64,000 nucleotides of DNA. Source: Acidobacteriota bacterium. GTDB taxonomy: Bacteria > Acidobacteriota > UBA890 > WLXD01. The translations under genes were made by a program, and so were the position numbers. The stretch is taken from contig CAXWPH010000012.1 of the NCBI GenBank assembly GCA_963666055.2, forward strand, positions 288,001-352,000. Direction: 5' to 3'. This document shows positions 1-64,000 of the stretch, piece after piece. Each line of letters begins with the position of its first letter. Positions within the stretch are counted from its first letter, which is position 1. The notes below the pieces were generated by a model. The model was given only the letters and a program-made list of their open reading frames with translations. It was not told the DNA's origin and ran no database searches.

Positions 1-1390
1 GTGCCGAAGGTGAAGCTGTTGGCGGCCTCGAGAAAGAACTCACGCTGCTCGGGAAAGAACAGCGAAAAACGGGTCAGTTCACCTGCTGGGTGTCGGCCTC
101 GACCTCGGCAAAGTCGGTGTTCACCGTCAGGTTGGCGGTGAGGCTGGGGGTCAGCTGCACCTTGAAGACCGCGATGCCGATATCGCCCCTGCCATCAGAC
201 AGCGGATCGTCACGCTGCTGGAAGGAGTCGTAGCCGCCGGTCACGAAGGGCTTGAGGCGGAACCGATCGGTGAGCGCCAGGTTCTGCAGCCCGACGAGAT
301 TGCCGTATTGTGAAACGGCGCGCCAGTCGTAGTCGCGGCTCGTGTTGTTCCAGGTCATGCGCTCCTTGGTGCGTACAACCTCGCGCTCGAACTCGATACC
401 CCAGATGTTGCTTCCGGTGGCATACCGGAGGGCAGCGAACGGGATAGCGAGCTCGGCTTCCCAGCCGCGTTCGGTGATGCTCGCCGCGGCTTCCCAGTTC
501 TCGTCCCAGTTCATGTTGAACTGGCTCTCGTCACGCAGCGTGAAGTCAAACTTGGTGCCGAGCGCGTTGACTACAAAGCCGAAGGCGTTGCGATGGTCGT
601 GAAACGTGTCCAAGTAGACCACCGCCCAATCGTCCGCCGACGGGTATCTGTCGCGCCGCATCTCCGTGGCGACGATCTTGTCGGGCTCATCGTCGTGGTT
701 GATCCAGCCGATGTAGAGGGTGTCCTCGTCGTACAGGACGCGCACTTCGGTACGCTTTGTCGGCATCGATCCGGCGATGGGCTCCTTCTGGACGAAATCG
801 CTGACGACGTCGGCCAGCAGCCACGCTGCGTCGTCGATCCGGCCATCGAGAACGGGGGGCGTGTCCGTCCATGTCGCCGCGGCGCGTTTGCCATCGATAG
901 GCGGGTCGAGGGGCACTCCTGCGACAGCGCCGGTATCCCCGCCTCGCGCTACCGAATCCGCGAGGTCATCGAGGAACGAGGGTGGCGCTGCTCCGCTCTC
1001 CGGTAGCGACACACGATCCGCGCTCACCGAGAGGGGGCCGTTAGCGACAGCAGGCTGGAGGACACCTGCGGCAATGGCTCCACCGGGGCTTGCAATCGGC
1101 GCATTCGCTAGCGGTGCGCCCACTGCGGGCGGCAACTGCACTTGCCCCGTCTCGCCGGGTCGAACCATGCGTACCGGAATGCTGCGCCGCGGGCCCAGGC
1201 GCACAGCGCTCCCAGACTCGCCGGGGCGAACCAGGCGCACCGGAATCTGGCGTCGACGCCGATCTTGTTCCCGGCGCTCCTGCCCGGCAGCCATGGCCGA
1301 GCTGGCAAGTGCCAAGCAGACGGTGACGAGAGTCAACACTCGACAAAGGGTCGGACCGAGTTCCCCCCGCGCTTCCCGGGTTACACACAC
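1..1390 (-). CDS. DUF5916 / CBM9-like domain secreted protein; 3' end runs off the window, apparent 1-nt frameshift at ~76; start uncertain
   Basis: Signal-like LTLVTVCLALASSAMA; CBM9-like motifs PVLDGRIDD, TEVRVLYD, YLDTFHD, GWEAELAIPF; after the TGA at 74-76 the typical continuation TRFSLFFPEQREFFLE is present in another frame. Confidence 0.75.
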
Positions 1391-1602
1391 AGACTCGTCA
1401 CTCGTCGATCGTGGAGCCCCGCGAGGCTGCGAGTTGCTTGCGCGAAGCTGAACCTCCCAATCTAGCAGAGCGGGTGTGTCGGCGGTGGGTGGCCGGCGCC
1501 CTTGCCATCCCCACAAGGGCCAACCGCGGACACTACCCGCGTCGGGTTCAGAGCCGCGCCACACTAGATGCATGAAGCAGCGAGCGATAGGCTGCGCAGT
1601 GC

Positions 1603-2222
1603 ATGAGTTTGACAGGCAGTAGCAACCGACACCCGCTAGGCCGCGACGAACTGGATCGCATCGTCCGCGAGCACCGACTCTGGTTGGAGTCCGACCAGGT
1701 CGAGGGGGTGCGCGCAGCGCTCAACCGAACCGACTTGTCGAGCGCCGACCTTGCGGGAGCCGATCTATCGCGCGGCGACCTATCAGGCGCGCGACTTACC
1801 CGCGCCAATCTCGCAGGATGCAATCTCACTGCCGCCAACTTGGTTCAAGCGGACGTTTCCTGGGCCAACTTGTGCGAGGCAAACCTCTAGCGCGCACCGT
1901 GATCGTGGACGTCGACTTGGGCGCGGCGCGCGGTCTCGAGGACGTCGAGCACCTGGCGCCGTCGAGCCTCGCCACCGATACGCTAGTTCGCTCGCGCGGA
2001 GCGATCGCGTCGGCCTTTCTCAAAGGGTGCGGCCTGAGCGACGTAGATGTCGAAGCGGCCAAGCTCGCCCAGCCGGGCATTTCCACCGAAGACGTCACCG
2101 AGATCGCCTACAACATCATCAACCTCAAGACGGCCAGGCCGCTCGCCGTTGGGGGCTGCCTCCCGGGAAAGGGGCACCTCTCGGCCGATCGACGACCTGA
2201 CCCGGACGAGACGCACTCCTAG
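1603..2222 (+). pseudogene. Pentapeptide-repeat protein of the pentapeptide+TIR type, frameshifted at ~1888 and lacking the TIR domain
   Basis: A(D/N)Lxx repeats at 1720-1887; the second frame continues ARTVIVDVDLGAARGLEDVEHLAPSSLATDTLVRSRGAIASAFLKGCG, the linker typical of these proteins. Confidence 0.65.
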
Positions 2223-3984
2223 ATCGTCGTAAACCCTTCGGCCGGCCACACTTCCACCACCGCCTGCACGGCGACGCCGCGTCACGTTCGAAGATCACCC
2301 GCCCGTCGAGCACCGTCATGTCGACCTGGACCTGGTGGATCTCGGTCTCCAACACCTCGAAGAGGTTGCGCTCAAGCACCACTAGGTCGGCGAGCTTGCC
2401 GACGGCAATCGATCCACGCGCTTCCTCCTGCGACCAGAGGTAGGCACCGGTGATGGTATATGCGGCAATCGCCTGACCGAGTGTCAGGCGCTCTGCCGCG
2501 CCCCAGGCTTCATCCGGATTACCAGCGGCATCGCGACCACCCATGTGCCGGCGTGTCACAGCCGCCTCGATCCCTTCCATCGGCACGATGGGTGACACGC
2601 CCCAATCGGTTCCCCACACCAGGTGGGCGCCACTGCCCAGCAGCCCTTTATAGGCATAGATCTGTTGCGCGCGCTGGATGCCCAGCGATGGAACACCGGA
2701 CGTCGTATTCCAATCGTCGGCCCTTCCCCAGTGCGGCGTCATGTTGGCGATCACGCCAAGCTGGTAGAAGCGCGGCACGTCGGCCGGGTCGATCAGAGCG
2801 ATGTGCGTGATCGTGTGTCGTGGACCGTCGGGGCCATTTGCGGCTCGTGCCGCAGCGAGCCCGTCGAGCGCTCGCCGCACTCCCCGATCGCCGATCGCGT
2901 GAATCAAGACCTGGAAGCCTTCACGATCGAGCCGGGTCAAGAGCCGGGCGAGGCGCACCGGCTCGACAAACACCTCGCCCAGATCGCCGGGCCGTCCCTC
3001 ATACGAACGCAACAACCCGGCCGTCTCTCTGGCGAGCGTGCCGTCGAGGAAAATCTTGACGCAGGTGGCGCGCAATGAACCTGAGGGCAGCCGAGCACGA
3101 CGTGCGAGGAAATCGGCGGCCTGCTCCTCGTCGTCCATCTCCAGGCGGAACCGCTGGCAGAGCGTGGCGCGCACCGTGAGCTCGCCGGCCTCCGCCAGCT
3201 TGGAGAAGTCTGCTTCACTTTGCGCTGAGGAGGAGGCGTTGGTGATCGCCGTGATGCCGTTGCGCCTCATCAGACGCAACGCCGCGCGGTAACCATCGAG
3301 CCGGACGCGCTCACTGGGCTGGGGAACCTGCCGCAGCACCATAGCGAGGGCACTACCGAAGAGGGCCCCGGTGGGCTCGCCGCGCTCGTTGCGCGCGATA
3401 CGCCCGTTCGGCGGATCGGGAGTCGCTGCGGTGATCCCAACCGCCTGGAGGGCGCGCGAGTTGACCCAGATTGCCTGGCCACCGGCGCTCCGGAGAGCAG
3501 CTGGTCGGTCGCTCACTGCGCTGTCGAGCAGTTGGCGGCTCGGTAACCCCTGGGGGCCGAAAGCCCCCTCCTCCCAGCCCCCGCCCTGGATCCAGGCATG
3601 CTCCGGATGCGCTGCCGCATAGCGCTCGATCTTGGTGATCACTTCGCTGGATTCAAGAACCCCCTGTAGATCGATCTGTTGCAGACGCATTCCGGTGCCA
3701 GGATGCAGATGGGAGTCCTGAAACCCCGGCAGCAACATCCGGCCGTCGAGATCGATAACCCGCGTGTCCGGCCCCACGAAAGGCTCCACCCCGGCATCGT
3801 GTCCGACGTAGACAATCTTGTTTCCGTCCACCGCAACGGCCTCAGCCCAGCTCCGCGCCGCATCGACGCGGTATACGGCTCCGTTGTGGAGAACGAGGTC
3901 AGCGGCCTCAGGTGCCCGCACCGCAGCAGCCACCGCGCTCAGGCTCAGCAGCGCGACCAGCATGCCGCATTGGGCAATCCTCAT
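2125..3984 (-). CDS. Amidohydrolase 3 family (YtcJ-like) secreted metal-dependent hydrolase
   Basis: PGFQDSHLH, VKIFLDG, HAIGDRG, GTDW, GSIAVGKLADLVVL motifs; signal peptide; the last ~50 aa look like read-through. Confidence 0.9.
   Translation of the reverse strand: MRIAQCGMLVALLSLSAVAAAVRAPEAADLVLHNGAVYRVDAARSWAEAVAVDGNKIVYVGHDAGVEPFVGPDTRVIDLDGRMLLPGFQDSHLHPGTGMRLQQIDLQGVLESSEVITKIERYAAAHPEHAWIQGGGWEEGAFGPQGLPSRQLLDSAVSDRPAALRSAGGQAIWVNSRALQAVGITAATPDPPNGRIARNERGEPTGALFGSALAMVLRQVPQPSERVRLDGYRAALRLMRRNGITAITNASSSAQSEADFSKLAEAGELTVRATLCQRFRLEMDDEEQAADFLARRARLPSGSLRATCVKIFLDGTLARETAGLLRSYEGRPGDLGEVFVEPVRLARLLTRLDREGFQVLIHAIGDRGVRRALDGLAAARAANGPDGPRHTITHIALIDPADVPRFYQLGVIANMTPHWGRADDWNTTSGVPSLGIQRAQQIYAYKGLLGSGAHLVWGTDWGVSPIVPMEGIEAAVTRRHMGGRDAAGNPDEAWGAAERLTLGQAIAAYTITGAYLWSQEEARGSIAVGKLADLVVLERNLFEVLETEIHQVQVDMTVLDGRVIFERDAASPCRRWWKCGRPKGLRRSRSASRPGQVVDRPRGAPFPGGSPQRRAAWPS
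2246..2267 (-). repeat. Degenerate terminal remnant of MITE family A
   Basis: Reverse complement GCAGGCGGTGGTGGAAGTGTGG matches the MITE-A end CTAGCAGGCCGTGGTGGAAGTGTGG. Confidence 0.65.
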
Positions 3985-4001
3985 GTGATCGCTCCGTGTC
4001 T

Positions 4002-5081
4002 TCAGGAGTCGAACGCAGCCGCCAAGATCGAGGCAACGCTCGCCGGTGGAAGGTGGCTGCGAGCCGGGCGGTCTTGGTTGTCGAGAAAGCTCAACACCAC
4101 CGGGAAGCCTCGTCCCGCGAGGGTGGAAAACGGCGTCACCTCGTCTGCAATGCGCCAGCGGCCGGCGCCACTTTCCGCTTCCTCGAGCTCGAGCACGGCT
4201 TGGTCCAGCGGCCGATGACCATAGTAATAGCCATTCTTGCTGCCGCTAAACTCAAGGCCAGGCGCGCGCCAAGCTTCCGGCGTATCGGCCCACATGTACC
4301 CGGGGTAGTAGAGATCGTAGTGCCAGCCATCCACCGACTCGATCGACACCAACTGTACGCGGTCATGATCTCGCCGATTGCGGACCTGTGGCAGTAGCGG
4401 TATGGCCTCGCCTAGCGGAGCGTTGAAGGCTGGAACGCTGAGCGCTAACTCCCAGCTTTCCTGAGCGACCGAGCACGGTACATGAAAGTGCGTAAACCGC
4501 CGGTGTAGACCGCGCCGCACGATGACCCCCGACTCCACGAGGTCGAGTGAGCGGCGGAGAGCTGCCAGCCCCTCGCGTATCCCCGGATCGTCCTCATTGC
4601 TGTTGCCGATCAGCTCACGGGCCCGATCGAAGCACCGCTCGTAGATCTCCTGAACATCGACCTGGTGAGCCTGCAGGTTGTCCATCAGTAGTGTGAGCCC
4701 CTGAAAGAGGACCTGCGCCGGCTGCTCGCCCCAGCCCCAGAAATCGCCCATCTCGGCCGCCTGGACGATCGTCTGCCGCTCGGCGCGGGCGAGCGCCGCA
4801 TCAACGAGCGTGAAGATCGAGAGTACGCCGTCAACGTCCAGGTGGTTGTTAATCGCCAGGTCCCAGTCGTCGGTAGCGCGCTGCTCGATGAACTTCATAC
4901 AACAGCCCGTCGAGGTGTCGGCCTTGTACGTTGATGGCGTCTTGTTGGGTACCCAGTGGCTGAGCTCGATGTCCACGCCATCGCGAAAAGTGCTGTCCGA
5001 GTCGCCATCAGCGAAGATCGTCTTACGGCTGGCGGGGCGCTTCAACGCGCTGCCGACAATATAGAACCGAGGCGCTCCCAT
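4002..5081 (-). CDS. DUF6687-like protein (DHH-like putative hydrolase)
   Basis: ELSHW..N.TP, ADTST, NNHLDVDG motifs; ATG at 5081 just downstream of the lcdH stop. Confidence 0.65.
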   Translation of the reverse strand: MGAPRFYIVGSALKRPASRKTIFADGDSDSTFRDGVDIELSHWVPNKTPSTYKADTSTGCCMKFIEQRATDDWDLAINNHLDVDGVLSIFTLVDAALARAERQTIVQAAEMGDFWGWGEQPAQVLFQGLTLLMDNLQAHQVDVQEIYERCFDRARELIGNSNEDDPGIREGLAALRRSLDLVESGVIVRRGLHRRFTHFHVPCSVAQESWELALSVPAFNAPLGEAIPLLPQVRNRRDHDRVQLVSIESVDGWHYDLYYPGYMWADTPEAWRAPGLEFSGSKNGYYYGHRPLDQAVLELEEAESGAGRWRIADEVTPFSTLAGRGFPVVLSFLDNQDRPARSHLPPASVASILAAAFDS

Positions 5082-5092
5082 GTCGGCTTGTC

Positions 5093-6091
5093 CTACTCCT
5101 TTGCGCGCTCGCGCGACAGCACCGTCCCCGCACCGATGCCGTGCTTCTCGAGCACCTTCATCAGGTCCACCAGCACTTCGTCCCGTTTGGCCTCCCATTC
5201 CGCCACCGACCGACCGCCGGCCTGTTCCTCGCAACCCTCGATAAGCCGACGACTCATCTCGTCGGACCATTCCGGGAACCTCAGCTCCGTCCACGGAAGC
5301 TCCTCGGCCGGATCGAAGTGATCGAGGAAATGCCGCATTCCGCCCTCGCCGCCGGCGAGATGGTAGGTCAGGAACGGGCCCATGAACGCGTATCGTAGCC
5401 CGGCGGAAAATACGAGCGAATCATCGATCTCCCTGGTGCTGGCGATATCTTTGTCGATCAGGTGCAACGCCTCACGCCAGAGCGCCTCTTGCAGTCGGTC
5501 GCAGAGGTAGCCGTCAATCTCGCGCTTCAGCCGCAGCACATACATGCCGAGGGACTCGTAGAAAGTGCCGGCGAATCGCATCGCATCTTCCGACGTCTGC
5601 TCGCCGGGAACGACCTCGACGAGCGGTAGGAGATAGACCGGGTTGAACGGGTGGCCAATGAGCAACCGTTCGGGGTGCACGCATCGAGACTGCAGGCGCG
5701 TCGGCAAGAAACCGGAAGACGAGGAGGCGATAACAACGTCAGGGCGCGCCACAGCGTCGATCTTCGCGAACAGAGCGATCTTGAGATCTTCCCGCTCCGG
5801 GGCGGCTTCCTGTATCCAATCGGCGCGCGCCGCCATGTATTCGACGCTCTGTGTGAAGCTGAGGGTGCCGCGCTCGACGTGCTCGCGGTCCATGAGCTTC
5901 AGCATCGACGGCCAAGCGTTCTCGATGCTGGCGCGAAAGCGTTCCTCTGTGGCCGCTGCCGGGTCGTACGCCACCACGTCCAAGCCACGCGCTAGAGCGC
6001 GAGCGGCCCATCCGGCTCCGATCAGCCCGGCACCGGCAATACCGATAGTCCGGACCCTCTTCACTTCGGCCCGCCGAGTAGCAAGCCTCAC
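5093..6091 (-). CDS. lcdH: L-carnitine dehydrogenase (3-hydroxyacyl-CoA dehydrogenase family)
   Basis: [12 protein letters not shown] Rossmann motif, [51 protein letters not shown]; adjacent to a BKACE gene. Confidence 0.85.
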
Positions 6092-6984
6092 CCGCCGCGC
6101 TGCTCGAGACCCAGGATATTTCGCGCCTCATCGGGCGAAGCGACCTTTGCACCGATCAGCTCGACGATCTGGATCGCACGCTCGGTGAGCGAGCCGTTCG
6201 AGGCGTACACCCCTTTCTCCAGATAGAGGTTGTCCTCCAGACCGACGCGTACGTGCCCCCCGAGCACAACCGCCTGGGCCACCATCGGCATCTCCCAGCG
6301 GCCGATTCCGAAGCCCGCCCAGACGCAGCCGTCGGGCAGCTGGCTCACCATATAGGTCATCGTCTGGGTGTTGACCGGGGCTCCCCATGGGATGCCCAGA
6401 CAAAGCTGGAACATCGGCGGATCCTCGACTAATCCTTCGGCACATAGCTGCTTCGCGAACCACAGGTTGCCGGAATCGAAGATCTCCATTTCCGGCTTCA
6501 CCCCGTACGAGCGGATCAGCTTGGCCTGCTCGCGCAGCTGAATAGGTGTTTGGATGACCACCGAGTGTGTGTCCCCGAAGTTGAGCGAGCCACAATCGAG
6601 CGTGCAGATCTCCGGGCGCAGCTCCGCCACATGCAGCAGCCGTTCAACCGGCCCGACCAGGTCGGTGAGCTCCTCGTCGAAATCCCGTGGGCGCTCCCCG
6701 TCGCCGATCATCAGGTCGCCGCCCATGCCGGCAGTGAGGTTGATGATCACGTCGGTATTCTGGGATCGAATGTGTTCCACGACCTGCCGATACAGGCCCA
6801 CGTCGCGCACGCCTCTGCGGGTCTCCACATCGCGCACGTGGCAATGAACGATAGCGGCCCCGGCATCGGCCGCCTGCAGCGCTGCATCGCCGATCTGCTG
6901 CGCAGTAACCGGGATCGCCGGGTGCTTGTCGACCGTGTCGCCGGACCCGGTGACGGCACACGTCACGATGACTTTCGAGTTCAT
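6088..6984 (-). CDS. cdhC: Beta-keto acid cleavage enzyme (BKACE/DUF849), likely 3-dehydrocarnitine cleavage enzyme
   Basis: [47 protein letters not shown]; overlaps the lcdH start. Confidence 0.85.
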
Positions 6985-7217
6985 GATCGCTCCCGGACCT
7001 AGCCTGCTGGCTGTCTCGTCGGTAATCTTCGCACCGAACCTAGCGTATCCCGAACAACCGTGGTGACGTGCCGCGCTTTCGACCGTGAAGGGTCGGCAAG
7101 TTGGCGCTCCTCTTTCAACCGGAGGGCTTGACCTGCTTGGAGAGACCCATGGCCATCGCGTCAGGCGCATCGTAAAGTTGCTGCGAGCTATTCTTGCCTA
7201 GGGAAACCGGAACACTC

Positions 7218-8171
7218 ATGAGACGAATTTCGAGACTAATCGTCGTTCTCGCTGTCACCATCCTGGTGGTCTCTGCCGTCTATTCGATCCCGGCCTCTGC
7301 GGCCGGCCCGGTGCCACAGCAGCCCACGCAGGAGCAACAGCAACAGCTCAAGCGGGCCCAGGAATACATCGACCAGGGTGAGCCGGAGTACGCTCTCGAG
7401 GTGCTTGAAGAGGTGCTCGAGGCGGATGACGCGCTGTGGACGGCCCACTATTTGAAGGGCATGGCACACGGGCAAAAGGGGGCTGAGAAGGACGCGCTGG
7501 CGTCGTTCATGGCCGCCGACGAGCGGCAGCCCGGGGTGCCCGACGTTTACTTCATGGCGGGGATCGCCTCCTTTGGCATCGGCGACTACGAGACCTGCTG
7601 GGAGCAAACGATCCTCGCGCATCAGGCGGGACGCGACATGACCAAGGAGATCGCCCAGCTCAGGGAGGTCGCCGACCCGCCGGACGATCTCGAGGAGAGA
7701 ATCAATGCGCCGCGCGTGCTGATGGGCCCGATGGACACCAGCGTCACCGAACAGAACGGTGCGATGGAATCGGCGCTCATGCAGGTTCAGGGAGAGCTGG
7801 CGATCGTTCAGCAACAGGTCGCGCGGGCGTTGCGCGACTCGCCCAACTTCGGCCTCGTACGCGCGCGCCAGCTCGCCGACTACATCGTGGTGGTGAATGT
7901 CGCCGACTACGGCGGTGCGGCCGGCGCCGGGCTACAGAACCGCGTCGGCGACGTGAATATCAACCTCGCGCGTCAGGATGGCCTGCGCCCTGGGGCAGGC
8001 AGGCACGAGCTCAAGGGTCTACTCGAGCTGGTGGATACGAAGACCAACGACATCGCCTTCTCCCTGCCAATGACGCTGACCGATATCACCTCGATCGGCG
8101 ACCTGACGCGAGACGTGCGACGCCGCGTCGACCTGCTCGAACGGTGGGCCCGGAACAACCGGGAGAACTAG
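7218..8171 (+). CDS. Secreted TPR-repeat protein
   Basis: Signal peptide followed by TPR-like helices (AHYLKGMAH, VYFMAGIAS). Confidence 0.7.
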   Translation: MRRISRLIVVLAVTILVVSAVYSIPASAAGPVPQQPTQEQQQQLKRAQEYIDQGEPEYALEVLEEVLEADDALWTAHYLKGMAHGQKGAEKDALASFMAADERQPGVPDVYFMAGIASFGIGDYETCWEQTILAHQAGRDMTKEIAQLREVADPPDDLEERINAPRVLMGPMDTSVTEQNGAMESALMQVQGELAIVQQQVARALRDSPNFGLVRARQLADYIVVVNVADYGGAAGAGLQNRVGDVNINLARQDGLRPGAGRHELKGLLELVDTKTNDIAFSLPMTLTDITSIGDLTRDVRRRVDLLERWARNNREN

Positions 8172-8185
8172 TGGCCTGTAACAGA
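8168..8185 (+). repeat. Terminal remnant of MITE family B overlapping a TAG stop
   Basis: CTAGTGGCCTGTAACAGA vs CTAGTGTCCTGTAACAGA at 14800. Confidence 0.7.
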
Positions 8186-8188
8186 TGA

Positions 8189-8377
8189 TCAGCTGACGCC
8201 GTATTCGGCTTGCGCACCCTGCCCCAGCCGTGATTCGACGACGGCAAGCCGGCGCTCGATCTGCTCCAGCTTGTGCAGGATGAGCACATGGGTCTTCTTG
8301 GCGTCGATGCCGACGGGACTGGCTGCGCTATCGATCAGTCCAGCAATACGCTCGTAGTCGTCCTTCGGGATTTCCAT
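8189..8377 (-). CDS. Small hypothetical protein (62 aa, C-terminal coiled coil)
   Basis: GGAGAG RBS before ATG; protein-like composition (SPVGIDAKKTH). Confidence 0.65.
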   Translation of the reverse strand: MEIPKDDYERIAGLIDSAASPVGIDAKKTHVLILHKLEQIERRLAVVESRLGQGAQAEYGVS

Positions 8378-8423
8378 ACGCTCTCCGACTCAGTCAAACG
8401 CGGGTTGGCGGCAGGAGGAAACC

Positions 8424-8762
8424 ATGTGTGAGTTGGCAACACGGAAATGCGAGGCGTGTCGGGTCGGCGCCCCGATGGTGACCGACGCGGAAGCGGCCGA
8501 GCTGCACCGACAGATACCGGCGTGGGAGCTCATCGAAGTGGATGATATCAAGCGCATCACCCGCACATTCCGATTCGGCAACTTCGCGGAGGCATTGGCG
8601 TTTACCAACCAGATAGGTTCGATCGCCGAGGAAGCAAACCACCACCCGATGCTGGTCACCGAATGGGGAAAAGTCAGTGTTACGTGGTGGACTCACAAGA
8701 TCCGCGGGCTGCACGTGAACGACTTCATCATGGCTGCGCGAGCCGACGCTCTCGCCGGATGA
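8424..8762 (+). CDS. phhB: Pterin-4-alpha-carbinolamine dehydratase
   Basis: CEAC N-terminus, AEEANHHP, WWTHKIRGLHVNDFIMAA; GGAGG RBS. Confidence 0.92.
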   Translation: MCELATRKCEACRVGAPMVTDAEAAELHRQIPAWELIEVDDIKRITRTFRFGNFAEALAFTNQIGSIAEEANHHPMLVTEWGKVSVTWWTHKIRGLHVNDFIMAARADALAG

Positions 8763-9193
8763 GCCTCACGGTACTATTCCTGTGTACCGGCAACTCGTGT
8801 CGCAGCCAGATGGCGGAGGGCTGGGCGCAGCACCTCAGACCCGACGACCTCGTACCTTACTCGGCCGGGATCAAGCCGCAGCATCTGGACCCGGACGCGG
8901 TGCTGATCATGCGCGAGGCGGGGATAGACATCTCTTCCAATCGCGCCAAACACGTCGATGAGCTCGCCGCGGTCGACTTCGACGCCGTCGTCACCGTCTG
9001 CGGGCATGACGAAGAGCACTGCCCAAGGTATCCGCGATCTACAATCGTGCGGCACTTCTACTTCGATGATCCGCCGAAGTTGGCAGCCGTCGCGTCATCG
9101 CGGCACGAAGCGCTGCAGCATTATCGGCGGGTTCGCGACGAGATTCGCGAGGTCGTAGCAATACTCCCTGAGATGCTTTCTGCGGCACGCTAG
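8759..9193 (+). CDS. arsC: Thioredoxin-type arsenate reductase (LMW-PTP fold)
   Basis: CTGNSCRSQMAEG P-loop, VTVC-x6-CP, FDDPP; ATGA overlap with phhB. Confidence 0.85.
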   Translation: MSLTVLFLCTGNSCRSQMAEGWAQHLRPDDLVPYSAGIKPQHLDPDAVLIMREAGIDISSNRAKHVDELAAVDFDAVVTVCGHDEEHCPRYPRSTIVRHFYFDDPPKLAAVASSRHEALQHYRRVRDEIREVVAILPEMLSAAR

Positions 9194-9551
9194 CAGGCCG
9201 TGGTGAAAGTGTGGTGGGTCTGGTTACGGCGAGTTGGGGCCAGATGCAAGGCGGCCTGACACAGGCGATGCCCTAGCAGGCCGTGGTGGAAGTGTGGCGG
9301 GCCTGGTTGCGGCGAGTTGGGGCCAGATGGAAGGCGGCCTGACACTGGCGATGCCCTGGCCATCGTCGAGAAAGGCCAACGTCGCAGATGGCCCCAAATC
9401 ACCGTAACCCTTTGGGCGACAGGGGGTTGCGCGCGTATGCTGCGTCGTTCCTCGTCAACGATGGGGTAACCGTCGCCTCCTCCTCTCTCCTTGCCTCCAC
9501 TTCGCAAGACCCTGTCGCCAGATCCACCACACTTTCACCACGGCCTGCTAG
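9190..9551. mobile_element. MITE family A: complete 279-bp copy (9273-9551) preceded by an 83-bp left end of another copy (9190-9272)
   Basis: ~34-bp terminal inverted repeats CTAGCAGGCCGTGGTG(A/G)AAGTGTGG...; CTAG at both ends; closely similar inverted copy at 55352-55630; no transposase. Confidence 0.85.
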
Positions 9552-10063
9552 CGCCGCAACTTGTTGCCGTCGATACGCTCCAGGTACTCGCGGCCCCGCT
9601 GCCGCGCCGCACGCGCCTCGGCACTGGTCGTCGGTCCATCATCGGCTGCCACCAGCTCACGAAGCGCCGCCTCCGCCAACTCCAGACGAGTGCGCAACTC
9701 GGCGAGATCGCCAATCGTCGCCATCGCGCCAGCCAAGCGCTCGTACTTCTCCTCCATCGTGTGTCCGTCCCAGGTGGATTCGTAGGGCGGCAGGTCACGA
9801 AAGTGCCGTGCCTGATCCCCTTGGAAATGCCACGATGCCTGCCCGGTGGGCAGATCGATGTAGACGCAACCGTGCCATTGCCGATCCGCGTCGTCGATCT
9901 CGGTGCGCTGTACGCCGGATGGGAACAGCCTGGCAAGCGCAGCGACGAGGCGATTGCGCTCGTCATACGCAGCAGCCTTTGCGGCGCGCAGGCGTTCGAC
10001 TTCTGACCTCAAGCGCTGTGACCGGACGCCCTTCCTGTCGTTGATTCTGTGATCAGCCACCAT
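9548..10063 (-). CDS. Phage-type WDGH-motif hypothetical protein
   Basis: AYDERNRLVAAL...YIDLPTGQASWHF...WDGHT..EKYERL pattern recalled from phage proteins. Confidence 0.65.
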   Translation of the reverse strand: MVADHRINDRKGVRSQRLRSEVERLRAAKAAAYDERNRLVAALARLFPSGVQRTEIDDADRQWHGCVYIDLPTGQASWHFQGDQARHFRDLPPYESTWDGHTMEEKYERLAGAMATIGDLAELRTRLELAEAALRELVAADDGPTTSAEARAARQRGREYLERIDGNKLRR

Positions 10064-10158
10064 CGTCGCTTCCCAAAACCGTCGCCCTCAACATCTCCTC
10101 TGCCGATTCTTTCTGCTTTGGTACGCGCTGCCTAGCGACCTAGGATTTGATGATTGTC

Positions 10159-10528
10159 TATGGAGAATCGCATGGCACAAGACTTTCAACAGCCTCCGTC
10201 GATCGGAACAGCACCGGCGGCAGCCGAAAGCAGGGTCGATCAAGACCCGGTGTTGCTACGGTTACACGCAGCGCTAAAGGGCCTCGATCAGGCCATCTAC
10301 GAGGCGCTGCGTGCACTCGACATAGCGCTTGGTCGTTCTCCTTCGAGTGCGCCTCCGGCAGCTCTGCCGTATCGCGAGCTCGGTCGCCTCAAGGACCATC
10401 TCCATAAAGTGACACCCGGTCCGACCGAGACAGCGCCGCGTTCTCTGGGCGACATGGCGCTCGACTGGGACGTCCCCGACGACGATAAGGAGAATTCGGA
10501 ATCGGCATCGGACTCTGACGCCTCCTGA
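10159..10528 (+). CDS. Hypothetical protein
   Basis: ORF with helical core and acidic tail; GGAGA RBS before ATG at 10171; no family recognised. Confidence 0.5.
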
Positions 10529-10581
10529 GCACGCCAGGGCGACCACCGAGCGGGCCCATCGCGACGTGCCCCCTTGGTCCC

Positions 10582-10606
10582 TTAGCAGGCCGTGGTGGAA
10601 GTGTGG
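10582..10606 (+). repeat. Isolated terminal remnant of MITE family A
   Basis: TTAGCAGGCCGTGGTGGAAGTGTGG. Confidence 0.75.
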
Positions 10607-10625
10607 CCTGTTAGAGCCGCACTAC

Positions 10626-13112
10626 CTACTCGGGCGGTCGATCGGGGGGCTTGGGTGGAGGCGGCATCTCATCGCCGGCTTCCGTAGGCTGCACCATTTC
10701 CGTTGTCGAGTCCCGAGCGCCCCGGCCCCACGTCATGAGCTGCTCGCCGAAGCTTCGCAGGCGAGCGTACACACGAGCGTTGATCGAGTCGGGGGTCCAG
10801 TCGCCCTTCTCGTCGCGCTCCCCGGCCGGCACCCCGGTCAGGATGCTGATTCCCTGATCGACGTGATCGACCGCCCAGACATTGAACGTACCGGCGGCAA
10901 CCGCATCGACCACATCCTGGCGCAGCATCAAATGCTGCACGTTGGCGCTCGGGATCATCACGCCCTGCTCGCCGGTGAGGCCCCGTGCAGCACAGACGTC
11001 GAAGAAGCCCTCGATCTTGTAGTTAACACCCCCGATTGCCTGTACTTGCCCACGCTGGTTGACTGATCCGGTCACCGCAATGCCCTGCTTGACGGGCACC
11101 TCGGCCAACGCCGATAGCAATACGTAGAGCTCGGTGCTTGATGCCGAGTCACCAGCGATCTCCGAATACGACTGTTCGAACGTCAGCGCTGCCGACAACG
11201 TGAGCGGCTGATCCTGAGCAAAGCGATCGCCCAGAAAACCCGTAATGATGAGCACGCCCTTGTCATGGGTAGCGTGGGACATGCGCACTCGGCGCTCGAT
11301 GTTGACGACACCGCTGCGACCGAGATGAACGGACACGGTGATTCGCGTTGGTCGGCCGAACAGGTAGTCACCGAGCATGTGCACAGCCAGACCGTTGATC
11401 TGTCCCGCCACCGCGCCGTCGGTATCGATAAGGATGATCTCGCGCTGGATGAACTCCTGTACCCGCTCCTTGCTGAGCGACGCACGAAACTCCGACTCCT
11501 CCACGGCGCGTTCGACATGTCGGTCCATGACCGGGTCCGAGTCATCCTGACGGGCCCAATAGGCAGCCTCGCGGATGAGATCGTTGAGCTCGCCGAAGCG
11601 CAGCGACACCTTCTGCTGGTCCTCGACCTTGCGTGAGCTCTCGTCGACGACCGCGGCCACCGCACTGCGATGAAATTGGGGTAGATTCTCCCGCTCGACG
11701 AGCTGGGCAATGAATGGCCCGAATCGCAACAGCGCTTCCTCGTTGCGCTCCGCCTGATAGTCGAAATCGGCCTTCACCTTGAAGATTTCGCGGAACACCT
11801 CGTCATAGGCGAACAACAAGTGGTAATAGCGCGGGTGTCCGATGAGGCAAACCTTCACATCGAGCTGGAGCGGCTCGGGCCGAAGCGTCGACGCCGAAAA
11901 CAATCCGTAGCGCTCGGCCACGTCTTCTACCCGTACTTCCTTGTTTACCAGGGCACGCTTCAGCGCCTCGTAAACGAACGGGTTGCGTAGCACATCCTCG
12001 ATGTCGAGCACGAGGTAGCCGCCGTTGGCCTTCGCCAGCGAGCCGGCGCGAATCATCGTGAAGTCGGTAATCAGGGCGCCGAACTGTGCCCGGCGCTCAA
12101 TGCGGCCGACGAGGTTGGCATAGGTGGGGTTGTTTTCGACGATCACGGGGGCGCCGTCCGCGGCTCCGTTGTCGACGATGAGATTGACTTCGTAGCGCGC
12201 CAGATCGGGTTCCTGCCGCGGCAGGCGCAAGCCCGGAATCGGCAGCTGTGGCTCGTCGCTCGGACGAAACTGCTCGATGTTTTCGAGCACGTCTTGCTCC
12301 ATCCTGCGGAGGTGCTCGAGAACGGGGTCGAGATCCTTGTAGCGCGGCCGCAGATCGCTCATCAGCGTGCCGAGCACGTTGGTCGCCACCTGGCGGTTCA
12401 GGTCCCGGACCTCCTCCTTGAGCGCCTGGTCAACGTCCTTGATCTCGGACATGACCTCGCGGATCTTCCCCTGCAGTCCCTCCATGCGGGAGTCGAGCTC
12501 CTTGCGCTCGTCCTCCGGCATGTCCTGATACTCCTCCTGCGTGAGGGGCTTCTTCTCGCGGACGGGGATGGTGCGGAAACCCATCGGCGTGCTCTTGATC
12601 TCGAACCCCAGCTCCGCCGCCTCGCCCTCGAGCTTGTCCAGCAGCCCTTGCTTCTGCGACTGGAACCGTTCGCTGGTAGCCCGCTGCTGCTCCTCGTATG
12701 CCTTCCCCTCGAACGCCTTGGGAACCCGTTCCTCGAGCTCTTCGACCAGCTCGTTGTGGTCGTCGCGCAATCGCGCGCCCATACCGGCCGGAAGCACTAG
12801 TACGCGCGGAGAGTCCGTATCGTCGAAGTTGTGGACGTAGGCAACGTCGGGTGGCGTCGAACGCCCCTCGCAGCAGCGCGACAGGATCCGCCGCAAGATG
12901 GTCTTACGCCCCGTCCCGGGCGGCCCGGCCAAGAACAGGTTGAACCCGGAGCTGGATATGTCCAGTCCGAACTCGATCGCGCGCACGGCGCGATCCTGCC
13001 CAATGATCTCGTCGAGCGGTTTAACATCGGCGGTGGTCTCGAACGGAAAGATGGCAGGATCGCACGTATTGCGTAGCTGATCGGGTTTCAGCCGCAACGC
13101 ATCGGCGTCCAC
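10626..13112 (-). CDS. LonC-type (AAA_32) Lon protease homolog
   Basis: IIGQDRA, GPPGTGRKT degenerate Walker A, GSLAKANGGYL, GDSASS and GGVNYKIEGF Ser-Lys dyad. Confidence 0.92.
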   Translation of the reverse strand: MDADALRLKPDQLRNTCDPAIFPFETTADVKPLDEIIGQDRAVRAIEFGLDISSSGFNLFLAGPPGTGRKTILRRILSRCCEGRSTPPDVAYVHNFDDTDSPRVLVLPAGMGARLRDDHNELVEELEERVPKAFEGKAYEEQQRATSERFQSQKQGLLDKLEGEAAELGFEIKSTPMGFRTIPVREKKPLTQEEYQDMPEDERKELDSRMEGLQGKIREVMSEIKDVDQALKEEVRDLNRQVATNVLGTLMSDLRPRYKDLDPVLEHLRRMEQDVLENIEQFRPSDEPQLPIPGLRLPRQEPDLARYEVNLIVDNGAADGAPVIVENNPTYANLVGRIERRAQFGALITDFTMIRAGSLAKANGGYLVLDIEDVLRNPFVYEALKRALVNKEVRVEDVAERYGLFSASTLRPEPLQLDVKVCLIGHPRYYHLLFAYDEVFREIFKVKADFDYQAERNEEALLRFGPFIAQLVERENLPQFHRSAVAAVVDESSRKVEDQQKVSLRFGELNDLIREAAYWARQDDSDPVMDRHVERAVEESEFRASLSKERVQEFIQREIILIDTDGAVAGQINGLAVHMLGDYLFGRPTRITVSVHLGRSGVVNIERRVRMSHATHDKGVLIITGFLGDRFAQDQPLTLSAALTFEQSYSEIAGDSASSTELYVLLSALAEVPVKQGIAVTGSVNQRGQVQAIGGVNYKIEGFFDVCAARGLTGEQGVMIPSANVQHLMLRQDVVDAVAAGTFNVWAVDHVDQGISILTGVPAGERDEKGDWTPDSINARVYARLRSFGEQLMTWGRGARDSTTEMVQPTEAGDEMPPPPKPPDRPPE

Positions 13113-13118
13113 AGCAGC

Positions 13119-13289
13119 CTAGAGTCCGATCGCGGTGCGCCCGGCGGCGATCAGCGCCAACAGGACGACAATTCCGATGATCGTCTTGACGACCCAGCCC
13201 GAACCACCGCCCAAGACCATGCGGTCGTACCGCGCGGCGAAGTCGTCGGGCTCGCCGTTTACCCCCACTCCCGTTCGCTTGTCGCTCAT
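13119..13289 (-). CDS. Small single-pass membrane protein (56 aa), not in ORF track
   Basis: MSDKRTGVGVNGEPDDFAARYDRMVLGGGSGWVVKTIIGIVVLLALIAAGRTAIGL*; AGGAG RBS; fills the folE-LonC gap. Confidence 0.6.
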   Translation of the reverse strand: MSDKRTGVGVNGEPDDFAARYDRMVLGGGSGWVVKTIIGIVVLLALIAAGRTAIGL

Positions 13290-13295
13290 CCGTTC

Positions 13296-13955
13296 CTACT
13301 CCTGTTGGCGGGCCGCATCTTGCAACCCGTCTTGATCGCCCCTGGTCGAGCTCGCCGGCCTCAACCAGGCCAGGCAATGATCTTGCAACCGCTGATCAGT
13401 GGCCAGACTACCGGCGAACGCTGCGGTACGCGTAACGCTACCGCGTTGGCGCCGACCGCGCGCGAACACACAAAGATGCTCGGCCTCGAGCACACAGGCG
13501 GCGCCTAACGCCGCCACTCCCGACATCAACTCCTCGGCGATCTGCTCGCCTAGGCGCTCCTGCATCTGCAACCGACGCGACAGGCAGTGAACCAACTCCT
13601 CGATGCGCGAGAGCCCGGTGAGGCGCTCGTCGGGCAGGTAGGCGACGTGCGCCTGCCCGAAGAATGGCAGGAGGTGATGCGCACAGACCGAGACGAACGG
13701 AATGCTGGTAACCGTAACGATGTCGCCGCTGCGCTCCGGCCAGGTGGGCTCGAGCACCGACCCCGGATCGATCGCATAGCCGCTCAACAAGTCGTTGATC
13801 CACGCCGCGGCGGTGTTATCAGGAGCCTCGCCCGCTGCGTCTTCCGCCAGGCCTGCGGCGGCCAGGAAGTGCGCCACGGCGTCACGCATCCCTTCCCGGT
13901 CGAAGCGCGACGCCGCGTCGACAGGTTGTGAACGCACCGGTGAATCAGGGGGCAT
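13296..13955 (-). CDS. folE: GTP cyclohydrolase I homolog (divergent)
   Basis: SVCAHHLLPFFG.AHVAY, GLS, RRLQMQERL, EAEHLC..ARG. Confidence 0.85.
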   Translation of the reverse strand: MPPDSPVRSQPVDAASRFDREGMRDAVAHFLAAAGLAEDAAGEAPDNTAAAWINDLLSGYAIDPGSVLEPTWPERSGDIVTVTSIPFVSVCAHHLLPFFGQAHVAYLPDERLTGLSRIEELVHCLSRRLQMQERLGEQIAEELMSGVAALGAACVLEAEHLCVFARGRRQRGSVTRTAAFAGSLATDQRLQDHCLAWLRPASSTRGDQDGLQDAARQQE

Positions 13956-14022
13956 CAGGCCCTCGAGGCGCTGGCGAACGCAGTTGGGGACTCAGTGCGA
14001 GCAGAGTACGGGCGCCCGTGGG

Positions 14023-14757
14023 TCATTGCAATCCGGCTCCGATAGCGTCGACGGGCGCCGCGACAAGAGCCTGTGAGACGGCATCATGGACGCGATCTCG
14101 GAGATCGTTCCGGTTGCCGAAGTCTAGACCTCGGGTCGGAATCGGGGAAAGAAACTCGATCTCAACGATCCCCGGTGTGATTGTCATGCTCCCCTTGGGC
14201 TGGATCCCGCGAGTGCCGCGAACGACCACGGGAGCGACCGGCACCTGTGCCTTGATGGCCATCACGAACGGTCCCTTCTTGAAGGCCTGCAGGCGACCGT
14301 CTTTGCTCCGCGTGCCCTCGGCGAAGACAAGGAAGTCGTATCCCTTGCGCAACGCCTCGGCAGCCAAATCAACTGCCCGCATGCCGCGTTCGCGGTCGTG
14401 GCGATGCACCGGCGGAAACTGCGCCGCGCGAAGCACGGCCCCAAATACGGGCAGCTTGAAGACCGCCGCCTTGGCAAACGCACGGATGTTCCGGCCGATC
14501 GCAACGAACACCACCGGCGGGTCGACGTTGCTGAGGTGATTCGCCACGAAGACATACGTGGCTTCCGGATCCAACCGGTCTCGCCCGATCACCCGAAGCT
14601 GGATCCCGGCGACGCGGAGCAGCCCGCGCGCGATCGGAAACGCGAGGGCGTACAGGGGCCGTGGCGAGCCGGTGATCCAGGCGGCCAACAGGCCAATCGA
14701 TCCACCGATCGGAATGATCAGCGCCATAGCGACGCCGGTGATCAGGGCGCGTAGCAA
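14023..14757 (-). CDS. plsC: 1-acyl-sn-glycerol-3-phosphate acyltransferase
   Basis: NHLSNVD (NHxxxxD) and FAEGTRS motifs. Confidence 0.9.
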   Translation of the reverse strand: MLRALITGVAMALIIPIGGSIGLLAAWITGSPRPLYALAFPIARGLLRVAGIQLRVIGRDRLDPEATYVFVANHLSNVDPPVVFVAIGRNIRAFAKAAVFKLPVFGAVLRAAQFPPVHRHDRERGMRAVDLAAEALRKGYDFLVFAEGTRSKDGRLQAFKKGPFVMAIKAQVPVAPVVVRGTRGIQPKGSMTITPGIVEIEFLSPIPTRGLDFGNRNDLRDRVHDAVSQALVAAPVDAIGAGLQ

Positions 14758-14799
14758 GACACAGGAGCCCGTCGCGGAACTCTCATCGGCGGGGGTGAG

Positions 14800-14973
14800 C
14801 TAGTGTCCTGTAACAGAGGTTCGTTGCAACTTGTGGCGCGCCACCGAGTCGGATCCCAGGAGGCCCGACGACGGGAATGCTGTGTACATCGCAGAGGAGG
14901 GCGGACGTCGGAAGCGGCCGGTCCCACGGTCGCCCGGAGGGCTGGGTCGCAAACCTCTGTTACAGGACACTAG
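14800..14973. mobile_element. MITE family B (174 bp), non-autonomous
   Basis: Perfect 22-bp terminal inverted repeats CTAGTGTCCTGTAACAGAGGTT ... AACCTCTGTTACAGGACACTAG; no coding capacity. Confidence 0.85.
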
Positions 14974-15758
14974 TGCAGTCTGTAGGTAACGGTGAAAACA
15001 GCGATCACCGGGACGGGCACACCATCCTTCATCCCCGGCTTGAAGACCCATTTCTGGATGGCCTCCATGGCGCGGGTATTGAGCTCTTCGTCCGGAAGCC
15101 CGCGAAGCAGGCGCGGATCGACGACCGAGCCGTCGACATCCACGACCGCCTCGATCCAGACCTCCCCCTGAATCCCCTTACGGGTAGCCTCCGGCGTGTA
15201 CTCTGGGTCCACCTGGCGCAATACCTGCGGCGAGAGAATTCCACCGTCGCCAGCCCGGAACGCCCGTCCGCGCAGCCCGCCGGCGCCCGGAATGCCCAGC
15301 GGATCGCCGATGGCGAATTCGTCGTCGAACTCACCCTTGTCAACATCTGACGCCTCGGGCTCGATGGGCTCCGGATCATCCGGCGTCGGATCAGGAATCG
15401 GCACCACCGAAGCCGATTTCCTTCTCTTCGTTTTCTTCGCCTTGGCGGGCGGCGCCGGCGGCGTGTACCGCTTCACGACCGTCGCCGCAGTGCGCTCGAG
15501 CTCCACGACTTCGGGCATTGCGGCGGGTATCACCAACAGGAACGCAATGAAGTGGGCGACGATCGCGAAGATCCCCGACTTCTTCAACGAGACAGTGCGC
15601 TCTGAGTTCTTTCCTTCGAGGTACTCCCGAAACACCTCCACACCGGTGCCGGCGGGAGCGGAAGGCGCGCCGGATGACTCCCGGCGCATTTTCGCCCACC
15701 GCCGAGACTTCTCGTCGCGGAGTTGAATTTTCGGATACCGATCGCCGCCGAGATTCAT
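14970..15758 (-). CDS. Energy transducer TonB family protein
   Basis: TM helix with His, Pro-rich linker, PEYTPEA..KGIQGEV...WVFKPG TonB_C domain. Confidence 0.88.
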   Translation of the reverse strand: MNLGGDRYPKIQLRDEKSRRWAKMRRESSGAPSAPAGTGVEVFREYLEGKNSERTVSLKKSGIFAIVAHFIAFLLVIPAAMPEVVELERTAATVVKRYTPPAPPAKAKKTKRRKSASVVPIPDPTPDDPEPIEPEASDVDKGEFDDEFAIGDPLGIPGAGGLRGRAFRAGDGGILSPQVLRQVDPEYTPEATRKGIQGEVWIEAVVDVDGSVVDPRLLRGLPDEELNTRAMEAIQKWVFKPGMKDGVPVPVIAVFTVTYRLH

Positions 15759-15945
15759 GGTTCAGATTGCCCGATAGACCGTTCGACCACCTATAAACGA
15801 TTATAGGTGGACGTCAGATGGAGGTCTATGACACGTTCCCACGGAGCGTTTGAGTGTCGCCTGTTGGGGCTGTATTCTCTTTTGCCAGATAGGAATCGAT
15901 GGTTTCGTCGGCGCGGCGGATGGCCGCCATTGTGGGGGACGACGC

Positions 15946-16224
15946 ATGGCTCGCGCGGTCAAGAAACGCCCGAAGAAACACTCTGCATCGATCGCCATCG
16001 TGCGTCGCCACGACTGCACAGGGTGCGAGGCCTGCATCATTTTCTGCCCAGTGGACTGCATCGATCTGGTGCAGCCGGGGGGAAACCCGGCAGAGAAGTA
16101 CGTGCTCATCGACAAGGAGACCTGCATCGGCTGCCTGCTATGCGCGCGGTACTGCCCGTGGGATTCGATCGACATGATCAAGCGCGAACCCTTCGACCAG
16201 ACTGGCGATCTCGTCTTCATATAG
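15946..16224 (+). CDS. 2x[4Fe-4S] ferredoxin
   Basis: CTGCEACIIFCP and CIGCLLCARYCP. Confidence 0.9.
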   Translation: MARAVKKRPKKHSASIAIVRRHDCTGCEACIIFCPVDCIDLVQPGGNPAEKYVLIDKETCIGCLLCARYCPWDSIDMIKREPFDQTGDLVFI

Positions 16225-16263
16225 GTGCTGGTGCGGCGGCAGCCCCACCAGCACGCCGGCGTG

Positions 16264-17094
16264 CTAGGAAAGCCCCGCGACGACGCATTCTTCACCGCCC
16301 CTGAGCAGGTGCTCCCGAGCGCTGTCGTCATCGTCGCGCCGGTGATAAGCCTCCGCCAAGGCGCAATGAGCAGCGGGAAGCAGGTAAGTCGAGGTGCCGC
16401 GTAGCTCATCGACGAGCTGCAACGTGTTGATGGCGCGATCCAGATCACCGCGCTCGAGGTATTCGCGCCCGAGTCGGAGGTACAGATCTGGAAGCGGCGG
16501 CCGCTTGAGCGCGGCGGCAATGTACGCTTGAAAGGCAGCCTGGTTACGACCCTGTTCTTGGTACATGGTCCCGAGGTGGTAGTAGGGCGTGCCGACATCC
16601 GGATGAACCTCCAGGGCCTGTTGGTAGTAGCGCTCGGCATCCTCGAAGCGCCGCGCCGACCCGGCGGCCTGGCCCTCGCGCACTAGCATCATCGCGTACA
16701 GCTCTTTGACCCGCAGGTTATCGGGCTGGGCCTCGTACAGTCGCTCCAGGCTCTCGACAATGGGGGCAGCATCACCGCCGCGGAACGCCCAGGCCTCGCC
16801 GAGCAGCAATGTGTACTCCAGCCGCGCTTCGAAATCATCGCCAAACTGCTCGAGATGCCGTTGATACAGTCCGATCGCGCGCCCTCGGTCACGGTCGTCG
16901 GCCGCTTCGCGGGCCAACTCCAGCGCCGAGCGATCCTCCGCACAGGCAACTGCCAGCACCGCCGCAAGCAGGACACTCGACGGTGCAAGACGTGAGCAAT
17001 CGAGCCGCCGCGATCGCCGAGCCTCAAGGCTGCATGGCGTCTCAGCGCTGCACCGTGCCTCAGGGCTGCACAATGCGACTCTCGGACGACTCAC
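16264..17094 (-). CDS. TPR-repeat (lipo)protein; start uncertain
   Basis: LAVAC lipobox-like; several TPR motifs (PYYHLG, LYLRLG). Confidence 0.7.
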   Translation of the reverse strand: MSRPRVALCSPEARCSAETPCSLEARRSRRLDCSRLAPSSVLLAAVLAVACAEDRSALELAREAADDRDRGRAIGLYQRHLEQFGDDFEARLEYTLLLGEAWAFRGGDAAPIVESLERLYEAQPDNLRVKELYAMMLVREGQAAGSARRFEDAERYYQQALEVHPDVGTPYYHLGTMYQEQGRNQAAFQAYIAAALKRPPLPDLYLRLGREYLERGDLDRAINTLQLVDELRGTSTYLLPAAHCALAEAYHRRDDDDSAREHLLRGGEECVVAGLS

Positions 17095-18649
17095 GGTCCT
17101 CCTCCTGACGTACGCTTTGATAGGCGGCCAGCACGCCGCGCTGGATCAGGGCGCGCGCAAACGGGTGATCGGAGTACAGATCGGCGACATCGGTGAAGCC
17201 CTGCGCGGCAGCGAGAGCGAGCTCCGCCTCGCGCTCGTGCTTCGTCGCCCTCAAGACATCCGTCATCTGCTCCAACCGCTGCCTGTAGCGCATGCGTGTG
17301 ACCTCGTCGAAGACCTCGGCGACGCCGCTAATCTCGCGGTCCACCTGTTGCTTTCGCTGCTCCTCGTCTACCAGCAGGGTGCTCGTTTCGGCACGACGAA
17401 CCCCGGCCGCGGCACTTTCGACTGCCTCGCCGAGAACGGCCCAGTTGGCGAAGTAGGGCTCGCCGAGCAGATCGGCCGACTGTGCCAACAATTCGCGCTG
17501 TTCTGGGACGGAGCGACCGCCCTGGTCGTCTGGCGCGCCTTCCTTCGCCTTCTCCCTTGCTGAATCCACCGCCATGCTCCCGCCTTGCGGCACCCCGACC
17601 GATGCGGCAAACAACTCTGCCGCCGTATCGTCGCGCCATGCCTCGTACTCGGGTGGCAGATCGTTTCCGGCGGCGGCGGCCAACGCCTCCCCGGCGCGCA
17701 AGATCGCCACCGCTTGTGCCAGCTCGAGCTGCGCTATCAAGAGCGTCGGATTGGCTCGAAGGCGCTCGATGTGGGCCCTGAACTCCTTCAGCGCCACGGA
17801 CATCACCTCGGACTTTCGCAGCCCCTGCTGATCGTCGACGACCGCCTCCAGCAAGCGGTAGCCACCCTTGATAGAGGGTGCCATCACCCATACGATGCGC
17901 CCGCCTGACCCATCGATGCCGGTGGCAAAGCTGCGCGACTCGCGTTGCATGTCCGGCGCAATCTGCAGCGAGAATCTTTCTTGCGCCGGCGTTTCCTCGG
18001 CCACGTCGACGCCGGCGGCTCGTAAGCGATGCAGGGCCCGCTTGGCAATCTTTCGCAGCTTGCGATCCTCCCCTGCAACCAGTCGCCGCAGAGACGGTGC
18101 GGCCTCTTGGTTCCCCGACGCACCGAGACGCTCGACGACAATGGGGTCCATCCGGGGGTCCAGTCCCAAGACAGTTTCAAGAAGGCTGGCATCCGAACCT
18201 GAGCGCGCCAGCCAGGCGCGCAGCACAGATTCCTTCCAAGCCTCCGGCAACGCCAGCACGGAATCCAAACCCTTGGCGTCGGGAGCTTCAACGAACTGAC
18301 GTGCCGCGCGCAGCGTATCCTCGACCTGCTGCGGTATCTCGACGCCGACGTCGCGAAGTAGGTCAATCGCCTCCCCCTTGGCCTCGAGCGGTACTGCATG
18401 GCGCAAGGCCTGCGACGCGATCTCGTTTGCCAACCCGCCGGAACGCGCCAATCGCACCAGGCGGATCGTGGCCGCGAGGCGCTCGGGCGGCGCGCTGCAA
18501 ACCGCCTCTCGGAGCCCCGCTTCCACCCCTGCCCCGAATGCCATGACGGCCTTGACCTCGCGTTCGGGCACCTCGCCATCGAGTCCACCCTTGTCGATGC
18601 GGCTCACGGCGCGCCGAATCGCCTTGACGAGTTCTTTCGGAGGGCTCAT
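17060..18649 (-). CDS. Hypothetical protein with HEAT-like repeat region
   Basis: Long ORF overlapping the coaX stop; helical repeat LRKIAKRALHRL; IDGSGGR motif. Confidence 0.7.
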   Translation of the reverse strand: MSPPKELVKAIRRAVSRIDKGGLDGEVPEREVKAVMAFGAGVEAGLREAVCSAPPERLAATIRLVRLARSGGLANEIASQALRHAVPLEAKGEAIDLLRDVGVEIPQQVEDTLRAARQFVEAPDAKGLDSVLALPEAWKESVLRAWLARSGSDASLLETVLGLDPRMDPIVVERLGASGNQEAAPSLRRLVAGEDRKLRKIAKRALHRLRAAGVDVAEETPAQERFSLQIAPDMQRESRSFATGIDGSGGRIVWVMAPSIKGGYRLLEAVVDDQQGLRKSEVMSVALKEFRAHIERLRANPTLLIAQLELAQAVAILRAGEALAAAAGNDLPPEYEAWRDDTAAELFAASVGVPQGGSMAVDSAREKAKEGAPDDQGGRSVPEQRELLAQSADLLGEPYFANWAVLGEAVESAAAGVRRAETSTLLVDEEQRKQQVDREISGVAEVFDEVTRMRYRQRLEQMTDVLRATKHEREAELALAAAQGFTDVADLYSDHPFARALIQRGVLAAYQSVRQEEDRESSESRIVQP

Positions 18650-19419
18650 TGCTTGCTCGCGTAGTTGGCGTGAATGAACCTCAGGCCCTCGAGGGTGAGC
18701 AACAGATCGATATGCTGTATGCGTTCGCACGCCTCCCCGATGGTCACCGCCCATCCACCAGTGGCGATAACCGTCGGCTCGGCACCCAGCTCCAGGCTGA
18801 TGCGGCGGAGCAGCCCATCTACGAGGTCGGCGTAGCCATAGAACAGACCCGACCTCACGCTGCCCACGGTAGATCGACCGATGACCTGCTCGGGCCGCGC
18901 TATGTCGACTCGCGGGAGGCGTGCCGCACGCGCAAACAGGGCGTCGGCCGACACTCCGACACCGGTAGCGATCACGCCCCCGAGATAGGCGCCCTCGTCG
19001 TTGATCACATCGAACGTTGTGGCGGTACCGAAATCCACTACCACGGCAGGGACGCCGTACTTTTGGCGTGCCGCAACCGCGTTGACGATACGGTCTGCCC
19101 CGACATCGCCCGGCGGATCGTAAAGCACCGGAAGATCATCAACGAGGTCGGCACTCACGAGCAGTGGCTCGACGCCGAAGTACCGTTGCGACATACGCGC
19201 GAGGGCCCCCGTCAAGGGTGGCACGACGCTCGCCACGACAATGCCGGAAATATCCTCGGTGGCGATCTCCTCGCGCTCCAGGAGCGACAGCGACAATAGT
19301 CCCATCTCGTCAGCGGTGCCGTTGCCGCGCGTTGCCAAGCGCCAGTCAGCCCGCAGGGTAGCGCCGTCGAACACCCCAAACTGAGTGTTCGTGTTGCCCA
19401 CATCGATTGCCAGGAGCAC
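18646..19419 (-). CDS. coaX: Type III pantothenate kinase
   Basis: IDVGNTN, GADRIVN, VDFGTATTFD, LTLEGL. Confidence 0.95.
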   Translation of the reverse strand: MLLAIDVGNTNTQFGVFDGATLRADWRLATRGNGTADEMGLLSLSLLEREEIATEDISGIVVASVVPPLTGALARMSQRYFGVEPLLVSADLVDDLPVLYDPPGDVGADRIVNAVAARQKYGVPAVVVDFGTATTFDVINDEGAYLGGVIATGVGVSADALFARAARLPRVDIARPEQVIGRSTVGSVRSGLFYGYADLVDGLLRRISLELGAEPTVIATGGWAVTIGEACERIQHIDLLLTLEGLRFIHANYASKQ

Positions 19420-19429
19420 TTGCGCCTCG

Positions 19430-20338
19430 TCAGATGTCGTCGAACCTTGTCAGCGCCTGAAACTCGCCGTACCGAGCGGCGATCTGGTCGCTGCCGAGCC
19501 CCCGAATCCCATCGAGGCTAAAGCTCTCGACGCAAAAGGAGGCCAGAACGCTGCCGGCTACGATTGCCCGACGCAGCCCTTCTGTGCTGTGATCGCCGGT
19601 GCTCGCAAGATGGCCCATAAAGCCTCCGGCGAATGTATCGCCGGCGCCGGTCGGGTCGGCAAGCTGGCGCAACGGGAATCCCGGCACGCTGAAGATATCG
19701 CCTTCCAGGAAGGCCGTCGCGCCGTGCTCGCCACGCTTGATGATCACATTGGCTGGTCCCAGCGCCCGAATGGACTCGGCGGCCTCAACGAGGTTGTAGA
19801 CACCGGCTAACTCGCGTGCCTCCTCATCGTTTATGACCAGCATGTCGACGTGTTGCAGGGTTGTTTTCAGCGCCTCGAGCGAGCCCTCGATCCAATAGTT
19901 CATCGTATCGAGCGCCACCAATTTCGGCCTCTCCACCTGCTCCAGGACCGACTGCTGTAGCTGCGGCGCGATATTCGCCAGGAACACATAGGGTGTGTCC
20001 CGGAACTCCGCCGGCAACACCGGTGCGAAAGTCTCGAAGACATTCAGCTCGGTGAACAGCGTTTGGCGCTCGTTCAGGTTGCTGGAGTACTCGCCACCCC
20101 AGCGGAACGTCCGGCCGTCTGCCCGCTCGATACCCTTCGTATCCACGCCGCGCTCCGACAGCACTGCCTCGTGCTCGGCGCCGAAGTCATTGCCGACGAC
20201 GGCCACCACCTGTACTGGACAGAAATACGACGCCGCCACCGCGAAGTACGTGGCCGCCCCACCCAGGACATCGTCAACCCGACCGTGCGGAGTAGTCACT
20301 GTGTCGAACGCGACCGAGCCGACTACGACGATGCTCAA
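19430..20338 (-). CDS. PfkB-family carbohydrate/nucleoside kinase
   Basis: GSVAFD, LGGAATY, DPTGAGDTFAGG. Confidence 0.9.
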   Translation of the reverse strand: MSIVVVGSVAFDTVTTPHGRVDDVLGGAATYFAVAASYFCPVQVVAVVGNDFGAEHEAVLSERGVDTKGIERADGRTFRWGGEYSSNLNERQTLFTELNVFETFAPVLPAEFRDTPYVFLANIAPQLQQSVLEQVERPKLVALDTMNYWIEGSLEALKTTLQHVDMLVINDEEARELAGVYNLVEAAESIRALGPANVIIKRGEHGATAFLEGDIFSVPGFPLRQLADPTGAGDTFAGGFMGHLASTGDHSTEGLRRAIVAGSVLASFCVESFSLDGIRGLGSDQIAARYGEFQALTRFDDI

Positions 20339-21204
20339 CCCTGTGCTCCATTGTCCGGCTCGAGAAGCAGCGCCAGACGGCGCCTAAGCGCTGGCGGGAA
20401 ATTATCGGGAGATGTCATGATGGCACTGGCAATAGCAGCCTCGCACGATGAAGGTGCGTCTGCTGGGAGATTGTTGATCGCTTCACGGAGCACACGCTGT
20501 GCATTGTCGACACTCTTTCCCAGGTTGGCAATCGCCAATTCCGCCGTGACATCCGCGTGCTCCTCGTGCCAGCAGTCGTAATCGCACACCATCGCCAGGG
20601 TGGCGTAGCCGATTCCCGCTTCACGCGCCAACTTCGCCTCCGTGAGGTTGGTCATGCCAACCACATCCATTCCCCAGGAGCGATACAGATTGCTCTCGGC
20701 GCGAGTGGAGAACTGGGGCCCCTCGATGCAGACGTAGGTGCCGCCACGGTGCACCTCGACGCCAACCGTTTCAGCAGCCGTAGCGAGCAGATCTGCCAGC
20801 CGAGCGCAGATGGGATCGGCAAACCCTACATGCGCCACCACGCCCTCGTCGAAGAAGGTCGTCATCCGATTGTGGGTTCGATCGACGAACTGGTCGGGTA
20901 CTACGAACTGCAACGGCGCGATCGCCTCGCGTAGGCTACCGACGGCGCTCACCGAGAACAGATTGCGCACGCCGAGCAGCCGAAATCCGTACACATTGGC
21001 CCGGTAGGGCACGTTCGAAGGGCTGAAGGTGTGGCCGCGGCCATGCCGCGACAGAAACGCCACCGGCCGGTCGTCGAGCTCACCGATCACGAACGCGTCG
21101 GAAGGATCGCCGAACGGCGTTTCCAGGCGCATCTCGTCGAGAACCGTCAGCCCGTCCATCTCATAGAGGCCGCTGCCTCCGATCACACCGATTCGTTTTT
21201 CCAT
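20335..21204 (-). CDS. mtnP: S-methyl-5'-thioadenosine phosphorylase
   Basis: GVIGGSGLY, RHGRGH, EGPQFSTRAES, GMTN..EAKLAREA, DYDCWH. Confidence 0.95.
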   Translation of the reverse strand: MEKRIGVIGGSGLYEMDGLTVLDEMRLETPFGDPSDAFVIGELDDRPVAFLSRHGRGHTFSPSNVPYRANVYGFRLLGVRNLFSVSAVGSLREAIAPLQFVVPDQFVDRTHNRMTTFFDEGVVAHVGFADPICARLADLLATAAETVGVEVHRGGTYVCIEGPQFSTRAESNLYRSWGMDVVGMTNLTEAKLAREAGIGYATLAMVCDYDCWHEEHADVTAELAIANLGKSVDNAQRVLREAINNLPADAPSSCEAAIASAIMTSPDNFPPALRRRLALLLEPDNGAQG

Positions 21205-21232
21205 CCCGTCCTCGACTGGAGCATCATGGCTG

Positions 21233-21257
21233 CCACACTTCCACTACGGCCTGCTAG
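21233..21257 (-). repeat. MITE family A terminal remnant on the recN TAG stop
   Basis: Reverse complement CTAGCAGGCCGTAGTGGAAGTGTGG. Confidence 0.75.
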
Positions 21258-22939
21258 GCCGGCTCGCCCAGCAGGTTGCGGGCATGCTCGCGCACACCAC
21301 GAGATTCGCCGATACCGCCTAGCATGCGCGCCAGCTCATCGATGCGCTGCTCGACGTCGAGCGCTGCCGCCGATACGCACACGCGTCCGTCGCGCTCGGC
21401 CTTGCGGACGCGATAGTGCGTCGTCGCTCGGGCAGCGATTTGCGGCAGATGCGTGACCACGAGAACTTGATGGCTGGTCCCGAGCTCGACCAGCCTCGCC
21501 GCCAGTCGGTCGGCAACGCGGCCCCCGCCCACCCCGGCGTCGATCTCGTCGAATACCAGCGTCTGGGCCGGGGCCTGGCGCGTTTCGGCTAGCTTGAGCG
21601 CCAGCATCACGCGCGAGAGCTCCCCGCCGGAGGCGACTCGCGTCAGTTGGCGCACCGCATCCCCCGGGTTGGCGGCGAGGCGAAACGAGACGGTCTCATA
21701 GCCGCGGCGGCTGGCTCCGGGCGGTAGTCCACCCTCGGCGTTGGCGCTGCGAGGCTTCAACCGAACCTGAAAACGGGCTCCCTCCATACCGAGCTCCTGC
21801 AACTCCGAAGTGATGTGCTCGGATAGTCGCGCCGCTGCCTCGGCCCGCAGCGTGCTCATGTGCGAGGCAGCCTCGTCGAAGCCCCGCACTGCTAGCCTTA
21901 CCTGGCCGGCCAGCTCGGCGATCTCCTGGTCCCGGTTCTGCAGCGAGGCGAGCTCGCGCTCAGCGTCGTCGGCTACCCGCAGGATGTCCTCGATTCGATC
22001 GCCGTACTTGCGCCGCAAACCATCGAAGGTCGCCAGACGCTCCTCGACCGCGTCGAGCCGCACCGGGTCCACCTGCACCAGATCGAGATACGCCTGCAAC
22101 GAGCGGGTGATTTCCTCGATCGCGTAGCCCGCCTCGGCGACGTCATCGCCGCTGGCGGGCGCGCTGGTATCGAGCCGGACAATTCGTTCGATGACGACTT
22201 GCGCACGGCGAATGAGCGCTGCCGCAGATTCTTCGCGCTCGTAGAGCACATCCAACGCCTCCTCGGTCGCCGCCGAGAGGTCCTCGGCGTGTCGCAGCCG
22301 CTGGCGCTCAGCGTTCAACGCCGCCGCCTCATCGACGCCGAGATCGGCGGCGCGGATCTCCTGTGCTCGGTAGCGTAGATAATCGGCGCGCTGAGCACGA
22401 TCGTCCGTCTCCAGCGCCTGTAGTCGGTGTTGCAGATCCACCGCTTCATCCCATGCACTCGCCACGGCGAGGCGCTGTGCGCACAGATCGCCGAAACGAT
22501 CGAGCAGCTCGAGCTGCGTCGCCGACCCCAGCAGCGATTGGTTCTCGTGTTGTCCGGCGACATCCACAAGACGAGTGCCTAGCTTGTGGACAAGGCCCAC
22601 GGTGACCAGCCGATCGTTGAGATAGGCGCGACTGGAACGGCTGCCGAGGGTGCGGCGAACGAGAATCTCACCGGACTCCGACGATAGCCCCTCGTGCTCC
22701 AGCAGCTCGGCGATGTCAGGCCGACCAGCTATGTCGAACACGGCTTCAACAGTGGCCGAATCCGCCCCGGTGCGCACCTGATCGAGTGTCGCGCGGTTAC
22801 CCGTGGCCAACGACAGTCCGCCCAGGATGATCGACTTTCCGGCACCGGTCTCACCGGTGAACGCGATGAGGCCAGCCGGCGGCTCGATAACAATATCCTC
22901 GATGAGCGCCAGGTCGCGGATCCGTAAGTAACTGAGCAT
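21254..22939 (-). CDS. recN: DNA repair protein RecN
   Basis: TGETGAGKS, ASGGELSRVMLALK, FDEIDAGVGG, VTHLPQIAA; true start MLSYLRIRD at 22939. Confidence 0.95.
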   Translation of the reverse strand: MLSYLRIRDLALIEDIVIEPPAGLIAFTGETGAGKSIILGGLSLATGNRATLDQVRTGADSATVEAVFDIAGRPDIAELLEHEGLSSESGEILVRRTLGSRSSRAYLNDRLVTVGLVHKLGTRLVDVAGQHENQSLLGSATQLELLDRFGDLCAQRLAVASAWDEAVDLQHRLQALETDDRAQRADYLRYRAQEIRAADLGVDEAAALNAERQRLRHAEDLSAATEEALDVLYEREESAAALIRRAQVVIERIVRLDTSAPASGDDVAEAGYAIEEITRSLQAYLDLVQVDPVRLDAVEERLATFDGLRRKYGDRIEDILRVADDAERELASLQNRDQEIAELAGQVRLAVRGFDEAASHMSTLRAEAAARLSEHITSELQELGMEGARFQVRLKPRSANAEGGLPPGASRRGYETVSFRLAANPGDAVRQLTRVASGGELSRVMLALKLAETRQAPAQTLVFDEIDAGVGGGRVADRLAARLVELGTSHQVLVVTHLPQIAARATTHYRVRKAERDGRVCVSAAALDVEQRIDELARMLGGIGESRGVREHARNLLGEPA

Positions 22940-23135
22940 CGGTCGAACCTGCTGGGATGAGATGGGCCCGGCAAATATACCGGAAGAGCCAAGATCGGTT
23001 CCGCGACCAGCCTGACGGGTGATACGCATTGATGACACACACAGGCCATCGTGGTACCTTGATGCGGTTCGGTGCGGCTGGGGGGCTCGGCAAACGGACG
23101 TCTTTTTCTGACCTCGGAACGCTGAGGGGACCTCT

Positions 23136-23852
23136 TTGTTGTTGTTGCAGGCCGATTTCATGTCCGAAGGCGTCCTGAGCATCGCTCGTAACCTGGGCCC
23201 ATTCGCCCTCGCAGTGCTGCTGGTATTGGGTTTCTTTTCGGTTCTCTCGTGGGCTGTGATCGTGGATCGCATCCTGCTGTATCGAAAGGCAGAGAAGCAG
23301 ACTGTCAAGTTCCTCGAGGTGTTTCGCGCCAGCTCGAAGTTCTCGCACGTGCGCACCGCCGCGAAGGAGATGGAAACGACGCCGCTGGCGGGAGTATTCG
23401 ACGCAGGGTACGGTGAGATCTCGTCGCAGCTCGAGGGCACAGCGCAATCCGGCCAGCTACCCGGCAGCTCGCGCATGAACATGGAGGCGCTCGAGCGCTC
23501 GCTTACTCGCGCAGCGCACCAGCAGCGTCGCCGGCTGGAACGCGGCATGTTGTTCCTCGCCACCACCAGTTCCGCCGCCCCTTTTATCGGCCTGTTCGGC
23601 ACGGTGTGGGGCATCATGAACGCCTTCGAGAGCATCGGCAGGTTCGGCAACGCCAATCTTGCCGTTGTCGCGCCCGGCATCAGCGCCGCGTTGATCACCA
23701 CTGCGGCCGGACTCGCGGCCGCCATTCCTGCGGTGATCGCCTACAACCACCTGCTATCGCGCGTTCGTGACCTCAGTGGCGACATGGAGGATTTCGGTCT
23801 CGAGTTCCTCAACGTGGTGCAGAAATCGTGGCAAGCGGAGCGCGCCCAATGA
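23136..23852 (+). CDS. tolQ: TolQ (MotA/ExbB family)
   Basis: APFIGLFGTVWGIM, APGISAALITTAAGL..AIPA. Confidence 0.92.
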   Translation: MLLLQADFMSEGVLSIARNLGPFALAVLLVLGFFSVLSWAVIVDRILLYRKAEKQTVKFLEVFRASSKFSHVRTAAKEMETTPLAGVFDAGYGEISSQLEGTAQSGQLPGSSRMNMEALERSLTRAAHQQRRRLERGMLFLATTSSAAPFIGLFGTVWGIMNAFESIGRFGNANLAVVAPGISAALITTAAGLAAAIPAVIAYNHLLSRVRDLSGDMEDFGLEFLNVVQKSWQAERAQ

Positions 23853-24253
23853 AACAGGGCTGGTTCAAGGAAGATGACCGCATCCTCTCGGATATAAACG
23901 TTACGCCGCTGGTCGACGTCGCGCTGGTGCTGTTGATCGTCTTCATGATCACCGCACCGATGATGATCCAAGGAGCTGAGGTCCGGCTGCCGCGAACCCA
24001 GATAATGGACAGCCTTCCGCAGGAGCAGATCTTCATTTCGGTCACCGATCAGGGTCAGATCCTGGTAAATGGCGATGCCGTGCCGCTCGAGGAGTTGGAA
24101 GCCCGCCTGTCGCCCCGCATCACGCCCGGGCGCACGATCCTGCTGTATGGCGATCGGGCGGGCGAATACGGGCGCGTGGTAGCCGTCATCGAGGTTCTCT
24201 GGAGCCTGGGAGCCGACATCGGCCTGGTCACCGAGCCCGTCCCGCGCCGCTAA
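23849..24253 (+). CDS. tolR: TolR (ExbD family)
   Basis: DINVTPLVDVALVLLIVFMITAP. Confidence 0.92.
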   Translation: MKQGWFKEDDRILSDINVTPLVDVALVLLIVFMITAPMMIQGAEVRLPRTQIMDSLPQEQIFISVTDQGQILVNGDAVPLEELEARLSPRITPGRTILLYGDRAGEYGRVVAVIEVLWSLGADIGLVTEPVPRR

Positions 24254-24306
24254 CGGGGCGAGTACATGCCGAGCGGCCGCCCCTGGCCGCTTGCTAAGCT
24301 GACAGC

Positions 24307-25131
24307 ATGAGCTACGCCGAGCAGCAAGCCGTGTTGAACGAGCAAGTGATCGAGCAGCGCTTCCGCGCTGCGGTCATCAGCTCTGCCGCCACGCATCTGG
24401 CGTTCTTCCTGGCGCTGCTGTTCGGCCCAATGCTTATCCCGGTGCCGCGCTACGAGCCGAGTTTCACGCCGGTGAGGCTCGTCCAGTTACCCCCGCCAGC
24501 TGCGCAGCCAGCCACGCCCGCCGAAGCCCCACAGGAGGAGGCTGAGGCAGAGCCCGAGCCCGTGCAGCCGGTGGTCAGTGAGCCCGAGCCCGTGCCCCGC
24601 AGCCTGGCCGAGCTGCAGCGCGAGCGCGAGGCCGAGGAGCAGCTCCGCCGCGACGAGGCGGAGCGGCAGCATCAGGCCGAGCTCGAGCGCCAGCGCCGCG
24701 CTGAAGAAGAGCGCCGCCGACGCGAGGACGAGGCACGTCGACAGCCGCAGCGGGCCGGACAACGTCCCCCGGCGCAGAGCCAAAGCGCCCGGCGTACGGG
24801 AATCGACGTCACCCAAAGCGGCGACAGCGGTTACACGGTCGAGGAGTTTCCGTTCGCCGACTACCTTTATCGGATTCGTGACCTGATCGCGGCCCAGTGG
24901 TCACCACCGCCCAGCGGCCCCTACGGGCTGCAGCGTCGCACCGAGGTGTTTTTCAGACTCGGCAGGAACGGCCGCCTGGTCGTGCAGCCACGAGTGGAGG
25001 ACGGATCCGGCGATACCACGTTCGATCGAGCCGCTATGCGAGCCGTCGCGGCTGCTGCTCCATTCCCCCCTCTGCCCCGCGAGTACGACGGGCAATCACT
25101 TGGAGTTGGGCTTGCCTTCGTTACGGAGTAG
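24307..25131 (+). CDS. tolA: TolA-like protein
   Basis: TM with S..H, E/R-rich coiled region, SGD..FDRAA.RAV..AAPFPPLP; position in tol operon. Confidence 0.8.
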   Translation: MSYAEQQAVLNEQVIEQRFRAAVISSAATHLAFFLALLFGPMLIPVPRYEPSFTPVRLVQLPPPAAQPATPAEAPQEEAEAEPEPVQPVVSEPEPVPRSLAELQREREAEEQLRRDEAERQHQAELERQRRAEEERRRREDEARRQPQRAGQRPPAQSQSARRTGIDVTQSGDSGYTVEEFPFADYLYRIRDLIAAQWSPPPSGPYGLQRRTEVFFRLGRNGRLVVQPRVEDGSGDTTFDRAAMRAVAAAAPFPPLPREYDGQSLGVGLAFVTE

Positions 25132-26467
25132 AACCTCAGTTTGGCCGCTCATCGTGCTCGTGCTCGTGGTCGGTGCAGCATCGGCGCAAGACCAAGACGT
25201 ACAGCTGGAGATCCGCCAACGCGGCGCCCCCGCGATCAAGGTCGCCGTGCCGACATTGCTGGCGGCAAGCGGCGCCGCCGAGCATGCTCAGCGCATCCAC
25301 GCCGTCCTATTGAACGACCTGCAAAATTCCATGGTGTTCGACCTCGTCGATAGCCGCGTCTATCCGAACGCCGCCCCCAACGAGCCGATACCGTGGCAGG
25401 CGTGGAAGAGCACCGGTGCGCGCGGACTGATCCAGGGATCGGTAAGCGTGCAGGGCTCGCTCGTGGTGGCAGATTTCCGGCTCTTCGACGTCGACACCGG
25501 CCGACAGATCAGCGGCAAGCGCTACTCGCAATCCACCGAGGGACTCTCGGCTCCCGACGCTGCTTATCGTGTGCGACGCATCGCGCATACATTCAACGAC
25601 GAAACGGCGCTCAACTACACGGGCGTGCCGGGAGTGGCGAACTCCTACATCGCGTGGGTCTCAGATCGCCAAGCACCGGTGGGTACGCCACAGAAAGAGG
25701 TCTACCTGATGGACTACGATGGCGAGCGGCAACGACGCATCACCTACAACTCCTCGATCTCGCTGTCGCCATCCTTCTCGCCGCAGTCGGACCGGATCGC
25801 GTTTCAAACGTACGTGATGCGCGACCGCTTTCCAAATGCCGAGATCCACATCATTCTCAACAGCGGCGGTCGGCCGCGACCGCTCGTCACCTGCCGCGGC
25901 ACGAACACCGGCCCGGCCTTCTCCCCCGACGGTACGCTGGTTGCCTTTTCCTCCAGTTGCGGAGGCAACTCCGAGATCCATGTGATCAAGCCCGACGGCG
26001 AGGGAATGCAACAGCTGACGCGCAACCCGGCCAGCGACGTGTCCCCCGGTTGGTCGCCGAACGGTCGCCAGTTGGTGTTCGTCTCCGGCCGCAGCGGTAG
26101 CCAGCAGCTGTACGTGATGGACGCGACCGGCTTGAACACTCGTCGGCTCTCGGCACCCGGTGGACAGAAAGACGATCCAGCGTGGCAACCGGTGCGCGGC
26201 GAACTTATCGCCTTCACCGCCTCGACTGGTGGTAACAATTTCGATATTTTCGTGTACGATCTCACGACCGATCGCGTCCATCAGCTAACGCGCAGTCGCG
26301 GCCGCAAGGAGGCACCGGCCTGGTCGCCCGATGGGCGACAGCTGACCTTCGAGTGGACCCAAGGCCCCAGCACACAGATCTGGGCCATGGGCTTTGACGG
26401 CTCGCGGCAGCGTATGCTGACGAACGTGGGTAACAATATGACCCCGACTTGGGGAACCCGCCCCTAA
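25112..26467 (+). CDS. tolB: Tol-Pal beta-propeller protein TolB
   Basis: Signal peptide, TolB N-domain, PD40 repeats (PAFSPDG, PGWSPNG, PAWSPDG). Confidence 0.92.
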   Translation: MPSLRSRTSVWPLIVLVLVVGAASAQDQDVQLEIRQRGAPAIKVAVPTLLAASGAAEHAQRIHAVLLNDLQNSMVFDLVDSRVYPNAAPNEPIPWQAWKSTGARGLIQGSVSVQGSLVVADFRLFDVDTGRQISGKRYSQSTEGLSAPDAAYRVRRIAHTFNDETALNYTGVPGVANSYIAWVSDRQAPVGTPQKEVYLMDYDGERQRRITYNSSISLSPSFSPQSDRIAFQTYVMRDRFPNAEIHIILNSGGRPRPLVTCRGTNTGPAFSPDGTLVAFSSSCGGNSEIHVIKPDGEGMQQLTRNPASDVSPGWSPNGRQLVFVSGRSGSQQLYVMDATGLNTRRLSAPGGQKDDPAWQPVRGELIAFTASTGGNNFDIFVYDLTTDRVHQLTRSRGRKEAPAWSPDGRQLTFEWTQGPSTQIWAMGFDGSRQRMLTNVGNNMTPTWGTRP

Positions 26468-26513
26468 TGGCCCGCCCCTAATGAAACGCGGCCATCGCAT
26501 GGAGGAAACCACG

Positions 26514-27092
26514 ATGTCTAGCCCCGCGAAGCGACTCGCGTTAATCGCGCTCGCGGCCGTGGTCGTTGCACTGCCCGCATGCAGCAAAGACGTCCCGCCC
26601 GCGCCAACGCCCGAGCCGATACCGGAGGCCCCGGCCCCCGCGGCGCCGGCTGCTCCGACAGAGCCGGCCCAAACCGGCGACTGGGAAGAGGCTGATGCTC
26701 CCGAGCAGACCTTCCTGTCGGCAGAGGAGATCAACCGACGCCAGTTGCTCAAGCCGATCTATTTCGACTACGACAAGGATGAGATCCGCGGCGACCAGCG
26801 GGCGACGCTCCAGGCGAACGCTGACTGGCTGCGTGAGCATGCGGACGTCGCGGTCCTGATCGAAGGCCACTGCGATGAACGCGGCACGCGCGAGTACAAC
26901 CTCGCGCTCGGCGACCGCCGCGCCTCGGCAACGCGCGACTATATCGTCTCGCTCGGCATCGGCGCCAACCGCGTCGAGATCGTTTCGTACGGTGAAGAGC
27001 GCCCTGCCGTTATGGGCCAGGGTGAGCAGAACTGGTCGCAGAACCGCCGCGGCGAGTTCGTGGCCACCTCAGCAGGCCAGACGAACGAGTAG
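26514..27092 (+). CDS. pal: Peptidoglycan-associated lipoprotein
   Basis: LPAC lipobox, IYFDYD, EGHCDERGTREYNLALG, SYGEERP, NRR. Confidence 0.95.
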   Translation: MSSPAKRLALIALAAVVVALPACSKDVPPAPTPEPIPEAPAPAAPAAPTEPAQTGDWEEADAPEQTFLSAEEINRRQLLKPIYFDYDKDEIRGDQRATLQANADWLREHADVAVLIEGHCDERGTREYNLALGDRRASATRDYIVSLGIGANRVEIVSYGEERPAVMGQGEQNWSQNRRGEFVATSAGQTNE

Positions 27093-27173
27093 CAGGTTCG
27101 GCAACGGCGGGCGGCGGGTGCGACAACCTCCTGTCCGCCGTTTCTGTTCCAGGGTGCAGCACAGAAAACAAGG

Positions 27174-28013
27174 GTGATGATGAAACGACGGAGCTTGTTG
27201 GTCTCCTCGGTTGCGCTCCTCGCCCTTGCCCCCGCCTGCTCGTCCGGCGAGCAGCGGCTGGTGAACATCGAGTCGCGTCAGGCCGCCCTGGAGGCGCAGG
27301 TCGCCGACCTGCAAACCGCGCAGCAGAACATCACCGCCCGGCTGGTGCAGGTGCGGCAGGAGCTCGACAACTCGCTGCAGCCGCTCCGCACGCAGTCCGC
27401 CGACCGCGGCGAGGACCTGCGCTCGATGGAACGTGAGGTCACGGCGCTCGAAGCCGAGGTGGCCGAGATAAACGCACGGATCGCACGCCTCACCGAGCAG
27501 TTCGCAGCCGGCGGCGGCCCGCCTTCCGAGACGAGGCGCACGGGTACGGCGATGCCGCCGCCGCGCGGATCGCGCGTGACCACTGCCCAGGAGCCAACCG
27601 GCTCGCAGCAGACCGCCGCCACCACGCTGTACAACAGCGCCTACAACGACTACCTGCGAGAGAACTGGGAACTATGCGTGCAGGGGTTCGAAGAGTACGT
27701 GCGTCGCTACGTCTCGTCGGATCGTACCGACAACGCCCGATACTGGATCGGCATGTGTGAGCGAGAGCGCGGCCAGCTCTCCGCGGCTCACACGGCGTTC
27801 CAGTCGGTGGTCCGCGACCACCCGAACAGCGAGCTGGTTCCGGACGCCATGCTCAACGACGGGCTGATTCTTAAGGAGGAGGGTCGCGAACGCGCCGCTG
27901 CAGAGTCATTTCGACGGCTCATTCAAGCCTACGCCGACAGCGATGCGGCGTTCCTGGCCTGCGGCCAGCTGCGCGTGCTAGGTCTGCAGCGTCCCGGCAT
28001 TTGCGAGCAGTGA
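27174..28013 (+). CDS. cpoB: Cell division coordinator CpoB/YbgF
   Basis: Lipobox, coiled coil, C-terminal TPRs (DNARYWIG); follows pal. Confidence 0.82.
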   Translation: MMMKRRSLLVSSVALLALAPACSSGEQRLVNIESRQAALEAQVADLQTAQQNITARLVQVRQELDNSLQPLRTQSADRGEDLRSMEREVTALEAEVAEINARIARLTEQFAAGGGPPSETRRTGTAMPPPRGSRVTTAQEPTGSQQTAATTLYNSAYNDYLRENWELCVQGFEEYVRRYVSSDRTDNARYWIGMCERERGQLSAAHTAFQSVVRDHPNSELVPDAMLNDGLILKEEGRERAAAESFRRLIQAYADSDAAFLACGQLRVLGLQRPGICEQ

Positions 28014-28044
28014 TCGCCGCTGGCGCGATGAGAGGCGTTCCCCG

Positions 28045-28542
28045 ATGAAGCGATTGCCAACCTTGGCTCTGGCCATGGCCCTGGTGCTGACGACCGCGTC
28101 GGCCGCATGGGCAGTGCAGATCTTCGGCGCCACGAATCCCGGCAATCAGATGGGGACCGTCCAGGACCTCCTGGACCTGGGCACGGACATCGATAATAAC
28201 GACGCTGGCAACACCCTCCCCTTCGATCTGGTGGAAGATAGCGCGGTCATCATCACGTTCAGCGCCGAATGCGCTGTTGATGGCGCCGAGCAGCAGTGGG
28301 TGAGCATCGAGTTGCTCGTAAACGGCGACGCCCTGAGGCCCAGCGGGGGCGACCAGGATACGTTCTGCTCGGGCAATGGCTTCGCCGGGTTCAACGACGG
28401 ATGGGTGATGGCCAGCATGACCGTCCCGGCGAAGCTCGCCGCCGGCAACTATGACCTGCAGATCCAGGTGACACCCTCCGGGGGCGCCGCAGCGTGGTGG
28501 ATCGGCGACCTGGCGCTTACCGTCCTCGTCCAGAAGCCCTGA
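28045..28542 (+). CDS. Secreted beta-rich hypothetical protein
   Basis: Signal peptide ending AWA; acidic beta-strand-rich mature region with two Cys; GAGG RBS. Confidence 0.7.
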   Translation: MKRLPTLALAMALVLTTASAAWAVQIFGATNPGNQMGTVQDLLDLGTDIDNNDAGNTLPFDLVEDSAVIITFSAECAVDGAEQQWVSIELLVNGDALRPSGGDQDTFCSGNGFAGFNDGWVMASMTVPAKLAAGNYDLQIQVTPSGGAAAWWIGDLALTVLVQKP

Positions 28543-28755
28543 CGCGGGCACCGCCGAACATTCACCGGCGGCGCCAGTGCCAACCCGCGGCTGGGGCCCG
28601 ACACCGCTGTCCACACGGTCAACCAACCGCCTTGCGACGATCGATGCGACGGATTACCGTCCGGTCACTCTCACTCTGGTGCTCAGAATCGCGGCGTCAC
28701 GCGGCCGTCTCATCAGCGTGTAGCGCCGAACAGCGACTACTCCTAGGGGGGCAAT

Positions 28756-29211
28756 ATGGTCAACAAGGTCATCTTGATTGGAAACGTTGGCAGAGACCCC
28801 GAGCTGCGCTACACCGCCAGCGGGACCGCCGTGGCCAACTTCCGCGTCGCAACTTCCTCCCGATTCAAGGACCGCGACGGGAATCAACAGGAACGAACCG
28901 AGTGGCACACGATCGTTGCTTGGCAACGCCTTGCCGAGATCGTCAACCAGTACGCCCCCAAGGGGAAGCAGCTGTACATTGAGGGTCGTCTACAGACGCG
29001 CCAGTGGGAGGATCGCGACGGCAACACGCGCTACACCACCGAGGTCGTCGCCAACAACATCCAGCTGCTCGGCCGCGCCGGTGGCGGCGGTAGCGGCGGT
29101 GAACACGATGATCCCGGCCCGGCTGGTGGCCCCGGCCCCGACGGCGGTGCGAGCGGTGGCGGTGGCGGTGGTGGCGACGCCCCCATTAGCGATGACGACA
29201 TCCCCTTCTAG
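28756..29211 (+). CDS. ssb: Single-stranded DNA-binding protein
   Basis: [22 protein letters not shown], Gly-rich tail, DDIPF. Confidence 0.97.
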
Positions 29212-29251
29212 CCAGCCGCGGGAGCCGCCGGCGGGGCCAACCCCGCGAAGG

Positions 29252-29279
29252 TCCCGCTCGAGGAGAAATACCGAGCGGG
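29252..29279. terminator. Hairpin between convergent ssb and rnpB
   Basis: CCCGCTCG-aggagaaatac-CGAGCGGG stem-loop. Confidence 0.4.
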
Positions 29280-29311
29280 CCCCGCGCTTGCCTTAGCTTG
29301 CAAACAATGAC

Positions 29312-29682
29312 TGACCCGCGAGGCGAGTAAGCGGGATTCTGTTCACCCGGCCGAAGCCAGGCTGGGAACCATGAATCTGGGACGCCGGTCTCCCGACGCC
29401 TCGTGCAGCCTACCCGGAAGCCGGGCCGGGCCAGCCCATCGCTTCCCTATTTGGCCTTGCTCCACGCGGGGTTTACCTAGCTGCCGGGGTCACCCCCGAC
29501 ACTGGTGGGCTCTTACCCCACCGTTTCACCCTTACCGACGGCCCGAGGGCCGCAGGCGGTCTGTTCTCTGTGGCACTTTCCCGGGGTTGCCCCCGCTGGG
29601 GGTTACCCAGCGCGCCGCCCTGTGGAGTCCCGACTTTCCTCTGCCGATGATCTCGACAGCGGTTCCCCTGCCTCGCGGGTCA
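29312..29682 (-). ncRNA. rnpB: RNase P RNA (class A)
   Basis: Minus strand has GAGGAAAGTCGGGACTCCA, GAAAGTGCCACAGAG, GGTAAGAGCCCACC, ACAGAATCCCGCTTA; terminal P1 inverted repeat TGACCCGCGAGGC. Confidence 0.95.
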
Positions 29683-29773
29683 ATCCCGCACTCTGTCTTT
29701 CGTCTGCAAGGCTCGAGCCCCGCAACTCCTCGCGTCGCCGTGCAGCACGCCGAACACGCCGGTTGGAAGCCTG

Positions 29774-30319
29774 TCAGTCCTGTGACGTGCCGTCACCGAT
29801 GCTCGAGTTAACCAGCGCCAGGAACTCGGTGGTGACGATTGTCGAGTTAGCGAAGTAGAGCACGCCCTGCGCCCGTGAAGAATCGAAGATCACATCGTAG
29901 CCGTTCTCGGCGGCGAACTGTTCGACCAGTGGTCCGAGTTGCTCGTTGACATCGAGCGTGATCTGCTGCTCCATGCGCTCGAGCTCACGACGGGCATCGT
30001 CGTTGGTGCGCTGGGCCAGCACCTGCTTCTCTTCAATGTCCTGGTTAAGCCGCGCCAACGCAGCGTCGTTGAGGGTCAGCGCTTGATCTCGGCGCTGGCG
30101 CTGTAACGCTTCGAGCTCCGTCGTCTGCGCATTGAGATTCTCCTGCCACCTCACAGCTTCGGCCTCAAGTCGGTCGCGGGCAACGCGTCCAATCTCTGAT
30201 CCGGTCAGCACCGAGTCTCCATCGATAAAGACGATACGGGTGCCGGTAGACTGCGGGGTGGAAAAAACAGCCGACGCGAACATTGCCGCGCCGACTAGCA
30301 AGCTGGTGGTCGTCCGCAT
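29774..30319 (-). CDS. skp: Skp/OmpH periplasmic chaperone
   Basis: Signal peptide, IVFID, coiled coil, FAAENGYDVIFD. Confidence 0.8.
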   Translation of the reverse strand: MRTTTSLLVGAAMFASAVFSTPQSTGTRIVFIDGDSVLTGSEIGRVARDRLEAEAVRWQENLNAQTTELEALQRQRRDQALTLNDAALARLNQDIEEKQVLAQRTNDDARRELERMEQQITLDVNEQLGPLVEQFAAENGYDVIFDSSRAQGVLYFANSTIVTTEFLALVNSSIGDGTSQD

Positions 30320-30480
30320 CGGATCATACTCCTGGCGAGGTCGGTATCTAGGGAGGGTACGGCCGCAACGGGATGTCGCTGACCGTCACCCAATCGTAGC
30401 AAGCGCGTTCCGGGGCGGCAATTTATCTGGCCGTCCACCCTGAGACCTTCCGCTGTCTCTGGGGATTGACCGACGCACAT

Positions 30481-30515
30481 CGGGCCCGGGGCGAAACAAG
30501 TACGCCCCGAGCCCG
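30481..30515 (-). terminator. GC-rich hairpin downstream of groEL
   Basis: CGGGCCCGGGGCG-N9-CGCCCCGAGCCCG; no clear U-tract. Confidence 0.45.
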
Positions 30516-30549
30516 GAGTGATCTTGTGGTCAGATAAACGGGCGCGAGA

Positions 30550-32211
<1,662 letters not shown>

Positions 32212-32223
32212 TCAGTGCCTGCG

Positions 32224-32529
32224 TTAGCCGACTATGCCGAGAATCTCGTCCTCACGGACGATCAGGTGGTCGACCCCATCGAGCTTGATCTCCGTCCCCC
32301 CATACTTGCCAACCAGCACCGTGTCGCCGGCCGAAACCGACATCTCGGCATTCGAGCCATCGTCCAGCCGCTTGCCCGGACCAACCGCCACCACCTCCGC
32401 CTCCAGCGGCTTCTCCTTGGCCGTGTCGGGGATGATGATGCCGCCGCTAACCTCTTCGGCGGCGTCTAAACGACGCAGCAAAACCCGGTCGTACAGAGGG
32501 CGCACGCCGACACTCTTCTTCTTCGCCAT
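32224..32529 (-). CDS. groS: Co-chaperonin GroES
   Basis: [20 protein letters not shown]. Confidence 0.98.
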
Positions 32530-32634
32530 TGACTATGAGCTCCTTGTGAAGTGGGTGTTCGCAGACGCTGCTGCTTGTCCATTCGTCTGCTGGCTGCGCG
32601 TCCGCGCGGAATTAGCGCTTTGACCTGGACTCCG

Positions 32635-32661
32635 CTAGCACTCTACTAAGGTGAGTGCCAA
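32635..32661. promoter_or_regulatory. CIRCE element (HrcA operator) upstream of groES
   Basis: CTAGCACTC-N9-GAGTGCCAA vs consensus TTAGCACTC-N9-GAGTGCTAA. Confidence 0.9.
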
Positions 32662-32746
32662 TCCTACACATGATGCCCACTGGCGGCAAGCTCCTGACCG
32701 GCCGTCACCAACCGTGTCGTGACGGTCAGCGCCGGCGCCCCTACCA

Positions 32747-32965
32747 TCAGAGCAGGCCGTGCTGCCGGAGCTTGCGCCGTAGCGTATTGCGATGCACCTC
32801 GAGCGCCTCGGCGGCCCGACTCTGGTTGCCGCCGCAGGCCGACAACACCTCGCTGAGGAATTGCCGCTCCAGCTGCTCGTGGGCCTCCTGAAGCCGGATT
32901 CCCTTCTTCACCATGTCGCCGACGAGTTCCTGTAGGCGAACCTTCAGAGTGGGCTTGCGACTCAT
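32747..32965 (-). CDS. Small Fis-family HTH protein
   Basis: GNQSRAAEALEVHRNTLRRKL. Confidence 0.85.
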   Translation of the reverse strand: MSRKPTLKVRLQELVGDMVKKGIRLQEAHEQLERQFLSEVLSACGGNQSRAAEALEVHRNTLRRKLRQHGLL

Positions 32966-32976
32966 TCGCTGAACGC

Positions 32977-33891
32977 TCAGGAAAAGTCGGGCAACGCTGT
33001 GCCCGTAAGCACCTCGTACGCCTCGTGATACTTGGCCGACGTTTGTTGCACGATCTCGTCGGGCAGCACCGGGCCAGGGGGCATCTTGTCCCAGTCCAGA
33101 GTGGAAAGGTAATTGCGCACAAATTCCTTGTCATAGGACGGCGGGCTGGTTCCCGGCCGGTACTGGTCTGCCGGCCAGAAGCGCGACGAGTCCGGTGTAA
33201 ACAACTCGTCGATGAGGATCAGCTCGTCCCCGACCAGCCCGAACTCGAACTTCGTGTCGGCAATGATTATGCCGCGTGCCTCGGCGTATTCGGCGGCCTC
33301 GGAGTACAGGCGCAGCGACACTTCAGCCAGTCGCGCGGTCCACTCCGACCCAATCAGCTCCGCCATCTGCGCCACCGACACATTCTCGTCGTGGCCCGAG
33401 TCGGCTTTGGTGGAGGGCGTGAAGATGGGCTCGGACAGCCGCGCCGCTTGCTGCAGGCCAGGGGCCAACTCGATGCCACAGACCTGACCGGTGCGCTGGT
33501 AGTCGCGCCACCCCGATCCGATGAGATATCCGCGCACCACACACTCGACATCGAATCGCGCCGCGCGGCGTGCGTACATGCTACGCCCGGCGAGCTGTTC
33601 AGCGTATGGCTGCAGCAGGTCCGGAAACTCGTCCACATCGGCGCTGATCAGGTGGTTGTTAACCACGTGCTGCAAGCGGTCGAACCAGAAACACGACAGC
33701 TGAGTCAGCACCGTCCCCTTCGCCGGCACTCCTCCGGGCAGCACCACGTCGAAGGCGGAGATACGGTCGGTGGCCACAAGCAGTAGTTCATCGCCGACTC
33801 CGTACACGTCGCGCACCTTGCCGCGGTGGATCAGGTCGACATCGCCCAGCTCGGTTACCAGCAACGGTTGCGCGGTAGAAACGGTACTCAT
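32977..33891 (-). CDS. purC: SAICAR synthase
   Basis: GKVRDVY, TDRISAFD, ECVVRGY, ADTKFEFG, TPDSSRFW. Confidence 0.96.
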   Translation of the reverse strand: MSTVSTAQPLLVTELGDVDLIHRGKVRDVYGVGDELLLVATDRISAFDVVLPGGVPAKGTVLTQLSCFWFDRLQHVVNNHLISADVDEFPDLLQPYAEQLAGRSMYARRAARFDVECVVRGYLIGSGWRDYQRTGQVCGIELAPGLQQAARLSEPIFTPSTKADSGHDENVSVAQMAELIGSEWTARLAEVSLRLYSEAAEYAEARGIIIADTKFEFGLVGDELILIDELFTPDSSRFWPADQYRPGTSPPSYDKEFVRNYLSTLDWDKMPPGPVLPDEIVQQTSAKYHEAYEVLTGTALPDFS

Positions 33892-33923
33892 GTGCAGCGA
33901 CTCCGTACGCCGGTCACCCCGGC

Positions 33924-34325
33924 TCAATCCTGGACCGACCCCAGCAACGCGTCGGCGGCAGCAGCATCCGACACTTTGAAGACACCGATCGCGAGCCCGT
34001 CGTCCGGTGACGTCGAGGCATAGAAGTACTCGATGTTGATCTTGCTGTCCGAGAGCAGACGGGCGATCCTCGCCAGCTGCCCTGCGTGGCTCCCCAGGGT
34101 CACCACCAACACCTCGATGCTCGTGTGCGCCACGCCGCTGTCGCGGAACACCTCGCGCGCCCGCGGGACATCGTCTACGAGAAGCCGTACAGCGCCGTAT
34201 TCACCCGCTTCGGCCGTCGCCAATGCCAGGATGTTCACGTTCGCCGCTGCCAGCGCTTCACAAAAGTTCGCCAACTCGCCGGGCCGATTCTGCCACCCGA
34301 CGGTCAGTTGTCGTGCAACGGCCAT
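33924..34325 (-). CDS. Tandem ACT-domain protein
   Basis: NRPGELA..LA..NVNI and GQLARIA..L...INIEY repeats. Confidence 0.85.
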   Translation of the reverse strand: MAVARQLTVGWQNRPGELANFCEALAAANVNILALATAEAGEYGAVRLLVDDVPRAREVFRDSGVAHTSIEVLVVTLGSHAGQLARIARLLSDSKINIEYFYASTSPDDGLAIGVFKVSDAAAADALLGSVQD

Positions 34326-34564
34326 GTGCGTCTCCCAGTGGGTGTGCCACAAGTTTCTTGGTGATGAGCGGTAGATACAGCGCTCGTCGATGGCGGTCAA
34401 GTGCGAGCGCGCAACTTGTAGCTGCTGCTGCCAAGAAAAAAGGGGCTCTCCGTTCGCCTGACAGACGGTCCCGGACCGATCGGGGAACGATACGGTTGCC
34501 GTCCTGCTACTGTCCAGAGTTCCGCCGTCCCGCTTCATCCGCTTCTCATCGCCCCGGCAGCCAC

Positions 34565-35371
34565 GTGACCCTTACTCGCGACCTCGCCCTCGCCGAGACA
34601 ATCGCGCGCGAGGCGTCCGAGATCCTGATGCGCTACTACCGAGGCGACTATCGGGTCGAGGCCAAGGCCGGTGGGGAGCCCGTTACCGAGGCCGACCGCG
34701 CCGCCAACGAGCACATTGTCGCTCGACTGCAGGAGCACTTCCCCGACGATGGCATTCTCGCCGAGGAATCTGCTGACCCGGCGGCGATCGTCGGCAAGCG
34801 GCGCGTTTGGATGGTGGACCCGATGGATGGCACCAAGGAGTTCACTCACCACCTAACCGAGTTCGCCGTGATGATCGGACTAGTGGTGGAGGGCACACCA
34901 GTGCTCGGCGTCGTCGCACAGCCCGCGGAGGAGATTGTTTACCGCGGCATCGTCGGCGAGGGGGCGGAACGCGTGCACCCGGATGGCGTCGATACGATGC
35001 GCGTCGGAACGACCAGCGAGCTCGCCGAGCTGACCTTGATCTGTAGTCGTTCGCACCTCCCCGAGATCGTCGAGCGCATGAAAGACGAGCTCGGCATCTC
35101 GCGCATGCTGCAGTCCGGCAGCGTCGGCCTGAAGATCGGCAAGATCGGTACCGGGGTTTGCGACCTCTATTTGCAGCCGGCATCCGGCACGAAGCTCTGG
35201 GACGCCTGCGCTCCGGAGGCGATTCTGCACGCCGCCGGTGGCCGCCTCACCGACTTCGACGGCCACCCGATCGACTATGACCCTCAGGACATCGTGAATC
35301 GCCGCGGCCTGCTGGGGAGCAACGGCACCCGCCACGACGACTTGGTGCAACGACTGCGCGGCTACTTCTAG
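34565..35371 (+). CDS. cysQ: 3'(2'),5'-bisphosphate nucleotidase (PAP phosphatase, IMPase family)
   Basis: PVTEAD, LAEE, WMVDPMDGTKEF, SRSH, GSVGLK, WDACA; directly upstream of sat/cysC. Confidence 0.85.
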   Translation: MTLTRDLALAETIAREASEILMRYYRGDYRVEAKAGGEPVTEADRAANEHIVARLQEHFPDDGILAEESADPAAIVGKRRVWMVDPMDGTKEFTHHLTEFAVMIGLVVEGTPVLGVVAQPAEEIVYRGIVGEGAERVHPDGVDTMRVGTTSELAELTLICSRSHLPEIVERMKDELGISRMLQSGSVGLKIGKIGTGVCDLYLQPASGTKLWDACAPEAILHAAGGRLTDFDGHPIDYDPQDIVNRRGLLGSNGTRHDDLVQRLRGYF

Positions 35372-35385
35372 CAGGGTGCTGAAGG
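35368..35385 (+). repeat. Degenerate MITE-A-like end on the cysQ TAG stop
   Basis: CTAGCAGGGTGCTGAAGG resembles CTAGCAGGCCGTGCTGAAAG. Confidence 0.45.
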
Positions 35386-35439
35386 AACTCCGGTGGGTCG
35401 GCGCGTGGGTCTGGCTGGCCAGATCAAGGGCGATCGGAC

Positions 35440-35478
35440 TTGCATTAGGTTCTAATTGGGTTACGATTAGGACCCAAT
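35440..35478 (+). promoter_or_regulatory. Sigma70-like promoter overlapped by three 11-bp tandem repeats (putative RHH operator)
   Basis: TTGCAT-N16-TACGAT; repeats ATTAGGTTCTA / ATTGGGTTACG / ATTAGGACCCA in an AT-rich island. Confidence 0.55.
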
Positions 35479-35512
35479 CAGTGCCCTGCTACAGCTCATT
35501 CCGTCGCTGCCC

Positions 35513-35731
35513 ATGCCCGACCGTGTAAGCATCAAGATTCCCCGGCCGCTCTACAATCGGCTGCAGCGGGTCATCGACGGGTCGGGCTTCAGCTCGGCCA
35601 CCGACTTCATCGTCTACGTGCTTCGCGACCTGGTCGGGAGCCTGGAACCGGAGGCATCGTCGTCCTCCGATCTCAGCCAGGACGAGCTCGTGGCGATCCG
35701 CAAGAAGCTAGAAAACCTCGGATACCTCTAA
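35513..35731 (+). CDS. CopG-like ribbon-helix-helix protein with C-terminal LGY tail
   Basis: VSIKIPRPLY..L......GFSSATDFIVYVLR; ends IRKKLENLGYL. Confidence 0.8.
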   Translation: MPDRVSIKIPRPLYNRLQRVIDGSGFSSATDFIVYVLRDLVGSLEPEASSSSDLSQDELVAIRKKLENLGYL

Positions 35732-36900
35732 TGATCAAAGCTCACGGCGGGCGCCTCATCGAGCGCTTCGCATCAGCAACCGGACACACCGAGTGGCTCG
35801 AGCGTATCGACAAGCTCCCTGCCGTCACCATGAACCGCCGAGAAACCTCCGATCTGGAGATGATCGCCACCGGTGCCCTGAGCCCGCTCGAGGGTTTCAT
35901 GGGGCGCGACGACTACGAGCACGTATGCGCCCACGGCCGCTTGCCCGGCGGCCTGCCGTGGACGATACCGATCACGCTGGCGGTCGATTCTTCGACCGCG
36001 GCCGCCGTCGGGATCGGCGACCCGGTGGCGCTCAAGGGGCCCGACGGCACGCTACACGGTGTGCTCGAGTTGGCCGACGTCTACCAGCCCGACAAAGATC
36101 GCGAGGCGCTCCAGGTACTGCTGACGAATGACGACGCGCACCCCGGAGTCGCATACTTACGGTCGACCGGCGACACCTACCTGGGCGGCAGGATCACGCT
36201 GCTCCAGCGCCCGCATCACGCCAGCTTCGAGAGCTCGCGGCTCGATCCGCGCGAAACCCGTGTGCTGTTCAAGGCCAAGGGCTGGAACAGCGTCGCCGCC
36301 TTCCAGACCCGAAACCCGATTCACCGCGCCCACGAGTACCTGCAGAAGTGTGCTCTCGAACTGGTCGACGCACTGTTGATTCATCCGATCATGGGCGAGA
36401 CCAAGTCGGACGATATCCCGGCCGACGTGCGGCTCGAGTGCTACCAAACGCTGCTGCACAACTACTACCCGAAGGCACGCGTTGCACTGTCGATTCTGCC
36501 GGCGGCGATGCGCTATGCCGGCCCTCTTGAGGCCATCTTCCACGCCATCGTAAGAAAGAATTACGGCTGCACGCACTTCATCGTCGGCCGTGACCACGCC
36601 GGCGTCGGCGGCTACTACGGCACCTACGATGCGCACACCATCTTCGAGAAATTCGAAGCGCTCGAGATCGGCATCACGCCGCTCTTCTTCGACCACGCTT
36701 TCTACTGCCACGCTTGCCAGAACATGGCGTCACAGAAGACGTGTCCGCACGACAAGGAACAGCACGTGTTCCTGAGCGGCACGAAAATCCGCGACATGCT
36801 GGCACGCGGTGAAGAGCTGCCAAAGGAATTTACCCGGCCCGAGGTAGCGGAGATCTTGCGTCGTCACTATCAGGGGTCGACTGCCGGCGCCGTGGTGTGA
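35731..36900 (+). CDS. sat: Sulfate adenylyltransferase
   Basis: SPLEGFM, FQTRNPIHRAHEY, MRYAGP, HFIVGRDHAG, LSGT. Confidence 0.97.
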   Translation: MIKAHGGRLIERFASATGHTEWLERIDKLPAVTMNRRETSDLEMIATGALSPLEGFMGRDDYEHVCAHGRLPGGLPWTIPITLAVDSSTAAAVGIGDPVALKGPDGTLHGVLELADVYQPDKDREALQVLLTNDDAHPGVAYLRSTGDTYLGGRITLLQRPHHASFESSRLDPRETRVLFKAKGWNSVAAFQTRNPIHRAHEYLQKCALELVDALLIHPIMGETKSDDIPADVRLECYQTLLHNYYPKARVALSILPAAMRYAGPLEAIFHAIVRKNYGCTHFIVGRDHAGVGGYYGTYDAHTIFEKFEALEIGITPLFFDHAFYCHACQNMASQKTCPHDKEQHVFLSGTKIRDMLARGEELPKEFTRPEVAEILRRHYQGSTAGAVV

Positions 36901-36975
36901 CCGGTCGGTGAGGATACTAGCGCCAGCGCGTCGGCAATCCGGCGCCGGCCGAGGCACCACAAGGAGTTTGCTCAG

Positions 36976-37575
36976 ATGAAGGGCTTCACGCTCTGGTTTA
37001 CAGGGCTTTCGGGCTCCGGCAAGTCGACGCTGGCCACGGCAGTCGAAGAGGTTCTCCTCGAACGCGGTCTGCGGGTCGAGATCCTCGACGGCGACGAGGT
37101 ACGGACGAACCTGTCCAAAGGACTCGGCTTCTCGAAGGAAGACCGCGACACCAACATCCGCCGTATCGGCTACGTCTGTAATCTGCTGAGCCGCAACGGC
37201 GTGGCGGCGGTCTCCGCGGCCATTTCTCCCTATCGAGAGATCCGCGACGAGTTACGCGGATCGATCGAGAACTTCGTCGAGGTCTACGCGCGCTGCAGTA
37301 TCGAAGAGCTCGCACGACGGGATCCGAAGGGGCTATACAAACGAGCCCTGGCAGGTGAAATCCCCAATTTCACAGGCGTTTCCGATCCCTACGAGGAACC
37401 GGTCAACCCCGAGGTCGTCTGCGATACGGAGAAGGAGACGCCGGAGGAGAGCCTGGAAAAGATCGTGCGAAGCCTCGAGCTCATGGGGTACATTCCGCCC
37501 GCCGAGGACCACCACACCAGTCCGGAACAAGAAGAGGCGATCCGCGCACGGCTAGAATCGCTCGGATACCTCTGA
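36976..37575 (+). CDS. cysC: Adenylyl-sulfate kinase with extra C-terminal LGY tail
   Basis: [36 protein letters not shown]; ends [11 protein letters not shown]. Confidence 0.96.
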
Positions 37576-37594
37576 TCGCTCGCCGGGGGCGCCA

Positions 37595-38887
37595 ATGTCG
37601 CGCAGCAAGCGACTCTGTCTGATCGGGCTCGACGGAGTACCGGAACAGCTGCTGCGACGCCTTGCCGACGACGGCGTCATGCCACGCTTGGCGGAGCGCA
37701 TCGCCGGCGCACACCTACGCTCGATGCGCGCCTCATTGCCGGAAATCTCCTCGGTGAGCTGGTCGAGCTTCATGACCGGGGCGGGTCCCAGCGAGCATGG
37801 GATCTACGGCTTCACCGATATCGAGCCTCAGAGCTACGGGCTCACGTTTCCGAGCTTTGCCGATGTGCGCATTCCAACCTTGTGGGACCGGCTCGGCCGC
37901 CGCGGCGTAACCTCGGTAGTGGTGAATCAGCCGGCAACCTATCCAGCTCGCTCGATTCCCGGCGTCATGGTCTCGGGCTTCGTTGCAGTGGATCTCACTC
38001 GCGCGGTCAAGCCACTACGGTGGCTGGGTCCGTTGCGACGCATGAACTACCGCATCGATATCGATACCGCACGCAGCCGCCAGGACCACGATTGGCTCAT
38101 GCGCGACCTGCGGCAGACGCTTCGAACAAGGCGCGAAGCGGTAATGCGGCTCTGGGACGAGGTCGATTGGCGCTTCCTGCAAGTCGTGGTTACCGGCACA
38201 GACCGCCTCTATCACTACCTCTGGGATGCGGTCGAGGACACGCGGCATCCGCGCCACCAGCAAACACTCGACTACCACCACGATGTGGACACCTTGGTGG
38301 GCGAGATATGGGACCGGTTCGCGGCCGAAGAGACCGATCCGGAGTCCTGCTTCTGGATGCTTTCGGACCACGGTTTCTGCGCCATTCGCCAGGAGGTGCA
38401 GCTGAACGCAGCTCTGAAGAACCTGGGCTATTTGACCCTCGGGGCCGAGGCGCCGGTAGATCTGACCTCACTCGAGCCAACGAGCCGAGCGTTCGCGCTG
38501 GATCCGGGGCGCATCTATCTGAATCGATCCGAACGGTTCGGGCGTGGCACCGTCGCCGAAAGCGATGCGCCGGCGCTCAAATCGGAGATCGCCAACGCGA
38601 TCAAAGAGCTGCGGTATGATGGGCAACGGGTCGTCCGCGAGGTGTTCGATGCTGCGGACATCTACGAACAGGGGCCTTGCTCCGCGCGCGGTCCCGACCT
38701 TGTCGCTCTCGCTTTCCCGGGGTTCGACCTCAAGGCGTCCCCGGCGGCGAGTGAGGTATTCGGACGCAGCGACCTCGTGGGTATGCACACGTACGACGAC
38801 GCCTTCCTCTTGACACCCCACCCCATCGAAGGCGACCTCTGGATCGGCGAGATCGCCGCGCATATTGAACAGGAGTACGACAAGTGA
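37595..38887 (+). CDS. AlkP-superfamily (NPP/phosphodiesterase-like) enzyme, predicted cytoplasmic
   Basis: IGLDG, SSVSWSSFMTG, DRLYH, SDHG, GMH; no signal peptide. Confidence 0.85.
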   Translation: MSRSKRLCLIGLDGVPEQLLRRLADDGVMPRLAERIAGAHLRSMRASLPEISSVSWSSFMTGAGPSEHGIYGFTDIEPQSYGLTFPSFADVRIPTLWDRLGRRGVTSVVVNQPATYPARSIPGVMVSGFVAVDLTRAVKPLRWLGPLRRMNYRIDIDTARSRQDHDWLMRDLRQTLRTRREAVMRLWDEVDWRFLQVVVTGTDRLYHYLWDAVEDTRHPRHQQTLDYHHDVDTLVGEIWDRFAAEETDPESCFWMLSDHGFCAIRQEVQLNAALKNLGYLTLGAEAPVDLTSLEPTSRAFALDPGRIYLNRSERFGRGTVAESDAPALKSEIANAIKELRYDGQRVVREVFDAADIYEQGPCSARGPDLVALAFPGFDLKASPAASEVFGRSDLVGMHTYDDAFLLTPHPIEGDLWIGEIAAHIEQEYDK

Positions 38888-41004
38888 GCACGCCGTCCCG
38901 GTTCGTGTCGCGCCTCGTCCTGGCCGTGCTGGCCGTCCTGGCGTACCCGCATGTCGCCGATGCCTACGTTGGTCCCGGAGCCGGCTTCGCGTTTATCAGC
39001 AGCTTCCTGGTGCTGTTCTCGACCATTCTGGCAGTCATCGCCTCGTTGCTGATCTGGCCGTTCCGCACCTTGTGGCGGGCGATCACGCGCCGTACGAAGG
39101 TGGCGCCCAAGATCCGGCGCCTCATCGTCGTCGGGTTCGACGGACAGGATCCGCAGTTAACCGACCGCTTCATGGCCGAAGGCAAGCTGCCGAACTTCAA
39201 GAAGCTGGCCGACATGGGCTGCTACAAGCCATTGAAGACAACGTTCCCGTCGATCTCTCCGGTAGCCTGGTCGTCGTTCTCAACCGGCGCTCACCCTGCG
39301 CGGCACAACATCTACGACTTTCTTGACCGCGACCGCCGCACATATTTGCCGGTGTTGTCATCGACCAAGATCGGTTCGGTCGATCGATTCCTGAACCTGG
39401 GACCGTTTCGTATTCCGCTCGAAAAACCGGAGCTCCGACTGCTACGCAAGTCGAAGCCGTTCTGGAGCGTCCTCGGCGAGCACAATATTTGGAGCACCGT
39501 GCTTCGGGTGCCGATCACCTTCCCACCCGACCGGTTCTATGGCGCCCAGCTCTCGGCGATGTGCGTCCCGGACCTTCTCGGAACGCAGGGCACGTTCCTG
39601 CTCTTCACCACCCGGCCCGAGAGCACCAAGTTCAAAGAGGGCGGCCAGCGAGTGCCGGTAACCATGGAGGGCGACCGCGTCACGGGGACCTTGCTGGGAC
39701 CCGAGAATATCCTGCGCAAAGGCAGCCCACCGCTGGAGTTACCGATCGTCGCCGAGCTCGACCGTGGCGCCAGCCGCGCGCGTGTCGCTTTCGGTTCCGA
39801 GAGCGTTGACCTGACCCTCGGCGAGCTTTCCGACTGGGTACCGCTGACGTTTCCTGCGGCGCCCGGCATCAAGGTCCGCGGCATCGGGCGCGTCATGATG
39901 ACCGAGATGAACGGCGACTTCTCCATGTACATGACGCCCATAGCGCTCGACCCGGAGCGACCGGCGATGCCGATTTCCCACCCCAACTACTACTCCGTGT
40001 ACCTGTCGAAGATGCAGGGAAAGTACTCGACGCTAGGGCTTGCCGAAGATACTTGGGCACTGAACGAGAAGGTGATCGACGACCGCCACTTCAAGGAACT
40101 GACGTTCGACATCGACGACGAGCGCAAGGACATGTTTTTCGCCGCGATGGAGCGGTTGCGCCGCGGCTGCTTGGTGTGCGTGTTCGACGCCACCGACCGC
40201 ATCCAGCACATGTTCTGGCGCTACATCGACGAGGGACATCCGGCCGACGATGGCAGCCAGGACGACTGTCGCGACACCATCGAGGAGCTCTACGTACGCA
40301 ACGACAAGCTCGTCGGTGAGGTGTTGGAGAGAGTCACCGAGGATGACCTGCTGATGGTGCTATCAGACCACGGCTTTACCTCATTCCGCCGTGGCCTGAA
40401 CCTCAATCGGTGGCTCCTCGACAACGGCTACCTCGCTCTCAAGGACGGCGCCGACGGCACCACCGAGTGGCTCCGCGCAGTCGACTGGTCGCGTACCAAA
40501 GCCTACTGTCTCGGGCTGTCGGGCATGTTCTTCAACATCAAGGGCCGCGAGTCGCAGGGCATCGTCGAACGCTCTGAAGTCGATTCCCTGAAAGCGGAGA
40601 TCGGCGCCAAGCTCAAAGGGCTGCGCGACGAGGAGAACAACGAGGTGGCCATCGTCGAGGCGTTCGATACCGCCCAGCTTTACCGGGGTCCGTATCTCGA
40701 GAACGCTCCCGAATTCATCATCGGATACAACCGCGGCTACCGTACTTCCTGGGATTGCGCCACCGGCGTAGTCGATGCGCCGCTATTCGAAGACAACGTG
40801 AAGGCGTGGAGTGGCGACCACTGCGTCGACCCACGGCTCGTTCCGGGAGTGTTGTTCTGTAATCGCGCCATCGACGTCGACGATCCTGCGCTCATCGACA
40901 TCGCCCCAACGGCGCTACAGCAGTTCGGTGTCCCGACTCCCAAGTACATGGACGGCCGACCGCTCTTCAAAGAGGGCGCCGAGGCCGATTCGGCTGGGTC
41001 TTGA
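38884..41004 (+). CDS. AlkP-superfamily (NPP-like) enzyme with N-terminal membrane anchor
   Basis: Hydrophobic segment-AYVGPGAG-TM; VGFDG, SPVAWSSFSTG, DRIQHMFW, SDHG, WSGDH. Confidence 0.85.
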   Translation: MSTPSRFVSRLVLAVLAVLAYPHVADAYVGPGAGFAFISSFLVLFSTILAVIASLLIWPFRTLWRAITRRTKVAPKIRRLIVVGFDGQDPQLTDRFMAEGKLPNFKKLADMGCYKPLKTTFPSISPVAWSSFSTGAHPARHNIYDFLDRDRRTYLPVLSSTKIGSVDRFLNLGPFRIPLEKPELRLLRKSKPFWSVLGEHNIWSTVLRVPITFPPDRFYGAQLSAMCVPDLLGTQGTFLLFTTRPESTKFKEGGQRVPVTMEGDRVTGTLLGPENILRKGSPPLELPIVAELDRGASRARVAFGSESVDLTLGELSDWVPLTFPAAPGIKVRGIGRVMMTEMNGDFSMYMTPIALDPERPAMPISHPNYYSVYLSKMQGKYSTLGLAEDTWALNEKVIDDRHFKELTFDIDDERKDMFFAAMERLRRGCLVCVFDATDRIQHMFWRYIDEGHPADDGSQDDCRDTIEELYVRNDKLVGEVLERVTEDDLLMVLSDHGFTSFRRGLNLNRWLLDNGYLALKDGADGTTEWLRAVDWSRTKAYCLGLSGMFFNIKGRESQGIVERSEVDSLKAEIGAKLKGLRDEENNEVAIVEAFDTAQLYRGPYLENAPEFIIGYNRGYRTSWDCATGVVDAPLFEDNVKAWSGDHCVDPRLVPGVLFCNRAIDVDDPALIDIAPTALQQFGVPTPKYMDGRPLFKEGAEADSAGS

Positions 41005-43022
41005 GTGCGCCTCGCGGCGGCCGGCCAACGATGCGATCCGTCATGCTGTGGAGCGTTCTGCTGGTCGTGTCGACGAGCAGCGCCTGCGGCAGCAGCTCGA
41101 GATCAGACGGACCGAACGTCATCGTGCTGGGGATAGACGGCCTCGACTACACCCTGACGCGGGAGCTTATCGACGCCGGCCGCTTGCCGAACTTCAAGCG
41201 GCTGGCGGACTCGGGCGCCTTCGGGCCTCTGGAAACGTCGCTGACTCCGCAGAGTCCGGTGGCCTGGTCGAACTTCATTACCGGCATGGACTCCGGCGGC
41301 CATGGGATCTACGACTTCCTGCATCGTGACCTGGAGCGTGATCCGCCGCTGCCCTTCGGTTGGCCCTATCAGGCGATGACCAAGGAGACTCCGGTGGGCC
41401 GGTCGCTCACGCTTGGCGGCTGGTCCTTCCCTCTCAGCGGCGGCGACATCCAACTGGCGCGATACGGCACACCGTTCTGGCAATTGCTCACCGACAACGG
41501 TATCGACAGCACTCTCATACGCATGCCCGCCAACTTTCCGCCCGTCGGCGCCGGTACCCGCGAGCTCTCGGGCATGGGGACCCCGGACCTCGGCGGCACG
41601 CCCGGTGAGTTCACGTTCTTCTCCACCGATCGCCGCCAATTCATGAAGACCGACGTATCGGGCGGGCATATCTACCCCGCCGACATCATCGATGGCGTGT
41701 TCAACGGAACCCTGTACGCCCTCACCGACAATCCCTTCACGCTGGAAGAGGGCGATGCGGTCGCAGCCGACTTCGAGGTATTCATCGATCCCGATAACCC
41801 CGTTGCAAAGATCGTAATCAACGACCAAGAGCTCATCCTGCAGGAAGGCGAGTGGAGCCCTTGGGTAAGTGCCGACTTTGATCTCGTGCCTTACGTAATG
41901 TCGATATCGGGCTCGGTGCGCTTCTACCTCAAGTCGGTACGTCCGGACTTCGGGCTTTACATCACGCCGATTCAGATCGATCCTCTCAACCCCGGGTCGG
42001 CAATCTCGCACCCGGACTCGTTCGCCACCGAGCTGGGCAACGCCACCGGCCGCTACTACACACAGGAGATGCCACAGGACACCAAGGCGCTCCAGTGGGG
42101 CGTCTTCGACCTCGACGAGTACCTGACGCAGGTCACGCTCACTCGCGCCGAGACGACGGCGCAGTACAAGTATCTCCTCGAGAACTGGACCGGCGGCTTT
42201 CTGTTCTCCTATTTCGGGAGCGCCGACCAAATCTCGCATGTCATGTGGGGCTTGACGCGCGACCCCGAGCACCCTGCATACGTGGCCGAGAGTCACGACC
42301 AATACCGTGACGTCATTCCGAGCTTGTACGAGGAGTTCGACGCGCTGGTCGGCTACACGCTGGATCGCATCGCCGACGATACCCTGTTGGTCGTCATGTC
42401 GGACCACGGGTTTGGCAGCTGGCGCCGATCGTTCAACCTCAATACGTGGCTGCACGATAACGGCTATATGGCACTGCAGCGTCGCACGCGCCTACCGATT
42501 CGGGAGTTCTTCGCCGGCGTCGACTGGGACGCCACTCAGGCGTACAGCGTCGGCATCAGCGCCCTGTACTTGAACATGCGCGGCCGTGAGCCGCAGGGCT
42601 TGGTGGCGCCCGGCGACCGCGACGAGTTACTCCTTCAGCTCGAACAAGATTTGTTGGCGACCGTGGACCCGGCCACCGGTGAGCCGGCCATCACCCGGGT
42701 GTTCATTCGTGAACGCGATTTCCACGACCGCGGCCACTTAGAGATAGGGCCCGACATCATCGTCGGCTACGCACCGCATGTGCGCGGTTCTGGCAACGGC
42801 GCTCTCGGCGGGCTGGCAGCGGAGTTCATTGTCGACAACACCGCCGATTGGTCAGGCGACCACATCTGGGACCCGACGGCGGTTCCGGGTGTGCTGCTGA
42901 CCAACCGCGCGCTGATACGGCCGGCGTCGTCGCTGCAGAACCTGGCAGCATCTCTGCTCGCCGAGTACGGCATCGACGGCTTCCGGGACGGCAGCACCCC
43001 AGTCACGGTTGAGACAAATTGA
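41001..43022 (+). CDS. AlkP-superfamily (NPP-like) enzyme, predicted lipoprotein
   Basis: SSAC lipobox-like; LGIDG, SPVAWSNFITG, DQISH, SDHG, WSGDH. Confidence 0.85.
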   Translation: MSAPRGGRPTMRSVMLWSVLLVVSTSSACGSSSRSDGPNVIVLGIDGLDYTLTRELIDAGRLPNFKRLADSGAFGPLETSLTPQSPVAWSNFITGMDSGGHGIYDFLHRDLERDPPLPFGWPYQAMTKETPVGRSLTLGGWSFPLSGGDIQLARYGTPFWQLLTDNGIDSTLIRMPANFPPVGAGTRELSGMGTPDLGGTPGEFTFFSTDRRQFMKTDVSGGHIYPADIIDGVFNGTLYALTDNPFTLEEGDAVAADFEVFIDPDNPVAKIVINDQELILQEGEWSPWVSADFDLVPYVMSISGSVRFYLKSVRPDFGLYITPIQIDPLNPGSAISHPDSFATELGNATGRYYTQEMPQDTKALQWGVFDLDEYLTQVTLTRAETTAQYKYLLENWTGGFLFSYFGSADQISHVMWGLTRDPEHPAYVAESHDQYRDVIPSLYEEFDALVGYTLDRIADDTLLVVMSDHGFGSWRRSFNLNTWLHDNGYMALQRRTRLPIREFFAGVDWDATQAYSVGISALYLNMRGREPQGLVAPGDRDELLLQLEQDLLATVDPATGEPAITRVFIRERDFHDRGHLEIGPDIIVGYAPHVRGSGNGALGGLAAEFIVDNTADWSGDHIWDPTAVPGVLLTNRALIRPASSLQNLAASLLAEYGIDGFRDGSTPVTVETN

Positions 43023-43033
43023 CGGTGCAGGCG

Positions 43034-43068
43034 CTAGCTGGCCATGGTGAGAGCGTGGTGGGTCTGGC
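43034..43068 (+). repeat. Degenerate MITE family A terminal remnant
   Basis: CTAGCTGGCCATGGTGAGAGCGTGGTGGGTCTGGC vs CTAGCAGGCCGTGGTGAAAGTGTGGTGGGTCTGG. Confidence 0.65.
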
Positions 43069-43125
43069 AAGTGGCACTTGCGGGCAGGGGCAAGAAGCAA
43101 CGACAACGCTAACAGGAGACGAAGG

Positions 43126-43320
43126 ATGTTCGGAGGCGGCAAGATCAAATTGGACAGTGGCCTACTGAACCGTGTCAGGAAGTATGCGGACATAGCCGGC
43201 TACTCCTCGGTCGAGGAGTTCATTACCTATGCGCTCGAGAAGGAGCTCGCCGTCCTCGAGGAGGCCGACTCCGAGGAAGAGATCCGCAAGAAGCTCCAGG
43301 GGCTCGGCTACATTTCCTGA
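43126..43320 (+). CDS. Second small RHH-like protein with LGY tail
   Basis: KIKLD..LL.RV......GYSSVEEFITYALE; ends IRKKLQGLGYIS; AGGAG RBS. Confidence 0.75.
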   Translation: MFGGGKIKLDSGLLNRVRKYADIAGYSSVEEFITYALEKELAVLEEADSEEEIRKKLQGLGYIS

Positions 43321-43341
43321 CCTGACAACGAGCACATCACG

Positions 43342-44181
43342 ATGAACGCCATTCTCGGCGCTGTGAACGGGCTGCTGCGCCCCCTGTTCGACCTGATGCT
43401 GCTGCCCTTTCGGCAGCTACACCCGATGATCGGGCTGACCATCGTGTCGCTGGGGTGCGCGGTGCTCATGCTGCTCGGATACCGCGCCACCTCCAATCAG
43501 CCGGCGGTTGAGCGCGTCAAACGCAGGATCGCCGCCGGCCTGTTCGAGATCCGCCTGTTCAACGACGACATCTTGGCGATCCTACGTGCTCAGGGCGGCA
43601 TCCTGCGCAATAACATGACCTATCTCGGCCTGAACCTGGTGCCGATGGTGTTCATGATGCTGCCGTTTGTCCTGGTCATTGCCCAGCTGCAGTTCCACTA
43701 CGGATATCGAGGCCTGACGGTTGGCGAGCCGACCGTTCTGCAGGTCAGCCTCGGGGACGGACTAGCCGCCAGCAGCGCGCCAGAGGCCGAGGTCACCTTG
43801 CCCGCGGGCCTACGGCTCGACAGCCCGCGGGTGTGGATGCCGGCGCGAAATCAGCTCGCCTGGCGGATCGTCGCCGACAGCCCAGGTGACTTCGAGGTGC
43901 AGATCGAAACCGCCGGCCAACGCGTCACCAAGCGGATCGTGGTATCCGACGCTGTCGTGCGTCGATCGCCCTATAGGCTGAAGCCCGGTTTCGTGAACAC
44001 GCTGCTGTACCCGGCCGAGCCCTCCCTGCCCAGCGACGGGATCGTCATCGAGATCAAGGTCAACTACCCGACACGCGCTGTCGGTCTTTTTGGTTTCGAG
44101 ACCGACTGGCTGATCGTCTTTTTCCTCTTGACGATGTCCCTCGCCTTCGCTCTCAAGGGCCGCTTCGGTGTAACCATCTAG
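43342..44181 (+). CDS. Membrane protein resembling DUF106/EMC3/TMCO1 (Oxa1 superfamily)
   Basis: Amphipathic N-helix, TM1, basic coiled hairpin, Met/Pro-rich TM2 (LVPMVFMMLPF), beta-rich loop domain, terminal TM starting WL..FF. Confidence 0.55.
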   Translation: MNAILGAVNGLLRPLFDLMLLPFRQLHPMIGLTIVSLGCAVLMLLGYRATSNQPAVERVKRRIAAGLFEIRLFNDDILAILRAQGGILRNNMTYLGLNLVPMVFMMLPFVLVIAQLQFHYGYRGLTVGEPTVLQVSLGDGLAASSAPEAEVTLPAGLRLDSPRVWMPARNQLAWRIVADSPGDFEVQIETAGQRVTKRIVVSDAVVRRSPYRLKPGFVNTLLYPAEPSLPSDGIVIEIKVNYPTRAVGLFGFETDWLIVFFLLTMSLAFALKGRFGVTI

Positions 44182-44189
44182 TGGCCTGC

Positions 44190-45605
44190 CTACTGCAGGT
44201 AGCCGAGGTCGCGCAAGCGCGCGATGTCTTCCGGCGATACGGTCCGCGCCTGGCGTTCGCTCGGCATGTTCTCTAACAGAGTAGCCAGCACGTCGCGCAT
44301 CTGATCGCGCCGATCGGCGAGCTCTGGCGCGGCGATCAAGTTGACAAGCTCGTACGGGTCACTGCGCAGGTCATAGAACTCGTCGTCGCCCTCTTCGTAG
44401 AGAAGGTACTTGTACTCGATGTCCTGGACCGCGTACCGCTCGCCGGGCTCGTAGTTGCCGCGCTGCTGCCGCCGCATCGAGGCGTCCTCGTAATAGCTGC
44501 GCTCGGCGAAGGCAAACCATCCGGCATCGCGTGGTCGGCCACCGCCCAGATACTGCGTGAGAGATCGGCCCTGCGTGGGCATGATCTGGTTTGGGGTCAG
44601 CTCAAAGATCGCCGCCACCGTCGGCAATACGTCGACATGTTGAACGACGCGCTGGTGTACGCGAATCCCCACCGCGCCGTCAGCGCTCCAGAACAGCAGC
44701 GGTACCCAGAGCTGGGCGTTGTAGATCTGCTTGGAATGCCCGAACCAATCATGAGCGCCGAGTCCCTGACCATGATCCGAGGTGACAATCCAGAGGGCCT
44801 CGTCGTTGAGACCGGTGGCGTCGAAGTGCGCAAACAAGCGCGCCAGCTGCCGGTCCGCATACATGATCTCGGCGTCATAAGCGGCCACATCGTTGCGCAC
44901 GACGCTATCCTCGTCGACGGCCGGAATGCCACGGCTTGCCAGCAGATCACGATACGCCTGCTCGCCATACTCGGCGATCATGCCCTCGACCTCCTCGAGA
45001 ACCTCGTACGGCGGCTGAAGCGGCTTGTGGGGGTCGTACACATGGACCCAGAGAAAGAACCTCTCTCGACCGTCAGCGACCGCCTCGTCGACCCAGGCCA
45101 ATGCACGATCGACAGTGTCGCCCGCGGCGCGGTACAGCTTGCGCCCCCCCTCCGTCTGGCGATCGACCCGATGCTGATCCCAAACCTCGAAACCCTGCCC
45201 AACGTTGCCCCCCAGCGCCGCGTCCGTGCTCACGAACGCCGCCGTCGTGTACCCCGCTGCACCTAGTAGCTCTGCCATCGTCTCGAACTCCTCGTCGAGA
45301 ACCAGACCGTTGTTCTGAACGCGGTGTTGCACTGGATACAGCGACGTGAACAGCGACGCATGCGAAGGCTTCGTGGTCGCGGAATGCGCATAGGCGCGCG
45401 TGAACAGCGTCCCTTCCGCAGCCAGTCGATCCAGGAACGGCGTCGTGGCGATGGGATAACCAAAGCTCGACATGTGGTCGGCGCGCAAGGTATCGACAGT
45501 GATCAGCACCAGTCGCTGCGGTACCGCCATCTCCGGAGTGCTCGCCGAGCAGGCTGCAACCAATCCCGCCAGCGCCATGGTTGCCGCCACGGCCACCCTT
45601 GTCAT
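44190..45605 (-). CDS. Sulfatase-like lipoprotein (Thr at the nucleophile position) with LGY tail
   Basis: VAAC lipobox, ITVDTLRADH, TTKPSHASLFT, HVYDPH, TSDHG, DP.E..N; ends RLRDLGYLQ. Confidence 0.85.
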   Translation of the reverse strand: MTRVAVAATMALAGLVAACSASTPEMAVPQRLVLITVDTLRADHMSSFGYPIATTPFLDRLAAEGTLFTRAYAHSATTKPSHASLFTSLYPVQHRVQNNGLVLDEEFETMAELLGAAGYTTAAFVSTDAALGGNVGQGFEVWDQHRVDRQTEGGRKLYRAAGDTVDRALAWVDEAVADGRERFFLWVHVYDPHKPLQPPYEVLEEVEGMIAEYGEQAYRDLLASRGIPAVDEDSVVRNDVAAYDAEIMYADRQLARLFAHFDATGLNDEALWIVTSDHGQGLGAHDWFGHSKQIYNAQLWVPLLFWSADGAVGIRVHQRVVQHVDVLPTVAAIFELTPNQIMPTQGRSLTQYLGGGRPRDAGWFAFAERSYYEDASMRRQQRGNYEPGERYAVQDIEYKYLLYEEGDDEFYDLRSDPYELVNLIAAPELADRRDQMRDVLATLLENMPSERQARTVSPEDIARLRDLGYLQ

Positions 45606-46306
45606 TCCCCGTCCTCACCCAAGCTCATCGACTCACCGGAGTTGAGATAGCCATACAGCACCGCCGCAACCACGCCGCCGAGCAGCGGCCCCAGCCAGTA
45701 TACCTAGTGAGAAGTCCAGTACCCGGCCGCGAGCGCCGGCCCGAAGGCGCGCGCCGGGTTGAGCGCGGCGCCCGTCAAGGGACCGCCGACAAGCACGGCG
45801 GCGCCCAGCGTGGCACCGATGACCAAGCCGTGCACATGCTGCGGAGCGCGCCGGGCAGCCGCCATCTGCAGGACTACGAACACCAGCACGAGCGTCAGGA
45901 TCATCTCCAGGAAAACGCCCGTCCCGACCTCCACGCCGGGTCCCAGCGCCGGCGCGCCAAGGTGCACAGGCTGCCACACGTCGGCGCCGAAAGTCGCTGC
46001 CAGCATCAGGCCGGCAACGAGCGCTCCCATTAACTGGGCCGCGAAGTAAGCGTAGGCCCGCGACGGATCGATCGCTCGCACGAGCAGCGCCCCCAACGTT
46101 ACCGCCGGATTGACGTGCGCCCCGGACACGTGTCCGAGCGAGCTGACGATGGCCGCCAACGTCAGCCCCTGAGCCAACGCTATCCCCACGATGCCGACCT
46201 CGCCGCCACTGTAGGAGTCGGTACAGATCGCCGCCGCCGCCATGAATGTGAGGACGAACGTCCCAACACCCTCCGAGACCACGCACACGGCGAGCTCGCG
46301 GCTCAT
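45602..46306 (-). pseudogene. MIP/aquaporin with in-frame TAG at 45704-45706
   Basis: SGAHVNPA and LNPAR motifs; after TAG the frame continues VYWLGPLLGGVVAAVLY to a TGA overlapping the sulfatase ATG. Confidence 0.8.
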
Positions 46307-46362
46307 CCGAGCCCCGAGCAGGCGGCGCCAGCTCACCTCCATCTGCTCAACCCTCGCAAGGA

Positions 46363-47655
46363 TCAGCGGGTGCCGCTGACAACGATCGACATGGCGGGAC
46401 CTGGTAGCTCCACCCGTGTGCCGTCGGCATAAAGGGCCGCGGCGCCGTCGCCGCTAATCTCGAGCGCCGCCGGCCGGCCTTCGTACACGGAGGCGAGCAT
46501 GCCAGTGTCGATCATGAACAGCCGGCCGTCGAACCTAGAGACAATGCCGTCGGCCTGCGGCGTGTGCCCGATGACCATCGCCCGCACCTCCAGGGCGCCG
46601 AGAAGCGCCTCGAGCACCGCGGCGTGATCCGGATCCGACAAGGTTGCCAAGCCGCGAAACCAAAGAGGGCCGCGCTCGGCCAACACGTACCACCGCTGAA
46701 TGCGAAAGAGCGACTCATACCAGGCCCTCTTGTCGGCCTCAGAGTCGCCACTCGCACTCGAAAGCTCCGGCAGACCTGTTTTGGCCCGGTCGAGCCACTC
46801 GAGCCCACCGGTCTGCTGCGTCGCGCCCCGGATAACTTCCCTCAACTCCCCGAACGAGGTCACCAGACGAGCCCCGATCAGCGCCTCCCTATACGCGTCA
46901 AGGGCGACAATCTCGTCGGCAACCCGCTGATTCAGAGACTCGAGCCCTCGGGCGGAGTGCTCGGGCGCCACACCAGCGTGCATGAAGGCAATGCCGTCGA
47001 TCGTGGCAGACAATGGCAGGGTCCTGAGCCAGGCGCCGTAGGATCCACCCGGTCCAACGGCGCGCACGTACGCAATGCGTTCGGCCGACGTGTTCTCCTG
47101 CCAGCTGTTGCGCAGATCGCGGCGCCGCCGGGACGACATCCGACCGGTCGACGTTGACTCGATTACGCGCTGCAGCTCGTCCCAGGCGCTATCGAGAACG
47201 TCGTCCGCATCGTCGTCGAAAAACTGCGCCATCTGCTCGTCGGTCGCGTCGCGAAACTCGCCGATCAGGTTCATGACCTCGTGGTTGCCGAGCAACACGA
47301 CCACCTCGCCACCTGAGTCGGGCGCCTCCCCTTGCAGCCGCATCAACAGGTCCATCACCTGGCGGACGGCGGCGCCGCGGTCCATGAAGTCGCCCGTCTG
47401 AACGAACACGGTGTCGCCGCCACTCCACTTCAAATCAGCATCGATGATGCCAGCAACCCGGAGCACCGAGACCAACTCGTCGTAGGCACCGTGGATGTCG
47501 CCCACCGCGATGATGCGACGCGACTCGGTCTCGTAGCCGGCAATCGGAGCCGTGGTTTGGGGCGCCGGGCTCGTACCCAACGCTGGCGTCAGCAGCATCG
47601 CGAAGCCGAGAGCCAGAGCGATGGTCGTAGTTCGCGTCAGCATCATTCGGGGCAT
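46363..47655 (-). CDS. Secreted calcineurin-like metallophosphoesterase (Shewanella-like phosphatase type)
   Basis: GDIHG, GDFMDRG, GNHE, FMHAG, GPLWFR, GHT, IDTG. Confidence 0.88.
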   Translation of the reverse strand: MPRMMLTRTTTIALALGFAMLLTPALGTSPAPQTTAPIAGYETESRRIIAVGDIHGAYDELVSVLRVAGIIDADLKWSGGDTVFVQTGDFMDRGAAVRQVMDLLMRLQGEAPDSGGEVVVLLGNHEVMNLIGEFRDATDEQMAQFFDDDADDVLDSAWDELQRVIESTSTGRMSSRRRRDLRNSWQENTSAERIAYVRAVGPGGSYGAWLRTLPLSATIDGIAFMHAGVAPEHSARGLESLNQRVADEIVALDAYREALIGARLVTSFGELREVIRGATQQTGGLEWLDRAKTGLPELSSASGDSEADKRAWYESLFRIQRWYVLAERGPLWFRGLATLSDPDHAAVLEALLGALEVRAMVIGHTPQADGIVSRFDGRLFMIDTGMLASVYEGRPAALEISGDGAAALYADGTRVELPGPAMSIVVSGTR

Positions 47656-47838
47656 GGGATCGAACTCCTACACAGGGGCCACAGGACCGGATTTCCAGAA
47701 TTGATGATACGCCGATTCACCCGCACGAACCGGTGTCTCCGGCCGACCGATCGCCACCGGCGACCGCTCGGTGGTCAGCTCGTACCGACCGCGATCGGAG
47801 TGCCGAGGCATTGCTCGCCAAGCGGGTACCATGGCCCA

Positions 47839-48582
47839 GTGAACGCCCTGATTCAAATCGATGAGCTGGTAAAAGACTACGGTGGGCACCGAGCTGTCGA
47901 CGGGCTGTCGGTCACCGTGGCCAGCGGCGAGATACTCGGTCTCGTGGGGCCTAACGGCGCTGGCAAGACCACCACGCTGAGATGCCTGGCCGGAATTGTA
48001 CCGGCTACCTCCGGCCGGATCCGTATTGCCGGACACGATCTGACCCAAGCACCCGTCGAGGCGCGGCGAGGACTGGCCTTCGTTCCCGACGAGCCGCACT
48101 TGTTCGACCATCTAACGGTCTCCGATCACCTCGAGCTGTTCGCTCGTCTATACGACGTTGCCGAGAGCGCCTCGCGCGCCGAGAAGTTGCTGCGCGACAA
48201 CGCGCTGTGGGATCGCCGCCACGCCTTTCCCGGCGAGCTGTCGCGTGGCATGAAGCAGAAGCTCCTGCTGTCGTGCGCGTTGTTGCACTCGCCGAAGGTA
48301 CTGATCCTCGACGAGCCGCTCACCGGGCTCGACCCGGCGGCGATGCGCCGCACCAAGCGCACCATCACTGCCACGGCGGCGGCGGGCGCAGCGGTGCTGA
48401 TCTCGTCCCACATGCTGCACCTGGTAGAAGAGATCTGCGGGCGCATCCTGATCATCAACAACGGCCGCCGCGCCGTCGCCGGCACCCTCGACGAGATCCG
48501 CGCCGCGGTTCCCGATCTCTCAGGCGATGCCGACCTGGAAGAGATCTTCATGCGCGCCACCGGGCTAGATGACACGCCTTGA
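47839..48582 (+). CDS. ABC transporter ATP-binding protein
   Basis: GPNGAGKTT, LSRGMKQK, ILDEP, SSH. Confidence 0.92.
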   Translation: MNALIQIDELVKDYGGHRAVDGLSVTVASGEILGLVGPNGAGKTTTLRCLAGIVPATSGRIRIAGHDLTQAPVEARRGLAFVPDEPHLFDHLTVSDHLELFARLYDVAESASRAEKLLRDNALWDRRHAFPGELSRGMKQKLLLSCALLHSPKVLILDEPLTGLDPAAMRRTKRTITATAAAGAAVLISSHMLHLVEEICGRILIINNGRRAVAGTLDEIRAAVPDLSGDADLEEIFMRATGLDDTP

Positions 48583-50501
48583 CGCGAGCGTTGCTCTTCC
48601 TGCTCGTGAGGTCCGCCCGCGGGCGCACCGTTCAAGCGCTGCGGCGCCTGCGCGAACCACGTTACCTGATCGGCTTCCTCATCGGCGCCGGATGGGCGGC
48701 GTTCTGGCTGTCGAGCCTGTTCGGGAGGTCGCCGGTGGGCTTCGACTTCTCGGGAGACGTGCAGTTCGGATTACCGGCCGAAGCAGTCGAGTCGCTCGCG
48801 GGCCCGCTCGGCAAAGCCCTACAGCTCAGCATCGCGCTGCTGCTTGCCGGCGGTGTCACCGTATGGTGGCTGGTGCCCTTCGGCAGGAACGCGCTGCAGT
48901 TCAGTGAATCCGAGCTACACCTGCTGCTGCCCGCCCCGCTGCTGCGCCGCCGGCTGATCCAGTACGGCGTTCTACGCAGTCAGCCTGGAGTGCTATTCGG
49001 GGTAGCGATTGTCACCTTCTTTTCGCGACCTCGTGAGATCGGCGCCGCCCTGACTACCTTCACAGCGGTCTGGATCTTCATGAGCATCTGGGATCTGCAC
49101 TCGAAGGGGCGGGGCCTGTGGCTAGCGCTACTGGCCGAGATGCCGCGCGGCGCCGCCTGGCGGCGACGGATCCTGGTATGGGCGGCACTGCTCATCCTGT
49201 GGGTCCTGCTGATTGCCGGTCTGAACGCGGTCTTTGTCGAGGTTCTCGCGACGCCCGCCACGCCGACAGAACTGAGCGGTGACGTCCTGGACAACCTGGT
49301 CGAGATGGCTTCCGTGCACGCAGACAATGCCTGGAGCGGCCCTCTAGGCTGGGCGCTGACCCCATTCCTGTGGCTCATCGCCCCCGTCTTTGCCGGCATC
49401 GGAGCAACGAACCCCATCCAGCTGCTGGCCACCTGGGCGATTCCGTTGCTGTTGTTGCTGGCGCACAACGAGTGGGTCGTGCGTGGGCAGGCGCGCTTCG
49501 AGGAGGCCGCCCTCGAACAGGCGAGGCGACGCGGCCGCGACGCCGACCCCGCCGCCCGTCTTTGGCGCCGATCGCAGCGTCGAAGGCAGTGGCAGCCGTT
49601 CCCTTTGACGCCGCGCAGCAGGCCCGAGATGGTCGTTGTTTGGAAGAACGTGATGCTCGTACAGCGGCTTCCGTTCAAGACGCTGTTCGCCGCCGGTGTG
49701 GCCTTGATCGTGCTGCTGATTGCCACCGCTCTGACCGGGCTGCTGCCGGCGCGATGGGTCGGCGTACTGCAGATCGGCGGCGCCGCGCTGATGATCTTTC
49801 CACCGGTGTTTCCCACCCGTACGCTACGCAACGACCTGCGCACCGATCTGCTCAAGCTCGAGATGATCCGACCCTGGCCGCTCGCTGGAGCGCGCATGTT
49901 CCTGGCTCAGGTAGCGGCACCATTCGTCTTGATAGCCATGCGCGTGGGTTTCGGCGCCCTGCTGCTGGTCAGCGTCGACACCGCCCTCGAGCTCGGCCTG
50001 ATCAACTTCGCCGGTGGCGCTGGGCTCGCCGAATCATCGGGACTCTGGGAGGCGGCCGGAAAAGCGGACCTGGCGACGGGGCTCGGTGTCTCGTCGCTGT
50101 TGCTCACACCTCTGGTCGTGCTGGGGGTGCTACCGCTGAGCCTGACGGTGGCGCTGCTTTCGATCGGCCTCGAAAACCTCGCGGCGCTAACATTCCCTGG
50201 CTGGGTACCGCTCGGCATGAAGAAGCAGGCGGCTTCCCAGTTTGGTCACAACCTGCTGGTGTTCATGGCGATATCCATGGCGCTGTTCTTCGGCCTCGCT
50301 CCGGGCGTGCTGGTGATCGGCGCCACACTGGCAACTCAGGTTTGGCTCTGGGGGATCCCGCTCAGCGCCTGGGAGCTGCCCGTGCTGGGGATCGCTGGCG
50401 CCATGCCGGTTCTCGCCATCGTTGTTGCGCTCGCCGGCGTTGGCGGTAGTCTCTGGGACCGGCTCGATCCTTCCGAAGAGATCCTCGCCGACAGTATCTG
50501 A
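48579..50501 (+). CDS. Putative ABC exporter membrane subunit
   Basis: Multi-TM protein translationally coupled to the ATPase. Confidence 0.75.
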
Positions 50502-50551
50502 CGGCTACCTTGAAGGGCTTTCAACAACGCGCGCCACGATCGGAGGCACCT

Positions 50552-52048
50552 ATGGGCAATGTCCTCGCGCTCGACCAGGGAACCACCAGCAGCCGTGCGA
50601 TAGTTTTCAACGCCGACGGCCTCACGCTCGGCCAGGCGCAGCAGGAGTTCGAACAGATCTTCCCGCGCCCGGGTTGGGTAGAACACGACCCGTCCGAGAT
50701 ATGGCAAACGCAGCTCGCGGTGGCGCGAGATGCCCTCGCAGCCGCCGGACTAGCGGCGCACGAGGTCGCCGCGATCGGCATCACCAACCAGCGCGAGACC
50801 ACCGTGCTGTGGGACCGTGATACCGGTGAGCCGATCCACAACGCCATTGTCTGGCAGGATCGGCGCACAGCGGAGCGTTGCGACGAGCTTCGATCCGGGT
50901 CGACGGCTACGTTGTTCCGAGAGTGCACGGGGCTGCAGATTGACCCGTACTTCTCCGGTACGAAGGTGGCATGGCTGCTCGATCACGTTGACGGGGCGCG
51001 CCAACGCGCCGAGGCGGGCGAATTGGCGTTCGGCACGGTCGACTCTTGGTTGCTCTGGAACCTGACCGGGGGCCGCGTCCACGCCACCGACGCCAGCAAT
51101 GCCTCGCGCACACTCCTCTTCGACATTCACACGCAGACCTGGCACCCCGAGCTGCTGGCTGCCCTCGACGTGCCCGCCGCGGTACTCCCCACCGTACGCG
51201 ACTCGAGCGAAGTGTACGGCGAAACCGATCCTGGTTTGCTCGGTGGCGCCATTCCGGTGGCCGGCATCGCCGGCGATCAGCAGGCGGCGCTGTTCGGCCA
51301 GATGTGCGTGCAACCCGGCATGTCCAAGAACACCTACGGTACCGGCTGCTTCCTGCTCATGAACACCGGCCCCGAGCCGGTGGCGTCCGACAACGGCCTG
51401 CTCACGACCGTCGCGTGGCGGCTGGGCGGACAGACGACATACGCACTCGAAGGCTCGGTGTTCATCGGCGGAGCGGCGGTGCAATGGCTGCGCGATGGCC
51501 TCGGAATCATCGACTCCGCGTCGGACGTAGAGACGCTGGCAGCGCAAGTGGACGACAGCGGTGATATCTACTGCGTCCCGGCGTTCGCCGGCCTCGGGGC
51601 GCCGCACTGGGATGCCTATGCGCGCGGCGCCGTGCTCGGGATCACCCGCGGCACCAGTGCGGCCCACCTGGCTCGAGCCACCCTCGAAGGAATAGCCCAC
51701 CAGGTCGCCGACGTGCTCGAGGCGATGGTGGCCGACTCCGGGGTGCAGATTCCGGAGCTGCGCGTCGACGGCGGCGCGGCAGCCAACGATCTACTCCTCC
51801 AGATCCAGGCAAACCTCATCGGTGCCCGGGTCGTGCGACCCACGCAGCTCGAATCGACGGCGCTCGGTGCTGCCTACCTAGCGGGGCTAGCGACCGGTGT
51901 ATGGGACAACACCGACGAGCTCGCTCGCCGATGGGGCATCGAATCCCTGTTCGAGCCGCAACTAGCAGATGAGGAGGTGGCCTCGATGCGTTCAGGCTGG
52001 AGCAAAGCGGTGCAACGGTGCCGTGGCTGGGCCCGCGAAGGGCCGTGA
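50552..52048 (+). CDS. glpK: Glycerol kinase
   Basis: [33 protein letters not shown]. Confidence 0.96.
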
Positions 52049-53605
52049 ACCGCGACACGATGCTGCGCCGGCTCGACGAGCCGGGGCGCTGGGACATCGT
52101 CGTTGTGGGAGGCGGAGCCACCGGCCTGGGATGCGCTGTAGACGCTGCAGCGCGCGGCTACCGAACGCTGCTGGTGGAACGCGCCGATTTCGCCTCGGGC
52201 ACCTCGAGCCGCAGTACTAAGCTCGCCCACGGCGGCGTGCGCTATCTGCAGCGCGGCGACGTGACGCTGGTTACCGAGGCGCTCCATGAGCGCGGATTGC
52301 TGCGACGCAACGCACCGCACCTGGTGCACGACCTGCAGTTCGTGGTGCCCACTTACGACTGGTGGGAAGCGCCGTTCTACGGCATCGGCTTGAAGGTCTA
52401 CGACCTGCTGGCGGGCAAGCTCGGCTTCGGCACATCGAGGATCCTGTCCAGGGAGCAGACCATCGAGCGCATCCCGACGATCGAGACCGAGGGGCTACGC
52501 GGCGGTGTCTTGTACTTCGACGGCCAGTTCGACGACGCCAGGCTGGCCATCAACCTGGCGCAGACGGCCGCCAAGCAGGGCGCCGCGCTGCTCAACTACG
52601 CCGCCGTCACCGAGTTGCTGCACCGGGACGGCTTGATCGATGGGGTGGTGGTCGAGGACCTCGAGAGCGCCGGCCGGCGCGAGATCCGCGCCCGCTCGGT
52701 GGTCAACGCCACTGGGGTCTTCGCTGACTCGATCCGCCGCCTCGACGACGCCGCGATAAAGCCGATCATCCGCGCCAGCCAGGGCATACACATCGTGCTC
52801 GATCGCGACTTCCTGCCGGGCGACAGCGCCATCATGGTTCCCCACACCGACGACGGACGGGTGTTGTTCGCCATCCCCTGGCACGGGCGGGTGCTGGTGG
52901 GCACTACCGATACGCCGGTCGAATCGATCGAGTCCGAGCCCCGGCGGTTTTCCCAACGAGGTCGATTTCCTGTTGCGTCATTGCGCCCGTTACTTGACGC
53001 GTGATCCGCAGGCGAGCGACGTGCTCAGTGTCTTCGCTGGCCTACGGCCGCTCGTCCACTCGGGAGACGGTAAGTCGACCGCCGAGATCTCACGCGACCA
53101 TACCGTCAGCGTCTCGCGCTCGGGGCTGGTAACCATTGCTGGCGGCAAATGGACCACCTATCGAAAAATGGCCCAGGACACCATCGACCAGGCCGCCGTA
53201 GTCGGCGGCCTTCCCACGCGCCCCTGCGTTACCAGCGAGATCAACGCGCACGGCTACCGTGCACACGCCGAGCGCTTCGGGAGGCTGGCGCCCTATGGCT
53301 CCGACGCACCGGCGATCGAGCAGCTGGCGGCATCCGATCCCGACTGCGCAGCGCTCCTTCATCCGAGCTTCGAGCACCGTGCCTGTGAGGTCATCTGGGC
53401 AGTGCGCGAGGAAATGGCCCGCACCGTCCACGACGTGCTGGCGCGCCGCACGCGCATGCTGTTGCTGGATGCGCGTGCCAGCATCGAGGCGGCCCCGACG
53501 GTCGCAGCTATTCTGGCGCGCGAGTTGTGCCGCGACGAGCGCTGGGCGCAAGACCAGGTGCTCGAATACGAACACCGGGCGCGCGGCTATCTGGTATCAG
53601 GCTAG
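52045..53605 (+). pseudogene. glpD: FAD-dependent glycerol-3-phosphate dehydrogenase, +1 frameshift at ~52950
   Basis: GGGATG, GTSSRSTKL.HGGVRYL, DGQFDD; C-half (FAGLRPL, GGKWTTYR, DVLARRTR) in another frame. Confidence 0.85.
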
Positions 53606-53787
53606 AGAAGCATCAGCCGGCACTGAACGTGCTGAGCACCAGCGCGGCACCGATCACCACCGCGACACGCCGCAAAACAGCGTCCCGTAGGGCCAGGGCC
53701 AGGGCCAGCAAGTGTAGACAATACGGGTCTCTCCCCTGCCAGCCTGCCGCTCGTCGATCATTCGTCGATCCATCTCGCAGCCTTCTT

Positions 53788-53802
53788 CTACTACGGTTGT
53801 AG
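53788..53802. promoter_or_regulatory. Putative BlaI/CopY-family box
   Basis: CTAC-N7-GTAG, the same geometry as the boxes upstream of the repressor gene. Confidence 0.45.
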
Positions 53803-53824
53803 GATTTAGGTTCAACAAAAAAAC

Positions 53825-54811
53825 TCACACCGAGAAAACGAGCACCCAGAGCACGGTCCACAAAAGCGCGAACGCTATGTACTGTGCGCCGAGATTCTCG
53901 GCCGGCCCGCGTCCGCTCACCAGCCGCTCGATGCGCTCCGACAGCATCGGCCGAACTCCCAGCAGCTGCGGCACGTGCTGTAGGCGGGCGGTCAATAGGC
54001 CGGTCGACTCGGTGGCGTAGCGGTAGCACTCGAGCAGTGTGGCGGCGTACCGGTCGGCGCTTCCGGTGGCGGCGACGGCTATGTCATCGCAGGCGCTCTC
54101 CTCTTCCCGATGCAGCTGGGCCGCCATCAGACCGGCCATCGGGTTCACCAGTGTCAGCGCCCGCGCCGCCCCGGCGGAGAAACAGCTCAACGGCGCGCGC
54201 AGGTAGACATGGGCGAGCTCGTGCGCGAGCACCGCATCCAGCTCGGTCTCTTGCAGCCGGTTGATCAAGCCGCGCGGGAACACAATGGTCGGCTGGTCTC
54301 CGAACACGACGGCGGGCGAGCGCAGGTCGGCGTCGGTCACCATCAAGCGGGGAGCGGGAAGCTCAGGTACCCAGTCACAATCCCCGAGCCGGTGAGCGCC
54401 GCGTTCTTTGAAGGCGCGCAGCACGCGGCCATAGGCCTCGGCCAGCGGCGGCGAGAGCTGATCCGCCGAGGTAGCACCGGCCAGCAGAATGCGCTCTGAG
54501 CGGCGCACCGCAAAGCGGCGTGTGATCAACGCCAGCCCGGTGAGCACCACCAGGATCGGGGCGACGGTCTGCGGCGGCAAGGCGCCGGCGCGCCAGCCCT
54601 CGAACACGTCACGCGGCCAACGCAAAACGAGCGTCATGCCGACCAAGACCAGGGTCGACTTGATCAGCGGCGCCATGTACAGGCACAAGCGCAGCTTGCC
54701 GTGCCGAATCCGCAACAACTGCACACCCGCGTGCACCAGCGTCCAGACGAAGGCCCCGGCTACCATCGCTGGCAACAGGTTGTAGAACAGGAAGCGGGTG
54801 ACCGGGCTCAT
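53825..54811 (-). CDS. M56/BlaR1-like membrane metallopeptidase (no C-terminal sensor domain)
   Basis: TMs, AHELAH, E.ACD, ERI; coupled to BlaI-family gene. Confidence 0.85.
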   Translation of the reverse strand: MSPVTRFLFYNLLPAMVAGAFVWTLVHAGVQLLRIRHGKLRLCLYMAPLIKSTLVLVGMTLVLRWPRDVFEGWRAGALPPQTVAPILVVLTGLALITRRFAVRRSERILLAGATSADQLSPPLAEAYGRVLRAFKERGAHRLGDCDWVPELPAPRLMVTDADLRSPAVVFGDQPTIVFPRGLINRLQETELDAVLAHELAHVYLRAPLSCFSAGAARALTLVNPMAGLMAAQLHREEESACDDIAVAATGSADRYAATLLECYRYATESTGLLTARLQHVPQLLGVRPMLSERIERLVSGRGPAENLGAQYIAFALLWTVLWVLVFSV

Positions 54812-55209
54812 CGATCGCCACCGCCCCGCTTGCGGCGGATCAACTCCTCGAGCCTGGCAAGCTCCTGATCATCGACGGCGGGCTCCGCCTCGATCAGGTA
54901 GGCGATGGCGTGAGCCGGCGAGCCCCCGTAGAGACGGCCGACCAGGGAGCTCAACAGCCTGCCTGCTACCTCGTCCTGTGCCACCGCTGGTCGATAAACG
55001 TAGGAGCGGCCCTCCTTTTGACGCCGCAGCAGACCCTTGTTTGCCAACCGCGACATCACCGTCATCACGGTCGTGTAGGCCAGCGATCGCTCCGGCTCGA
55101 GCGCCTGGCGAGCTTCGGCCACGGTGGCCTGACCGCGTTCCCAGACAACCCGCATCACCGCAGATTCGAGATCGCCTAGGCCACCCGGCTTGCTCTTGAA
55201 GTTCGCCAT
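54808..55209 (-). CDS. BlaI/MecI/CopY family repressor
   Basis: LGDLESAVMRVVW, LAYTTVMTVMSRL..KG. Confidence 0.92.
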   Translation of the reverse strand: MANFKSKPGGLGDLESAVMRVVWERGQATVAEARQALEPERSLAYTTVMTVMSRLANKGLLRRQKEGRSYVYRPAVAQDEVAGRLLSSLVGRLYGGSPAHAIAYLIEAEPAVDDQELARLEELIRRKRGGGDR

Positions 55210-55221
55210 CGCAGTGATTTT

Positions 55222-55258
55222 ACTACGTTCGTCGTAGTTCATCTACGACCGTCGTGGT
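55222..55258. promoter_or_regulatory. Two BlaI-type operator palindromes upstream of the repressor
   Basis: ACTACG-N5-CGTAGT and TCTACG-N5-CGTGGT. Confidence 0.6.
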
Positions 55259-55351
55259 GACTTTGCCTTGGCGCCTTCTCTGGCGAGCGCCCAGAACCTT
55301 GGCTCGCCCAGACGAAACCCGCCGCGGTTCCGGCCGTATAGCCACCATGAG

Positions 55352-55630
55352 CTAGCAGGCCGTGCTGAAAGTGTGGTGGGTCTGGCGACAGGGTCTTGCG
55401 AAGTGCAGGCAAGGAGAGAGGAGGAGGCGATGGTTACCCCATCGTTGACGAGGAACGACGCAGCTTACGCGCGCAACCCCCTGTCGCCCAAAGGGTTACG
55501 GCGATTTGGGGCCATTTGCGGCGTTGGCCTTCCTCGACGATGGCTAGGGCATCGCCTGTGTCAGGCCGCCTGGCATCTGGCCCCAACTCGCCGTAACCAG
55601 ACCCACCACACTTTCAGCACGGCCTGCTAA
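55352..55630. mobile_element. MITE family A, complete 279-bp copy (opposite orientation to 9273-9551)
   Basis: TIRs CTAGCAGGCCGTGCTGAAAGTGTGGTGGGTCTGG ... CCAGACCCACCACACTTTCAGCACGGCCTGCTAA; collinear with the 9273-9551 copy. Confidence 0.88.
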
Positions 55631-55652
55631 CTCCATCGGCGCGGAGGCCTCC

Positions 55653-58127
55653 TTGGACGCACTACTGCAGGATATTAGGTTCGCGGTTCGACAACTCTGG
55701 AAGGACAAGGGGTTTCTGTTCACCGCCGGCCTCACCCTAGCGCTGTGCATCGGCGCCAACACGACGATCTTCAGCGTCGTCAACTCAGTTGTCTTGCAGC
55801 CGCTCGACGTGCCGGAGCCGGAGCGCCTGGTTACCATGTGGAACGCCTATCCCGGCGCCATGGCGAGCAGCGGAACGAGCCGACTTCGCGGCTCGAATAG
55901 CGCCCCCGACTTCTACGATCGCAGCGCGCTGGACGCATTCGAGTCGGTCGCGGCCTACCGGTACCAAGGTCGAAGCATCGAGATAGAGGGCACTCAGCAG
56001 CGCATCACAGCGCAGCAAGCAACGCCGTCGTTCTTCGGCGTGCTGGGCGCCGAAGCGGCACCGGGGCGAACCTTCACCGCAGCCGAGGGAGAAGACGGGC
56101 GAAACAGCGTCGTCGTGCTCAGCCACGGACTGTGGGAACAGCTATACGCCGGCGATCCGTCGGTTGTCGGATCCGAGATGCGCATCGACGCCACGCCGTT
56201 CACCATCGTCGGCATCATGCCGCGGGGATTCGCGTTCCTCGATCCGGATGTGCGCCTATGGACCGCTCTCGCGTTCACGCCCGAACGACGGCAGCAATAT
56301 CACGCCAACAACCTGACGATGTTCGCTCGCCTTCGTGCCGGCACGTCAATCGAGCAGGCGCAGCAGCAGGTCGACGCCCTCAACGCCGCCAACCTCGAGA
56401 AGATGCCGGCGCTCAAGCCATTGCTGCTGGACGCAGGCTTCCACACGCCGCTTTACGGGCTCCAGGAAGATCTGACCCACGACGTGCGCAGCGTGCTCTT
56501 CATGCTCTGGGGCGGCGTCGCCTTGGTGCTGCTGATCGGCTGCGTGAACGTCGCCAACCTGGTGCTGGTGCGCTCGACGGCCCGCTCCAAGGAGCTGGCG
56601 ACGCGCTTGGCGCTCGGCGCCCGGTATCGTCGCGTCGTTCAGCAGCTGCTGACCGAGATCGCCGTGCTGAGCATCGCCGGCGGCACGGCGGGACTACTGC
56701 TCGGACAGGCTGGCCTACGAGCGCTCGGCGCCATGGGGATCGACCAGCTGCCGCGCGCCGGCGAGATCGAGCTCGACGCCACGGCAGTCTTGTTCACGGT
56801 GACGTTGTCACTCGCGGTAGGAGTACTGGTAGCGCTCATCCCGCTCGCCGGACTGGCGCGGCTAGACCTGAGCGCCGTATTCCGGCAGGAGGGCCGTTCC
56901 GGCACCGCGTCGCGAGGACTTCGTCACCTGCGCCGGGGAATGGTGGTGGCGCAGGTGGCCTTCGCGCTCATGCTGCTGGTCGCCGCAGGCTTGCTCATGG
57001 CCAGCTTCCGCCAGCTGCTGAACGTCGATACCGGATTCGATCCGCAGGGGGTGCTGACCGGAGCTGTCTCGCTCACGCCTACCGACTATCCGGAGGACTC
57101 CGATCTGCGCGCCTTCGCCGTGGAGGCTTTGCCGGCGATCGCCAGTCTCCCCGGAGTAGAATCCGTCGGCTTCACAACCCAGATTCCGTTCGGCGGCGGC
57201 GGCAGCGACAGCGTTATCTTCGCCGAGGGCCACGTCATGGAGCCCGGAGAGTCGGCGGTCTCCCCGCAACAGAACGTGGTGACACCTGACTACTTCGCCA
57301 CGCTCGGTATCCGCGTGACGCAGGGCCGCAGCTTTGATTCACGCGACACGGCCGACGGTCTCCAGACGATCATCATCGATGAGCACCTCGCGGCGCGCTT
57401 CTGGGGCCCGGGGGAGGCGCTGGGGAAGCGCATGTGGCTACCGGGTAGCGCCGAAGACATCATGAACACCGAGAATGCGGAGTTCTTCGAGATCGTAGGG
57501 ATCGTCGAACCGGTGCAGATGGGTCGGCTCGAGCTCGGCTTCAGCGAGACCGGCGCCTATTACTTCCCCTACGAGCAGGACCCCAGAAGCGGAGTCGATA
57601 TCGCGATCCGCACCAGCGGCGACCCACGGTTGCTCACCGACACCGTGCGCCGCGTCATCGCCACCATCGACCCCGGCCTGCCGCTGTTCGACATCCGGAC
57701 ACTTCAGGAACGCCTCGATGCCTCGATGACCAACCGGCGCACCCCAATGCTGCTAGCCGCTGGCTTCAGCGGCGTCGCTCTGATGCTCGCCGCCGTGGGG
57801 ATCTATGGCGTCCTCGCCTATCTGGTTCAGCTTCGCACCAAGGAGTTTGGCATTCGGTCTGCCCTGGGAGGCGACGCGCGGTCAATCTTCGCCCTGGTGC
57901 TGCGGGAAGGCACCGCCATCCTGGGCCTCGGATTGGCGCTCGGAATGGGCGGCGCGCTGGCCCTACGTCGAGTCATCGAGAGCCAGCTGTTCGGCGTCTC
58001 GGCGATGGAGCCCGCGGTTGTCCTCACGGTGAGCGGGGTTCTGGCGGTGGTGGCGCTGTTCGCCTGCCTCATACCCGCACGCCGCGCCACGCGCATCGAC
58101 CCGATGGCGGCTCTCGCCGAGGAGTAG
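55653..58127 (+). CDS. ADOP-type (MacB/FtsX duplicated) ABC permease
   Basis: QDIRFAVRQL, LALCIGANTTIFSVV, LLIGCVNVANL, GIYGVLAY.V..RTKEFGIR.ALG, IPARRA.RIDP. Confidence 0.92.
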   Translation: MDALLQDIRFAVRQLWKDKGFLFTAGLTLALCIGANTTIFSVVNSVVLQPLDVPEPERLVTMWNAYPGAMASSGTSRLRGSNSAPDFYDRSALDAFESVAAYRYQGRSIEIEGTQQRITAQQATPSFFGVLGAEAAPGRTFTAAEGEDGRNSVVVLSHGLWEQLYAGDPSVVGSEMRIDATPFTIVGIMPRGFAFLDPDVRLWTALAFTPERRQQYHANNLTMFARLRAGTSIEQAQQQVDALNAANLEKMPALKPLLLDAGFHTPLYGLQEDLTHDVRSVLFMLWGGVALVLLIGCVNVANLVLVRSTARSKELATRLALGARYRRVVQQLLTEIAVLSIAGGTAGLLLGQAGLRALGAMGIDQLPRAGEIELDATAVLFTVTLSLAVGVLVALIPLAGLARLDLSAVFRQEGRSGTASRGLRHLRRGMVVAQVAFALMLLVAAGLLMASFRQLLNVDTGFDPQGVLTGAVSLTPTDYPEDSDLRAFAVEALPAIASLPGVESVGFTTQIPFGGGGSDSVIFAEGHVMEPGESAVSPQQNVVTPDYFATLGIRVTQGRSFDSRDTADGLQTIIIDEHLAARFWGPGEALGKRMWLPGSAEDIMNTENAEFFEIVGIVEPVQMGRLELGFSETGAYYFPYEQDPRSGVDIAIRTSGDPRLLTDTVRRVIATIDPGLPLFDIRTLQERLDASMTNRRTPMLLAAGFSGVALMLAAVGIYGVLAYLVQLRTKEFGIRSALGGDARSIFALVLREGTAILGLGLALGMGGALALRRVIESQLFGVSAMEPAVVLTVSGVLAVVALFACLIPARRATRIDPMAALAEE

Positions 58128-58180
58128 CCGCCGAAGCCCACCGTCGCGTTGCCCGCGCCCGTCGACCTGGCGCACCGAGT

Positions 58181-60073
58181 CTACTGTTGCCGAATACTCA
58201 ACAGCTGGTTGGACGCGATCGGACCCTCGAGAACCTGTGTCGCGCCCCCCGGCCAGGTGACCGTCACCCGGTCGACCGAGGTTGCTTCGCCGAGCCCGAA
58301 ATAGAGAGCCGTCGAGCTTTGCGACAGGTATCCCGATTTGCCATCCTGGTAGCGGGTTCGCTGTCCCTCGGCGGTGTGCACCACGACCCAGGCGCCGAGC
58401 CCGTCGCGATTAGACGCCGTGCCCTCGAGCCTCACCTTGAGCCAGTGAATCCCCTGCCGCTCGGCCAGATCGCTGAAAAGCAACTGCGGCTCGCTGTTGA
58501 ACTCGCCGGTGACGATGTCGAGGTCGCCGTCGTTGTCGAGATCGACGATCGCCGAGGCGCGTGTGCCCACCGTTCCGAGCACGCCGATCCGACCGTCCTG
58601 GCCGGCACAGTGGGTGGCCACCAACTCCGTCTCCGGTCGATCGTCGGCCCCGCAGTCGACTTCGAACCATGGGACCCTGATTCGGCCTTCCCGGCGCGGC
58701 TCGATCCCGAGGACGAACTCGGCAGCAGCGAAGCCCCCGCCACGTTGGTTGAGGCGCAACGAGTTGATCTGGTAACGGAACGGATAGTTCATGCTCGAGG
58801 CGATGAAGACATCCTCCCAGCCGTCGGCGTTGATATCGCCCACGCTGGTCCCCCAAGGCCAGAAGTTCTCGAGTCCGATGGCGTCGGAAATCTCGGTGAA
58901 GCCGCCGGCGCCATCGTTGCGATAGAAGGCATTTCCCATCATGTGGATGAACGCCTCCTGATAGAAGTAGCGGAACCGCTGCTTGTCGGATTCCCCTTCC
59001 GGCCCGACCTCGTCGTTCATGTCCGAGTGCATATCGGTCAGGAACAGGTCGAGATCGCCGTCATTATCATGATCGAACGCCTTGATACCCATGGCTCCCC
59101 ATGGGGTACGGGCGAAGTTGGCGGCAGTCCTGTCGACGAACACGCCGGCGGTGTTCTCGTAGTAATGATCGCTACCCTGCATGTTCAAGATGTACAGGTC
59201 CGGATCATTGTCGGCGTCGAAATCGACCATGCTGGCGTCGCCGCTCCACGAGTCGTCGACGAGCCCGGCAGCGGCCGACACGTCGCGGAACGCGTTGTCG
59301 CCGAGGTTGCGATAGAGAATGCTGGTCTCGCTGCGCTCGGGAAACAGGTGCCCCTCAAAAGCATCTTCCAGCGCCGTGAAGAAGCCGTCGGCGCGCTCGT
59401 CGCTCGTATAGGTGCCGACGTTGGTTACCAGCAAGTCCAGCAGGCCATCGCCGTCGTAGTCCAGGAAGACCGCGCCAGAGGAATGGCCAACATGATCCAC
59501 GCCGGCGGCGGCAGAGATATCTCGGAAGCGTCCGCCGAGGTTCTCGAACAGCGCGTTGCCGCCCCGCACACTGGTGACGAACAGATCCGGGTCGCCGTCG
59601 TTGTCGATGTCGGCGAACGAGGCGCCGACGCTGACCACGTCCGCGCGCCCTACCCCGGCACGCTCGGTAATGTTCTCGAAGCGACCGGCACCGAGATTCC
59701 GCCACAGCCCGTTGGCGCCGATCTGGTTAACGAAGTACAGGTCGAGCAACCCGTCGCCGTCGACATCGGCTACCGCCAGCCCGGTTCCGTGATCGTAGTG
59801 CGCTGCCTTGTGGGTACGCGCGGCGTCGTCGACGACGCGGTTGCGAAACGTGATGCCGCTCTCCGGGAGTCGGTCGACGAACTGGAAGTCGTGGGCCACG
59901 CTGATGCTCTCGGCAGCAGCCAGCTGGGCGGCGCGGCGTGCTTGCAGTGTTTGCTCGCCGATATCCGGGTCGGGGAACTTGACGACGGTGGCTTGATGGC
60001 CGGGCAGCAGCAGGGCCAGCAGGCCAAGGGCACTGCGCAGCCCGGTCGGCGAGCACATGCCTGCTCGTGTCAC
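58181..60073 (-). CDS. CRTAC1-family protein (FG-GAP/VCBS repeats plus ASPIC/UnbV domain)
   Basis: Repeated D.D.DG..DL motifs; GYLSQSS..LYFGLG C-terminal domain. Confidence 0.9.
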   Translation of the reverse strand: MTRAGMCSPTGLRSALGLLALLLPGHQATVVKFPDPDIGEQTLQARRAAQLAAAESISVAHDFQFVDRLPESGITFRNRVVDDAARTHKAAHYDHGTGLAVADVDGDGLLDLYFVNQIGANGLWRNLGAGRFENITERAGVGRADVVSVGASFADIDNDGDPDLFVTSVRGGNALFENLGGRFRDISAAAGVDHVGHSSGAVFLDYDGDGLLDLLVTNVGTYTSDERADGFFTALEDAFEGHLFPERSETSILYRNLGDNAFRDVSAAAGLVDDSWSGDASMVDFDADNDPDLYILNMQGSDHYYENTAGVFVDRTAANFARTPWGAMGIKAFDHDNDGDLDLFLTDMHSDMNDEVGPEGESDKQRFRYFYQEAFIHMMGNAFYRNDGAGGFTEISDAIGLENFWPWGTSVGDINADGWEDVFIASSMNYPFRYQINSLRLNQRGGGFAAAEFVLGIEPRREGRIRVPWFEVDCGADDRPETELVATHCAGQDGRIGVLGTVGTRASAIVDLDNDGDLDIVTGEFNSEPQLLFSDLAERQGIHWLKVRLEGTASNRDGLGAWVVVHTAEGQRTRYQDGKSGYLSQSSTALYFGLGEATSVDRVTVTWPGGATQVLEGPIASNQLLSIRQQ

Positions 60074-60117
60074 TTTGATCTCATGTCGTCGGTCATCGAC
60101 TCGTCCGCCTCGACGGG

Positions 60118-62916
60118 CTACCGGCGCTGCGTATCAGCGCCCTCTGCCGCGGCCTCCTCCTCGTCCTCCTCCACGTCGGCCTCGTCGGCCGGCGGTGCCC
60201 AGAAGTCAGCGTCGCCCACCTCGCCCGCGGCATGTCCGCCGTGAAACAGCAGCGCGTTGAACAGCGTGCGGAACGTGCCGAGCGACTGACCGCGCCACTG
60301 CGGCCGGAAACCGAACAGGACCACGTGGCCGTCGCCGTGGTGCACATCGAGCGCCGCGGCGTAGCCTCGCAGGTGCTCCTCACCAAGCAGAAACCCCGAC
60401 AGCAGCGGCGAACCGTACTCGCGATACTTCGCCAGCGCCGCCCCCTCGAACCCCTCCTCGGTGGTGAACACTGGGCTGTTGGTCACCAGGATAGGAGCAC
60501 GCTCGGGCATACCCGCCATAATCGGATGGGTCGGGTCGGTGGTGACCTCCATGATCGACCCGCTCGAGAAGAACTCCGTCCGGCTCAGCTCGCCCACGAC
60601 GTTACGCACCGGCAGATGCAGCTGATCGATGGCGAAGAGGCTGCTGTTGTTCATGCAAACCAGCGTGCCGCCGGCGCGTACGAACTCGTCGAGCGCCCGC
60701 ACTCCTTCGGGTCCGATGCCGCCAGCGTAGCGTGGCGGCACCGAGCCCACGGCGGCGCCGTCCATGATGGCGTCGCCCTGCCGACTGCGCATATCGGCCA
60801 AGACGATCACATCGTAGCGGTCGATCAGATCTCCGGCCCGCATGTCGGCATTATAGATATTGCGATAGTCGAAGTCGTACATCTCCAGCACCCAGCGGGT
60901 CCAGCCTTCATCGATGCTCGGCTGCCATGGTCGATACGACCCGATCCGAGGACGCTCGACCCGAGTGCCAGCAGCTGTGCCGCGCCGCGCCTGCAGCGCC
61001 AGATCGGCGACCATCGAGTTGACGGTCGCGGCATCCAGCCCGCTGATCGCATAGCTGCCTCCTGAGTCCCCGTCATCGGCGACGAACGTCACACGCCCTC
61101 CCCCACTCCAGGCGCGGTTGATGGCACGAAAAGCGTTGTTCTGGCCCGGATCGACGATCAACGCCGGGCCGCTACCGCGCGCCTCCCCCGCCGGCGGCAC
61201 GATTCCCGCGGCTACCGGATTCCTATCGAACCCGACGCCCGGGGCGTTGTCGAAGGGCGCTGCATCCGGCTCGCTGGCGTTGTCGTCGGCGACCTCCCAG
61301 GAAACCGCCTCACCGCGCACCGGTTGCATAGCGGCCAGCACCGTGGCGTCCAGCGGCGACCCCGCCGCCACCGCCCGAACTCCCATCTGGTACGGCAGCG
61401 TCCAGCCGGCGTGATCGTAGGGCAGGTCCGGAGGGCCATCGGGGAACTGTCGAATATCTGGATATCGCTGCACCGATAACAGCGAGTCGGTGAAGCTCCC
61501 GGTCGAGCGGTCCAGCGGGATCACCCAGGTGCCGGCCGCGAACGTCTGCTGCTCGAACGTTACCTGCTCGGTGAGTTGGTATAAGGAAACGCTGTGGTAG
61601 GCGAGCCGCCGCAACATTTCCACCGCCGCCACCGGATCGCGCTGCTGCTGGGGCACGAAATACGCGTAGCGCGGTCCTTCACGGAAGCCCTGAATTGTGT
61701 CCCGCGCCGCCTGGTAGCGGTTGTAGAGAATGTCCCAGCGATACTTGGCAGCCACATCGAGCGTCGACGTCGAGGTGGCGAGCATGTAGTCGACCGAGTC
61801 GCGCAGGCGCCACCAGCCACCTCTCCAGAGGCTGGCATGCAACGTCCCCGGCAGCAGCGCTCGATCGTCTGGCGGGAAATCGCGCACCGTGTAAAACCGC
61901 GGCGTTGGCGAGCCGTGGAGGCCCGCCTCGCTGAACATGATGACGATGTTGTGGAAGAAGTTGATGAAGTCGATGTAGCCGGGGTACCACGCGTCGTACA
62001 CCTCGCCCATGTGCTCGGCCCCCGGCAGCCCACGCTCATCGAGCGCCGCCGCCGCCGCCGTTCCCATGAGGTTCACCATGCGGTTCATCAGCGGGTGCAC
62101 GTTCGGATAGATTGGCTCGCCATAGGGCGGCAGCCAGATCGTCGCCGGCATGCTCGCCGTCATGTGGTGACTGTAGATGACCTGCGGCTCCCAGTGCCGG
62201 TTCACACCCACGGCGACCCGCGACTCGAGCATGTTGAGCCCGTAGCCGTCGCGGTTGTTGTCGTGGCCGATGTACTTCTGGTACAAGCGCGGCAGGCGAG
62301 CAGTCTCGTACGGAGTGCCGAGGTTCTCCGCATACCAGTCGGCAACCATGGTCTGGCCGTCGGGATTGATCGACGGCCACAGCAACAGGATCACGTTGTC
62401 GAGAATGGCACGCCCCTCGGCACCCTCCTTCTCGGTGACGATGTCGTAGGCCAGTTGAATCGTGTGTTGAGCGTGAGCCGTCTCGCTGGCGTGCAGGCCG
62501 CCGTCGATGGCGACAATCGCCTTGCCCTCATCGGCCAACTGGCGGGCCGCTTCGTCGGTGAGGTCGTCGGGATGGGCCAGCCGCAGCGCGATCTCGCGAT
62601 AGCGCTCGACGTTGGCCAGGTTCTCTGCCGAGGAGATCAACGCGATGTACGTGGCACGACCCTCAGAGGTGCGCCCGACCTGCCGCAGTTCGACACGGTC
62701 GGACGCTGCCGCCAGGGCCCGAAAGTAGGCGATCGACTGCTCGTAGTTGGCGAGCTTGAAGTCGTCGCCGACGCGGAAGCCGAGCACCGACTCCGGTGTG
62801 GGTATGCCGGCAGTGGGATCCTGCGGGGCGCCGGAAGCCGCAGCGGCCGGTGCCGTGCTCAAGCTAACGACCGTTATCAGGCCCAGCGACAACCTGGCGA
62901 GTGCCTTCGAGCTCAT
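60118..62916 (-). CDS. Secreted M14 zinc carboxypeptidase family protein
   Basis: GLHASE, NPDG, GHDNNRD, C-terminal DEGWTRW/GATase-like domain; start MSSKAL. Confidence 0.88.
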   Translation of the reverse strand: MSSKALARLSLGLITVVSLSTAPAAAASGAPQDPTAGIPTPESVLGFRVGDDFKLANYEQSIAYFRALAAASDRVELRQVGRTSEGRATYIALISSAENLANVERYREIALRLAHPDDLTDEAARQLADEGKAIVAIDGGLHASETAHAQHTIQLAYDIVTEKEGAEGRAILDNVILLLWPSINPDGQTMVADWYAENLGTPYETARLPRLYQKYIGHDNNRDGYGLNMLESRVAVGVNRHWEPQVIYSHHMTASMPATIWLPPYGEPIYPNVHPLMNRMVNLMGTAAAAALDERGLPGAEHMGEVYDAWYPGYIDFINFFHNIVIMFSEAGLHGSPTPRFYTVRDFPPDDRALLPGTLHASLWRGGWWRLRDSVDYMLATSTSTLDVAAKYRWDILYNRYQAARDTIQGFREGPRYAYFVPQQQRDPVAAVEMLRRLAYHSVSLYQLTEQVTFEQQTFAAGTWVIPLDRSTGSFTDSLLSVQRYPDIRQFPDGPPDLPYDHAGWTLPYQMGVRAVAAGSPLDATVLAAMQPVRGEAVSWEVADDNASEPDAAPFDNAPGVGFDRNPVAAGIVPPAGEARGSGPALIVDPGQNNAFRAINRAWSGGGRVTFVADDGDSGGSYAISGLDAATVNSMVADLALQARRGTAAGTRVERPRIGSYRPWQPSIDEGWTRWVLEMYDFDYRNIYNADMRAGDLIDRYDVIVLADMRSRQGDAIMDGAAVGSVPPRYAGGIGPEGVRALDEFVRAGGTLVCMNNSSLFAIDQLHLPVRNVVGELSRTEFFSSGSIMEVTTDPTHPIMAGMPERAPILVTNSPVFTTEEGFEGAALAKYREYGSPLLSGFLLGEEHLRGYAAALDVHHGDGHVVLFGFRPQWRGQSLGTFRTLFNALLFHGGHAAGEVGDADFWAPPADEADVEEDEEEAAAEGADTQRR

Positions 62917-63064
62917 TGCGCCCCCTCGTATCACGTCGGTAACCGATCTAGTCCAGGCGATTCTCGGCGAAGTAACACCGAATGTGAAGGGCCCTCGCAG
63001 GATCGGTCGGAAGGCCAGGACTGGTATCTTGATGGCGCCCCTCTCCACCTCGAAGGACGACTCG

Positions 63065-64000
63065 ATGTCTGAGCGCAACCAGCCCCTCGGTGGCAACGAG
63101 ATGCCCCGCTTCGGCGGCCCAGGCACCATGATGCGGTTGCCCTCCCGACCGGACGCGGCCGGCCTCGACGCATGCTTCGTCGGCGTACCGATGGATATTG
63201 GCGCCTCGAATCGCCCGGGGACCCGGTACGGGCCACGCTATATCCGCATGGAATCGGCGCTAATCCGCCCGTACCACATGGCCACTCGCGCGGCGCCGTT
63301 CGATTCGCTGACCGTCGCGGATATCGGCGACGTGGCCATCAACACCTTCAACCTGAAGGCGTCGGTCGACATCATCACAGCGGCGTACGACGAGATCCTG
63401 GCGCACGACTGCGTCCCCCTGACGCTCGGCGGCGACCACACCATCGTATTGCCGATCCTGCGCGCCATGCGCAAAAAGTACGGTCCCGTCGGGGTGGTGC
63501 ATGTCGACGCCCACACCGACATCAATGACGAGATGTTCGGTGAGGACATCGCCCACGGAACCCCGTTTCGGCGCGCCGTGGAGGAGGGACTCATCGAGCC
63601 GCGGCGCACCGTGCAGATCGGCGTGCGCGGCAGCGGATACGCGCCCGATGACTTCGATTGGTCGCGCCGGCAGGGCATCCGGGTGGTCGAAGCGGAACAG
63701 TACTGGCATCGCTCGCTGAGCCCCTTGATGGACGAGGTTCGCGAGCAACTCGGCGCCGGGCCCGTTTACGTGAGCTTCGATATAGACAGCCTCGACCCGG
63801 CCTATGCGCCGGGAACCGGCACGCCGGAGATCGGCGGCCTGACCTCCATCCAAGGTCTGGAGATCGTCCGCGGATGCCACGGAATGGATATCATCGGTGG
63901 CGACCTGGTAGAGGTCTCACCGCCCTACGACACCTCCGGCAACACGGCGCTGACCGGGGCTAACATTCTGTTCGAGATCCTCTGTGTGCTTCCTGGCGTA
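63065..64000 (+). CDS. Agmatinase/guanidinobutyrase (ureohydrolase), truncated by the window edge
   Basis: Manual translation: QPLGGNEMPRFGG, GGDHT, DAHTD, HGTPF, SFDIDSLDP..APGTG, VEVSPPYD. Confidence 0.93.
   Translation, partial: MSERNQPLGGNEMPRFGGPGTMMRLPSRPDAAGLDACFVGVPMDIGASNRPGTRYGPRYIRMESALIRPYHMATRAAPFDSLTVADIGDVAINTFNLKASVDIITAAYDEILAHDCVPLTLGGDHTIVLPILRAMRKKYGPVGVVHVDAHTDINDEMFGEDIAHGTPFRRAVEEGLIEPRRTVQIGVRGSGYAPDDFDWSRRQGIRVVEAEQYWHRSLSPLMDEVREQLGAGPVYVSFDIDSLDPAYAPGTGTPEIGGLTSIQGLEIVRGCHGMDIIGGDLVEVSPPYDTSGNTALTGANILFEILCVLPGV

Follow-up and report, generated by a model that had tools for sequence, protein, structure and literature searches.

The window, a 64,000-nucleotide stretch of an Acidobacteriota bacterium genome (contig CAXWPH010000012.1), held ten open reading frames between positions 34565 and 45605, confirming the place and order given in an earlier sequence-only reading. 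The genes and one non-coding feature were:

34565..35371, + strand: cysQ-like phosphatase gene, PF00459 above cut-off; likely PAP remover
35444..35481, strand not applicable: imperfect repeats of 11-bp period with an inverted pair; candidate RHH1 operator
35513..35731, + strand: RHH1, 72 aa, RHH-like, LxxLGY tail (Tyr71)
35731..36900, + strand: Sat, ATP sulfurylase, NF003166 and TIGR00339 above cut-off
36976..37575, + strand: CysC, APS kinase with acidic LxxLGY arm (Tyr198), TIGR00455 above cut-off
37595..38887, + strand: AlkP1, NPP-like (PF01663), predicted soluble, hydrophobic segment absent, Ser52
38884..41004, + strand: AlkP2, NPP-like (PF01663), one TM helix, Ser125
41001..43022, + strand: AlkP3, NPP-like (PF01663), exported, lipoprotein-like; start TTG 41001 or ATG 41031
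43126..43320, + strand: RHH2, 64 aa, RHH-like, LxGLGY tail (Tyr62); ORF readable from 43078
43342..44181, + strand: Oxa1-superfamily (DUF106/EMC3-like) three-TM protein, profile match to MJ0480
44190..45605, - strand: head-on sulfatase-like lipoprotein (PF00884), exported, Thr78, LxxLGY tail (Tyr469)

Gaps were 141 bp (cysQ-RHH1), -1 (RHH1-sat), 75 (sat-cysC), 19 (cysC-AlkP1), -4 (AlkP1-AlkP2) and 21 bp (RHH2-membrane gene). AlkP2 and AlkP3 overlapped by 4 bp, provided that AlkP3 starts at TTG 41001, and the converging stops of the membrane gene and the head-on gene lay 8 bp apart. The locus is a PAPS-making unit joined to a four-gene membrane cassette. Four features had escaped the sequence-only reading: the LxxLGY tail common to several products, the differing predicted locations of AlkP2 and AlkP3, the membrane protein's membership of the Oxa1 family and the Thr nucleophile encoded by the head-on gene.

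The conserved unit of the cassette comprised AlkP2, AlkP3, RHH2 (64 aa, LxxLGY end) and the Oxa1/DUF106-family membrane protein. Of 251 genomes of the phylum, 71 had both the Oxa1-like gene and a TM-type AlkP2, and the other 180 had neither; the 80 loci with the Oxa1-like gene contained RHH2 (79), AlkP2 (77) and AlkP3 (75). The genomes compared are related, so the genome counts given here and below overstate independence. No published description of the cassette was found in the literature searched. The Oxa1-like protein is predicted to have three core TM helices, the first followed by a coiled coil. Its profile matched the archaeal DUF106 protein MJ0480 (PDB 5c8j; E=1e-10) along TM1, the coiled coil and TM2, and PF01956 was detected in 29 of 73 members. 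It differs from MJ0480 in being bacterial, in its large extracytoplasmic insertion, in its tie to one enzyme cassette and in standing beside a separate YidC encoded in the genome. It is a candidate conduit.

Sat and CysC both exceeded their NCBIfam cut-offs, and together such enzymes make PAPS; Sat was the single Sat-type copy among the genome's ORFs. The cysQ-like enzyme, whose top NCBIfam match (TIGR01331, 176 bits) was below the cut-off of 228.8, likely removes PAP, and its gene was present in 17 of 80 cassette loci. The genome (95.7% complete) had 0 matches to cysH (PAPS/APS reductase) and 0 to sulfite reductase, in searches whose controls gave hits in 14 and 11, respectively, of 14 genomes. 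The lack of an assimilatory route for PAPS, noted earlier for the window, thus held genome-wide. Of the 71 cassette genomes, 68 had an APS kinase, compared with 84 of the 180 without the cassette. The CysC arm was kept in 13 aligned homologues, AlkP1 was also present in 32 of the 35 genomes with a full-length tailed CysC match, and CysC was fused to a whole RHH-LGY unit at five loci in two families. The expected tie of the NPP-like families to PAPS chemistry was thus supported by neighbourhood, co-occurrence and fusion, but sat or cysC was adjacent only in a minority of the 80 cassette loci (sat or a sat-cysC fusion in 17, stand-alone cysC in 6).

AlkP1, AlkP2 and AlkP3 scored 108, 105 and 94 bits with PF01663 (cut-off 23). 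All three contained the S-x-V-(A/S)-W-S motif reported earlier, and the metal ligands described as intact were so: all six were unchanged across the aligned orthologues (9 for AlkP1, 31 for AlkP2 and 25 for AlkP3). The nucleophile was Ser in 9/9, 30/31 and 24/25 of these and otherwise Thr (Ser 63/65, Thr 2). The two-metal ligand set and the nucleophile position resemble those of the NPP/phosphonoacetate hydrolase clade (PF01663), from which the three proteins differ by a Ser nucleophile, a Trp four residues on, large insertions and Phe for a conserved Asn. This Asn, part of the NPP/PhnA HGIxxN motif, contacts a phosphoryl oxygen; it was replaced by Phe in all 65 AlkP1-3 sequences and was present in ENPP1, in PhnA and in the NPP encoded by this genome. 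Single-sequence searches with AlkP1 or AlkP2 gave no PDB match, and profile matches were weak. A sulfo-serine intermediate is plausible.

AlkP2 was laid out as a signal peptide, Tyr28-x-GPGAG (Tyr codon 38965-38967), one TM helix, a basic patch and the NPP-like domain; it is membrane-anchored with a catalytic domain predicted to be cytoplasmic. Tyr28 was invariant and directly followed the signal-peptidase site. AlkP3 was 37% identical to AlkP2 over 624 aa and formed its sister clade in a quick tree (SH-aLRT 100), and its orthologues had lipoprotein, Tat-like or Sec-type leaders. The two paralogues have opposite predicted locations, inside and exported, and contact of AlkP3 with cytoplasmic PAPS is therefore unlikely, as is the earlier view of three AlkPs acting as parallel users of PAPS.

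The LxxLGY arm formed the C-terminal end of RHH2, CysC, RHH1 and the head-on gene product, and the genome held 15 C-terminal copies vs. 0.6 expected. In the RHH2 tail, L57, G59, L60, G61 and Y62 were invariant (30 sequences). The label RHH given earlier to both small genes stood only as RHH-like: neither had a Pfam or NCBIfam match, their Atlas clusters were named putative CopG (nearest RHH_1 cluster 0.86; NikR E=1.6), and the RHH1 and RHH2 families matched each other with an hhalign probability of 97%. RHH1 lay 5' of sat or cysC modules in other lineages and is likely a regulator or carrier for sulfate-activation genes. The repeats 5' of it, with inverted arms at 35452-35461/35472-35481, may form its operator; their tandem score reached p=0.055 here. 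Of the 14 other rows, 4 gave p<0.01, and two of these 4 share one stretch. RHH2 is a candidate cytoplasmic sulfuryl carrier.

Binding of RHH2 by AlkP2 was predicted by modelling. The AlkP2 domain with two RHH2 copies scored 0.73 vs. 0.04 for the best control, with at least 93% contact agreement between runs and partner pLDDT of at least 75. Among solved pairs 116 of 157 reach this mark, and among mismatched pairs 2 of 215; these counts are only roughly valid here. The modelled interface included RHH2 residues 55-64 and, in AlkP2, F119, W615 and C620, on either side of metal ligand H619 in the sequence. Against sulfuryl transfer within this complex, neither the nucleophile Ser nor the metal ligands appeared in the list of contacts, and those resolved best involved the RHH body and not the tail.

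A P-loop sulfotransferase was, as first reported, absent at the locus, but one of the cassette-linked family was present on another contig of the genome (C2), and this family was the commonest cassette neighbour (63/80 loci). Sulfotransferase genes elsewhere that account for PAPS use had been named as evidence against the AlkPs as PAPS users, and the presence of this gene provides such evidence in part. AlkP1 and the sulfotransferase never shared a locus (8 vs. 18 of 40 loci; 3 vs. 63 of 80). One or the other was present in 67 of 71 cassette genomes and neither in 4, vs. 12 expected under independence; both were present in 14 of 71, a point against the relay proposed below. AlkP1 with tailed CysC appears to replace the P-loop sulfotransferase, and AlkP1 is a candidate loader in its place. 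Among 120 long sulfotransferase (ST) homologues, 64 were AlkP-LGY-...-ST fusions and 7 ST-AlkP2 fusions, and 3 combined APS kinase, ST and LGY tail; the AxA|Y site was kept inside the chain in the 6 ST-AlkP2 fusions displayed.

The head-on gene product passed PF00884 with T-K-P-S-H (residues 78-82) in place of C-x-P-x-R. It was rejected as a type I (formylglycine) sulfatase, C/S-x-P-x-R being absent. Its NCBIfam similarity to EptA and CptA was weak and far under cut-off, and similar genes were found in 19 of 80 cassette loci. In the genome, 19 of 30 sulfatase-like proteins had a Thr nucleophile, with which formylglycine cannot form, and the LGY arm was present in 18 of 19 Thr-type vs. 0 of 9 Cys-type proteins. 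Among the 169 genomes matching the AlkP2 family, 95 had armed Thr enzymes, compared with 3 of the 82 without such a match. The head-on protein, which belongs to a set of 18 armed paralogues encoded by this genome, is a candidate acceptor-side transferase, and Thr/LGY sulfatase-like proteins, treated as peripheral in the sequence-only reading, are likely acceptor-side enzymes. The arm Tyr was also invariant in 103 of 103 full-length aryl-sulfotransferase (ASST)-like homologues, with a varying preceding Gly; the armed ASST copy of this genome was frameshifted.

We give about an even chance to the cassette being a sulfo-tyrosine relay, in which the sulfuryl group is carried across the inner membrane on tyrosine-bearing arms. 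Sat and CysC make PAPS, and the cysQ-like enzyme likely clears PAP. A loader, either the contig C2 P-loop sulfotransferase or AlkP1 with tailed CysC, would sulfate the LxxLGY Tyr of RHH2. The AlkP2 Ser, in the predicted complex, may then receive the sulfuryl group and hand it to the Tyr of its own processed N-terminus, and the short N-tail might cross through a groove of the Oxa1-like protein, the most speculative step. Exported AlkP3, by paralogy, would run the AlkP2 reaction backwards and transfer the group to LGY arms of exported enzymes, both sulfatase-like proteins with a Thr nucleophile and aryl-sulfotransferase-like proteins, whose targets would be envelope glycans or proteins. Against the relay, transfer from aryl sulfate to alkyl (Ser) sulfate to Tyr is energetically uphill, no armed-Thr match was found in 17 of 71 cassette genomes at a strict cut-off, and 11 of 20 genomes with armed ASSTs lacked the cassette. 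The main counter-evidence came from a sister AlkP subfamily, exported, whose inserted TM hairpin takes the place of a hydrophobic loop of AlkP2 and AlkP3 (architecture checked in 7 genomes, assignment by score tier in 72). Its genomes were without the Oxa1-like gene and the sulfotransferase, APS kinase was found in 39 of 72, and 21 had armed Thr enzymes with no APS kinase match; arms can therefore be served without cassette or PAPS.

These 21 genomes, together with NPP-type two-metal sites, Thr nucleophiles and the EptA/CptA similarity of the head-on gene, favour arms that carry a phospho-type group (e.g., a lipid head group), as in LtaS-/EptA-type transferases, with the sulfate genes feeding a separate cytoplasmic branch. 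The sulfotransferase adjacent to the cassette and also fused to AlkP2, the APS kinase of nearly all cassette genomes and the arms on ASST-like enzymes make that explanation quite improbable. Sulfation via a lipid carrier, with AlkP2 sulfating a membrane lipid, the Oxa1-like protein scrambling it, AlkP3 unloading it and the N-terminal Tyr peptide as a docking tag, is unlikely: it leaves the free N-terminal Tyr and its cleavage site, kept even in ST-AlkP2 fusions, unexplained, and no lipid-synthesis gene recurred in the labelled loci. It is favoured by the sister subfamily's hairpin, which suggests a membrane-surface substrate, and by the title of a preprint that presents lipid scrambling as general for insertases (10.1101/2023.09.01.555937).

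In another explanation the LGY helix would be no more than a docking or oligomerisation arm, and AlkP1 and AlkP2 would use PAPS or APS directly via sulfo-Ser, as proposed in the sequence-only reading, with CysC docked for channelling. Docking would suffice for a tail on CysC and on a probable regulator, tailed CysC goes with AlkP1, and the modelled complex speaks for binding and not for chemistry; this explanation is nevertheless improbable, as Tyr alone is invariant in the arms of ASST-like enzymes, whose fold is unrelated, and it offers no donor for exported AlkP3 and no role for the linked sulfotransferase. It is very unlikely that the AlkPs are hydrolases or form a module that senses and salvages sulfate esters or nucleotides, the Oxa1-like protein being their dedicated insertase and the RHH proteins regulators. 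The PF01663 assignment and the operator-like repeats 5' of RHH1 in some relatives agree with such a module, as does a short N-out tail with one TM in AlkP2, which we take to be typical of an insertase client; the Phe in place of the HGIxxN Asn and the housekeeping YidC do not, and co-selection with PAPS synthesis in a genome with no assimilation genes found would be unexplained.

The sulfo-tyrosine relay has parallels in known systems. Agl30/Agl31 of Halobacterium salinarum (VNG1056C/VNG1057C) provide genetic evidence for AlkP-fold sulfotransferases: these sulfatase-like AlkP-superfamily proteins were needed for glycan sulfation and sufficient when expressed heterologously (PMC11980604). The head-on protein likewise joins a sulfatase-like fold to an LxxLGY end, a likeness that rests on Agl30/Agl31 ends hand-read from cloning primers (Table 1, PMC11980604). 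That paper leaves the donor unnamed ('PAPS' and 'donor' have 0 occurrences), and an arm, a carrier, an NPP-like pair and an Oxa1 protein are likewise absent from it (PMC11980604). In DltB/DltX/DltD and PatA/PatB, in which DltX and PatA are Tyr acyl shuttles, an activated group leaves a cytoplasmic donor or carrier, passes through the invariant Tyr of a terminal peptide to an outside Ser enzyme and ends on an envelope polymer (PMC12148441). The cassette also has an invariant Tyr on a terminal peptide beside a Ser enzyme; it differs in its parts. Dlt/Pat move acyl groups with proteins of MBOAT and SGNH fold, and their Tyr motif is FXYXXF (PMC12148441); the cassette has two other Tyr motifs, NPP-like enzymes and an Oxa1-family protein and presumably moves sulfate. 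Pfam and NCBIfam gave no MBOAT or SGNH family among the locus genes. ASSTs perform PAPS-independent, ping-pong sulfuryl transfer from aryl sulfates, can sulfate Tyr-containing peptides and have a poorly understood physiological role (PMC13426309); their fold differs from those of the locus enzymes, but an ASST-like subfamily bears the same Tyr arm.

In the most far-reaching reading, the Oxa1/EMC3-family protein would be no insertase but a channel for a shuttling N-terminal sulfo-tyrosine, and the LxxLGY helix a universal swinging arm for activated sulfate, perhaps for other groups in PAPS-less lineages. The proteins bearing this arm would range from APS kinase and the small RHH proteins through NPP-like enzymes to Thr 'sulfatases' and aryl sulfotransferases. 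This reading is tentative, and we lean against it as a whole; if true, a very large class of annotated sulfatases would become envelope sulfotransferases, and a natural donor would be named for the ASST subfamily and for Agl30/Agl31. The relay by itself would assign a new function to a bacterial protein of the Oxa1 insertase superfamily and would allow many exported sulfatase-like enzymes to sulfate the cell surface rather than strip sulfate from it. It bears on extracytoplasmic sulfation with PAPS made inside, on the donor of Agl30/Agl31 and on natural ASST donors, and RHH2 Tyr62, AlkP2 Tyr28 and Ser125 and the arm tyrosines make these donor questions testable. The cassette is sharply conserved and new to the literature searched even if its chemistry differs. 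Counts of 'sulfatases' would overstate degradation capacity, most of those in this genome being of the Thr type.

The gene run read from the sequence alone was confirmed as claimed: a cysQ-like gene, RHH1, sat, cysC, AlkP1, AlkP2, AlkP3, RHH2 and a membrane protein gene, met head-on by a sulfatase-like gene. Family scans of the locus confirmed Sat, CysC, three PF01663 proteins and one PF00884 protein; the cysQ assignment was the best family match and lay below its cut-off, and single-sequence family scans returned no match for either small gene (RHH1, RHH2) or the membrane gene. The intact metal ligands and Ser nucleophile ascribed to the AlkP enzymes were upheld, the ligands being invariant and Ser present in 63 of 65 orthologues. 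Features at the two ends of the run, in window positions, were:

35444-35481, 11-bp-period repeats, candidate RHH1 operator, found likewise upstream of RHH1 in loci L031, L046 and L076
44190-45605, minus strand, the converging sulfatase-like gene, Thr78 at the nucleophile position
45704-47655, upstream of the head-on gene, an aquaporin-family ORF, rather short for that family at 212 aa, plus a calcineurin-like phosphoesterase

Of 15 rows scored for operator-like 11-bp repeats 5' of RHH1, four gave p < 0.01, two of these carrying the same stretch, and the one from the window gave p = 0.055; because such repeats lie upstream in some relatives, at least one protein bearing the C-terminal arm described below, RHH1, may be a regulator. 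Scans for sigma-70 promoters and terminators gave signals at or under chance level. The aquaporin-family ORF and the phosphoesterase were not seen as recurrent neighbours.

Sat and CysC together make PAPS, and the source genome (5.73 Mb) held one Sat-type gene and one CysC gene. The reported lack of cysH and sulfite reductase extended to the genome (95.7% complete), in which a search found neither; PAPS is therefore probably spent on sulfation, and an assimilatory role was rejected. The lack of a P-loop sulfotransferase was not borne out genome-wide, one being encoded on contig C2 (146272-147027; L071:8273-9028), where the PF13469 genome search was blank, PF00685 matched, and the protein scored on both in hmmscan. 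This gene was an orphan of a cassette-linked family, with sulfur genes absent nearby.

The cassette (AlkP2, AlkP3, RHH2 and the Oxa1-like membrane protein gene) was assessed in loci drawn from species genomes, some cut by contig ends, with genes labelled by homology. In the best 80 of 246 loci the Oxa1-like gene was accompanied by RHH2 (79), AlkP2 (77), AlkP3 (75) and a P-loop sulfotransferase (63), and by sulfatase-like genes (19), sat (17), cysQ (17), stand-alone cysC (6) and AlkP1 (3). Cassette loci were mostly from Acidobacteriota, with single records from Myxococcota, Eiseniibacteriota and Gammaproteobacteria. Across a phylum sample of related genomes, at thresholds set by us, the Oxa1-like gene occurred in 71 of 251; TM-type AlkP2 (E <= 1e-180) occurred in 68, all within those 71, and AlkP2 was split or partial in the remaining three. 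The tallies of 251, 180 and 169 genomes include one unpublished genome (G023), which is excluded from the 72 hairpin-tier genomes considered below.

APS kinase was present in 68 of the 71 cassette genomes vs. 84 of 180 others. AlkP1 and the sulfotransferase shared no locus (8 vs. 18 of 40 loci; 3 vs. 63 of 80), and cassette genomes had the sulfotransferase only (35), AlkP1 only (18), both (14, source genome included) or neither (4). A full-length tailed CysC match was listed in 35 genomes, 32 of which had AlkP1; in the other three, tailed cysC was accompanied by sat and a Thr-type NPP-like gene. Twenty AlkP1 genomes were without such a match, and those examined had a CysC-RHH-LGY fusion, RHH1 before sat, or no tail found. 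AlkP1 occurred without the cassette in 20 genomes; in most of the eight examined it belonged to a soluble module that also encoded RHH1, tailed CysC, armed enzymes and a PHP-domain protein, and in several it was accompanied by Wzx-type flippases and glycosyltransferases. Where cysQ was missing, a PHP-domain gene followed tailed cysC (L154-L160, L192); the PHP-domain protein is a candidate PAP phosphatase.

A C-terminal LxxLGY[ILVM] arm ended 15 of 41,201 genome ORFs (0.6 expected), and four of these ORFs were in the locus: RHH1, CysC, RHH2 and the head-on gene. Among 30 sulfatase-like matches longer than 400 aa, Thr was the nucleophile in 19, of which 18 carried the arm (terminal in 11, internal in 7) and the 19th is apparently truncated; the arm was found in 0 of 9 Cys-type proteins, 0 of 1 unaligned row and 0 of 1 true NPP. 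The head-on gene was rejected as a true sulfatase on its Thr, and the genome has FGE-family genes that would serve the Cys-type sulfatases. The armless Thr-type ORF (C12:21055-22653) diverged straight after the DHG motif and is probably truncated or frameshifted. Four related Cys-type sulfatases (C12:428147, C12:436586, C15:1316971, C6:213348) had odd ligand motifs (DNQP; SDQG for SDHG). The native end helix of CysC (window 36976-37575), LELMGY, resembled the appended arm, which may have arisen by its duplication; Sat-CysC fusions with an apparent tail were rejected as having this native helix only, with no appended arm.

The arm also occurred on ASST-like proteins. Aryl sulfotransferases (ASSTs) draw on aryl sulfates as sulfuryl donors and can sulfate peptides that contain Tyr; what they do in nature is poorly understood (PMC13426309). 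The ASST-like gene on C15 of the source genome was frameshifted (2143223-2144477, or L073:7224-8478, with the shift near L073:7590), its upstream part carrying a TM anchor and an LxxLAY arm; same-genus genomes matched it over the whole length. Among 103 full-length sequences out of 120 homologues of this gene, LxxL[GAPS]Y lay near the N-terminus in 95 (0.6% in shuffles), and the arm Tyr was invariant (103 of 103), with varying preceding residues (GY 62, PY 24, AY 6, SY 3).

AlkP1 had no hydrophobic segments. In AlkP2 a signal peptide led into Tyr28-Val-Gly-Pro-Gly-Ala-Gly, after which came a single long TM helix and a patch of basic residues; from this order its catalytic domain is predicted to lie inside and Tyr28 to form, after processing, a free N-terminus outside. 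Y[VI]GPGAG directly followed the predicted cleavage site in 30 of 32 strong AlkP2-labelled matches hand-picked from the hit list (40 loci), the others being one YAGPGAG and one mislabelled exported AlkP3. AlkP3 orthologues had lipoprotein, Tat-like or Sec-type leaders. AlkP2 and AlkP3 were 37% identical and formed sister clades (SH-aLRT 100; quick tree, 34 rows). Single-sequence PDB searches with AlkP1 and AlkP2 gave no match. A fourth NPP-like protein (C15:199565-201886; 773 aa) had a long N-terminal region, a C-terminal LGY arm and Ser at or near the nucleophile position. In L062, L063 and L210, a soluble AlkP2-like enzyme without TM was followed by two genes, one NPP-like with an LGY tail, the other sulfatase-like and lacking a terminal arm.

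Profile comparison placed the membrane protein in the Oxa1 family: the profile (73 of 120 listed homologues) matched archaeal MJ0480 (PDB 5c8j; E = 1e-10), 29 of its 73 members matched PF01956 at E <= 1 (best 5e-5), and many homologues bore the JGI label DUF106. YidC was encoded separately in the source genome.

Among the best 120 long sulfotransferase homologues, an NPP-like domain was present in 72 (64 in which an LGY arm separates it from the sulfotransferase, 7 sulfotransferase-AlkP2 fusions, 1 fragment), and three more joined APS kinase, sulfotransferase and terminal arm in one chain. Sulfotransferase-AlkP2 fusions kept AxA|Y inside the chain (6 of 6 whose sequence was read), suggesting that selection favours a free Tyr at the AlkP2 N-terminus.

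A complex of two RHH2 chains with AlkP2 (mature residues 48-672) was predicted (score 0.73; best control 0.04), with contacts agreeing at least 93% between runs and partner pLDDT at least 75; 116 of 157 solved pairs and 2 of 215 mismatched ones also attained the score mark, counts that hold only roughly for this complex. The interface included the entire RHH2 tail (55-64) and F119, P202, G206-T210, T363, W596, W615 and C620 of AlkP2, all conserved (mean interface conservation 0.79 vs. 0.65 overall). RHH2 is predicted to bind AlkP2 with its tail close to the active-site rim. Ser98 (ORF residue 125) and the metal ligands were not among the named contacts; the model therefore speaks for binding but not for catalysis. 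PDB sequence searches found no similar solved complex, and RHH2 and sulfotransferase profile searches gave weak matches only.

The genes, motifs, linkage, fusions and invariant tyrosines of the cassette system were observed directly; the cassette is real, conserved and tied to sulfation in the source lineage. In a sulfo-tyrosine relay across the membrane, to which we give an even chance, a loader (the C2 sulfotransferase, or AlkP1 with tailed CysC) would pass a sulfuryl group to RHH2 Tyr62, and thence it would move to the AlkP2 Ser and AlkP2 Tyr28; Tyr28 would cross via the Oxa1-like groove and load the AlkP3 Ser, from which arm tyrosines of exported Thr enzymes or ASSTs would deliver the group to an envelope acceptor. 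The relay model names exact residues open to test. Sulfuryl transfer in some form, taking relay, lipid-carrier and docking-only versions jointly, is likely, and readings of the AlkP enzymes as phospho-transferases or simply as hydrolases are each improbable. The cassette enzymes differ from canonical NPPs at the Asn, and the system falls outside both type I sulfatases and MBOAT-SGNH Tyr-shuttle systems. Agl30 and Agl31 show that sulfation can depend on AlkP-fold proteins (PMC11980604, which names no donor), and Tyr shuttles in DltX and PatA move acyl groups (PMC12148441). Searches of the open-access literature yielded no description of the cassette or the arm.

Evidence against came from a second AlkP2/3 subfamily, exported and interrupted by a TM hairpin; this architecture was read from the sequence in 5 genomes, and 2 further genomes showed the same split in the match. 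Assigned by score tier to 72 genomes, the subfamily was accompanied by the Oxa1-like gene in 0 and the sulfotransferase in 0, and by APS kinase in 39 (22 of the 54 that had no AlkP1, against a background of 34 of 96). Armed Thr enzymes (E <= 1e-70) occurred in 54 of 71 cassette, 34 of 72 hairpin-tier, 7 of 25 other AlkP2-family-match and 3 of 82 no-match genomes. Armed ASSTs were encoded in 9 genomes with the cassette, 6 of the hairpin tier and 5 belonging to neither group; armed enzymes without an APS kinase match were found in 21 hairpin-tier genomes. Because hairpin-tier genomes without an APS kinase match and non-cassette genomes have armed enzymes, the arm system extends beyond PAPS and the cassette, and arms may carry other groups. 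Four annotated hairpin loci offered no donor clue, and M23/S41 peptidase genes adjoined in 3 of them. In L194-L197 and L206-L208 the hairpin relative stood alone and was mutually exclusive with the cassette.

Follow-up and report, generated by a model that had tools for sequence, protein, structure and literature searches.

Results

Gene content of the locus

The gene under study (hereafter the Oxa1-like gene) lies in a window of 64,000 nucleotides, the whole stretch of DNA that was analysed. It is the last plus-strand gene of a tight run made up of RHH1, sat, cysC, AlkP1, AlkP2, AlkP3 and RHH2, with gaps of -4 to 103 bp, and a convergent sulfatase-like gene ends just beyond it at 44190 (Table 1). 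A scan for promoters and terminators gave results at chance level. AlkP1-3 keep the GxDG, D...H, SDHG and G[DM]H motifs, with Ser at the nucleophile site, which we take to be where the NPP nucleophile sits. Because the variable signal peptide of AlkP2 ends in A-x-A and is followed by YxGPGAG, one TM and a basic helix, the N-terminal Tyr of the mature enzyme is predicted to lie outside and its catalytic domain in the cytoplasm, where it is likely to act as the inside loader of the relay discussed below. AlkP3 carries a lipoprotein-type signal here and a Tat-type (twin-arginine) signal in other lineages, and is therefore predicted to be periplasmic, as an unloader. RHH2 had no match in Pfam, the RHH fold being a label of the original prediction alone. 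Where stops fell inside AlkP2 matches, no split anchors were found in the loci read.

The PAPS sulfotransferase of this genome is encoded on another contig, and a single ASST-family match lies far from the cassette (G000:C15:2143734-2144399). Downstream, positions 45704-50501 hold aquaporin-family, metallophosphoesterase and ABC exporter genes, which are syntenic only in the three closest loci and fall outside the cassette. At another locus (L099:8385-8534) a second, tail-less RHH2-like gene adjoins the LGY-tailed one.

Table 1 Features of the locus and their positions in the window
Feature	Position	Strand	Description	Basis or occurrence
Inositol-monophosphatase-family (CysQ-like) gene	34535..35371	+		Similar genes in 17/80 loci
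RHH1	35513..35731	+	72 aa, LGY-tailed	Weak RHH_1 match (E 0.13); lineage-restricted, 2/80 loci
sat	35731..36900	+	Sulfate adenylyltransferase	Family match
cysC	36976..37575	+	APS kinase with LxxLGYL tail	Family match
AlkP1	37595..38887	+	NPP-type, without hydrophobic segment	Candidate alternative loader
AlkP2	38884..41004	+	NPP-type (PF01663)
YxGPG membrane arm of AlkP2	38965..39099	+	Mature N-terminal Tyr28 and TM	Free microprotein in type II
AlkP3	41001..43022	+	Paralogue of AlkP2 (36-37% identity)
RHH2	43126..43320	+	64 aa, C-terminal LxxLGYIS	Adjoins Oxa1-like gene in 79/80 loci
Oxa1-like gene	43342..44181	+	DUF106/Ylp1-type Oxa1-superfamily membrane protein, 279 aa	Sequence profiles and model
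TM1, hairpin and TM2	43423..43701	+	TM1 (28-50), predicted cytoplasmic helical hairpin (53-92), TM2 (93-120)	Model, conservation, MJ0480 alignment
Inserted beta region	43702..44103	+	Residues 121-254, predicted periplasmic; Ig/filamin-like sandwich 122-205	Model, fold search
TM3	44107..44154	+	From conserved W256, with S/T264	Model, profile alignment, conservation
Sulfatase-like lipoprotein gene	44190..45605	-	T-K-P-S-H at nucleophile motif, LxxLGYLQ tail	Sequence

Architecture and family of the Oxa1-like protein

The AlphaFold2 model of the protein (pLDDT 92.7, pTM 0.84) has helices at residues 2-23 and 28-50, a hairpin (53-72/77-92) running into a helix at 93-120, beta structure at 122-254 and a last helix at 256-271, while hydropathy peaks fall at 26-50, 92-120 and 252-275. 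Model and hydropathy together give a core of three TMs in which a coiled hairpin separates TM1 from TM2, and bear out the layout originally described, namely an amphipathic helix, TM1, a hairpin, TM2, a beta domain and a TM starting with Trp. This Trp (W256) is present in 97% of 132 diverse homologues. TM2 had also been called Met-rich; Met is indeed enriched there, but only mildly across the family (0.053, against 0.010-0.034 elsewhere); position 102 is Met in 31% of rows and position 105 in 45%. On searching with Foldseek, the whole model returned only Ig-like domains, as did a second look at the fold. Natural short relatives do without the beta region, TM2 and TM3 being joined by a short loop, and the Ig-like region is therefore best seen as an insert.

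Conservation is concentrated in the hairpin (S51-N-Q53, K60, E69-x-R71-L72), above all at its tip (65-76), in TM2 (Y94, P101, P108, Q/H115) and in parts of the beta insert. Conserved residues of surface type include K60, E69, R71 and D75 in the hairpin and W174, R175, K197, R212, E226 and Y242 in the insert. Polar positions in the family alignment occur in all three TMs: S36 (76% polar), 39 (67%), Y94 (98%), 98 (71%), Q/H115 (100%) and S/T264 (89%). No conserved Arg or Lys was found in the TM core, basic residues being confined to helix ends and position 96 (55%). The hairpin averages 7.0 K/R against 4.5 D/E, and K/R occupies positions 48 and 272 in 89% of rows, a bias that fits the predicted N-out/C-in topology.

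Searched against PDB sequences, the single protein matched only MJ0480/Ylp1 (5C8J, E 1e-4), which was also the sole significant match of the family profiles (E 7.4e-11 and E 6.3e-11). The homology spans the N-helix, TM1, hairpin and TM2, with TM3 covered weakly; the second of these profile runs also aligned a weak second stretch at the TM3 Trp. PF01956 was matched by 33/101 close members at E<=0.1 (best 5e-5) and by 6/132 diverse members at E<=0.01 (best 4.8e-8); the query protein alone had no Pfam match, PF01956 included. The protein has three TMs, where the core of YidC has five, and neither it nor its alignments matched PF02096 (YidC). Fold comparison with the model of residues 1-125 gave no match at E<=0.001, only generic hairpins, and no Oxa1 member was listed for this model or for the whole one. 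The fold evidence for Oxa1 membership is only suggestive. Profile homology to MJ0480 and PF01956 supports, at the level of sequence, the predicted DUF106/EMC3/TMCO1-like assignment: the protein is a bacterial DUF106/Ylp1-type member of the Oxa1 superfamily, closer to DUF106 than to YidC, as had been proposed.

Relatives are numerous: 1611 of 4752 candidates pass E<=0.001, a search of sequences clustered at 50% identity gives 2170, and of the relatives among the matches listed 14/120 had already been named 'uncharacterized membrane protein (DUF106 family)' by automatic annotation. Alignment of the short form with the long one reaches probability 98.1; searched against proteins, the short form matched only itself. 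Longer fused forms were absent among 7998 candidates (weak evidence), and a 1072-aa frame in G386 that looked like a fusion proved to be an overlap with another reading frame. In the available text of two sources DUF106 is treated as archaeal and eukaryotic (PMC5868721; bioRxiv 10.1101/2020.12.20.422553); our results place this archaeal-type branch in bacteria of several phyla. DUF106-type members may pair with an EMC6/Elp1-type heterodimer partner, as the available part of the latter has it (bioRxiv 10.1101/2020.12.20.422553). No EMC6/Elp1-like three-TM partner recurred among the gene clusters of the cassette neighbourhoods.

Conservation of the type I cassette

Neighbourhoods were compared in the best 80 of 246 genome loci, mostly from Acidobacteriota, 19 of which form one close group by shared neighbours. 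The Oxa1-like gene is adjoined by RHH2 in 79/80 of these loci, by AlkP2 in 77/80 and by AlkP3 in 75/80, whereas sat-like and cysQ-like genes occur in 17/80 each and cysC-like genes in 6/80. The conserved unit is thus the AlkP2-AlkP3-RHH2 trio with the Oxa1-like gene (type I); the idea that the gene closes a sulfur operon holds for its position at the end of this run, but not for the operon as a conserved unit. A 200-aa PAPS sulfotransferase is found in 63/80 type I loci.

Among 301 genomes of the phylum, the Oxa1-like gene is present in 87 (88 minus one match at E 4e-4) and full-length AlkP2 in 84, of which 81 also have the Oxa1-like gene. The three AlkP2-only genomes are 75-83% complete, and the six Oxa1-like-only genomes have partial or lower-scoring AlkP matches. 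APS kinase occurs in 81/87 Oxa1-like-positive against 103/214 other genomes, and the small sulfotransferase in 59/87 against 13/214, counts that depend on kinship and include the unpublished genome G024 among the 214. By hand count, AlkP1 is present in 22/28 Oxa1-like-positive genomes without the small sulfotransferase and in 15/59 with it. In the phylum of G301, 14/121 genomes match, and the sulfotransferase is present in 10/11 type I loci read there; several of them (L130-L137) also have, upstream of AlkP2, a small ORF of 160-220 aa with an LGY tail.

One might suppose that type I moves a phosphoryl group (phosphoglycerol or phosphoethanolamine), or that the protein is a spare general insertase, the link to sulfur being incidental. 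AlkP1-3 are of the PF01663 phosphodiesterase type, a name that points to phosphodiesters, and sat or cysC is nearby in only about a quarter of loci. Yet the frequency of the adjoining PAPS sulfotransferase in both phyla, the purely sulfur-transferring enzymes of the type II loci described below, and the effect of AlkP-fold proteins on glycan sulfation in Halobacterium, given in the available text of PMC11980604, make this very improbable.

Some loci depart from this pattern. The Oxa1-like gene is absent from L106 (L106:5550-11779), L107 and L108, where an anchor-less AlkP2-like enzyme is followed by an LGY-tailed AlkP and then by a sulfatase-like gene, possibly a cytoplasm-only version; in L106 an SxtJ-family gene (PF19588) lies upstream. 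Lone exported AlkP3-like genes occur at L102, L103, L105, L109 and L110, the genomes concerned having yielded neither AlkP2 nor the Oxa1-like gene, and about 100 genomes of the phylum hold one more distant AlkP3-type AlkP.

A tyrosine-tipped arm and LGY tails

The mature N-terminus of AlkP2 carries Tyr in 97/97 scorable anchors (from 103 ORFs, five being fragments without an anchor and one cut), as do 39/39 free microproteins of type II (40, one cut), giving 136/136 scorable anchors in all; scoring used a profile without the Tyr column, although the rows of that profile had been selected by this motif. The AlkP2 profile matches the free microprotein through its first 44 positions (E 1.9e-6). 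As basic residues follow the TM, the arm is predicted to be N-out/C-in. This YxGPG arm is likely to be the sulfate carrier.

LGY tails form a second set of terminal tyrosines. In this genome LxxLGY[ILV] forms the C-terminus of 15 ORFs, where 0.64 would be expected: RHH1, RHH2, cysC and 12 others, 11 of which are among the 32 sulfatase-like ORFs. The tail is possibly a tyrosine swing-arm that marks AlkP-fold sulfotransferases.

RHH2 was considered as an obligate partner of the Oxa1-like protein and rejected, as it was not detected in type II loci; this role apparently falls to the N-terminal helix of AlkP2. Co-folding the Oxa1-like protein with the 52-residue AlkP2 arm scored 0.00 in two runs, which is no answer and counts neither way.

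A second cassette with exchanged enzymes

Type II came to light through a weak match, in which a free YxGPG microprotein is followed by a 142-aa Ig-less form of the Oxa1-like protein (L129); similar genes occur in 3/60 relatives of that genome. In L142 and L156 the order is ASST (PF14269, E 1e-37), YxGPG microprotein, short Oxa1-like gene and sulfotransferase (PF13469, E 2e-19); three ASST matches lie upstream in L157, and peptide, Oxa1-like gene and sulfotransferase are present in L158. All four type II genomes contain ASSTs, and none has a match at the level of AlkP2 or AlkP3. The inside and outside enzymes are thus exchanged for unrelated folds, while the Oxa1-like core and the Tyr-tipped helix stay. 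What is conserved with the Oxa1-like protein is apparently the YxGPG membrane helix and not the sulfur operon.

When metagenomes were scanned with the type II sulfotransferase, 80 of the 203 loci obtained were kept; 50 of these have at least 1.4 kb upstream (roomy). In these 50 we found peptide, Oxa1-like gene and ASST together in 17, peptide and gene in 8, peptide and ASST without the gene in 10, peptide only in 2, gene only in 2, ASST only in 4 and none in 7. Hence the peptide accompanies the Oxa1-like gene in 25 of 27 roomy loci, and ASST is also present in 17 of the 25. The Oxa1-like gene is missing from 12/37 roomy loci with the peptide, in several of which the peptide gene abuts the sulfotransferase, so that the groove may be dispensable, replaced by YidC or encoded elsewhere. 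At L218, L221, L223, L224, L226, L240 and L242, ASST, microprotein and sulfotransferase occur without an Oxa1-like gene and the motif is more degenerate (YLGPGGG, YIGIGG). Conversely, L196 and L198 have the Oxa1-like gene without a detected YxGPG peptide, the upstream TM peptide of L198 being without the motif. In G353, where peptide and short form are both present, neither a loader nor an ASST lies within 16 kb, and the type II sulfotransferase query gave no match. In L173 a TM protein of 124 aa next to the peptide was rejected as Oxa1-like, since the Oxa1-like profiles gave it no score. A blind test was made in the phylum of G303, where 5/201 genomes matched the short profile: one type I centre genome, two weak matches without a cassette gene in short loci, and two strong new ones, in both of which sulfotransferase, Oxa1-like gene, peptide and ASST are all present.

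It could be argued that the Oxa1 fold is a scaffold, holding the inside loader (by the hairpin) and the outside acceptor (by the Ig insert) around the arm while the groove stays idle. The conserved surface-type residues of hairpin and insert would suit such a role, as would the absence of the gene from some type II loci. However, the Ig insert itself is missing in many type II proteins, the flanking enzymes have been swapped while membrane core and arm were kept, and the polar TM positions are conserved; we regard a pure scaffold as quite improbable.

Discussion

We rejected the idea that the Oxa1-like protein is a general insertase replacing YidC. Its own genome carries a normal YidC elsewhere, and YidC was present in all five other genomes tested; the patchy distribution of the gene beside YidC also means that it is not a housekeeping gene. 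The original prediction offered either a pathway-dedicated insertase or a hydrophilic groove. Both ideas survive, and gene context favours a groove that moves a charged carrier.

Under the first of them, a dedicated biogenesis insertase would insert or orient the YxGPG helix once (N-out), perhaps after sulfation of the Tyr in the cytoplasm, and the arm would be a single-use carrier or cycle without a groove. The Oxa1 members described in the available text of PMC5868721 act in protein biogenesis, and the known activity of the superfamily is on simple proteins with small translocated regions (PMC5868721). The tail of the arm that lies outside is very short, and 6/45 microproteins, if their unverified starts are right, lack a hydrophobic leader (score <=1.4) and would need something to move their N-tail. 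Loci without the Oxa1-like gene would fit replacement by YidC. Still, as every genome tested has YidC, one would have to explain why a single helix should require another insertase; to spend a 680-residue enzyme on each single-use carrier would be costly; and the conserved hairpin tip and insert parts fit enzymes docking on both faces. We therefore consider a biogenesis role unlikely, though worth keeping in mind.

The pathway as a whole is probably a sulfate relay. Sat and CysC, assigned to their families from sequence, would supply PAPS by their established reaction, and the inositol-monophosphatase-family protein may remove PAP. In type I, the PAPS sulfotransferase or AlkP1, a possible alternative loader, would sulfate the C-terminal LGY tyrosine of RHH2, the likely cytoplasmic sulfotyrosine carrier; the active-site Ser of AlkP2 could take the sulfate and transfer it to the Tyr on the enzyme's own N-terminal arm. 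In type II loci loading would be direct, from the PAPS sulfotransferase to the free microprotein. If the arm is N-out, its Tyr must visit the cytoplasmic side to meet the loader, and the flexible GPG[AP]G linker may swing through thinned membrane at the Oxa1 groove, where a putative lining of conserved S/T/Y/Q positions is a plausible route for it. On balance we lean towards a polar groove that lets the sulfotyrosine YxGPG arm cross the membrane as a cycling gate, the transfer steps being inferred. Outside, AlkP3 (type I) or ASST (type II) would remove the sulfate, which would then go to envelope glycans. In type I the LGY tails of sulfatase-like enzymes that are exported would probably serve as intermediates, and among these enzymes the lipoprotein beside the Oxa1-like gene is a candidate end acceptor.

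PAPS is made in the cytoplasm and ASSTs work outside, and tyrosine O-sulfate is an aryl sulfate. According to the available text of a 2026 review (PMC13426309), ASSTs take only aryl sulfates and not PAPS, and their natural substrate is not known. Because the inside enzyme of type II needs PAPS and the outside family takes aryl sulfates, a sulfotyrosine relay would be the simplest reading. We give an even chance to the full proposal, in which the Oxa1 groove is repurposed for a cycling sulfotyrosine arm within a modular sulfate-export relay, with AlkP2 or the PAPS sulfotransferase as loaders and AlkP3 or ASST as unloaders, providing the natural donor for one class of periplasmic ASSTs and for LGY-tailed 'sulfatases' that really add sulfate. 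If true, the relay would answer where periplasmic ASSTs get their natural donor and would give the Oxa1 fold a new job; it also suggests a role for many annotated sulfatases in building sulfated cell coats.

Judged by titles and the opening of abstracts, no paper in the literature searched, which takes in few subscription journals, deals with this bacterial DUF106 family or its cassette; the DUF106 papers that came up concern archaea and eukaryotes. The closest known proteins are Ylp1/MJ0480 (DUF106, PF01956, PDB 5C8J), TMCO1, EMC3 and Get1, with a common three-TM core and TM1-TM2 hairpin and, for MJ0480, sequence homology; the three-TM core with a coiled hairpin is among the Oxa1-superfamily features listed in the available text of PMC5868721. 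In contrast to these proteins, the Oxa1-like protein belongs to bacteria, where its distribution is patchy, coexists with an intact YidC, usually has an Ig insert and a conserved hydrophobic hairpin tip, and is tied to a Tyr-tipped helix and sulfur-transfer enzymes. For the relay itself, three systems offer parallels. In Halobacterium salinarum, the AlkP-fold sulfatase-like proteins VNG1056C and VNG1057C act in N-glycan sulfation, and so resemble type I in using AlkP-fold 'sulfatases' to add sulfate; their donor route is unnamed, and the words PAPS, periplasm and tyrosine are absent from the available text (PMC11980604). The caprazamycin pathway offers the second parallel. There, the PAPS sulfotransferase Cpz8 reportedly charges an aromatic shuttle that the ASST Cpz4 then uses; that shuttle is said to be a small diffusible metabolite, whereas the YxGPG relay would use a membrane peptide crossing the bilayer. 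Lastly, in DltX and PatA of the MBOAT-SGNH systems, as described in the available text of PMC12148441, an invariant Tyr on a free or fused membrane peptide carries an acyl group between two enzymes, the second of which forms a covalent intermediate. The invariant Tyr of the scorable anchors and their gene context, between two transferases, are alike. DltX and PatA, however, combine a C-terminal FXYXXF with MBOAT, and types I and II an N-terminal YxGPG with an Oxa1 fold, AlkP, P-loop sulfotransferase or ASST enzymes and, as predicted, sulfate; by analogy, the YxGPG arm would thus work like the DltX/PatA shuttle without being a member of that family.
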